Source of the DNA: Lacipirellulaceae bacterium
GTDB taxonomy: Bacteria; Planctomycetota; Planctomycetia; Pirellulales; Lacipirellulaceae
Direction of reading: 5' to 3'
Length of the DNA stretch: 29,390 bases
Assembly (NCBI GenBank): GCA_035249585.1
Contig: DATFGJ010000457.1
Coordinates: 1 to 29,390 of the forward strand
Positions within the stretch are counted from its first letter, which is position 1. Each line of letters opens with the position of its first letter. The notes under the pieces were generated by a model. The model made no database searches. It worked only from the letters and a program-made list of their open reading frames with translations, and was not told where the DNA came from. A program made the translations under genes and the position numbers. This document shows, piece after piece, positions 1 to 29,390 of this stretch.

Positions 1-2
1 GG

Positions 3-1784
3 CTGCATGACCATGCCATTGCCGGCGTGCGTCGCGCATTGCCCGATGCGAAGGTCGGCGGCCCGGATGCCGCTTACGACGGCCGCTTCATTCGCACCTT
101 TCTCGAGCACTGCGTGCACGGGATTAACTACGCAACGGGCGAAAAAGGCACGCCGCTCGACTTTATCGCCTTCCATGCCAAAGGCGGACCGAGCGTCGTC
201 GATGGGCACGTCCGCATGGGCATCGCCCAACAACTGCGGGCCATCAACAACTCGATGGAGATCGTCGCATCGTTCCCCGAACTCAAGAACACGCCGATCG
301 TCATTGGAGAATCCGACCCGGATGGCTGCGCCGCCTGCGGCGCACAGCTCTATCCGCAAAACAACTATCGCAACGGGATACTGTACGCGAGCTATACCGC
401 CGCCAGTTTCGCCCGCAAGCATGATCTGGCCAGGCGGCACGGCGTGAACCTCGAAGGCGCGCTCACGTGGGCCTTCGAATTTGAAGATCAGCCATATTTC
501 GCCGGATACCGCACGCTGGCCACCAACGGCATCGACAAGCCGGTGCTCAACGTGTTTCGAATGTTCAGCCGCATGCACGGCGAGCGAATCGGCGTCGAAA
601 GCGATCATGCGGTGCCGCTCGAGCGGATCATGCGGCGCGGCGTGCGCGAAAGGCCGGATGTTGCCGCGCTGGCCAGCCGGGATGAAAGCACGTTCGCCGT
701 GATGGTGTGGCACTACCACGATGACGATGTGCCGGGACCGGCGGCCAATGTTGAGCTGACGGTTCGCGGCCTGCCGGATTCGGCCGGCACGCTGCGCATG
801 CGGCACTTTCGCATCGACGAGGAGCACAGCAACTCGTTCACTGTGTGGAAGAAGATGGGATCTCCCCAGGAACCAACGGCGGAACAGTATGCCGAGCTCG
901 AAAAGGCCGGCCAGCTGGCCGAACTTGAAACTGAAAATGTTCAAGCTGATGGAGGCACGGCGAGTGTAAAAATCTCGCTGCCGCGCCAAGCCGTTTCGCT
1001 TCTGGTTTTCGAAGTGCCGGCAGAAGCGGCAGACGCGGAACCGACGTCGGCCAATACCGGCGCGCGCAGGGTCGAGCCCGTGCCGACGGCGATCCGCGAG
1101 AAGTTCGAGCTCGATCCGTTTTACCAGAAGCATGTCGACGCCGGTGGGCTTTCGATTCTCGGCTCCAGTCAAGTCTCCGATGCCGGGCTGTTGGAGGCGG
1201 CCTATTTGATTGATCAGATGCTCATCAATCGCGAAGATCTCAGACAGGAGCTGATCAAGCGGCGCGTGCGGTTTGTCGTCATGGCGCCGACCGAAATGAC
1301 CACCGACGTGCCGGAACAGGCCCACATGGATTCCGAGTATTGGGATCGCCGGGCCCGCGGCCTGGGCGGCCGGATTTGCTCCTGCGGCGAAGAGAACCTG
1401 CTAAACCTGCCTGGCGACCGCTACTCCAACGAGAACATTCTCATTCACGAGTTCTCGCACACGATCCACAATTACGGCTTGCGCCGACTCGACGCCGAAT
1501 TCAATTCGCGATTGAAGGAGCTGTACGAGGACGCCATGGACAAGGGGTTGTGGAAAGACACGTATGCCGCGACCAACCCGGAAGAGTATTGGGCCGAAGG
1601 AGTCCAGTCGTACTTCGACTGCAACGCCTCGCCGCGGCGAGGCGTTCATAACGACATCGACACGCGCGAGGAACTGAAGGAGTACGACCCTGACCTGTTT
1701 GCTCTCATCGACGAGTCGTTCAAAAGCCCGCCCTGGCGCTATGAGCGCTACGACGGGCGAACCGCCATCGCGGCCGGCAACTAG
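3..1784 (+). CDS. GH39-family glycoside hydrolase (beta-xylosidase-like), 5'-truncated, fused to a C-terminal HEXXH zincin-like domain
   Basis: Frame is open from nt 3 (LHDHAIAGVRRALPDAKVGGPD), so the gene starts upstream of the window. GH39-like segments FHAKG, IGESDPDGCAAC, GALTWAFEFE, LATNGIDKPVLNVFRM and end LPRQAVSLL. After an Ala/Pro/Glu linker comes a ~230-aa domain with HEFSH (1446-1460) and EEYWAEG. Confidence 0.85.
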   Translation: MHDHAIAGVRRALPDAKVGGPDAAYDGRFIRTFLEHCVHGINYATGEKGTPLDFIAFHAKGGPSVVDGHVRMGIAQQLRAINNSMEIVASFPELKNTPIVIGESDPDGCAACGAQLYPQNNYRNGILYASYTAASFARKHDLARRHGVNLEGALTWAFEFEDQPYFAGYRTLATNGIDKPVLNVFRMFSRMHGERIGVESDHAVPLERIMRRGVRERPDVAALASRDESTFAVMVWHYHDDDVPGPAANVELTVRGLPDSAGTLRMRHFRIDEEHSNSFTVWKKMGSPQEPTAEQYAELEKAGQLAELETENVQADGGTASVKISLPRQAVSLLVFEVPAEAADAEPTSANTGARRVEPVPTAIREKFELDPFYQKHVDAGGLSILGSSQVSDAGLLEAAYLIDQMLINREDLRQELIKRRVRFVVMAPTEMTTDVPEQAHMDSEYWDRRARGLGGRICSCGEENLLNLPGDRYSNENILIHEFSHTIHNYGLRRLDAEFNSRLKELYEDAMDKGLWKDTYAATNPEEYWAEGVQSYFDCNASPRRGVHNDIDTREELKEYDPDLFALIDESFKSPPWRYERYDGRTAIAAGN

Positions 1785-1943
1785 CGATTGTGGCCGGGTC
1801 TCGAGCTTATGCTGCCACTGAGCGGTCGCAGGTGGCCCCGGCTGTTGTAAGTTCCCCGATAGATACTGGACTTTGCGGCCCCGGTCGATCATCATGCGAG
1901 CATCCAGATTCTTGTGCACAATATACGAAAGCGCGTAATCGTT

Positions 1944-4406
1944 ATGGCAACCAGCTCGTTTCTCCGCGCTGCGGCGCGGGCGGTCCTCCTCGCCGCGTTG
2001 TTTTGGGCAAACTCGGCCTCCGCGAGCAACGAAACTGAATCTGAGCGCAAAACGCGTCCGGCCATTGGCAATGAACTGAGGGCCCAGCAGTCGCCCCAGC
2101 GCCGCGGGCGGCGTTTCGAGCCACGGGGCCTGTACAAGGCCCGTATCGAGCCGCATTGGTTTGCCGAGAACACGCGCTTTTGGTATCGCAATCGGCTCCG
2201 CGCCGGCAAGAAAGAGTTCGTGCTTGTCGACGCCGAGGCCGCCACGCGGGAAAAGGCGTTTGATCATGAGAAGCTCGCTGCCGCATTGTCGGCGGCCGCG
2301 GAAAAGGATTATGAGCCGGACGAGCTGCCGTTTGACGCCGTCGAATTCATCAATGATGGAAAGGCAATCCGCTTTGTAGCCGACGGCTCCCAATGGGAAT
2401 GGGAGCTTGATTCGAGCGAGGCCAAAAAGGTTGGCGACGCGCCCGACGATGAGGATGACGACGACGCGGACGACAATCGATTCGGCCGCGGGCGCCGCCG
2501 CTTCGGCCGTGGCGGGGGCTCCGGGCGCCGGGCTGGCGGCGGGCCTTCGCCCGACGGCAAATGGAACGCGTTCGTGCGCAATCACAATATCTTTCTGCGC
2601 CCTGCCGGCGACGGCGACGACGAGAGCGAAAACTCCAAGCGACTCGAGTTTCAACTCACAACCGACGGCACGGAAAAAGGCCGCTACGGCATGCTGCAAT
2701 GGTCGCCGGATTCCAAGCGACTGGTAGCGTTCCGAATCGAGCCGGGCGACGAAAAGGAGGTCCATCTCATCGAAAGCTCGCCGCGCGGCGGCGGCCGCAC
2801 CAATCTGCGCTCGCGCTCCTACGATCTTCCGGGCGACAAGCTCACGTCCTACGAGCTTAGCGTGTTCGACATTGACGATAAAAAGCAGATCAAGCCCGAC
2901 GTGGAAAAGATCGACCTTCACTTTCCGCGCATCTATTGGAACAAGGACGGCCGCCACTTTGCCTACGAAAAGGTGGATCGCGGACACCAGCGGCTGCGGA
3001 TCATTCGCGTCGATTCGCATTCGGGCGAAGCGTCTGAGATCATCGACGAAAAGACCGAAACGTTTATCTGGACCGCTCACACCGAAAACCTCGATCTCGA
3101 TCGCATCAACTGGCTGCCCGATACCGACGAAGCCGTGTACGTCTCCGAGCGCGACGGCTGGCGCCACCTGTATCTGCTCGATACGAAGGAGGGCGGCGTC
3201 AAGAACCAAATCACGCAGGGCGAATATGTCGTTCGCGGAATTGATCGCATCGACGAGGAGAAACGGCAGATCTGGTTCCATGCCAGCGGCAAGAATTCCG
3301 ACCAGGACCCGTACTTCATGCATTACTACCGCGTGAACTTCGACGGCACGGGCCTCGTGGAGCTCACGGAAGGCGATGGCAACCATTCGCTGCAGTTCTC
3401 GCCGGATAACAAGTACGCCATCGACACGTACAGCCGTGTCGATGCGCCGCCCAGGCATGAGCTTCGCCGGATGGAGGATGGCGAGCTGGTGTGCGCGCTC
3501 GAAGAAGCTGATGCCGAGGAGCTTTTTGCAGACGACGATTACCATCCGCTGGAGGTCTTCGTCGCCAAGGGGCGCGACGGCAAAACGGATATCTGGGGCG
3601 TCATCTGCCGGCCGCGCGACTTCGACCCCAACAAGAAGTATCCGATCCTCGAATCGATCTATGCCGGGCCGCAGGGTTCGTTTGTGCCCAAATCGTTCGG
3701 CGGCGGCAACCGCTACGCACAGATGGCGGACCTCGGCTTCATCGTCGTGCAGATCGACGGCATGGGCACGGCGAATCGCTCGAAGGCGTTTCACGACGTC
3801 TGCTGGCACAACCTCAAGGATGCCGGCTTCCCCGACCGCATCCTGTGGATCAAAGCGGCGGCCGAAAAATATCCGTACATGGATACATCACGCATCGGCA
3901 TTTACGGCGGCTCGGCCGGCGGTCAGAACGCGGCGGCCGCCGTATTGTTCCACCCTGAGTTTTACGACGTCGCCGTCGCCGGCTGCGGCTGCCACGACAA
4001 TCGCATGGACAAGGCTTCGTGGAACGAACAGTGGATGGGCTACCCCGTCGGGCGGCAATACGCCGAGTGCTCGAACATCGATAACGCCCATCGCCTGCAG
4101 GGCAAGCTGATGTTGATCCTCGGCGAGCTGGACGAAAACGTGCCGATCGAGTCGACGCTCCGTTTCGTCGACGCGCTCATCAAAGCTGACAAGGATTTCG
4201 AGTTCGTGTTCGTTCCGGGTGCCGGGCACGGCATGGGCGGCGAATACGGCGGGCGGCGCATGCGCGATTTCTTCGTGCGGCATTTGATCGGCGATGAGCC
4301 GAGCGACCGGAAGGCAGAGGCGGCCGCCGAAGTTGCAGCGACGAGCCCCGACGCCCCCGCGCAATCGCTTCCTGCGAAGGTGTCCGACGGATCGGCTGAG
4401 GATTGA
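1944..4406 (+). CDS. Secreted S9-family serine peptidase (DPP IV-like beta-propeller plus alpha/beta hydrolase)
   Basis: Signal peptide from ATG 1944 (MATSSFLRAAARAVLLAALFWANSASA). Nucleophile motif GIYGGSAGG, Asp in GELDENV, His in GAGHG, and typical IYAGPQG and DGMGTANRSKAF segments. Confidence 0.92.
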   Translation: MATSSFLRAAARAVLLAALFWANSASASNETESERKTRPAIGNELRAQQSPQRRGRRFEPRGLYKARIEPHWFAENTRFWYRNRLRAGKKEFVLVDAEAATREKAFDHEKLAAALSAAAEKDYEPDELPFDAVEFINDGKAIRFVADGSQWEWELDSSEAKKVGDAPDDEDDDDADDNRFGRGRRRFGRGGGSGRRAGGGPSPDGKWNAFVRNHNIFLRPAGDGDDESENSKRLEFQLTTDGTEKGRYGMLQWSPDSKRLVAFRIEPGDEKEVHLIESSPRGGGRTNLRSRSYDLPGDKLTSYELSVFDIDDKKQIKPDVEKIDLHFPRIYWNKDGRHFAYEKVDRGHQRLRIIRVDSHSGEASEIIDEKTETFIWTAHTENLDLDRINWLPDTDEAVYVSERDGWRHLYLLDTKEGGVKNQITQGEYVVRGIDRIDEEKRQIWFHASGKNSDQDPYFMHYYRVNFDGTGLVELTEGDGNHSLQFSPDNKYAIDTYSRVDAPPRHELRRMEDGELVCALEEADAEELFADDDYHPLEVFVAKGRDGKTDIWGVICRPRDFDPNKKYPILESIYAGPQGSFVPKSFGGGNRYAQMADLGFIVVQIDGMGTANRSKAFHDVCWHNLKDAGFPDRILWIKAAAEKYPYMDTSRIGIYGGSAGGQNAAAAVLFHPEFYDVAVAGCGCHDNRMDKASWNEQWMGYPVGRQYAECSNIDNAHRLQGKLMLILGELDENVPIESTLRFVDALIKADKDFEFVFVPGAGHGMGGEYGGRRMRDFFVRHLIGDEPSDRKAEAAAEVAATSPDAPAQSLPAKVSDGSAED

Positions 4407-4586
4407 ATTTCGCCCCACGCAATTCTTTTCTTTTTTCTGGTGAGGCGAAATTCGGCGAATTCCGCTTCGCGCGCTGGCTGCAAGTCGTTTGCTGGTTGCC
4501 AGTTGGCGTGTGGCGGTGAGGCGAAATTGATTGAATTTCGCCTCGGGGGGGTGACAAAATTCGACTCAGGTGAGGCGTTATTCGCC
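4405..4586. repeat. Cluster of GTGAGGCGAAATT-type inverted repeats
   Basis: 4405-4418 pairs with 4440-4453 (13/14). 4518-4528 pairs perfectly with 4534-4544 around a 5-nt loop. Partial copy at 4570-4586. Confidence 0.8.
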
Positions 4587-4965
4587 AGGCACGACTCATC
4601 GCATTTTCTCTATCCTCCGTTTCCGTATAGGTGCGCAGAACTCTTTGGTGTGGGTTTTGCGCTCCTGTCGCGATTTAGACACAGCTTGAATGCGCCGGTC
4701 GGCGCGCAGCGGTAGCGCAGTCAGTCGCAAGAACTGAGGTTGCGGCTAGCGGCTCAGAACAAATTCCACGATTTTCAAAGAACGAATCGCCGGGGCACGA
4801 CGTGTGCACATTCTAGCACACATGGTATACATTTGTCAATCATATTTTCGGCCGGGACGGATGGCGATTGCCAACCACTATTCGGTTAATCCCCGGCGCG
4901 GTACATTTCACGGCGGGCGACAAACGTCTCTTATCTTTGTCCGATGCCTTCGTCTGCGAGCACCT

Positions 4966-5562
4966 ATGTTCGGTCTTCATAGTCCAGTTGCTTGGCTCGC
5001 GGTGTTTGCGGCCGGGCTATCGATCGGCTGCGAAACCGATTCCAGCCCACAACAAGCCATCGCGGCTGAACAGGTCATTTCGGCGGAGATGCCAGAAGCG
5101 GCAAATGAGCGGCACGTTCCATCCGACAAGTTGCGAGGCGCCGGTCGCGCCAATCTCGACTTTTACACGGTGGACCACTACGACGTTGCTCGAAATGCCG
5201 CCGAAGATCTGGCGCTCACCATCACGCGGGCCCAAGCCGAGAAGAAGCACATCCTGGTTCAGGTGGGTGGCGACTGGTGCGGCTGGTGCCATCTCATGAG
5301 TGACTATATCGAAACGAACGACCAGGTGCGCGAAAAGATTCGGCAGAACTATCTAATCATGAAAGTCACCTATGATGGGGACCAGAAAAACGAAGCGTTC
5401 CTTTCGCAGTATCCGGACATACCCGGCTACCCACACTTGTTCGTTTTGGACTGGGACGGCAATCTGTTGCATTCGCAAGGCACGGCGGAACTGGAGGAAG
5501 GACGAGGCTACAACGACAAGGTCTATCTTGAGTTCTTGGACAAATGGAAACCGGCCTCCTAG
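4966..5562 (+). CDS. Exported thioredoxin-fold protein, possibly a lipoprotein
   Basis: GGDWCGWCH CxxC motif and cis-Pro-type GYPHLFVLD segment. Hydrophobic N-terminus ending in IGC from ATG 4966, which is preferred over the ORF-track start at 4804. Confidence 0.85.
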   Translation: MFGLHSPVAWLAVFAAGLSIGCETDSSPQQAIAAEQVISAEMPEAANERHVPSDKLRGAGRANLDFYTVDHYDVARNAAEDLALTITRAQAEKKHILVQVGGDWCGWCHLMSDYIETNDQVREKIRQNYLIMKVTYDGDQKNEAFLSQYPDIPGYPHLFVLDWDGNLLHSQGTAELEEGRGYNDKVYLEFLDKWKPAS

Positions 5563-5664
5563 GAAAGGTTGTGCGACGGATGCTGTCCGTTAGCCGCGGG
5601 GGCCTCTAAGTTTCTCCGGCATCGGGTACGTGGGTGCATCCTTGGTGCGGAAGTTGGGCGGACG

Positions 5665-6041
5665 CTAGTTGGTATTAATGGTATCAAGGAATTTATCAGG
5701 TAAGTGATCACCCCCCAGTACGGCAGCAATGAGCGTCATTGCAATTAACAGAGTGCGGAGACCGAAGGGTTTCGACCACGGAAACCATGGAGCGGCTGCA
5801 CAAAACAGACTCCTGCCCCCACCACCGGCCGTACGTCGTCTCGAAAACGGGGTTGGGGGAGTTGGGGTAATAAATGGCGGCTCCAAACTGACCGCGGTAA
5901 CTGCGAAAATCTATGGTGCGCGACGCCGACACCCACTCGGTGCCTGCTAAAGACCCAATAACTCCGCACCCACAGCGCAACGAGCAGCAGGCACGCCGTC
6001 AGGCTCAGCGCAGTCACGGCGATTCGCAGCTACTTGAGCAT
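5665..6041 (-). pseudogene. Decayed small membrane-protein gene (MLKYLRIAV...WVRSY...LRTLLIAMTL type)
   Basis: ATG CTC AAG TAG CTG CGA ATC GCC GTG puts an in-frame TAG at 6030-6032. The N-terminal TM (TALSLTACLLLVALWVRSYW) and the C-terminal TM (AAAPWFPWSKPFGLRTLLIAMTLIAAVLG) lie in different frames. Family assignment is from recollection of Pirellulales proteins. Confidence 0.6.
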
Positions 6042-6094
6042 GGCGTTCCCGTCCGATAGCAGGCGCTCGCGGTAGGCGTTCGACCGCTGGTAAA

Positions 6095-6304
6095 TTAGTG
6101 TGTGGGAGAATTATTACTCCATGGCTCCCGCAGCATGAGCGCAATCGAGGTGCAAATTATTGCAACTGCCGCCATGAGAACTAGCATCATCGCCAAGCTG
6201 AATCGGCCACGGTTATCCTTGATAATCAGGACACTGATGCCAATCGTGTGCAATGCAACCCAGAAAGCAATATAGGTGACTATCGGAAGTAATTGCCCAT
6301 TCAT
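6095..6304 (-). CDS. Small two-TM hypothetical membrane protein
   Basis: 69 aa with two hydrophobic stretches separated by KDNRGRFSL. GGAG 7 nt upstream of the ATG. Confidence 0.6.
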   Translation of the reverse strand: MNGQLLPIVTYIAFWVALHTIGISVLIIKDNRGRFSLAMMLVLMAAVAIICTSIALMLREPWSNNSPTH

Positions 6305-6330
6305 GCTCCTATCCTACCGCGCCGCGCACG

Positions 6331-6353
6331 AAAAGCCCGCCACGTGGGCGGGC
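6331..6353 (-). terminator. Probable intrinsic terminator downstream of the MetX-like gene
   Basis: 7-bp GC stem GCCCGCC/GGCGGGC with a 5-nt loop, followed by TTTT on the minus strand. Confidence 0.6.
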
Positions 6354-6428
6354 ACTATCCCCTAGTCGGGGCGCGCGTGAAGATGCACCACCACCTGGCA
6401 CAGAATCGTCACGCCGCGTTCTTAGCGG

Positions 6429-7520
6429 TCAGCGCGATGGATCGGTGCGCTCCAAGAACTCGCTCAAGAAATGCTTCCAGACGGCAGCAACCGTGTGCGT
6501 TCCGTGTCCCTGGGTCTGGTCGCTGAGCGGCAGGAGGATCGCTCGACCGCCGGGCACCCGCGAAATCTCGCGCTCCAGGATGCCCAGCTCCGGCGGGTTA
6601 ATCAGGTCGTCGGCCGAATTGATGGCCAGCAGCGGCGCGCGGATTTTTTCCAGGCCCGGCGCGGGATCGTAGTCGTGCGATGCCTCAAAGGCGTAAAGCA
6701 TGTCGTTGGCGTCGGCTGTCGCGAGCCGCTCATCTACGTACCGATCTAAGGCCTCGTCGGCTGCAGCCAAGGTCGGCGATTCGGCGAGCCGCCGCACGGG
6801 ATTGCTCGACATCACGTACATCATCGCGAGGGCCGTGCGCAAGCTGCGAGGCTGCGCCATGTAATTACCATTCTGCCACTGGGGATCGGTGCGAATCGCG
6901 TCGATAATGATCCGCCGCCAAACGCGGTTGCGGCCGGAGATTTGCGCGGGGACACATGCCATGGGCATGAGCGCGTCCATGAAGTCCGGATACATTTGGC
7001 CCCACAGCCACGCGTGCATCCCGCCCATCGAAGTGCCCATCACCAGCCGCAGGTGGTTCACGCCCAGGCCCTCAGTGAGCAGCCGATGCTGGGCCGCGAC
7101 CATGTCGCGATATCCGTATCGGGGAAATTGGCCGCGCAGGCCGTCACTCGGCTTGGTCGACTTTCCATGGCCGATGTTGTCCGGCAGGACGACATAATAT
7201 CGTGTGGCGTCCAGCGGCTGGCCGGGTCCAAAAAGTTCCTCGGCAAATTCCGGCCGCAGAAACTGTGCGCTCGAACCGGTCGTGCCATGCAGGATCAAGA
7301 TCGCGTTGCGCACAACGCCTTGTTCGTCGCGCTCGGGCTGCCCCAAGGTGAGGTATTGCATTCGCAGCTCCGGCAGTGATTCGCCCGAGCCGAACTTAAA
7401 GTTGCGGAGCACGAAGTTGCCTGACCGCGGCGCAGGGAATTCCGCGGCAAGGAGCGCGGACGGCAGCATCGCAAGAGCTAGCGCGGCGACAATCGGCTTA
7501 TTTGAGGCTCTCTTGTGCAT
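6429..7520 (-). CDS. Secreted alpha/beta hydrolase of the homoserine O-acetyltransferase-like (MetX-like) family
   Basis: LILHGTTGS, PDNIGHG, nucleophile elbow GTSMGGMH, INSADDLINP, HGTHT. N-terminal signal peptide (PIVAALALAMLPSALLA). Confidence 0.85.
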   Translation of the reverse strand: MHKRASNKPIVAALALAMLPSALLAAEFPAPRSGNFVLRNFKFGSGESLPELRMQYLTLGQPERDEQGVVRNAILILHGTTGSSAQFLRPEFAEELFGPGQPLDATRYYVVLPDNIGHGKSTKPSDGLRGQFPRYGYRDMVAAQHRLLTEGLGVNHLRLVMGTSMGGMHAWLWGQMYPDFMDALMPMACVPAQISGRNRVWRRIIIDAIRTDPQWQNGNYMAQPRSLRTALAMMYVMSSNPVRRLAESPTLAAADEALDRYVDERLATADANDMLYAFEASHDYDPAPGLEKIRAPLLAINSADDLINPPELGILEREISRVPGGRAILLPLSDQTQGHGTHTVAAVWKHFLSEFLERTDPSR

Positions 7521-7550
7521 CCGTATTTAGCCAGAGGGTTGAATATTGAC

Positions 7551-7709
7551 GGCGGGCGACGGATGCGCGACTTCGTCGTGCGGCACTTGCCTGGCACCGA
7601 GTCGCCTGACCGCAAAGCACCCGGATCGGCACATATTGCCGAGAGCAGGGCCCAGTCTACGACGCCAACTCCACCGGATAAAGTTTCTGACGGATCCACC
7701 AAAAACTAA
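7551..7709 (+). pseudogene. Orphan diverged copy of the 3' end of the S9 peptidase gene
   Basis: Colinear with 4248-4406 (both 159 bp, no indel). GGRRMRDFVVRHL...DRKA...KVSDGS; 27/52 identical residues by manual alignment. Confidence 0.85.
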
Positions 7710-7719
7710 TGGCGCGTAA

Positions 7720-8136
7720 TTACGCTGACAGTAGCCGCTTAAAGCCTGCTTGCTCGAAATCGCGGTCGCTGGTGAATGCTTCTGTGATGCCTCGATCCTG
7801 CATTACAATGAAACTCGCACAATCCACGAGGCCCCAGGTCTTGTCGGCGTATCGTCGATAGCGATCGACTGCTCTAGCCATCAATGCTTGATCCACAATG
7901 ACGATGTCAACGACTGGACTTTGCCAAAGCTGAGCTACGGTGTCTGCGAAGCCATTTCTGGCGCGCGACCGGGCAAGGCCGTTGCCTGTTTCGGCAATGA
8001 CCCAATCGGTCAATACAACTCTGAAGCCGCTTTCGCCGAGATCGAGCCAGATTTTGTTGGCAGCTTCGTGCAAATACTCAGTCGCATTCAGTAGCGGGAT
8101 CCAACCGTTTGTGTCGAGAAACACACTACGGGACAT
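7720..8136 (-). CDS. vapC: PIN-domain (VapC-type) toxin
   Basis: Acidic PIN motifs VFLDTN, VIAET, LVDCASF, FTSDRDFEQAG. Overlaps the upstream antitoxin-like gene by 11 nt. Confidence 0.9.
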   Translation of the reverse strand: MSRSVFLDTNGWIPLLNATEYLHEAANKIWLDLGESGFRVVLTDWVIAETGNGLARSRARNGFADTVAQLWQSPVVDIVIVDQALMARAVDRYRRYADKTWGLVDCASFIVMQDRGITEAFTSDRDFEQAGFKRLLSA

Positions 8137-8377
8137 CTTTAGCCTTCGGATGACCGTACAGGTAATGATTGATGTTGACGCCCAAATCCGGTATGCCGGT
8201 ATCCTCAGCCAACTCGCCCATTCGGAACACCGGATCTAATTGACTTTTGTCAATCGTCGCTTTCTTGGGTTCCGATGGCTGCGAAAGTAGCTCGACCTTT
8301 ACGGCCGCTCCCTCCGGCAATTGAATACCGTTCTCTAACACGACTACCCCGTTATGAACGGTGCCTTCGTAGACCAT
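8126..8377 (-). CDS. Putative antitoxin (AF2212/DUF104-like beta-rich N-terminus)
   Basis: MVYEGTVHNGVVVLENGIQLPEGAAVKVEL pattern, GGAGGA Shine-Dalgarno before ATG 8377, and position directly upstream of the PIN gene. Confidence 0.75.
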   Translation of the reverse strand: MVYEGTVHNGVVVLENGIQLPEGAAVKVELLSQPSEPKKATIDKSQLDPVFRMGELAEDTGIPDLGVNINHYLYGHPKAKDVP

Positions 8378-8444
8378 AGATTCCTCCGCTGCTGACAATT
8401 GTACTCCGCGGTCGGAGAGTTACAAACCGCAGCTCTGGTCCGCT

Positions 8445-10316
8445 TTACCGCTCGATGATTTCAATCATCCGGTCGACATCGCCGACATCAACGTCTTGCT
8501 TCGCACCGCGCGGCCAGTAGACCGTTAACCGGCGGACTGTCGTGTTGTTGCCAAGCCCGAATGTCATCGGCAGCTCGACCTGCGACAAGTAGCTGCGCGA
8601 CGGCATCACTTGGCGGCATAGCACGCCGTCTTCAAGCTCCAGTTCAATCCGCGCCCCAATCGCGTCGCGATTCGAGTGCGTGCCGACAAGTTTGCACCGC
8701 AGCCAGTGATGACCGAGATTCTGGTCATTGCGCAATAGCCGCGGCGATTGGCCCGTGGCCGTCACGAGAACGTCCAGGTCGCCGTCGCCGTCGATGTCGG
8801 CGTATGCGGCCCCGCGGCCAACCAGCGGCTTGAACAGGTCCGGGCCCGATTGGCTTTCGCGCACGGGCAGAAACTCCGTGTCGGCTTGCGGGCCCGCGTT
8901 CCAAAACAGGTGCGGCGGCTGCTCGTAGTGCTGGCTGGGCTGCACGCGATTGATGTCCTCTTCCAAATGACCGTTCGCTGTCAAAAGATCAAGCCGGCCG
9001 TCGAGGTCGTAATCGAAACAGAACAGGCCGAAGGTGAGCGACGTCCGGGTCACCGGCCCGAGGCCGGTGGGAATCGCTTCGTCCATGAACTGCATCTGGT
9101 CGCCATAGCTTACGTAGAGGGCCGTCATTTCATTGGCAAAGTTTCCGATGGCCACGCCCAGCACTTTGTTGCCACGGATGCGGGCGATGTCGATGCCCAT
9201 CGCACCGCGCGCGTTGCCGTTCATGTCGAATGCGATGCCGGATGTAGCCGCGATCTCGCGGAAGGTGCCAGCGCGCTGGTTGTGCAACAGAAAATTTTGC
9301 ACCGTGTCATTCGCCACGAGAATGTCGATCCAGCCATCCTCGTCGAGGTCCGCAAAAACGACGCCCAATGACTTGGCCAGCGGCACGCCCGTGTGCGGGT
9401 TCCGGATGTGCAAGCCGGCCTGGTGGGCCACATCGCGAAAACGTCCGCCGCCTTCGTTGCGATACAAGTAAGGAAGCGTGCCCTCAAAATTCTGCGGCCG
9501 GCCGTAAGCCCTCCCGCCGCCGGTCAGCTGAAAGTTCTGTCCCTCGTCATATTCGCGCGACCATTTGACATAATTGCCGACGAACAAATCCAGGTCGCCG
9601 TCGTTATCGTAATCGAGCCAGCCGCAACAAGTGCTCCACGCATCGTCATCGCCGCCCACGCCTGTCTCGTCGGTCACGTCGCGAAACTTGCCGCCGCCCA
9701 CGTTATGGAACAATCGATTCTTGCCCAGCGCCGAGATGAAGACATCCACGTTGCCGTCGTTGTCGTAATCGCCGACCGCGGCGCCCATTCCATAGAGTGA
9801 TACATCGAAGCCCGATCCTGCCGTCACATCGGTGAAATTGCCGCGGCCGTCGTTGCGGTATAGCCTGGAGGTTGCCGCCGACGTTTCGGACGACTGCTCA
9901 TCCCAGGGCCAGCGATCGAGGCTGTTGACCAGCAACAAGTCTTGGTCGAGGTCATTGTCGAAATCAAAGAACGCGCAGCCGCCTCCCATCGTTTCCGGCA
10001 GCAACTTTCGACCGGTTGCCGCATTGGCGTGACGGAAGTTAATACCTGCTTGCTGCGTAATATCCGGGAATGGCACGTTCGGCACCGTGGCTTGACCGGC
10101 CGCGCGCGTTGCAACTTCGGCCAGTTCCGTCTGCTGGACCGGCTTGTCGGGCGGCGCAGGCCGCAATGCATACACAGCCGTGCCGACAGCGATCGCCGCC
10201 ACAACGATCACAGCGAGCGACCAGCGCAGAGCGACGCCGATCACGGCGTCATCACGCTCGAGCGTATCCGGCTCAATTTCGGCATCACTAACAGATTGAT
10301 TTTGTTTCCGGTTCAA
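8445..10316 (-). CDS. CRTAC1-family protein (FG-GAP/VCBS repeats plus C-terminal ASPIC/UnbV domain) with an N-terminal membrane anchor
   Basis: ETMGGGCAFFDFDNDLDQDL, GDYDNDGNVD, DYDNDGDLDL, DLDEDGWID, DYDLDGRLD, ADIDGDGDLD repeats; SNRDAIGARI and SYLSQVELPMTFGLG. TTG start overlaps the upstream stop (TTGA). Confidence 0.92.
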   Translation of the reverse strand: MNRKQNQSVSDAEIEPDTLERDDAVIGVALRWSLAVIVVAAIAVGTAVYALRPAPPDKPVQQTELAEVATRAAGQATVPNVPFPDITQQAGINFRHANAATGRKLLPETMGGGCAFFDFDNDLDQDLLLVNSLDRWPWDEQSSETSAATSRLYRNDGRGNFTDVTAGSGFDVSLYGMGAAVGDYDNDGNVDVFISALGKNRLFHNVGGGKFRDVTDETGVGGDDDAWSTCCGWLDYDNDGDLDLFVGNYVKWSREYDEGQNFQLTGGGRAYGRPQNFEGTLPYLYRNEGGGRFRDVAHQAGLHIRNPHTGVPLAKSLGVVFADLDEDGWIDILVANDTVQNFLLHNQRAGTFREIAATSGIAFDMNGNARGAMGIDIARIRGNKVLGVAIGNFANEMTALYVSYGDQMQFMDEAIPTGLGPVTRTSLTFGLFCFDYDLDGRLDLLTANGHLEEDINRVQPSQHYEQPPHLFWNAGPQADTEFLPVRESQSGPDLFKPLVGRGAAYADIDGDGDLDVLVTATGQSPRLLRNDQNLGHHWLRCKLVGTHSNRDAIGARIELELEDGVLCRQVMPSRSYLSQVELPMTFGLGNNTTVRRLTVYWPRGAKQDVDVGDVDRMIEIIER

Positions 10317-13303
10317 CCGCCACCCCCCCCATTACTCGTGGTTTTCGAAGTGGTGTCAAATCCGTCTCCCTTTGGGAGAGGGTAGGGTGAGGGTGCCTTG
10401 GTTACCGCCGATTCACCCTCACCCCGGCCCTCTCCCGGAGGGAGAGGGAGGGCGGGTGGCTCCGCGCTCCGTAGGCCCGGCGCGCCGGGCCGCTGGAGCG
10501 GATACTTCACAACCGCTTCGGCCGCGTGATTGGCGGCCGGGTAGCGCTCGCGGGCCAATCTCTCGGCGCGGCCCTGAGCGTTGTCATCTGGCTTATAGCG
10601 AAGGTGCAGCTCTTCGTGCTCGCGGGAGCGCTCGGCGTCGCCCAGCTCGGCGTACAAAAGTTGCAAGTTATGATGGGCCGTCACGTTTTCCGAATCGATA
10701 GCAATGGTTCGTTTAAACACGTCGACTGCTTCCTGCCAGGCTTTGCGCGCCTCGTCGGCTCGACCTTGCCGAGCCCGTAATCGGCCCAGATCGAAAAGCG
10801 TTTGGCCGAGCAGGTTAATCACCTCGTAGTCGTAGCTGAAGTCGAAGCCCCGCTTCTGCATGTCTGGTGTGCGGTCCTCGAGCACGCTGCGCAGGTTCAC
10901 GATCGCCTCCTGCAAACGTCCCTGCTGCCGGTTGATGTCGCCGCTGAGCCAGGCCCAGGTCCATCGCGGAAAGCCTTCCTCGCCGCTGTAGCGATTGGCG
11001 CGCTGGAGCGCGGCCACCGCCTCGTCCAACCGGCCCTCCGCGCTATAGACCCGTGCCAGGTTCATCGGCCCGTCCCACCGATTGAGCGCTTCGACCTGCG
11101 TAAACGCTTCGGCCGCCTGACGCAGCTCGGCCCGACCTTTGAGCAATAGCCCAATGCCATAGTCGTTCCATCGTTGCCAAAGCGGAATATCGCGGTCGGG
11201 GTTTTCGACCGTTGCCTCAACGCCCTCGATTGGAAACGTGATCTGGTCCACGGCCAATGTCGTGATCGGGAGCTGATTGTTATACGGCTTGCCTGGTTCG
11301 TGGCCGCGAATTTGCTGCCCCAGTTTCTGGTTGCTCTGCGCGACAAAATCCATGTACCGCTGGTCGAACTTGCGATACTGCAGCTTCATTTCAACAGTCA
11401 CCGGCGCGTCGAGATCGTCTGGCAGCACGAGCTCGTAGTGAACTGTCTGCCCGGCGCCCGGTGGAATTTGATGGTTGTACAGCGGCGTGAAAATATCCTG
11501 CGGATTCCGCCGGTCGATGCGGTTGCCGTCCTTGTCGAGCATGAACACATTGACGAAATGGGCCCAGGGATCGACCTCATTGCCGCGCTCCGGGTCCAGC
11601 GCGCCGCTGCGGCCGATGATGCGGTTGCCGGATTTCACGGTGACGTCGAGCCAGACTTCGTTCGAGTCGGCCGTGCCTTGCGTAAACAGGTGGCCTAGTT
11701 TCACGGTTCGGATGACCGTTTCCAGTAAGTACGTTTTGCCGCGGACGAGCGTCGGTGTTTCCGGGCGCAGCGGCGCGATCAGCCGCCCATCGATCTCGCC
11801 GCCTTCGCGCAAGCCAAACAGGTCGACCCGCATCACGCCTTCCAGGAATTTCTGGTGGGCCGCAATGACGTCTGGCTTATCGCGCAGCCAGGCGACGCCG
11901 GTGTTCGCCGCCGGGAACAGATGGTCGTGCACGCTCAGCTCGGTTGCGCCGGCAAAGAACTTAGCGCCGAAGTCGCCGGACGGTTTTAGCGGCATGTGGC
12001 AGCTGCTGCAATTCGCTTCGGCTTTCGGCGGGTAATAGAAGCTTCGCGCGCCGTGACCCGAGACGCCGCTCAAGAGGAACGGATCGTAATGGTTTTGCCC
12101 GCGGAGGAATTCCTTGTAGTGGTTCAATGCCAGCGGCAAGTGCACCTTGTGGCAGGTCGAGCAAAACTCGGCCGTGCGATGAAAATCCTTCAAAAAAGTC
12201 TTTTTGTGGAAGGCCGGCTTGGCCTTTACGAGCTGGTTGTTGACCCATTGCAAAACCGCGCTCTCGCTGAACGCAAACGGGTAGTGCAGCGGCTCCTCGA
12301 TCGTGTAGTCGGCGTTGCCGCGGGTGCTGTTGACGTTGGTGATCGAATGGCAAACCGAGCAGGTGATGCCGGAGTGGGCCGTTGGATGATTGATGGTGTC
12401 GAACTTCGGATCGTCAAATGCGCCGCTGAAGAACGGCACCGGGTCGTGGCAGCCGGCGCACCAGCGCGAGGCTTGCACGTTGCCGTCGCGTTTAAGAGCC
12501 ACTTCTCGGGTTTCGGTCACGCTGGCCAGGTACGGCTCGTTGTTAAACGAGCTGAAGCGGTGCACGCTCTCGCTCCAGGCCGCGTGCACGTCGGCGTGGC
12601 ACTTCTTGCAGTATTGGTCGTTCGTAAGAGTGGCGGCCGGAATGAAATTGCCCGACGCCGTTCGGGCCAGCGACGGCTCGAAGTATTTCACGCCCGAATC
12701 CGGCCCAACGGCGAACCAGTTGCGCGGGTCTTCGGCATGCAGCCAGATCATTGCCAGCACAACGGCGCCGACAAAAGCCGCGTAGCTTAAGCCCACTCGC
12801 CACTTGATCCGCGGCCCGGCCAGCCGATGCAGCCAGTACAACCACGCCGCCACGAGCGGGCAGGCCACGTGCAACCAGTAAATCGTGGAGCGGGCCAGCG
12901 GCTGCCGCAGATCGAATCCCCCGATGCGCATCAGCAATATCCCGGTGACCAGGACGCCGATCGACACGGCGAAGAGTGCATAGCCGATGCGGATCGCCCG
13001 GCGGTTGCGGCGATTCCGCGATGCCGCCATGTGCGCGAGCCCGAAGACAATGAACGGCACGACCAGCACAAGTCCCAGGACGAGGTGCCCCAGGAACATG
13101 TACTGGTAGAAGTAGTCCTGATACGTGCGGCCGGTGAACCACTCCAGCGCGGTGATTGCGGCCAGGTAAGCGGAATTGGCGCCGAGCACCGCAACCAAAG
13201 CAAATAGGAAATACAGCAGCTTGCGCAGCCGCGGCCCGACCGCGCGCACGTATTTCCTCGGCGGCGAGGCAGGAGGCTCAGGGCGCAATGACGTTTCCGG
13301 CAT
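10313..13303 (-). CDS. Membrane-anchored multiheme c-type cytochrome with C-terminal TPR region
   Basis: About five N-terminal TM segments containing His; five CxxCH motifs (CKKCH, CAGCH, CSVCH, CSTCH, CSSCH); TPR-like helices at the C-terminus. Start taken at ATG 13303; 13336 is possible. Confidence 0.9.
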   Translation of the reverse strand: MPETSLRPEPPASPPRKYVRAVGPRLRKLLYFLFALVAVLGANSAYLAAITALEWFTGRTYQDYFYQYMFLGHLVLGLVLVVPFIVFGLAHMAASRNRRNRRAIRIGYALFAVSIGVLVTGILLMRIGGFDLRQPLARSTIYWLHVACPLVAAWLYWLHRLAGPRIKWRVGLSYAAFVGAVVLAMIWLHAEDPRNWFAVGPDSGVKYFEPSLARTASGNFIPAATLTNDQYCKKCHADVHAAWSESVHRFSSFNNEPYLASVTETREVALKRDGNVQASRWCAGCHDPVPFFSGAFDDPKFDTINHPTAHSGITCSVCHSITNVNSTRGNADYTIEEPLHYPFAFSESAVLQWVNNQLVKAKPAFHKKTFLKDFHRTAEFCSTCHKVHLPLALNHYKEFLRGQNHYDPFLLSGVSGHGARSFYYPPKAEANCSSCHMPLKPSGDFGAKFFAGATELSVHDHLFPAANTGVAWLRDKPDVIAAHQKFLEGVMRVDLFGLREGGEIDGRLIAPLRPETPTLVRGKTYLLETVIRTVKLGHLFTQGTADSNEVWLDVTVKSGNRIIGRSGALDPERGNEVDPWAHFVNVFMLDKDGNRIDRRNPQDIFTPLYNHQIPPGAGQTVHYELVLPDDLDAPVTVEMKLQYRKFDQRYMDFVAQSNQKLGQQIRGHEPGKPYNNQLPITTLAVDQITFPIEGVEATVENPDRDIPLWQRWNDYGIGLLLKGRAELRQAAEAFTQVEALNRWDGPMNLARVYSAEGRLDEAVAALQRANRYSGEEGFPRWTWAWLSGDINRQQGRLQEAIVNLRSVLEDRTPDMQKRGFDFSYDYEVINLLGQTLFDLGRLRARQGRADEARKAWQEAVDVFKRTIAIDSENVTAHHNLQLLYAELGDAERSREHEELHLRYKPDDNAQGRAERLARERYPAANHAAEAVVKYPLQRPGAPGLRSAEPPALPLPPGEGRGEGESAVTKAPSPYPLPKGDGFDTTSKTTSNGGGGG
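10365..10448. repeat. REP-like inverted pair (CCCTCTCCC-N3-GGGAGAGGG family) inside the cytochrome gene's 3' end
   Basis: CTCCCTTTGGGAGAGGGTAGGGTGAGGGTG followed by CACCCTCACCCCGGCCCTCTCCCGGAGGGAGAGGG; translated as PLPPGEGRGEG...PSPYPLPKGDG. Confidence 0.8.
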
Positions 13304-13461
13304 AAATCCGATCCGAAGGCCGGCGTGGCAGATCAAGTCCGCGGGAATTGACGCTTGCGGTTTAACTTCGCAGCCGTTCGCATTGCAATTGCGCTACGTT
13401 GAACGACACGATGACCGAGTCGCAATTGAACGACTGCCGAAGCGCTACGTCAAAATGCGCG

Positions 13462-13863
13462 CTAAGCGCGAGGCGGATGATAGATCAGCGCGGGGAACCC
13501 CTTGGCGCGTTTTACGTTCGTCTGGCAAGCGCTTCCCGTTTGGCTCGCGCACTCCGTAAGTGTGACGACGCAGCTCTGAAGAGCCGACTTCACAGGCGTG
13601 AACGAAACTTCGGCCGGAGCGGGCGCTGCCGGTTGATCCGGGATGCGAGTGCAGTAGGGACCATTACACGGTGGCCCGGGCGAATGGTCTGCAATTTCGT
13701 CCCGCGCGACTTCCACAGGGCTGCTCGCGCCGGGAGCGGAGGCGGACTTATCGCTATGCTGCAGCCAGTCACCGCACGATGCGTGCGCGACGGAAGCTAT
13801 TACCGCCAACAGCATCCAGCATATCGAGGCCGCAAAAACGGCCGATGCACAGCGCAGGACCAC
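13462..13863 (-). CDS. Small secreted Cys/His protein A (SCGDWLxH / PCxGPxC / HPPRA)
   Basis: GGGAG then GTG at 13863; signal peptide ending VAHA; motifs shared with the divergent paralog at 14155-14601. Confidence 0.75.
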   Translation of the reverse strand: MVLRCASAVFAASICWMLLAVIASVAHASCGDWLQHSDKSASAPGASSPVEVARDEIADHSPGPPCNGPYCTRIPDQPAAPAPAEVSFTPVKSALQSCVVTLTECASQTGSACQTNVKRAKGFPALIYHPPRA

Positions 13864-14154
13864 GAACGTGACTCCCTGATGGAGCGGAGCGGCGAACTGC
13901 AGGCCGCTATCTAGGCTAGGAATGTCCCCAAGTCTCAGCCTATCCCTGATGGATTGGAGTGTCAATGAATTCAGTGGGGTAAAGGTCGCCGGCGGACCGT
14001 CGATAAGTCGAGTCCACGATTGACTTATCGCTCGCTGTGCCCGCGGCGACCGTCGCCCCAATCCGGGCAAAATCACTTGCAATCTTTTGTGCACTCAGTA
14101 CAGTGATTTCTTGGATGCAGCATGGGGGGCGTTGCGGTTTCTCTTCAATGGCCT

Positions 14155-14601
14155 ATGCACCATCGTGTGCGCTTTAACCGGTGTGCTAACGCGGCACTTT
14201 TGCTGCTGGGCTGTGTGCTGCTGCAAAGTGCGTGGGCGATGCGCGCCGTCGCATCCTGCGGCGATTGGTTGGCACACCCTGACGGGTCGCATAGCAGCGC
14301 GCAGCGGTCCATGAGCGACGACCAAAGGAATGCCGACTCTGCCGCTTCAGTCGGCGGAACTTTTGCATCAAATAAGGACTCGATTCCGTTGCCCTGCGAT
14401 GGTCCATCCTGTCGGCGTGCGCCATCCAGACCAGTACCCGTGATTCCGCCGTCCAACGTTAGCGCCACCGACAAGCTGCTACTGGCCGGTCATGACGTCG
14501 TTCGCGAGCCTCTGAGCCGCTGGACGTTTACGACCGGCGATTCTTCTGCGCATGCGATTCGCGGATTCCCGGTAGGTATCGAGCATCCTCCGCGCGCTTA
14601 G
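14155..14601 (+). CDS. Small secreted Cys/His protein B (SCGDWLxH / PCxGPxC / HPPRA)
   Basis: Signal peptide ending RAVA, then SCGDWLAH, PCDGPSC and GFPVGIEHPPRA-stop. Start may be 14122 or 14155. Confidence 0.75.
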   Translation: MHHRVRFNRCANAALLLLGCVLLQSAWAMRAVASCGDWLAHPDGSHSSAQRSMSDDQRNADSAASVGGTFASNKDSIPLPCDGPSCRRAPSRPVPVIPPSNVSATDKLLLAGHDVVREPLSRWTFTTGDSSAHAIRGFPVGIEHPPRA

Positions 14602-14832
14602 AGCTATCTCTCTTCGATCGCCTTGCAGCGCTCGTCCTGCGCATGGCAGCCACCGCTTATCGACTCTTTTGGTCGGGCGGCAGCGGCTGCGCTGTGGCAA
14701 CCTGCTGTGATGGTTCAAGCATGCGAGTCAATCGACCGGTAAGTGACCGGTTGATGCAATCCATTTCATTGTGTGGCCGTAAGTATTCATTTGATGCGGC
14801 GCATTACATCATTTTCCGCGAGCGTCTTCATC

Positions 14833-15894
14833 ATGTCGACACCACGAAGAAATTGGGGCTTCACTCAAGTGGAGCTGCCGTTCGAGCGATTCAGGGTAGC
14901 GAGCAAGCGCGAGCGCCGCGCGTTTACGCTTGTCGAGCTACTGGTCGTCATCGCGATCATCGGGATATTGGTCGCCTTACTCTTACCGGCAATTCAGGCG
15001 GCGCGCGAGGCCGGCCGACGCACAGCCTGCATGAACAACTTGCGCCAAATGGGTTTAGCCATGCTCAACTATGAGACAAGCTACAAGGTGTTCCCGCCAT
15101 CGGACGTGCTGGTGCCTGGCCCCGGCGGCGCTCCAACGTCGCTCGGCCTGTCGGTGCATGCCCGGCTGCTGCCGTTTGTCGAGGAAGCATCGTTGCGAAC
15201 TTTGGTGAACTTCAGCGCGGCCTACAATCACGCTTCAAACGACTCTGCGCGGACGACGCGCGTGGCGATGTTTGTCTGCCCGTCGGATGGCGGTGAGAAC
15301 GCGGTTTCCGTTCCCGCGCCCGGCGCGCCCACAAGTTACCATGCCAACCAAGGATCCGGCGTGGTGTGGAGCATTACGACGAATCCGAGCGACCCGAACT
15401 ACGCCCTCGGACCGCCAAACGGCGTGTTGATTCGTAACGGCGGCGTGAAGGCCGCCCACATCATCGACGGATTGAGCCACACGGCGGCGTTCGCCGAGCG
15501 TGTCATCGGCGACGGCAGCGATGAAATCGCGACCGAGGAAAGCGATACATTTGCCCCTGGCACGACGCATCCGGGCGTCGAGCGGGCATATGCCGATTGT
15601 CGTGCGATCGATATCACAGATCTGTCCAAACAGGGCAATTCCGAGGTCGGTTTTCCCTGGCTGCGCGCATATCACAGCACGACAATTTATTTTCACAACA
15701 ACACTCCGAACGGCCGCTCGTGCATGTACCCGCCCGGACAGATCATGACCACCGCCGGCAGCCGCCATAGCGGCGGCGTGAATATGATGCTCTGCGACGG
15801 CTCGGCACGCTTTGTTTCCGAGGATATCAGCCGGCCCACCTGGCAGGCGCTCGGCAGCCGAAATGGCGAGGAGATTATTCAGGAGCAGTTTTAA
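14833..15894 (+). CDS. DUF1559 (SBP_bac_10) prepilin-type N-terminal cleavage/methylation protein
   Basis: AFTLVELLVVIAIIGILVALLLPAIQAAREAGRR, CMNNLRQMGLA, DGLSHT, and the H-X9-DG motif RHSGGVNMMLCDGS. Confidence 0.95.
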   Translation: MSTPRRNWGFTQVELPFERFRVASKRERRAFTLVELLVVIAIIGILVALLLPAIQAAREAGRRTACMNNLRQMGLAMLNYETSYKVFPPSDVLVPGPGGAPTSLGLSVHARLLPFVEEASLRTLVNFSAAYNHASNDSARTTRVAMFVCPSDGGENAVSVPAPGAPTSYHANQGSGVVWSITTNPSDPNYALGPPNGVLIRNGGVKAAHIIDGLSHTAAFAERVIGDGSDEIATEESDTFAPGTTHPGVERAYADCRAIDITDLSKQGNSEVGFPWLRAYHSTTIYFHNNTPNGRSCMYPPGQIMTTAGSRHSGGVNMMLCDGSARFVSEDISRPTWQALGSRNGEEIIQEQF

Positions 15895-15926
15895 TCAGCG
15901 AAAACTCCAGCAGAATTCGGAAAGGC

Positions 15927-16030
15927 TCTCGCAAAGACGCGAAGGCGCAAAGGCGAGGCGCTATGAGTTTTCAGGTTTCATTGCGCCTTGGCGCCGCTCG
16001 GCTGAGCTCGCCGCAGGCCTTTGCGTGAGA
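15927..16030. repeat. Intergenic palindromic element (CGCAAAG-type arms) with a 24-nt insert in the right arm
   Basis: Left arm TCTCGCAAAGACGCGAAGGCGCAAAG (15927-15952) is the near reverse complement of CATTGCGCCTTGGCG[insert 15994-16017]CCTTTGCGTGAGA. Confidence 0.8.
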
Positions 16031-16080
16031 ACACTTTTGGTTTCAGTGAGTTGGGGTTTCAAAACATAAGGTCATCGAAA

Positions 16081-17421
16081 ATGAAATACGTTATGGCGCT
16101 ACTAGCTTTGTGCTTCTCTGCATGGACAAATCCGTTGCGAGCGGACGGACAAGCCTCCGATACGCCCAAGCCCGTCCCCGCGACGCGGCCAGAAATGAAG
16201 GCCGCGCTCGAGTCGCTCAAATCACGCACTCCGCGGCTGCCGCTGCCCGACTCCAATGCGCAGGGCGGCGTGAACAACGGCCGCATGCGGGCTGCGTACT
16301 TGCCTGAATCCTGGGGGGCCGGAGGCGGACGCGGCAGCCGGTCGGCCAGCCGCCAAGGCTCACGTGACGGCGGCCGTTCTGCACGCTTCGGTCAAAATCC
16401 GGATTCGGCATTTGATTACGCCTTTACAACGTCGCTGTTCTGGATCGTTTCGCGCGGCAACAACTGCCACTACTGCCTCGGACACCAGGAGCTCAAGCTC
16501 CGCGGGGCCGGATTGGATGACGACACGATCGCGTCGCTTGATAGCGACTGGAGCCGGTTCGACTCGCGGCAGCAGGCCGCGCTTGCCTACGCGCGCAAGC
16601 TGACGCTCGAGCCGCAGCTCGTTGGCGAGGGCGACATAGCGCTACTCAAGCCGTTGTTCTCGGACGGAGAAATCATCGAGATGACTTATAGCATCGCCCG
16701 TTTCAACGCGACTAACCGCTGGACAGACGGCATGGGCGTACCGCAAGACAGCCGGTTCGGCGAGGAAGACTCACGGCTCGATACGCCGACCAGCGAAGAG
16801 TTCCAATCGACCGTGAGCGTGGCGGCGCCGACGACGCGCGCTTCGCGGCCTGGGTTGCCGGCGTTTGATGAAGTGACAAACGCGATTACGGCTAGCCGCG
16901 AACGCGAAGCTCGGGTCGCTCTGCCCAGCGTGGATGAAGCCCGCAAGGCGCTTCCCAGCATTGTGGACCGCGAGCTATTCAATTGGGAACGCGCCATGGT
17001 GGGTGTGCCTGGCACCGGCGCCATGCAAGTCAGCACGTTGAACACCATCATGAGCGACGAGCATTTGCCCGTTCGGCTCAAGGCCGAGCTGGCATTGATT
17101 TCTGCCGTGCACAATCGCGCCTGGTACGCCGTGGGCCATGCGGCGCACCGGCTCCGCACACTCGGTGTCTCGACGGAAGACATGGTCGCGTTGTTCGACA
17201 GCGACGCAAGCGCGTCGAATAATTCGGCGGCCGCGTATCAGCTCGCCGCCAAGCTCACGGCCGACCCGCATTTGATCACCGACGCCGACATCGCCCGCGT
17301 GCGCGAATGGTTCAGCGACCGGGAAACGGCTCAGATCGTCCACGTGATTTGCACGGCCAACATGTTCGACCGGTTCACCGAAGCGCTCGGCCTGCCGCTT
17401 GAGGACGGCGTTTGCGAATAG
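16081..17421 (+). CDS. Secreted two-domain AhpD/carboxymuconolactone decarboxylase-like protein
   Basis: Signal peptide MKYVMALLALCFSAWTNPLRA. Domain 1 has NNCHYCLGH; domain 2 has the homologous NRAWYAVGH without Cys. Both domains end in AhpD-like segments (KLTxxP...F(S)DxE...N..xR.TD/E). Confidence 0.8.
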   Translation: MKYVMALLALCFSAWTNPLRADGQASDTPKPVPATRPEMKAALESLKSRTPRLPLPDSNAQGGVNNGRMRAAYLPESWGAGGGRGSRSASRQGSRDGGRSARFGQNPDSAFDYAFTTSLFWIVSRGNNCHYCLGHQELKLRGAGLDDDTIASLDSDWSRFDSRQQAALAYARKLTLEPQLVGEGDIALLKPLFSDGEIIEMTYSIARFNATNRWTDGMGVPQDSRFGEEDSRLDTPTSEEFQSTVSVAAPTTRASRPGLPAFDEVTNAITASREREARVALPSVDEARKALPSIVDRELFNWERAMVGVPGTGAMQVSTLNTIMSDEHLPVRLKAELALISAVHNRAWYAVGHAAHRLRTLGVSTEDMVALFDSDASASNNSAAAYQLAAKLTADPHLITDADIARVREWFSDRETAQIVHVICTANMFDRFTEALGLPLEDGVCE

Positions 17422-17426
17422 AGTAA

Positions 17427-17458
17427 CTCCCTCCTCCTTTGGGGAGGGGTCGGGGTGA
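17427..17458. repeat. Degenerate single copy of the CCCTCTCCC/GGGAGAGGG REP-like motif between convergent genes
   Basis: CTCCCTCCTCCTTTGGGGAGGGGTCGGGGTGA resembles the left arm at 10365-10391. Confidence 0.55.
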
Positions 17459-17507
17459 TCTTGCCACAAGATGCTCAACTATCGCTGCCCACCTAGCAAT
17501 TCCTTCG

Positions 17508-20360
17508 CTAGTCAACACGCGCAACCGTAATGGGATTCGATCGGCCTCCGGTCGGCACGACAATTTCAACCGCAATCGAGCGGCCGAACGTCAATTGATG
17601 TTCGTCGACGTCAAGCGACGCAGCTTGCTCTTCGCCGTGTTTTACGACGTATCGCCCGGTTGCCAGACCGCCGAGCCGCAATAGCGTGGTGTGCTCCGCC
17701 GTGTTGTCGCTTTCGAGCGAAAAGCGGGCCTTGCGCAGATCCTCTTGCAGAATAAGCGGTGTGTCGGAAGCGAAGCGGCCGTTGTCGAGTTCCAGATGCA
17801 GTTTGCGGTCGCCAAGAAGTGCATGGAATCGGCGACGGACACCATCCTTTGGGGTTACCTCAATGCCATCCTCGGTCGCCCGCCAATCGCCGCCGAAGCA
17901 GGTCCGGCCAAAGATCGGATCATCTGCGATCACTGTGCGGGCCGCGCGCAAGGCGCCACAGTAGCCCAGGTCGATCTCGCAGGCGTAGTACCACGAGCCG
18001 CGGTGGTGCGGCTGGCCGAGCCACGTGCGCCCGAAGGGCGCCGGTTCAAACCCGCCGCCGGCGCCGCCATCATTGGCCTGGCCCGGATACCAATAGCCGT
18101 AGTTCGACTCCGGAGTTCCCGTGTTCATGAGGGCCCAGGCGCTCAGAAATGAAGCATAGCCGAGCCTCAAGTGGGCGCTCGGGTCGGCCGCGAAGTGCAG
18201 GGCGTAATCCAGCACGGCCCAGCCACCCATCTGCGACATGTATGTCAGCGTGTACGAGTTGCCGCCGCTGCCGCGGTAGTCGCTTCCCAATAGGTAATAC
18301 GCCGGCTCAATCGATCCGCGGCAAAAAAGGTTCGCCGCGATCTGCTTCTCCAGGAATCGCTCAGCCGCTTCGAGCGCCTTTGGGCCATCCGCCCCGTTTT
18401 GATGTTTTGCCGCCTGCTGCATGGCGTACTTCGCGAGCGCGTGCGTCGATTCAAAGCCGGTGGAATCGAACGGGTACTCTGAGCGAAATAAGTCCGGCCG
18501 CCCATTGACGAAGAAGTCGACCTTTCGTTGCCAATGTTCGCGCAACGACTCGGCCTCGGCGGCCATTCCGGCGGCCGCGAGATCATCGATCAGATCCACG
18601 ATCACTAGTTCGTTATAGAACCCGGTGCGGTAGGCGCTCCATCGCTCGACCTCGTATGGCACGGTGAACAGCGCGATGGCGGTCCCGTACGCCCGCTGAA
18701 GATACTCGCGCGCAGGCAGTGCGGTCGTGATTTGCGGATGGCTCTTGGCCACGCGGTACATGCTGTGATACATCAAGATGATGTGCGGATAGTCGTAACA
18801 TCGCCAGATATGGAGCCGGCCGTTGCGCCCCGGGTCGTCGCTCTCGCGGTTGCGCTTCCAATCCTGGATGCCATAAATCGCGTAGGGGTACTTCTCGTCC
18901 GTTGTCATCTGCAGGCCGCCCCACACGAAGTGCTTGATGTAATAATCCAGGGCCTCGACTTCGCTTTGCAGCGGATGCTCAGCATTCTTAGCTGCCAGAA
19001 ACGCCGGCTTGCTCAATCCCGGGTCGTCGCAAGTGACGGCGTAAATGCGAAATCCGGAGATGCGGTCGTAGTTGTCCGGGCCCAATAGCACCTGGCTCTC
19101 GATGTTCCATTCGGCCAGGAGGCCGTTGTACCACCTCGTCGGATCGCGGTGCTGGCGGCGGGCAATGAACGCGCCGCGCTTTTTGATCAGCGTCTCAAGC
19201 GGCTCCGCGACGAAGAACTCCAAGTGCATTTGACGGTTGTCGCCGTAGCGCACCGTCAGCCGATTCTCGCCCAGTTTGCGAAAGCGAACCTGGTACAGCT
19301 GATAGTCGCCGCGCGGAGCCTGCTGCACGATTTCCGTCATATCCGAATACTCGGCGTCGATCGCGTGAATGGCATGCTCCGTCCGCAGGGCGAACTGCGC
19401 GAAGAGATCGCTGGGCACGGTCATCCCGGGAACGACGTGGACATCGACCAGGCCTTCGTCGACAAGCGTTTGTCGAATGCCGTCCTCGCCCTCGGCCCAG
19501 CGGAATTTCAGGCCGTAGGTTTTCGCGTCGCCCGCTTGGCCTTTGGGTGCCAGCGAGAGACTGGTGTGCGGCTGGCGCCAATTGCATCCGTGAGCTTTGG
19601 CCACGGCGCCGGCTGCTGTCGAGTGGATGTACGCGTGGAACACCCGCCGCGCTCGACTCGCGACGCCGCTCGCGCTTGCGTCGCTCGCGGCCTGGGCGTC
19701 CGGTAGCTGCTGCGAGCCAGTATCCCAGTACTCGAAGTGCGTGTTCTCTGCCGGCGTCAGCATTAAAGTGGGACCGGCACTGTCCGATCGGGTCCAAAAT
19801 ACAAACGAGGCGTGCCCGGAGATGAAGCTGTGCTTCATGAGCATCGGGCCTCTGGATCGTACGCGACCGCGGCCAAACGGCGAGCTGATCGGCAGCGGCA
19901 GGGCAAGGTCGCCGATTTCGAGCAGCCCGTCCGACACGTTTTGCAGGCCGATGTTCCAGGAAATCGAATCTTCGTCGATCGCAAGGCGACTTTCAATTTC
20001 AAGCGCTGGCGATTGACCGTCCGTCAATCGATAGGTTAACCCACCGGAGGAAGAAATCTCTAATCTGTCGTCGACGGATTGGGCGATCTGTGAAGTCTCG
20101 GCGACGCGCCAATCACTCTCGCCTGCCTTGCGCCATCGCAGAACGATATCGCCCAATCGGCGACCCTCAGGAAGATATTGGACGTCGCCGCGATCACCGT
20201 GGCGCCGCAAGCTGACAATGGCGCCCTTGTCGAATTGCACATCGAATTGCGATTGCACGGAAGCCGCCTGGAGCGGTCGGTGGTCTGGTTGAACCGCACC
20301 CAACGCGGCCGTGCCGACGATGCTAATGGCGCTGGCAAGACCGGGAATTCGGATTCCCAT
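17508..20360 (-). CDS. DUF5695-like secreted protein, putative glycoside hydrolase of unknown specificity
   Basis: Signal-like N-terminus from ATG 20360. Segments VWGGLQ, WRCYDYPH, SEYPFDSTGFES, YMSQMGGW and EIDLG match my recollection of DUF5695; not verified by HMM. Confidence 0.7.
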   Translation of the reverse strand: MGIRIPGLASAISIVGTAALGAVQPDHRPLQAASVQSQFDVQFDKGAIVSLRRHGDRGDVQYLPEGRRLGDIVLRWRKAGESDWRVAETSQIAQSVDDRLEISSSGGLTYRLTDGQSPALEIESRLAIDEDSISWNIGLQNVSDGLLEIGDLALPLPISSPFGRGRVRSRGPMLMKHSFISGHASFVFWTRSDSAGPTLMLTPAENTHFEYWDTGSQQLPDAQAASDASASGVASRARRVFHAYIHSTAAGAVAKAHGCNWRQPHTSLSLAPKGQAGDAKTYGLKFRWAEGEDGIRQTLVDEGLVDVHVVPGMTVPSDLFAQFALRTEHAIHAIDAEYSDMTEIVQQAPRGDYQLYQVRFRKLGENRLTVRYGDNRQMHLEFFVAEPLETLIKKRGAFIARRQHRDPTRWYNGLLAEWNIESQVLLGPDNYDRISGFRIYAVTCDDPGLSKPAFLAAKNAEHPLQSEVEALDYYIKHFVWGGLQMTTDEKYPYAIYGIQDWKRNRESDDPGRNGRLHIWRCYDYPHIILMYHSMYRVAKSHPQITTALPAREYLQRAYGTAIALFTVPYEVERWSAYRTGFYNELVIVDLIDDLAAAGMAAEAESLREHWQRKVDFFVNGRPDLFRSEYPFDSTGFESTHALAKYAMQQAAKHQNGADGPKALEAAERFLEKQIAANLFCRGSIEPAYYLLGSDYRGSGGNSYTLTYMSQMGGWAVLDYALHFAADPSAHLRLGYASFLSAWALMNTGTPESNYGYWYPGQANDGGAGGGFEPAPFGRTWLGQPHHRGSWYYACEIDLGYCGALRAARTVIADDPIFGRTCFGGDWRATEDGIEVTPKDGVRRRFHALLGDRKLHLELDNGRFASDTPLILQEDLRKARFSLESDNTAEHTTLLRLGGLATGRYVVKHGEEQAASLDVDEHQLTFGRSIAVEIVVPTGGRSNPITVARVD

Positions 20361-20378
20361 GCCGCGCCGGAGTGTTTG

Positions 20379-20655
20379 ACCACGAAGAACACAAAGAATC
20401 GCGAAAAGTCCAAAGTTAAACATTCTTCTGTTGCTATTTGCCGACTTCCAAACGGTGTAAACGGAACGCGGCACGCAGAGGCCTGCGGCGAACTCCGCCG
20501 AGCGGCGCGGAGATCGCGGAGGTAGTACCCACTAATTTCCGCTAATCCTCACTGATTGCTGATTAGTGCTGATTAGCGGCAATTAATGTTCCACTCATCT
20601 TTTGCACTGAATTTATTACTGTGCTGCTCTGCGTCCTCGGCGCCTCCGCGTGAGA
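20379..20655. repeat. Mosaic of intergenic palindromic repeats (nested hairpins)
   Basis: Half element ACCACGAAGAACACAAAG at 20379. Outer CACGCAGAGG-type arms at 20472-20521 and 20627-20655. Inner CACTAAT-type hairpin with arms 20530-20556 and 20562-20588. Confidence 0.75.
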
Positions 20656-20665
20656 ACTTATCATG

Positions 20666-22258
20666 CTATTGATTGTCGCGTTGTGCTGGCTCGAAGCGCC
20701 AATCGACGTGGCCGCCGTAGGCCATTGTCTCGTGCACGACGTCGTACAACTCGGCGTCGTATTTTTGCAGCGCGTTGCGCGTAGTGATTGGAAAATCGGC
20801 GTCGTTGGGGGCTGCTTCCTGCCCTGCGGCGTCAAAGTACGCCAGCACGCCGGCGCACCAGTAGTCGGCGCTGCTTTGGACGGCACCGGTGCCTTTCCAT
20901 TTGCCTTTTTCAATCGCGGCTTTGAACAGTTCGTCGACCTTTGCTCCGAACCGCTCATCGAGCCGCTCGACGCGCAGCTCGTATTGCTGCACGTTGCGGC
21001 CTCGGTTGCTGAAATCGGGATCGGCTGGCCGGGTGCCAGTAACTTGATACAGGGCGTCAGCGAAGGCCCGAATTACCTGGTTGTTGCCTACGCCGGGATC
21101 GCGCGGATCGCCCAGTACATTTTCCTCGCCGACCACGAGCAGCTTGGTCTCCGGTGAATAGTCAAACGTTCGAGCAAGGCGGTCGACATCTTTGCCGTTG
21201 GCGTCTTTGAACTCGGGCAAATCGGCCAAGCTTTCTTCATGGCCGAGCACGACAAGCTTCACGCCGTCGGCAATAAGCGGCTTAAGCACGTCATGCCGGT
21301 AGGCGAACATCTTGCGGATCGTGTCGTTGGCCTTGATAAGCGCCTCATCGCTTGCTTCGCGCCCGAGCACCGTGAATTCGCGGGCCCATGTGAACTTCGT
21401 GTAATAAGGATCAATTTTGAACTTCGCAGGCGGCGCCATGACATTCGGCAGCTTCTGGACCCAGCTGTATCGCCAATCTTGCTCCGGTGCCAATCGAAAG
21501 ATCGACCGACAAAGCTCGTAACCTTCCGGATCGTAAGCTTTGAGCTGCTCGCGGTTGGCCACGGGCCCGTGGTTCCAGTTGTTGACGCGGTTGCAATCGA
21601 AATAAGCCTGGCCGATTTCGGCCCAATACTCGCCCGGGTTGCTGCCCGCATACGCGTTCTTGTACAGGCCTTTTTCGATCGCATTTCGGTAGGCCGCGTT
21701 TCGGCGGTCGCTCCAATCGGGGTCGATCGAGCGCAGCGCCCCGTCGATCGTGTGGCAGAATTCATGCACGCCGATGCTTTCGTCATCATACCTGTCGAGT
21801 GGCAGGCTAAGCAGGTTCTCCTCGCCGAAGCTTGTGGGCCTGCCGCCAGTGCCGCGCACGCGCTCATTCAAGTAATCGGGGTTGCGCGCGTTGCGGTACT
21901 CGGGCATGTCTGTGTACAGCTGGTCCTTGCCGATGATGATGAGATACATCTCGTTCTCTTTCATCGCGTCGACAATGTCGGGCCGGCCGGCCAGCATGTG
22001 GCTTACGATCTCGTGCGTGCGCACAAGTGCCCGGTCGTCGACCTCGCCGGCGGCGACGACGGGCATTCCATCGACGTCGACGTATTTTTTGTAAAAATCG
22101 CGGGCCGCGTCGCGGTCCCGGCTGCGCACCATTGCGAAGAACGATTCGGGCGGCGGCGAAATCACTTTCGGCTCGTCGGAGGCGCGCGCCATCGATGGAC
22201 CAAAGAACACTGCCGCAGCGACGGCGACAAAAATGCTGTTTCGAGTCACGAATGTCAT
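20666..22258 (-). CDS. Secreted protein with two tandem zincin-like domains (first has HEXXH, second is degenerate)
   Basis: Signal peptide ending MARA. Domain 1: GEENLL, HEFCH (21752-21766), EYWAE. Domain 2: GEENVL, with RAFAD and DYWCAG at the equivalent positions. Confidence 0.8.
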   Translation of the reverse strand: MTFVTRNSIFVAVAAAVFFGPSMARASDEPKVISPPPESFFAMVRSRDRDAARDFYKKYVDVDGMPVVAAGEVDDRALVRTHEIVSHMLAGRPDIVDAMKENEMYLIIIGKDQLYTDMPEYRNARNPDYLNERVRGTGGRPTSFGEENLLSLPLDRYDDESIGVHEFCHTIDGALRSIDPDWSDRRNAAYRNAIEKGLYKNAYAGSNPGEYWAEIGQAYFDCNRVNNWNHGPVANREQLKAYDPEGYELCRSIFRLAPEQDWRYSWVQKLPNVMAPPAKFKIDPYYTKFTWAREFTVLGREASDEALIKANDTIRKMFAYRHDVLKPLIADGVKLVVLGHEESLADLPEFKDANGKDVDRLARTFDYSPETKLLVVGEENVLGDPRDPGVGNNQVIRAFADALYQVTGTRPADPDFSNRGRNVQQYELRVERLDERFGAKVDELFKAAIEKGKWKGTGAVQSSADYWCAGVLAYFDAAGQEAAPNDADFPITTRNALQKYDAELYDVVHETMAYGGHVDWRFEPAQRDNQ

Positions 22259-22350
22259 GGTTCGACTCTGAGTACAAGGATGTCGTGTCATTGGCAGCGG
22301 CGGCCCGTAGGATCGCTGGCATTCATTCCATCAAAACGCCGCCCCTGGCG

Positions 22351-24126
22351 TTAGCCACTGAAGTACACATATGCAGCAATAATCGCCGCAATCACTACGC
22401 AGGACGCAATCACGTCGATTGCATTCCAACTGCGCCGCGAAATGCGGCGATCGTCGTCGGTTACCGTGCCGTAGGTAAGGCCCTGAATTTGCCGCGCGTC
22501 GGGGGCCGCAGTCATGAGGCTGACGGCAATCATCACGGCCGACGACACCAGAAAAATCAACAGGCTGTAATATTGGAAGTAAATGTTATTGACGATCCAC
22601 AGGAGCGTTCCAGGTTCATAGCCGGCTTTCAGCCCTAAGCTGATCGGCGTGTCGACGACCAGCCGGAACGCGCCCATTGCGAAGCCAACGATTAATGCGG
22701 CCAGGCAGCCCGCCGCATTTAGCCGCTTCCAGAAGACGCCCAGAAAGAACACGACGAATATCGGCGGCGCCAGGTAGCCCTGCACGGCTTGCAGGTAAAA
22801 GTACAGCCCGCGATCGGCATTCTTAATGATGGGAATCCACGCCAGCGCGATGAGCGTCATCGCCACGGTGGCGAGCCGGCCGACCCACACCAGCCGCTGC
22901 TCGGACGCATTTGGGCGGAATTTCTGATAGAGGTCGATCGTAAACAGCGTCGACGATGCGTTGAACGCTCCGGCCAACGAGCTCATCAGCGCCGCCAGCA
23001 GGCCGGCCACGACGGCGCCCCGAACGCCGCTCGGCAGCAGGTGCTTGACCATGAGTGGAAACGCGGCCTGTGATTCGGCGCGAAGCGCCCGGCCGTTTTC
23101 ATCCACCAGGCCGCCAAGCTCAGGCACCTTGCCGGTCGTCGCCAATGCGAAGCAAATGATGCCGGGGATGATAAAGATGAACACCGGCAGGAGTTTCAAA
23201 AACGCGGCGAAAATGCTGCCGCGGCGGGCCTCTGTTTCATTCGACGCGCCCAGCGCCCGCTGCACGATGTATTGGTCGGTGCACCAGTACCACAGGCCGA
23301 TGATCGGCGCACACAGCAGCATGCCTACCCATGGATAATTCTCGTTGAAGTACCAGGCTTGCTCGACGAGCCTTCCGCTGGCGTCGCGCGTTTCCACCGG
23401 CGCCCACGTTGTTTCCAGGCCCGCGGGCACGATCGGCTTCCAGAGGTTAAACATTTCCGAGCCGACGATCTCGCGCAGCTCCTGCCAGCCGCCGACCGCC
23501 TTTAGGCCGAAAATTGTGACGAGGACGGATCCAAGAATGAGAATGATCGTTTGCAGGGCTTCGGTGTAGGCGACGGCGCGCATACCGCCAAGGACGGTGT
23601 ACAGCCCGGTGAGAAGCACCACCAGCACCGAACCGATCCAGAAGCTGTCGAGCTCAAATGAACCGATCTTGTAGTTCAATTCGGGCAGTAGTGCGGCCGA
23701 CACAATGCCGCCCGCAAAAATGCCGACGGCGATTTTTGTAATCACGTACGCCACGAGCGAAATGATGGAAAGTACCCAGCGTGCCGTCGCCGAGAACCGG
23801 CGCTCCAAAAACTCCGGCATCGTGAAAACTTTCGAGCGCATGTAGAACGGGATCATGACCCAGGCCAGCACCAACAGGCACCACGCGTGCAGCTCGAAAT
23901 GGGCCATGGCCACGCCATCGGTAGCGCCCGAGCCGGCGAGGCCGACAAGGTGCTCGGATCCAATGTTCGACGCGAAGATCGAGGCACCGATCACGAACCA
24001 GCCCAGGTGGCGGCCCGCAAGAAAGTAATCCGCGGCCGTGTTCTTGCTCTGCAGAATCACCCACCACGCCAGGCCTAGTACCAGGGCGAAATACGCGGCA
24101 ACAACGATCCAGTCGAGTGCATCCAC
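22351..24126 (-). CDS. Sodium:solute symporter (SGLT-like sugar transporter)
   Basis: DYFLAGR, FASNIGSEHLVGLAG, WYWCTDQYIVQRAL, LLAALMSSLA, and many TM helices. Start uncertain; GTG 24126 chosen because the upstream gene ends at 24164. Confidence 0.93.
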   Translation of the reverse strand: MDALDWIVVAAYFALVLGLAWWVILQSKNTAADYFLAGRHLGWFVIGASIFASNIGSEHLVGLAGSGATDGVAMAHFELHAWCLLVLAWVMIPFYMRSKVFTMPEFLERRFSATARWVLSIISLVAYVITKIAVGIFAGGIVSAALLPELNYKIGSFELDSFWIGSVLVVLLTGLYTVLGGMRAVAYTEALQTIILILGSVLVTIFGLKAVGGWQELREIVGSEMFNLWKPIVPAGLETTWAPVETRDASGRLVEQAWYFNENYPWVGMLLCAPIIGLWYWCTDQYIVQRALGASNETEARRGSIFAAFLKLLPVFIFIIPGIICFALATTGKVPELGGLVDENGRALRAESQAAFPLMVKHLLPSGVRGAVVAGLLAALMSSLAGAFNASSTLFTIDLYQKFRPNASEQRLVWVGRLATVAMTLIALAWIPIIKNADRGLYFYLQAVQGYLAPPIFVVFFLGVFWKRLNAAGCLAALIVGFAMGAFRLVVDTPISLGLKAGYEPGTLLWIVNNIYFQYYSLLIFLVSSAVMIAVSLMTAAPDARQIQGLTYGTVTDDDRRISRRSWNAIDVIASCVVIAAIIAAYVYFSG

Positions 24127-24163
24127 GAGTAGAGCTTGAGATTGGCGTATGAAAGAAAAATGG

Positions 24164-26659
24164 TTACCGCTCTGCGTTCGCGCGAATAATCCGCACGCCG
24201 AACACAGGACCGATTGCGCTGCCTTCCGTCGTATCAAAGCGAACCGTGACTTTTTCTTTTCCTTCAACCACGGCTGCCGGAATCGGATATTCGGCGTCGT
24301 AAAACTGCGCTGGGCTTTCCCGTTTCACGGTTTCTTGCGTTGCGATCTGCTCGCCATCGACCGATATATCGAACTTCGGCTCACGCTGGCGCTGGCCGCT
24401 GTGATAAGTCACTACCAGCAGCTGCGGCTGAGATGCGTCAACGGGGAGATCGAAGGAAAACCAATCCCGCCCGACTCGCCCGGCACGGCCCGATTCGCGC
24501 ACCGGCCAGGTCTCCTCGCCCTGGAAATTCACATCGCGCTCGGCCTGCATTTCGCCCGGCTGCGCGAACGCCACGGTGGCCGCTTCGAGCTTTTCGAGTC
24601 GCTCGCGCTCGGCGGCAATCATCGCCTTACGGTCTTCCCACTGCGAAGGAGTGAACACATCCCAGTAGGCCGCGTACAATCGGCGGTGCAGGCGATAAAA
24701 CGGCACGAGATCGACATCGCGCTCCCGTCCGACGCCCGCGCTGCGAAAGTTTCCGGCAGTTGCCTCGTTAGGCTGGACCCATTCGTCGACTGGTTTATCC
24801 GCCGCCACGAACACCGGCACCTGTGGGGCCCCTCGGCGCTCGCCACGCTCGCGGCGCCGACCCCGGCCGCGTTCACGGCCCGGGCCAAGGTCGCCGGCCA
24901 GCACGAGCGGCCCCCACATCACGGCCACCCGCTGCGGATTATCGGGCAACGGCTCCAAGCGCAGCGTTTTCAGCAGCTTCAGCTCAACCGCGTCGCCGGT
25001 TTTCCACGTGCGCGAAATCTCCACGTACGAACCGGCCTCCGCCGTTGCGGAAATTGCTTCTCCATTGACTGAAACCATGAATCCCTCGCTCGCCCATTTT
25101 GGCCGGCGCACGGCAAGCGTGAACTCCTTTGGTGAATCGACCGTCAACGTGACCTTCGCCGATTCACCTTCGGGAAAGTCGGTTTCCGTCGTAATTGTTA
25201 CGCCGGCTGCTTCCCAGTTGGCGGTCGACGGCGCGTAGATGTTAATCCAAAGTTTCTCGCCGTTTTCGTAGTAAATCCCATCGCCATGCAGCGCATGGCT
25301 CTCCATGCCCGAGCCGACACAACACGTGAAGCTCTGGAACATGCCCTGATATTCGCGCTGCACGCCCATGCCTACCGGCACCATGTAGCACGTGCTGCCA
25401 TCGGCCGGATCGATCGAGCCGAGGATGTGATTGAACAGCGCCCGCTCGTGAAACTCTGCATATTTCGCATTCGGCTCGAGCGCGAACAGCTTGCGCGTGA
25501 GCTTGAGCATGTTGTACACGTTGCAGGTTTCGGCGGTGCGGCCGTCGATGCGGTCGCTCAACTTGTCCGGCTCGCCGAAGTATTCGTCCTTGCCGTGCCC
25601 GCCGGTGGCGAAGCTGTGGTGATGGGCGACGCACTCCCAGAAGAAGCGAGCCGCAGTCAAGTCGTCCGCCTGGCCGGCGGCCGCATAACGTGCCAATGAG
25701 CCGATAAGCTTCGGCACTTGCGTGTTGCCGTGCTTGCCGGCCAGGTTGTCTTCGCCTTTCTTGAGCGGCTCGATAAACGACTTGTGCTCGAACTTGTAGG
25801 AAAAGTCGAGCCAGCGCTTATCGCCCGTGTCGACGTACAGGTCGACGAAAATCTCGTTCATCCCGCCGAACTCGGTGTTCAGCATGCGCTGAATCTGCTC
25901 GTCATTGAGCGGCGCCAAAATCTTCTCGGCCCATTCGGCGAATTTGATCTCAACCTCTAAGGCGGTCTTATTGCCCGCGAAGCGGTAAGCGTCGCGCAGG
26001 CCGGCATACGTCTTGTGCAGCGTGTACCACGGCGACCACATGCCGTTGAGATCGAAGCCGCTGGAGCGAATCTCGCCGCGCGAAAGTTGCTCAAACAATT
26101 CCTTGCCATCGGCCAGATTCTCGGGCCTCGGCCGGCCGCGTCCGCCACGCACGCCCGGCTTGTTGCCCAACAGCGCGCCGAGATAGCCGTCGCCGTGCTT
26201 ATCTTGAACCTCCTTCATTTCTTTGACGAGATAATCGGCGCGCTCCTTGAACCGCTTGTCGCCCGTGGCGGCATACATGAGACTCACCGCCGAGAGATAG
26301 TGCCCGGCGATATGCCCGGTGAGCTGCCGGCTTTCAACTGCGTCCCAACCGCCATAGCCTTCGGCCTTCGGTGCAAGGCCCGCTCGCACCCGGTAGCCGG
26401 CCATCATCCGGTCCGGCTCGAGTTCCAACAAATACGTGGCCGTCGCGTCCTGCGCCGCTTTGAGCGGCCCGCCGGTGAGCCGCACCGCGGAAAGCGGTAG
26501 CGGCCGAGCTTTATCCGGGACGGCCGGCGTGATTGGGTGGCCCATCAAGCGCGTGACGAACAATATGGTGCACGCCAGCGAGATCGAAGTCGTTGATCGC
26601 GCCGGTCTCGGAGTAATTCGACATGCAATGGCAAAACCAGCAAGATACGCTCTGTTCAT
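24164..26659 (-). CDS. GH127/GH146-type beta-L-arabinofuranosidase (DUF1680) with C-terminal accessory domains
   Basis: LTGHIAGHYLSA, SPWYTLHK, EFGGMNE, HGNTQVPK, ETCNVYNMLKL, YAEFHERALFNHIL and the Cys motif FTCCVGSGME. Confidence 0.9.
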   Translation of the reverse strand: MNRAYLAGFAIACRITPRPARSTTSISLACTILFVTRLMGHPITPAVPDKARPLPLSAVRLTGGPLKAAQDATATYLLELEPDRMMAGYRVRAGLAPKAEGYGGWDAVESRQLTGHIAGHYLSAVSLMYAATGDKRFKERADYLVKEMKEVQDKHGDGYLGALLGNKPGVRGGRGRPRPENLADGKELFEQLSRGEIRSSGFDLNGMWSPWYTLHKTYAGLRDAYRFAGNKTALEVEIKFAEWAEKILAPLNDEQIQRMLNTEFGGMNEIFVDLYVDTGDKRWLDFSYKFEHKSFIEPLKKGEDNLAGKHGNTQVPKLIGSLARYAAAGQADDLTAARFFWECVAHHHSFATGGHGKDEYFGEPDKLSDRIDGRTAETCNVYNMLKLTRKLFALEPNAKYAEFHERALFNHILGSIDPADGSTCYMVPVGMGVQREYQGMFQSFTCCVGSGMESHALHGDGIYYENGEKLWINIYAPSTANWEAAGVTITTETDFPEGESAKVTLTVDSPKEFTLAVRRPKWASEGFMVSVNGEAISATAEAGSYVEISRTWKTGDAVELKLLKTLRLEPLPDNPQRVAVMWGPLVLAGDLGPGRERGRGRRRERGERRGAPQVPVFVAADKPVDEWVQPNEATAGNFRSAGVGRERDVDLVPFYRLHRRLYAAYWDVFTPSQWEDRKAMIAAERERLEKLEAATVAFAQPGEMQAERDVNFQGEETWPVRESGRAGRVGRDWFSFDLPVDASQPQLLVVTYHSGQRQREPKFDISVDGEQIATQETVKRESPAQFYDAEYPIPAAVVEGKEKVTVRFDTTEGSAIGPVFGVRIIRANAER

Positions 26660-26753
26660 AATGAACTCTTTCGTGGAACTTTGCCCATCGCTCGCGGTAT
26701 TTCAGCGCGCCGCAAAAACCATCCTACGTCTCACGCCTTTTTCGAGACGAGCA

Positions 26754-29321
26754 CTATTCGGCATGCTTCAACGGAAGTCGCAATATCGTCAGTGAGTAGC
26801 GAGGGAACTCATATTCGAATTCCGGAGCCGCAATATCCACGGCCTCTTCCTTTGGAACGACTTGATCCGGCTCATCGAGACTGTTGTTGTCCTCAAGGCT
26901 TCTCGAGTGAAGCACAAGGATCATTGCCTGCTTCTCAAAACCGATGGCGCCATCGAGGCGGACCTGCGCCCGCAGCGGTTCCGGTGCAATGTTGATCGCC
27001 TTGACGATTAAGTCGCCGCCTGTGTCGTCGCGACCCGCGTTGACGAAAAAAGTTTCGGGCGGCGTCGATTCGACGTTGTGAACCAACTCGCCGTCCAAAA
27101 AGCAGCGGATGCGGTTTCCCACGAGCTCGATCTTGATATCGTACCAGCGATCCGACTCGATTCGTCCGCTAACGGGCCGGCCAACCGGCGTCTGATTCAA
27201 TTCAATCGCGTGCTGCGAATTCCCCCAGCCTCCGAGGTTCCACCAGTAACGCTCACCGCCCTTGCGGCCAAAGACGATGAGAAAACCTTCATTTCCGCTC
27301 GACTTGCGCGCCTTGAGCGAAAGCGTGTAATTCGACCAGGAATCGTCGCCGAAATAACTCAGCCCATAACCTTCGCGATCCTGGCGATAGACGCCGTCTT
27401 GAACGCTCCACGCAGTACGGCGCGAGCGACGTCCGGCTTCTGGCTGCCAACGTTCTGCTTCCTCCGAGAAATCCGATTCATAGAGCACTTCGCCGGCGCG
27501 CTCAACGCGAATCTCCTTGAACTCGGCCGTCGCCGCCCAGGTGCCAACGCCGATCTGCCCGGCGATGATCGGCGGCTCGACGTTCGCGAACTCCACATGC
27601 GCTTTTACCATCTGGTCCGGTCGATTCGCGCCGAAAAGCTTCCAGAGGTAATAGGATGCCGTGCCGAAGACGCGCGTGCCGTCGAAGTAGATCATCGCGT
27701 GCCACGGCGGCGGGGCACCGGTAAGCGCCGTGCGCCCGTCAATATGCGCCAGCAGCGGCGCGTAGGAGACCATGTGCACCGTGTCGGCGTTCCGCTCGCA
27801 GCCCATCAAGAACACGCCCTCGGCCAAAGCCGCCAGCAGGTTTCCGCGCAAGGGCCCAGCGTCGCCGGAGGTCACGGCCACTTCGCCCAAGTAAAGCGGC
27901 GGTAAGCTGCGATCCCGCTCATCATATTCATTGAATCGCTGCAGGAACCAGCGCGGGTTCTGGTAATAGTGGCGGTCCACAATATCGAACGTTGCGCCCT
28001 TCATCGATTCGTCGCTCGTCCACGACAGGTCGGCGATGTACTTCAACTGGCGATGTTTCGCCTTGAGCGCATCATGGATAAAGATGTAGCGATCGCGCAG
28101 CTCCGGCCCCTGATTCTCATTGCCGATCTCGACATATTTCAAATCGAACGGCGCTGCGTGGCCAGCCGCCGCTCGCTTGGCGCCCCACCTTGAATCGGCT
28201 GGACCATTGGCATACTCGACGAGATCAAGAAAGCTGTCGCGGACCCAGCCCATCTCTTCCATGGGCACGGTCTCGCCGCGCGAGCGGCGGAAGATGCACG
28301 TTTGGCCGCAGAAACCGACCCACAGCGGCTCCGCGCCGAGGTCTTCAAAAAACTGCAGGTACTCGTGCAGTCCTACGCCATGCGTGCGGCGATAGTTCCA
28401 CGGTCCCCAGCGCTCGGGCCGATTCTCCACCGGTCCGATCGTGTCTTTCCAGTTGTAGGCCGTTTCCAACGTGCCGCCTTCCACGATGCAGCCACCCGGA
28501 AATCGCACAAAGCCCGGTTTCAAGTCGGAGATCATTTGAGCGATGTCAGGCCGCATGCCATTCGGACGGCCATTCCAAGTTCGCGCCGGAAAGAGCGAGA
28601 CGAAATCAAGCCACACGCTGCCTGTCGCGCCGGCAAGAATCACCAGCCGCGCTTTGCTTTCGGTTTTCGCTGCAACGAGTTCGGCTTTGTATTGCTTCCA
28701 TTCGCTGCTGAAGTCTTCGAAGGTCACACTATTCGAACAAGGATTCCCATCCGCATCTTCGAGGCGCGCGGTGAGCGGCCCGTTAAACTCGCCACCAATG
28801 CGCACGTAAAGGGACAGCCGATACGTCTCGCCCTCGCGTAACCCGATGCCGAAGAATCCGTCGTTTGCTACACCGATTCGCCCGTCGGCCAGCTTTTCGA
28901 CGTCGAGTCGTAAACAGTATGCCGATTCCTTCGTGATCCCGCCGCTGGTGTCCAAATTGATCGCGCCAGCGGCCTCACCGGTGCGAATTAGCGACCAGAA
29001 CGGCAAGCGACCGATCTTGTAGCCGAATTCATCGACTCCGGCGGGAAAGCCGTTCGCATCCAGCCAGCGGCCGCCGCGCAGCTCGTAGCCTTCCGGTGGG
29101 CGGCCGTCTTCAAACGCTCGGTTGCGAACGAGCTCGGCATACAATCCGCCATCCACGCCATGATTGATCTCCTCGAGGAACACGCCGTACAGCCGCGGAT
29201 TGACGCGCGGCCCCGCGGCCGAGGTGTCGATCGTAACTAGCGCGTCCTTAGCCGACGTAATGCCGCACAGCAGAAGACCGATCACGGCGGTCAGGCGGAG
29301 AATTTTGGAAGAGATGGACAT
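26754..29321 (-). CDS. GH51 alpha-L-arabinofuranosidase with an inserted beta-sandwich domain
   Basis: Signal peptide; YGVFLEEINHGVDGGLYAELVRNRAFE, RFPGGC, acid/base EIGNEN, nucleophile YLGEVA, MVSYAPL. Confidence 0.93.
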   Translation of the reverse strand: MSISSKILRLTAVIGLLLCGITSAKDALVTIDTSAAGPRVNPRLYGVFLEEINHGVDGGLYAELVRNRAFEDGRPPEGYELRGGRWLDANGFPAGVDEFGYKIGRLPFWSLIRTGEAAGAINLDTSGGITKESAYCLRLDVEKLADGRIGVANDGFFGIGLREGETYRLSLYVRIGGEFNGPLTARLEDADGNPCSNSVTFEDFSSEWKQYKAELVAAKTESKARLVILAGATGSVWLDFVSLFPARTWNGRPNGMRPDIAQMISDLKPGFVRFPGGCIVEGGTLETAYNWKDTIGPVENRPERWGPWNYRRTHGVGLHEYLQFFEDLGAEPLWVGFCGQTCIFRRSRGETVPMEEMGWVRDSFLDLVEYANGPADSRWGAKRAAAGHAAPFDLKYVEIGNENQGPELRDRYIFIHDALKAKHRQLKYIADLSWTSDESMKGATFDIVDRHYYQNPRWFLQRFNEYDERDRSLPPLYLGEVAVTSGDAGPLRGNLLAALAEGVFLMGCERNADTVHMVSYAPLLAHIDGRTALTGAPPPWHAMIYFDGTRVFGTASYYLWKLFGANRPDQMVKAHVEFANVEPPIIAGQIGVGTWAATAEFKEIRVERAGEVLYESDFSEEAERWQPEAGRRSRRTAWSVQDGVYRQDREGYGLSYFGDDSWSNYTLSLKARKSSGNEGFLIVFGRKGGERYWWNLGGWGNSQHAIELNQTPVGRPVSGRIESDRWYDIKIELVGNRIRCFLDGELVHNVESTPPETFFVNAGRDDTGGDLIVKAINIAPEPLRAQVRLDGAIGFEKQAMILVLHSRSLEDNNSLDEPDQVVPKEEAVDIAAPEFEYEFPRYSLTILRLPLKHAE

Positions 29322-29390
29322 CAACGGCACGCGCGAGCTTGTCGGACCGGCGCTGCAACCAGTCAGTTACGTGCCATCTTTTATATCCAC

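Follow-up and report, generated by a model that had tools for sequence, protein, structure and literature searches.

A GH39 glycosidase joined to an M34-like zincin domain in a Lacipirellulaceae bacterium: architecture, family and operon context

A glycosidase and a zincin domain in one chain

The window analyzed here, 29,390 nucleotides from a Lacipirellulaceae bacterium, is a whole contig (G000:C457) of a metagenome-assembled genome that is fragmented into 726 contigs and is 77% complete. It opens with a frame on the forward strand that leaves the window at its 5' end and encodes the C-terminal part of a GH39 glycosidase, a linker and a zincin domain. The genes and features are:

3..1784, forward strand: GH39-linker-zincin gene, 5'-truncated, with a secreted product; stop codon at 1782-1784
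3..1013, forward strand: GH39 catalytic barrel (C-terminal part) and beta-sandwich, Pfam PF01229, ending in LPRQAVSLLVFE
1014..1085, forward strand: flexible Ala/Pro/Glu/Thr/Ser linker of about 25 residues, constant in length and variable in sequence in 15 orthologues
1086..1760, forward strand: M34-like gluzincin domain (fold of lethal factor, LF, and the Pro-Pro endopeptidases, PPEPs) of about 230 residues, supported by family profile, AF2 model and Foldseek
1350..1403, forward strand: RARGLGG...GEENLL, predicted edge-strand region with an invariant Arg-Gly, Glu-Asn and, further on, Asp
1446..1460, forward strand: HEFSH (residues 482-486), zinc-ligand and base motif on the predicted active-site helix, at least 90% conserved
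1563..1601, forward strand: Y521-x6-E528-YWAE532, predicted oxyanion Tyr and third zinc ligand Glu, from the alignment to LF
1914..4406, forward strand: downstream gene of a secreted S9B dipeptidyl-peptidase IV (DPP-IV), likely ATG start at 1944, with signal peptide
20666..22291, reverse strand: zincin paralogue gene with signal peptide, one domain intact and one degenerate, in a GH127/GH51/SSF arabinoside locus

The contig holds 593 of about 821 codons of the GH39-zincin gene, which encode the last ~340 residues of GH39, the linker of ~25 and the zincin of ~230 residues. The GH39 part is incomplete because the contig ends there, not because of the gene. In P0010, an orthologue of 90% identity, the protein is longer by 228 residues at the N-terminus, where both a signal peptide and the WNE acid/base motif are found. 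The full-length orthologues P0010, P0015, P0021 and P0039 all carry signal peptides. The missing 5' end was not found in a search of the window's own genome, and an NCBIfam search with the 3-1784 protein gave no match. The sequencing runs containing the GH39-zincin sequence are rhizosphere, soil and plant metagenomes.

Pfam Glyco_hydro_39 (PF01229) matches residues 2-303 with E 2e-29 over profile positions 177-455 of 472, so that the contig covers no more than the C-terminal two thirds of GH39. The elements named in the sequence-only reading, that is the GH39 end at LPRQAVSLLVFE (nt 978-1013), the Ala/Pro/Glu linker, HEFSH and EEYWAEG, could all be located in 3-1784 as described. The GH39 assignment combines the PF01229 match with the catalytic pair of clan GH-A, in which the acid/base lies in WNE and the nucleophile is a Glu following strand 7. 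The acid/base Glu is off the contig and was read from P0010, whose WNEA is aligned to the WNEP of XynB. The probable nucleophile is the Glu in IGESD (motif at nt 303-326), an assignment made from its position alone, as the HMMER alignment is out of register at this motif. Closest among the solved relatives of the GH39 part of P0010 are the beta-xylosidases XynB of Thermoanaerobacterium (1px8; E 1e-34) and of Geobacillus (2bs9), with which it shares the WNE motif and the C-terminal beta-sandwich. These two enzymes are intracellular and stand-alone, whereas the GH39-zincin protein is secreted and has a peptidase attached. GH39 also includes alpha-L-iduronidases and glycosidases acting on the side chains of arabinogalactan proteins.

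In other genomes the same domain order occurs in 15 full-length orthologues of 820-840 amino acids, all with a signal peptide and coming from independent metagenomes (JGI, NCBI and ENA data). Identity among them is 59-93% in GH39, 78-91% in the zincin and 19-88% in the linker, so that the zincin is the best-conserved part of the fusion protein. The zincins fused to GH39 group together as a single clade in the domain tree (SH-aLRT 98). A contig of a public rhizosphere run (X2) bridges nt 946-1129, that is the junction, with zero differences. Although the window stems from a fragmented genome, an assembly chimera or a read-through from a lost stop codon is ruled out, with practically no probability left to it, by the identical in-frame position of the linker in the 15 independent orthologues, the single clade of their zincins and the contig crossing the junction; the fusion is thus not peculiar to one assembly. 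In genome G105 the GH39 orthologue (67% identity) stops without a zincin, therefore the zincin domain was added. Apparently disrupted copies of the gene are found in two relatives, and the gene is therefore dispensable.

The zincin domain and its M34 relatives

The family profile matches the window at 1077-1748 with E 6e-105. The AF2 model of the domain has a pLDDT of 95.5, and it places a strand at domain residues 104-108, in the region of the invariant columns R98, G99, E110, N111 and D118 (alignment A1 of 45 sequences). HEFSH lies inside the helix 125-142 of the model and aligns to HEFGH of LF and HETAH of PPEP-1. Tyr521 and Glu528 (TYAATNPEEYWAEG) align to SYGRTNEAEFFAEA of LF, following the pattern Y-x6-E-FFAE, and EEYWAEG is encoded at nt 1581-1601. 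The same spacing is known for Tyr190/Glu197 of PPEP-3 (PMC12828418). All four catalytic positions (HExxH, Tyr and Glu) are intact in at least 90% of the 45 diverse members in A1. The likeness of HEXXH and a distal third ligand to the arrangement in LF and PPEP-1, drawn in the sequence-only reading, stands; the predicted ligand is more precisely Glu528, the Glu preceding YWAE and seven residues past Tyr521, and not the Glu of "AE". His482, His486 and Glu528 would bind the zinc, Glu483 would activate the water, and Tyr521 would stabilize the oxyanion.

The 25 best PDB fold matches found by Foldseek all belong to M34 (PPEP-3, PPEP-2, Zmp1/PPEP-1 and LF; E 5.5e-7 to 5e-3, probability 1.00, TM 0.5-0.67), and PPEP-2 is the top match in the Swiss-Prot AFDB fold search. 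Sequence identity to M34 is weak, with 16-19%. The best matches in a PDB search with the single sequence were all M34 (E 0.4-1), none of them significant alone, and profile and fold searches were therefore needed. The family profile reached LF at E 0.009 in an alignment that pairs HExxH, Tyr and Glu, and 14 of the 15 PDB matches listed up to E 10 were M34. The claim of a C-terminal LF/PPEP-type gluzincin is accordingly borne out by fold matches, family profile and aligned catalytic residues. The HExxH helix, the Y-x6-E-x-x-A-E pattern and the PPEP/LF fold, in which an alpha/beta N-terminal half with an edge strand is followed by a helical C-terminal half, are present; the Pfam model ATLF (PF07737) matches residues 475-570 at 21.8 bits (E 1.7e-4), short of the 27.4 bits of its gathering score. 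Since ATLF stays below this score here, the relative P0003 reaches 41.1 bits and LF is matched at E 0.009, the domain is regarded as a member of a distant sister family and not as a core member.

The best structural matches, PPEP-1 (Zmp1 of C. difficile), PPEP-2 and PPEP-3 (MEROPS M34; E 5.5e-7, TM 0.54-0.67), share with the zincin a compact, secreted single domain of about 200-230 residues, an alpha/beta N-terminal half with an edge strand, the HExxH helix, the oxyanion Tyr and a Glu at +7. GLGG before the edge strand and the aromatic residue of the S-loop also align with PPEP-1 in a sub-threshold HMMER alignment (YWD...GLGG with TWDD...GLGG, E about 1). In the Pro-Pro endopeptidases (EC 3.4.24.89) the cut between two prolines is enforced by a diverting loop together with a Trp or Tyr of the S-loop. 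The loop ahead of HExxH is of similar length, with 25 residues in the zincin versus 23 in PPEP-1, and the S-loop Trp stays below 90% conservation across the family (A1). Identity to the PPEPs is just 16-18%. Unlike the PPEPs, the zincin family is fused to glycosidases and exopeptidases and not to cell-wall anchors. PPEP homologues have been reported only in Clostridiales and Bacillales (PMC8610288).

With the catalytic domain IV of anthrax LF (ATLF, PF07737), which is the best profile-to-sequence match of the family, the zincin shares HEFxH, Y-x6-E-(F/Y)(F/W)-AE and the fold. LF as a whole is a 776-residue, four-domain toxin that is delivered by protective antigen and specific for MAPKKs, whereas the GH39-zincin protein has no such domains. 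The paralogue at 20666-22291 pairs an intact with a degenerate copy, which recalls the active and degenerate copies of LF. MtfA (Peptidase_M90, PF06167) is another LF-like gluzincin, to whose Pfam model some family members show a weak match (P0179, E 4e-5); MtfA was not among the 50 best PDB fold matches of the zincin. MtfA is cytoplasmic.

Family, fusion partners and operon

At 50% identity the zincin family falls into 3,469 clusters. No Pfam model is dedicated to it, and it occurs in Planctomycetota, Verrucomicrobiota, Bacteroidota and some eukaryotes (marine animals, protists). It possesses motifs of its own: RxRG, GEEN, D-x-Y and a C-terminal YDP...WRY extension. In the literature on ATLF in Planctomycetes and on lethal-factor-like and M34 families we found nothing on this family and no biochemistry. 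Members degenerate at HExxH are the second domain of 20666-22291, P0131 and P0257. The recurrence of the domain in the sugar locus, as claimed from the sequence, was found at 20666-22291 on the reverse strand, and it takes the form of two copies: the first, at 39% identity (E 8e-51), has HEFCH and EYWAE, and the second, at 31% identity (E 2e-30), lacks HExxH.

Fusion partners linked to proline recur. Among 50 diverse multidomain representatives S9B DPP-IV is present in 5-6, a VHL-beta-like domain in 5 and a cyclophilin in 2; fusions to M24 with AMP_N (aminopeptidase P) are present too. Many other partners are unrelated to proline, namely BNR/sialidase-like propellers, M61, GGT, sulfatase, dockerin, Ig-like domains and LRR. 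The domain tree shows repeated partner switches, with at least 7 changes for BNR and at least 5 for M61. In JGI data zincin-only proteins are labelled "alpha-glucosidase", which is an annotation error, probably transferred from fusion proteins.

Directly after 3-1784, where an S9 peptidase had been noticed, lies the S9B DPP-IV gene at 1914-4406 (PF00930, DPPIV_N, E 7e-45; PF00326, Peptidase_S9, E 1e-48). Its product is 60% identical over 777 residues to the DPP-IV half of a zincin-DPP-IV fusion, P0045, and the N-terminal zincin of P0045 is 71% identical to that of 3-1784. At locus L011 genes for GH31, GH39-zincin and DPP-IV follow each other with gaps of 15 and 24 nt. P0048 is a GH31-zincin fusion followed by the start of a DPP-IV, and its GH31 part is 70% identical to the GH31 of L011. 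In the window's genome the 5' end of a GH31 gene is found at the end of contig C576. The operon order GH31, GH39-zincin, DPP-IV is thus conserved, and in related genomes one zincin clade sits on the C-terminus of GH39, on the C-terminus of GH31 or on the N-terminus of DPP-IV. Between the GH39-zincin stop and the DPP-IV start neither a promoter-like site nor a convincing terminator was found; three terminator-like matches all lie within the region coding for the DPP-IV signal peptide.

DPP-IV is absent next to the GH39-zincins P0021 and P0039. In 7 other genomes of the phylum, zincin genes that stand alone have no DPP-IV or glycosidase neighbours and are flanked by RmuC, DUF6288, integrase, DUF1501/PSD1, DAO, SIMPL, TPR and Rce1-like proteins, therefore the operon link holds for the GH39-zincin clade but does not extend to the family at large. 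Beside GH31-GH39-zincin genes, large FG-GAP/ASPIC-UnbV/TPR proteins are conserved.

Possible function of the fusion and its family

We consider it fairly probable that the zincin is secreted as an active endopeptidase, perhaps one directed to proline, and that it acts on glycopeptides together with attached or neighbouring glycosidases and DPP-IV. The fusion product would be a Sec-exported two-enzyme protein made of a retaining GH39 glycosidase of the beta-xylosidase-like branch, a linker and a zinc endopeptidase of M34 fold, and the zincin is a mobile module swapped among the GH39, GH31 and DPP-IV genes of one operon. Its most probable task would be to degrade glycosylated peptides, presumably rich in proline, outside the cell or in the periplasm, in soil and rhizosphere: sugars would be removed by the glycosidases, internal bonds cut by the zincin, and the resulting X-Pro N-termini trimmed by DPP-IV. 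The idea of a glycoprotein or glycopeptide substrate is indirectly backed by the gene fusions and the operon order. A possible proline specificity is argued only from the fusion partners and from the sub-threshold alignment of the S-loop Trp. One domain clade on three neighbours of one operon makes the fusion partners an unusually clear functional hint.

Rather unlikely, in our view, is an active secreted zincin endopeptidase of broad or non-proline specificity that serves as a general add-on feeding peptide fragments to whichever exo-hydrolase is attached, in which case the GH39 fusion would have no glycoprotein-specific meaning. The very diverse partners and their frequent switching in the domain tree point in this direction, as do non-enzymatic surface and anchor partners (dockerin, FlgD_ig, Por_Secre_tail, Big_1, LRR) and the stand-alone genes with no conserved neighbours. 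However, the recurring proline-linked partners DPP-IV, aminopeptidase P, cyclophilin and VHL-beta-like domain argue against it, the closest structural relatives are the strictly Pro-Pro-specific PPEPs, and the operon joins two glycosidases with peptidases.

The characterized PPEPs have endogenous cell-surface adhesins as substrates (PMC8610288), and together with the FG-GAP/ASPIC-UnbV/TPR proteins kept beside the GH31-GH39-zincin genes this could suggest that the zincin processes surface proteins of its own cell. We judge this improbable, since the zincin shares its chain with catabolic enzymes and fusions to exo-glycosidases and exopeptidases match nutrient acquisition better. The neighbours in the window have no Pro-rich or PPXP-type linker tracts, and no Pro-rich candidate self-substrates were found among the window's genes. 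A non-peptidase zincin, either a zinc-dependent enzyme hydrolysing some other bond or a binding module that is not catalytic and has kept only the zincin scaffold, would agree with the family's degenerate copies and with the invariant GEEN, D and Y that have no known role, but is very improbable given the four catalytic positions intact here and in at least 90% of the 45 members and the zincin being the most conserved part of the protein.

Beyond the endopeptidase role preferred here, we propose tentatively, and only as a possible joint reading, that the zincin founds a large unrecognized sister family of M34, consisting of Pro/Hyp-directed endopeptidases with welded partners and a VHL-beta-like Hyp module. 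M34 peptidases are so far known almost only as Firmicute toxins and adhesin-releasing PPEPs, and the environmental sister family is much larger. If confirmed, this would be a new enzyme class for the breakdown of proline- and hydroxyproline-rich glycoproteins in soil, a poorly understood process, and might also be a source of proline-directed proteases with a possible use in glycoproteomics. Substrates in such a joint reading would be glycosylated proteins of the rhizosphere, e.g. plant extensins and arabinogalactan proteins. Zincins joined again and again to glycosidases and X-Pro exopeptidases of their own pathway would then form single-chain "disassembly lines", and the recurrent VHL-beta-like partner would be a bacterial module for hydroxyproline recognition.

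The GH39-zincin gene and its orthologues

The window spans the whole of contig C457; its source genome is metagenome-assembled and fragmented (726 contigs, 77% complete). Compared with full-length orthologues, the sole part absent from the GH39-zincin gene is approximately 228 N-terminal codons, due to the contig end. The motifs named by the sequence-only reading were all located at the positions claimed; together with the Pfam matches they are:

3..1784, + strand: GH39-zincin ORF, open from the contig's first bases
Residues 2-303 of ORF 3..1784, + strand: Pfam Glyco_hydro_39 (E 2e-29, profile positions 177-455 of 472)
Residues 475-570 of ORF 3..1784, + strand: Pfam ATLF, sub-threshold (E 1.7e-4, 21.8 bits vs gathering score 27.4)
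nt 978-1013, + strand: LPRQAVSLLVFE, the GH39 end
nt 1014-1085, + strand: Ala/Pro/Glu linker, ~25 residues
nt 1446-1460, + strand: HEFSH
nt 1581-1601, + strand: EEYWAEG

A search with the zincin part among proteins of similar overall length gave 2,583 matches; of the 120 listed, sixteen carry GH39 (most 820-840 aa; sources JGI, NCBI, ENA). In four orthologues inspected at full length, a signal peptide precedes a complete GH39 that includes the WNE acid/base motif. The architecture that was to be sought in other genomes is thus present, and across the 15 orthologues compared with the window's protein the identity is 59-93% in the GH39 part, 78-91% in the zincin and 19-88% in the linker, which keeps its length of approximately 25 residues. 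Such a linker, drifting between two constrained domains, is the hallmark of a genuine two-domain protein.

When 120 zincin domains are placed on a maximum-likelihood tree, those fused to GH39 form a single clade (SH-aLRT 98), which points to a single fusion and vertical inheritance thereafter. In another family of the same order (genome G105), a GH39 orthologue with 67% identity stops exactly at the GH39 boundary, with a convergent gene adjoining, so the zincin was added to a pre-existing GH39. The junction at nt ~1000-1080, which the earlier reading wanted checked, lies within a contig from a public rhizosphere run that covers nt 946-1129 with zero differences; as the run may be the assembly's own source, the match is weakly consistent with a real fusion. 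A second contig of this run reaches 431 nt past the window's start. Judged by these comparisons, the fusion is real.

Two genomes of the same genus hold apparently disrupted GH39-zincin copies, representing either gene decay or assembly errors:

G083:C25:190674-192927 (L008): both halves present; 5 TGA and 1 TAG inside the match
G087:C3:863833-865553 (L007): GH39 pieces in three frames; zincin absent after them

Run X6, a plant-associated metatranscriptome, contains a 269-nt contig that agrees with the GH39 part (window 687-955) but for 2 differences; this hints that this gene or a near relative is transcribed, DNA carry-over also being possible.

Identity and reach of the zincin domain

When 1.84 billion cluster representatives were searched exhaustively with HMMER, 3,469 clusters passed E <= 1e-3 and 736 also passed E <= 1e-30; in these the zincin is a sharply bounded module of ~230 residues. 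Across 45 diverse aligned members, His-Glu-Phe-x-His, Tyr167 and Glu174-Tyr-Trp-Ala-Glu178 (domain numbering) show conservation of 90% or more; Arg-Gly (RxRGLGG), Glu-Asn (GEENLL) and an Asp do not vary. The alignment profile matched lethal factor in the PDB at E 0.009; 14 of the 15 PDB matches listed (E up to 10) are lethal factor or PPEPs, with HExxH, Tyr and the following Glu in register.

The claim of a lethal factor/PPEP-like domain is borne out by an AlphaFold model built on the alignment (mean pLDDT 95.5, pTM 0.92). Its best 25 Foldseek PDB matches are exclusively PPEP-3, PPEP-2, Zmp1/PPEP-1 and lethal factor (E 5.5e-7 to 5e-3, probability 1.00, TM 0.5-0.67, 16-19% identity), ranked before unrelated gluzincins with TM below 0.4, and the closest Swiss-Prot model is PPEP-2. 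The catalytic set of PPEP-3 comprises His153/Glu154/His157, oxyanion Tyr190 and ligand Glu197 (PMC12828418); the Tyr-plus-7 spacing is common to PPEP-3 (Tyr190/Glu197) and the window's zincin (Tyr521/Glu528). Fold and active site are those of M34 and the Pfam sequence threshold is not reached, so that the domain is best described, from alignment and model, as a distant sister of M34. We hold the structural and homology claims for the GH39-zincin to be near certain.

A 2021 survey found PPEP homologues restricted to Clostridiales and Bacillales (PMC8610288), and our literature search found no published description of the zincin family or of a GH39-peptidase fusion. Atlas clusters of the family, which come from Planctomycetota, Bacteroidota and Verrucomicrobiota, are mostly "hypothetical protein" and share no Pfam family. 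Some AlphaFold DB clusters (A0A7D9E0X7, A0A6P4Y9N8, A0A1S3H7Y4, A0A7S4PPH9) point to eukaryotes by their automatic names alone, no organism being given, e.g. LOC-numbered "Uncharacterized protein" or "Gamete and mating-type specific A-like"; one such entry has a VHL beta domain. P0049, a zincin protein with Ig, ShK and EGF domains, is assigned by NCBI and UniRef to the lancelet Branchiostoma lanceolatum; its zincin identity is 38-44%. On sequence and predicted structure, we consider the domain a putative M34-fold peptidase whose subfamily is new and very large and whose architectural role is also new.

Operon neighbours as fusion partners

The S9 peptidase said to follow the gene is an S9B dipeptidyl-peptidase IV (DPP-IV), encoded 130 nt downstream. 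Its longest ORF starts at GTG 1914, and the signal peptide (MATSSFLRAAARAVLLAALFWANSASA) begins at ATG 1944, the more likely start. Aligned along 777 residues, this stand-alone DPP-IV and the DPP-IV part of P0045 are 60% identical; P0045 begins with a zincin that shares 71% identity with the window's. P0080 is arranged likewise, at 53%. On the contig of the 90%-identical full-length orthologue P0010, GH31, GH39-zincin and DPP-IV follow one another in this order, separated by 15 and 24 nt. In P0048 a GH31 is fused to a zincin; this GH31 is 70% identical to the one upstream of P0010, and the start of a DPP-IV gene lies 3' of the fusion gene. That one zincin clade is fused to three operon neighbours argues, by Rosetta-stone reasoning, for joint action of the four activities. 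Some GH39-zincin loci lack an adjacent DPP-IV.

Elsewhere in the window's genome, a contig (G000:C576:1-1863, L013) ends inside the orthologous GH31 (89% identity to P0010's upstream GH31). Before the GH31 lies the 3' part of the same large gene, which codes for a FG-GAP/ASPIC-UnbV/TPR protein of ~1,680 aa. This contig and the window are probably adjacent, with ~2.4 kb unassembled between them. The P0020 contig repeats the window's order of GH39-zincin, DPP-IV, then FG-GAP and TPR genes. There the FG-GAP gene directly follows DPP-IV (compared with window 4407-8444), so that, against this contig, the window's thioredoxin-like and alpha/beta-hydrolase genes (~4.8-7.5 kb) are an insertion. In the P0021 and P0039 contigs the GH39-zincin gene has a DHDPS-family gene (PF00701) nearby; the family includes pyrroline-4-hydroxy-2-carboxylate deaminase of hydroxyproline catabolism, to which this neighbour is only a lead.

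Wider partners and the potential substrate

Among 50 diverse multidomain representatives the zincin is joined to S9B DPP-IV (5-6), VHL-beta-like (5), sulfatase (3) and cyclophilin (2) domains, and also to anchoring modules such as FlgD_ig, Big_1, dockerin and LRR. Further partners, among the 120 of 2,583 matches listed, are M24 with AMP_N (aminopeptidase P), M61 aminopeptidase, gamma-glutamyltranspeptidase and BNR propellers. The range of partners is wide, partner switches are frequent on the 120-domain tree, and the neighbours of stand-alone zincin genes in seven other genomes of the phylum are unrelated.

Proline bonds are the target of DPP-IV, aminopeptidase P and cyclophilin, and hydroxyproline is bound by the eukaryotic VHL beta domain. 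These proline-linked partners, combined with the PPEP-like fold, make proline-directed cleavage the leading hypothesis. The YWD...GLGG of the zincin family lines up with the S-loop Trp103...GLGG of PPEP-1 in a sub-threshold alignment; with the partner association, this is what the hypothesised proline preference is drawn from. VHL matches occur in 5 of the 50 representatives (best E 1.6e-27). In a large subfamily a conserved module of ~130 residues comes right after the zincin (P0179 residues 270-397; homologues P0153, P0221, P0229, P0178, P0237, P0167, P0213, P0246, P0256, P0200). The P0179 module passes the Pfam threshold for the VHL beta domain; modules of this kind may serve bacteria to recognise proline or hydroxyproline.

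The recurrence of the zincin in the sugar locus was confirmed: gene 20666-22291 (− strand) holds an intact copy (39% identical, E 8e-51) and a second, degenerate copy without HExxH, beside a GH127 beta-L-arabinofuranosidase, a GH51-like arabinofuranosidase and a sugar symporter. This gene and ORF 3..1784 are the only two zincin-bearing genes in the incomplete genome; across the phylum its distribution is patchy, with 16 of 81 genomes sampled having the domain, usually in one copy. The runs containing the window's sequence are rhizosphere, soil and plant metagenomes. The arabinofuranosidase locus fits plant hydroxyproline-rich glycoproteins as substrate class. We lean towards a predicted cooperative degradation of glycopeptides, probably proline-directed, and regard the specific Pro/Hyp-glycoprotein function as a tentative prediction that is rather doubtful. 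The earlier observation is confirmed and its interpretation supported within the reach of computation; the operon-wide fusion pattern extends the finding.

Many zincin-only proteins of 329-540 aa (P0005, P0018, P0026, P0050, P0059, P0063, P0086, P0114) are labelled "alpha-glucosidase" by JGI, probably an annotation transfer from GH31-zincin fusions such as P0048.

Follow-up and report, generated by a model that had tools for sequence, protein, structure and literature searches.

The window, by which we mean the whole stretch of DNA analysed (29,390 nt), carries two small divergent genes, here called miniB and miniA, each of which heads a putative operon: miniB that of a cytochrome-TPR/CRTAC1 pair and miniA that of a DUF1559/AhpD-like pair. 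The features of the locus are the following:

8445–10316, minus strand: CRTAC1-like propeller protein (FG-GAP and ASPIC/UnbV), with a 4-nt overlap with the cytochrome stop
10313–13303, minus strand: pentahaem c-type membrane cytochrome whose C-terminal part is a TPR region; proposed first target gene of miniB
13304–13461, minus strand: miniB–cytochrome spacer, 158 nt, untranslated (cytochrome ATG at 13303)
13462–13863, minus strand: miniB, 133 aa, start GTG at 13863, stop TAG at 13462–13464
13465–13500, minus strand: miniB C-terminal tail GFPALIYHPPRA, Pro-Pro codons at 13471–13476
13651–13671, minus strand: miniB motif 2, PCNGPYC (C-x-G-P-x-C)
13756–13779, minus strand: miniB motif 1, SCGDWLQH, immediately past the predicted A-x-A signal-peptidase site
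13864–14154, no strand: divergent region between miniB and miniA, 291 bp
14155–14601, plus strand: miniA, 148 aa from ATG 14155 (159 aa if from ATG 14122), stop TAG at 14599–14601
14254–14277, plus strand: miniA motif 1, SCGDWLAH
14392–14412, plus strand: miniA motif 2, PCDGPSC
14563–14598, plus strand: miniA C-terminal tail GFPVGIEHPPRA, Pro-Pro codons at 14587–14592
14602–14832, plus strand: miniA–DUF1559 spacer, 231 nt, untranslated (DUF1559 ATG at 14833)
14731–14755, plus strand: inverted repeat/hairpin (arms 14731–14740 and 14746–14755, 10 bp, 5-nt loop, one G-U)
14833–15894, plus strand: DUF1559 prepilin-like protein, proposed first target gene of miniA
16081–17421, plus strand: AhpD-like secreted protein, two AhpD/CMD-like regions, one CHYC motif

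The two small proteins are paralogues (32% identity, BLASTP E 1e-12), with the identities concentrated in the signal peptide and in the stretches SCGDWL(Q/A)H, PC(N/D)GP(Y/S)C and GFP-x-x-I-x-HPPRA, in agreement with a previous sequence-only reading of this DNA, which had described two divergent genes of 133 and 148 aa sharing a signal peptide and three motifs. That reading had also noticed a CGC GCT TAG end, present in both genes, a 10-bp hairpin at 14731–14755, which we recovered in the MFE fold as well as in the centroid fold, and spacers of ~160–230 nt to co-oriented gene pairs, as borne out by the measured lengths of 158 nt (miniB) and 231 nt (miniA). The Pro-Pro lies 59 residues past the second Cys of motif 2 in miniB, and 59 residues past Cys97 in miniA.

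Domain matches also agree with the earlier assignment of the neighbours as a multihaem cytochrome plus a CRTAC1-like protein, and as a DUF1559 plus an AhpD-like protein. The cytochrome contains five CxxCH motifs and four TM-like segments, matches Cytochrome_C554 and TPR in Pfam, and is 55–94% identical across 14 related genomes. The DUF1559 protein has an N-terminal methylation motif and H-X9-DG; DUF1559 is present in 57 copies in the window's genome, with a share of ~1–2% of genes. The protein encoded at 16081–17421 matches CMD and TIGR01926 ('peroxidase-related'). The promoters of the two operons are presumed to lie within 13864–14154, a region in which we found no consensus sigma-70 site.

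The likeness between miniA and miniB goes far beyond chance, and the same motif set recurs throughout a family of 552 protein clusters (50% identity), the profile of which recognizes miniB with E 2e-53 and miniA with E 1.5e-68; the orthologues of miniB are P0013–P0019. No Pfam or NCBIfam model covers this family, which is undescribed and unnamed and is distributed in Planctomycetia only (Pirellulales and Planctomycetales). Among 121 family representatives, seven residues are invariant (C46, G47, C92, G94, C97, P156 and P157), which include both Cys and the Gly of motif 2 (C-x-G-P-x-C) and the third invariant Cys, located in (S/T)CGDWL. Conservation comes in islands, with 2.4–3.5 bits per position in the motifs versus 0.65–0.88 bits in the linkers. 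In the same 121 sequences, the distance from the second Cys to Pro-Pro is 59.1 ± 0.66 residues (range 58–62), versus 41.7 ± 5.8 residues (range 30–66) for the other linker. The target genes evolve far more slowly than the small gene: in G010 it is 54–66% identical versus 94% for the targets, and in G023, G025 and G007 it is 34–38% identical versus 72–83%.

A hydrophobic signal core was identified in 147/149 members and an Arg/Lys n-region in 141/149. Counted from the invariant Cys, positions -4 (119/149) and -2 (139/149) are taken by alanine, so that most members have A-x-A ahead of (S/T)C, a pattern that points to export of the family proteins via a cleavable signal peptide. We also considered a lipoprotein reading of the A-S-C junction, and rejected it because position -3 is not Leu, Val or Ile and position -1 is often Thr.

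Cysteines and histidines in a small exported protein suggest that miniA and miniB could be working periplasmic parts of the haem-propeller/peroxidase module, acting as a metallochaperone, as a partner in a thiol-disulfide relay or as a small subunit. The three Cys and the His would then serve in metal binding or electron shuttling, and the conserved tail would be a docking element for a partner, for instance the TPR region. This is the main rival to the reading that we favour below and we regard it as rather unlikely, although the invariant Cys/His chemistry, the TPR region in the adjoining gene and the second linker, which is fairly conserved within one genus, all speak for it. Structure prediction bears on it in two ways. 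AlphaFold2, run with 121 sequences, found no globular fold (pTM 0.28), and its model consists of the signal helix (13–39) and one short helix only, which argues against a periplasmic component; around motif 2, however, the confidence is moderate (pLDDT 70–80), which argues for one. The ESM Atlas model has a pTM of 0.16, a PDB sequence search with the family profile retrieved chance matches only (E 0.41), and a complex prediction of mature miniB with the cytochrome TPR region gave a score of 0.00, with a partner pLDDT of 28–29, an outcome that we count neither for nor against an interaction.

The gene neighbourhoods bear on the same question. The next co-oriented gene is a cytochrome-TPR or a DUF1559/AhpD-like gene in about 50 of the 33 + 28 family genes, and homologues lie consistently at the 5' end of operons with a long spacer behind the small gene, a favourable outcome of a check proposed in the sequence-only reading. 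Where the downstream start codon is clear, these spacers are 127–496 nt long, whereas the downstream genes abut or overlap one another. A small gene always set off by a long spacer is not what would be expected of a subunit, since the true subunit genes here overlap. Co-occurrence with the module is strict in one direction, which favours a periplasmic component: the cytochrome is present in 12/12 genomes that have the small gene, and none of the genomes searched has the small gene without it. Three nearly complete genomes, however, have the cytochrome without the small gene, so the module can be present in its absence; moreover, the two operon types served by the family share no protein, and the TPR region is found in only one of them. 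In Planctomycetaceae, true DUF2946 genes with RAPP/RGPP motifs are also located directly 5' of DUF1559 genes.

In about 60 neighbourhoods we found no conserved modifying enzyme (MNIO/DUF692, radical SAM, cyclodehydratase and others), which makes it very improbable that these proteins are precursors of a ribosomally made, post-translationally modified peptide, such as a bufferin-like metallophore with a Sec signal, even if they are small, Cys-bearing, unstructured and exported, with short conserved motifs.

After the Cys motifs, the C-terminal tail is the best-conserved block of the family, with the core G-F-P-x-R-I-(E/D)-(H/R)-P-P. An invariant terminal HPPR had been anticipated; the tail is indeed conserved and Pro-Pro is invariant, but the preceding His and the following Arg vary. 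The residue before Pro-Pro is His in 108/162 and Arg in 46/162 sequences, the residue after it is Arg, Gln or Lys, and the one two positions before it is Glu in 81/162 and Asp in 53/162. Conservation extends up to PP+1. The stop codon lies two residues past Pro-Pro in 117/155 members and, in longer tails (up to 11 residues), the extra part is unconserved, which speaks against the function residing in a fixed, free C-terminus; this variation in number and sequence past PP+1, unlike what a C-terminal docking peptide would have, also weakens the case for a periplasmic component. Since the Pro, His and Ala codons of the tail vary synonymously, selection acts on the peptide. No stop-codon preference emerged: TAG is used in 9/12 cases in the window's family and TGA in Planctomycetaceae, with TGA at 40%, TAG at 32% and TAA at 28% in the background of the window's genome. 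Judged from its sequence, the tail seems to behave like an arrest motif. In E. coli, stalling at PPP is enhanced most strongly by a preceding His or Arg, but RPP without a third Pro gives no stall (PMC4176338), which by analogy may count against a Pro-Pro pause in this family.

We favour, with a probability of roughly 55%, the reading of miniA and miniB as sensory leader peptides that are exported, act in cis and pause the ribosome at Pro-Pro, analogous to CruR and CutF and not detectably homologous to them. This rests on the architecture, the 59-residue ruler, the conservation pattern, the failure of prediction to yield a fold, the strictly 5' location and the presence of DUF2946 in the same position, from which we infer pausing at Pro-Pro, co-translational sensing, co-transcription with the target genes and an RNA step. 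The peptide would be translated at the head of the mRNA and threaded co-translationally through SecYEG by its cleavable signal peptide. With the ribosome at the tail, the C-x-G-P-x-C motif, ~59 residues upstream, would be just past the translocon, where a disulfide could form in it or a thiophilic metal could be bound, with the N-terminal Cys/His motif taking part. Whether this event occurs would determine for how long the ribosome stays on the Pro-Pro codons, which precede the stop by two codons, and this dwell time would in turn govern, across the long stretch of untranslated spacer, how strongly the downstream operon is expressed, possibly by making its ribosome-binding site accessible or by preventing premature termination of transcription. 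The peptide may sense the thiol-redox state of the periplasm, peroxide, or a metal, for instance Cu. Against a leader peptide it has to be said that a fixed length of 59 residues is equally expected from a small structured metal site.

The export signal and the Cys/His motifs, together with the divergent pairing of the paralogues, would also suit a trans-acting periplasmic sensor or signalling peptide that informs a separate regulator of the redox or metal status. Such a role is improbable, as no conserved sensor kinase, sigma or anti-sigma gene adjoins the family genes, and it leaves the ruler, the Pro-Pro near the stop and the strict 5' position in cis unexplained.

The leader reading draws on the comparison with DUF2946 peptides. 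The sequence-only reading had proposed a planctomycete analogue of the DUF2946 uORFs; the parallel in architecture with CruR and CutF holds, but there is no detectable kinship and the motif is not RAPP-like. PF11162 matched neither miniA nor miniB (E<=0.1), none of the 121 family representatives (E<=1) and no protein in the window's genome, and when the family alignment was compared by hhalign with 11 planctomycete DUF2946 proteins the probability was 1.2%. What is shared with CruR and CutF is an export signal, a Cys motif and a fixed spacing, with a parallel also in the place of a Pro motif, two to three residues before the stop (PMC9426467; PMC9973294; 10.1101/2025.02.05.636593). The spacing between the Cys and Pro motifs is 45 residues in DUF2946, and altering it breaks regulation (PMC9426467), versus 59 residues in our family. 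The Cys motif is CX4C (C-x-G-P-x-C) plus a third Cys, compared with CXXC in CruR and CxxxC in CutF, and the Pro context, (E/D)(H/R)PP(R/Q/K), is neither RAPP nor PPP.

Rhodobacter capsulatus CutF, of the cutFOG operon, resembles the family in its cleavable Sec signal, in an extra Cys near the mature N-terminus in addition to a C-x(n)-C motif, and in being encoded by the first gene of the operon with an untranslated spacer behind it (PMC9973294; 10.1101/2025.02.05.636593). It ends in PPPRL-stop (10.1101/2025.02.05.636593), where the family has PPR(A/V)-stop. The CutF peptide is not a stable product (PMC9973294; 10.1101/2025.02.05.636593) and, by analogy, the same may apply to the family peptides. 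CutF targets a multicopper oxidase, whereas the targets here are the multihaem cytochrome/CRTAC1 pair or the DUF1559/AhpD-like set, and the CutF stem-loop masking the ribosome-binding site has a predicted counterpart in some lineages only. Bordetella pertussis CruR, a DUF2946 uORF from a different phylum, shares the export signal, the Cys motif, the conserved spacing, a Pro-Pro three residues from the end and the first position in the operon, with a 162-nt spacer (PMC9426467); its RAPP motif and the rut-like C-rich composition of its spacer are absent from the family. CruR acts without the signal peptide and senses cytoplasmic Cu, while the 59-residue ruler suggests that the family senses beyond the translocon.

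The family also has the features by which candidate arrest peptides were screened (PMC10987492): an unannotated uORF product, a localisation signal, a spacer of >30 residues and a conserved C-terminal block. SecM, VemP, MifM, ApdA, ApdP and RQH are likewise small proteins with an N-terminal localisation signal, encoded upstream of a regulated gene, with a variable spacer of >30 residues and a conserved C-terminal block (screening criteria ii–iv of PMC10987492). These SecM-type peptides precede sec or yidC, whereas the family precedes cytochrome-TPR/CRTAC1 or DUF1559/AhpD-like genes, and the presence of two additional invariant Cys motifs implies that it responds to a ligand or to redox, not just to translocation activity. 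RAPP-like peptides have Arg (rarely His or Gln), then Ala, Gly or Ser, then P-P or G-P, a pattern that the family does not follow: the Arg two residues before Pro-Pro is irreplaceable in ApcA, ApdA and ApdP (PMC12992588), and the family has Glu or Asp at this position, which counts against a RAPP-type arrest. The uA_LPPP candidates upstream of secA in Planctomycetota belong to the same phylum and have a conserved Pro run in the last 15 residues (PMC10987492), but they occur in Phycisphaerales and others, have a different motif and a different downstream gene, and no Cys motifs were reported for them (PMC10987492).

We also considered an independently evolved, non-RAPP, ligand- or force-sensitive arrest peptide with its three-Cys site ~59 residues from the peptidyl-transferase centre, which senses the thiol-redox or metal status of the periplasm while being exported and switches on an envelope module, and to which we would give slightly less than an even chance. 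The ~59 residues would then correspond to one tunnel plus one translocon, and the module would comprise the multihaem cytochrome, the CRTAC1-like propeller, the DUF1559 pseudopilin-like protein and the AhpD-like peroxidase. As true RAPP peptides of DUF2946 occupy the slot ahead of DUF1559 in related bacteria, this would be a case of convergent leader-peptide evolution.

In the spacers, we looked for the RNA step of the leader reading. Neither spacer of the window is more stably folded than its shuffles (z -0.42 for miniB and +0.51 for miniA), neither contains a terminator on the right strand, and an Rfam scan of 12800–15400 retrieved no match at E<=1. The hairpin at 14731–14755, which has a shorter counterpart at the equivalent position in G010, is not followed by a T-run; a promoter of its own might lie in the spacer, for instance around this hairpin, a point that counts against a leader peptide. 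Across 30 spacers we observed no rut-like C-over-G skew (mean C-G skew 0.00), and no consistent RNA structure was found across spacers. Pairing of the stalled-ribosome footprint with the ribosome-binding site that serves the next gene was rejected as a general rule: with short flanks an enclosing helix appeared at many loci, but with 150-nt flanks and a sliding-window duplex test it was retained at a subset only, with a mean z of -0.39 over 32 loci and several loci ranking last. Such pairing is a possibility as a lineage-specific feature; it is strongest in L025_1 (z -5.6) and L081 (z -4.1), the latter with a compensatory A-U to G-C change, and L029_0, L100, L090 and the L056/L058 pair also stand out. 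Among sequencing runs, one contained a Gimesia aquarii locus and several contained the window, in each case as contigs of low depth; four of them, aligned to the locus, yielded scattered fragments of 150–260 nt, uninformative as to transcription.

If the leader reading is true, nascent-chain sensing of the periplasm of the CruR/CutF type extends beyond the Proteobacterial DUF2946 to an unrelated family of Planctomycetia, ribosome biochemistry gains a new stalling motif, and a natural length ruler (59 versus 45 residues) can be compared between systems. It would also give the first experimental handle on a conserved, unexplained gene module, which takes in one subgroup of the very large DUF1559 family, and the inducing signal of the leader would probably be what the module deals with. 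If miniA and miniB are instead periplasmic components, the family would stand for a new kind of small Cys/His protein that serves a multihaem cytochrome system in the periplasm, as its cofactor or chaperone. By language-model features, the nearest named clusters are DUF2946, CzcI, DUF6769, DUF6660 and SecM (0.86–0.89), a proximity that we take as a lead only.

The two divergent small genes of the window, miniA and miniB, are paralogous (32% identity, E-value 1e-12, BLASTP), their identical residues being located in the signal peptide, in SCGDWL(Q/A)H, in PC(N/D)GP(Y/S)C and in the tail GFP-x-x-I-x-HPPRA, and they share the 3' end CGC GCT TAG. The sequence-only reading had described two such genes, each heading a redox-type gene pair, and everything it stated on the genes, spacers and neighbours of the window was borne out, including the spacer lengths (158 and 231 nt) and the 10-bp hairpin, which is real and was seen in folding.

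Features of the small-gene region of the window
GTG 13863 to TAG 13462–13464, minus strand: miniB, 133 aa
Start 158 nt 3' of miniB, minus strand: membrane pentahaem cytochrome (five CxxCH motifs, four TM-like segments, C-terminal TPR region)
Start overlapping the cytochrome stop, minus strand: CRTAC1-like gene (FG-GAP/ASPIC-UnbV)
ATG 14155 (or 14122) to TAG 14599–14601, plus strand: miniA, 148 aa
14731–14755, ~78 nt 5' of the DUF1559 start: apparently perfect inverted repeat, ATCGACCGGT-N5-ACCGGTTGAT
231 nt 3' of miniA, plus strand: DUF1559 prepilin-like gene
After the DUF1559 gene, plus strand: secreted AhpD/CMD 'peroxidase-related' protein

The genes flanking this module in the window encode glycoside hydrolases, one peptidase and one symporter, and are unrelated. 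A gene for a DUF5695 protein (988 aa, 17508–20474, minus strand), just past the AhpD-like gene, may belong to the module, since it also adjoins it in two relatives (G022 and G026). At a distance of 3 kb past the CRTAC1-like gene lies a gene for a thioredoxin-like (Thioredoxin_7/DsbH-like) protein (4804–5562, plus strand).

Neither miniA nor miniB has a match in Pfam or NCBIfam. An exhaustive profile search (E ≤ 0.001) yielded 552 clusters (50% identity), carried as hypothetical proteins in public records, nearly all of 120–200 aa and with the protein end coinciding with the profile end. The family is present in 16 of 401 genomes sampled phylum-wide, all from one class, and its named carriers are Lacipirellulaceae MAGs, Stieleria, Roseiconus, Rhodopirellula, Novipirellula, Neorhodopirellula, Roseimaritima, Gimesia aquarii and a Fuerstiella MAG. 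Seven residues are invariant in 121 representatives (C46, G47, C92, G94, C97, P156 and P157), and information is concentrated in (S/T)CGDWLAH (3.5 bits/position), PC-x-GP-x-C-R-x-x-P (2.4 bits/position) and the last 13 residues (2.7 bits), the two linkers being poor in it (0.65 and 0.88 bits/position). A signal peptide is predicted to be general across the family: a hydrophobic core is present in 147 of 149 members, and alanines at positions -4 and -2 of the first cysteine point to cleavage at an A-x-A site, the mature protein beginning with (S/T)-C-G-D-W-L.

The comparative predictions of the earlier interpretation all hold, among them that homologues stand consistently at the head of an operon. 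Among 61 family genes (33 from whole genomes and 28 from named genome records), the next co-oriented gene in about 50 encodes either the cytochrome-TPR protein, followed by the CRTAC1-like one, or DUF1559, with a small ORF and an AhpD-like gene usually next. As variants, the small gene leads an AhpD-like protein and a TPR/FG-GAP/ASPIC protein, or a protein that carries EF-hand as well as redoxin/AhpC-like domains; the downstream products of all context types share one functional pool. At loci with a clear start codon downstream, the spacer measures 127–174 nt in 13 cytochrome-type loci, 195–279 nt in five DUF1559-type loci and 216–496 nt in Pirellulaceae. The upstream neighbour lies on the opposite strand at many loci.

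Of 61 relatives examined, 15 carry the cytochrome and 12 of these the small gene, including 8/8 of the window's family, and in none of the genomes does the small gene occur without the cytochrome. Divergent copies, ending WRPPEAS, IDRPPRPTV, LERPPRLDG and IDRPPKSLRG, are located 200–380 nt 5' of it. Three cytochrome-carrying genomes, 97–99% complete, contain no detectable small gene, no small Cys gene being recognisable within 1.5 kb upstream of their cytochrome-TPR gene (L131, L138, G050; L133, G044; L135, G054); operons of this kind are natural 'leaderless' versions, useful for comparison. Frameshifts or in-frame stops break up the cytochrome and both small genes in two MAGs (G022, contig C9, 7565–8845; G003, contig C25, 3700–7830), as real pseudogenes or through assembly errors.

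We consider it somewhat probable (roughly 55%) that the small genes encode cis-acting exported sensory leader peptides. The second Cys of C-x-G-P-x-C lies 59.1 ± 0.66 residues (range 58–62) before the Pro-Pro pair (PP), whereas the first linker measures 41.7 ± 5.8 residues (range 30–66); the first is thus free to gain or lose residues, and the second, equally unconserved in sequence, is not. The tail has the consensus G-F-P-x-R-I-(E/D)-(H/R)-P-P-(R/Q/K)-x-stop, and different species use different synonymous codons for its His, Pro and Ala, so that selection acts on the peptide. An invariant terminal HPPR had been expected: PP is invariant and the tail conserved, but the preceding residue is His in 108/162 members and Arg in 46/162, so that (H/R)PP describes the motif better. 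Two residues follow PP in 117/155 members; the longer ends (up to 11 residues, as in Gimesia) are not conserved, and the conserved block therefore does not reach the free C-terminus but stops at PP+1.

Translation of the small gene would be coupled to co-translational export. With the ribosome at PP, the ~59 residues between the peptidyl-transferase centre and the second Cys motif would span about one exit tunnel plus one SecYEG channel, placing this motif just out in the periplasm, with the N-terminal Cys/His motif already there. Disulfide formation or metal binding by the three cysteines could then alter the pull on the nascent chain, hence the dwell time at PP, which would set control of the downstream genes. 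As the products are multihaem cytochrome, AhpD-like and redoxin-like proteins, the signal is most likely the thiol-redox state of the periplasm, peroxide or a thiophilic metal.

Alternatively, the small proteins could be a working periplasmic Cys/His component, which we regard as doubtful, or act in trans or as precursors, which seems less probable still. No globular fold is predicted for the mature product: AlphaFold2, with a 121-sequence alignment, gave a mean pLDDT of 67.9 and a pTM of 0.28, with no helices other than that of the signal peptide (13–39) and a short one (115–128), the same protein's ESM Atlas model has a pTM of 0.16, ESMFold2 gave mature miniB a pLDDT of 28–29, and a PDB sequence search with the family found no relative. 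Sequence divergence is also much quicker in the small gene than in its targets (54–66% identity vs 94% for the cytochrome in the congener G010; 34–38% vs 72–83% in G023, G025 and G007).

A leader-peptide role is known for the DUF2946 (PF11162) proteins CruR of Bordetella pertussis and CutF of Rhodobacter capsulatus, which have an export signal, a Cys motif (CXXC in CruR, CxxxC in CutF), a conserved spacing of 45 residues between Cys and Pro motifs, the first place in the operon and a long spacer (PMC9426467; PMC9973294; 10.1101/2025.02.05.636593), and end with RAPP (CruR; PMC9426467) or EGPPPRL-stop (CutF; 10.1101/2025.02.05.636593). Each architectural element has a counterpart in the small-gene family, the Cys motif there being C-x-G-P-x-C (CX4C) and the tail (E/D)(H/R)PP(R/Q/K), neither RAPP nor PPP, and the proposed analogy with DUF2946 stands at this level. 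Membership does not: PF11162 matches none of 121 family members and nothing in the window's genome, and hhalign against 11 planctomycete DUF2946 proteins gave a probability of 1.2%, that is, no detectable kinship. A RAPP-like motif was rejected, since the obligatory Arg position of RAPP peptides is Glu or Asp in the family. In E. coli, His and Arg are the strongest stalling enhancers before PPP, and RPP alone does not stall (PMC4176338). By protein-language-model features the closest named clusters are DUF2946, CzcI, DUF6769, DUF6660 and SecM (0.86–0.89), a lead at most.

The most telling comparative result came from DUF2946 controls. In two Planctomycetaceae genomes (G305 and G263) and in G290, true DUF2946 genes, with the tails RGPPAV, RAPPMISLLIT and RAPPAA, are located 54–374 nt 5' of DUF1559/H-X9-DG genes.

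DUF2946 genes before DUF1559 genes
G305, contig C1, 6684–8231: locus L145
G263, contig C20, 460–2321 and 4413–6484: locus L146, which also has a second DUF2946-like gene
G290, contig C25: loci L108/L147

One slot, ahead of one kind of gene, is thus taken by two unrelated small exported Cys peptides with a C-terminal Pro-Pro, as would be expected if both were leaders of a single functional type. The window's genome carries 57 DUF1559 copies (an estimated 1–2% of genes, approximately), and the CruR/CutF literature examined does not mention DUF1559 as a DUF2946 target. At L146, a second DUF2946-like gene (tail PRGPPAC) precedes genes for a DUF58 and a transglutaminase-like protein. Seven other planctomycete DUF2946 RAPP/RGPP genes (L107, L109, L112, L113, L117, L120 and L121) are followed, after 75–111 nt, by a protein of ~410–460 aa without Pfam/NCBIfam match, which may be another, uncharacterised target family.

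The earlier interpretation is partly supported, its underlying observation being confirmed, and the spacer sequences lend no support to any particular RNA step: they contain no Rfam match, terminator or C-rich skew, and those of the window fold no more stably than shuffles. Pairing of the PP-codon region with the ribosome-binding site belonging to the next gene is striking in some lineages (CAU-CCU-CCU-CGC with a GAGGA region at L025_1, a pairing with a compensatory change at L081, and the same type in the Pirellulaceae pair L056/L058), and absent or worse than background in others; there may be an RNA step that varies by lineage, as it does from CruR to CutF, or none. The inverted repeat at 14731–14755, with a shorter one at the equivalent place in G010 (L023), could equally serve a separate promoter, as a protein-binding site or operator, and not act as an RNA hairpin. 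In Gimesia (L060, L065, L066 and L070) a conserved extended hairpin without a clear T-run starts 3 nt past the small-gene stop, within the first 40 nt, with outer AAACG/CGTTT and inner CAGAAAC/GTTTCTG arms and with G-U and compensating changes in L060.
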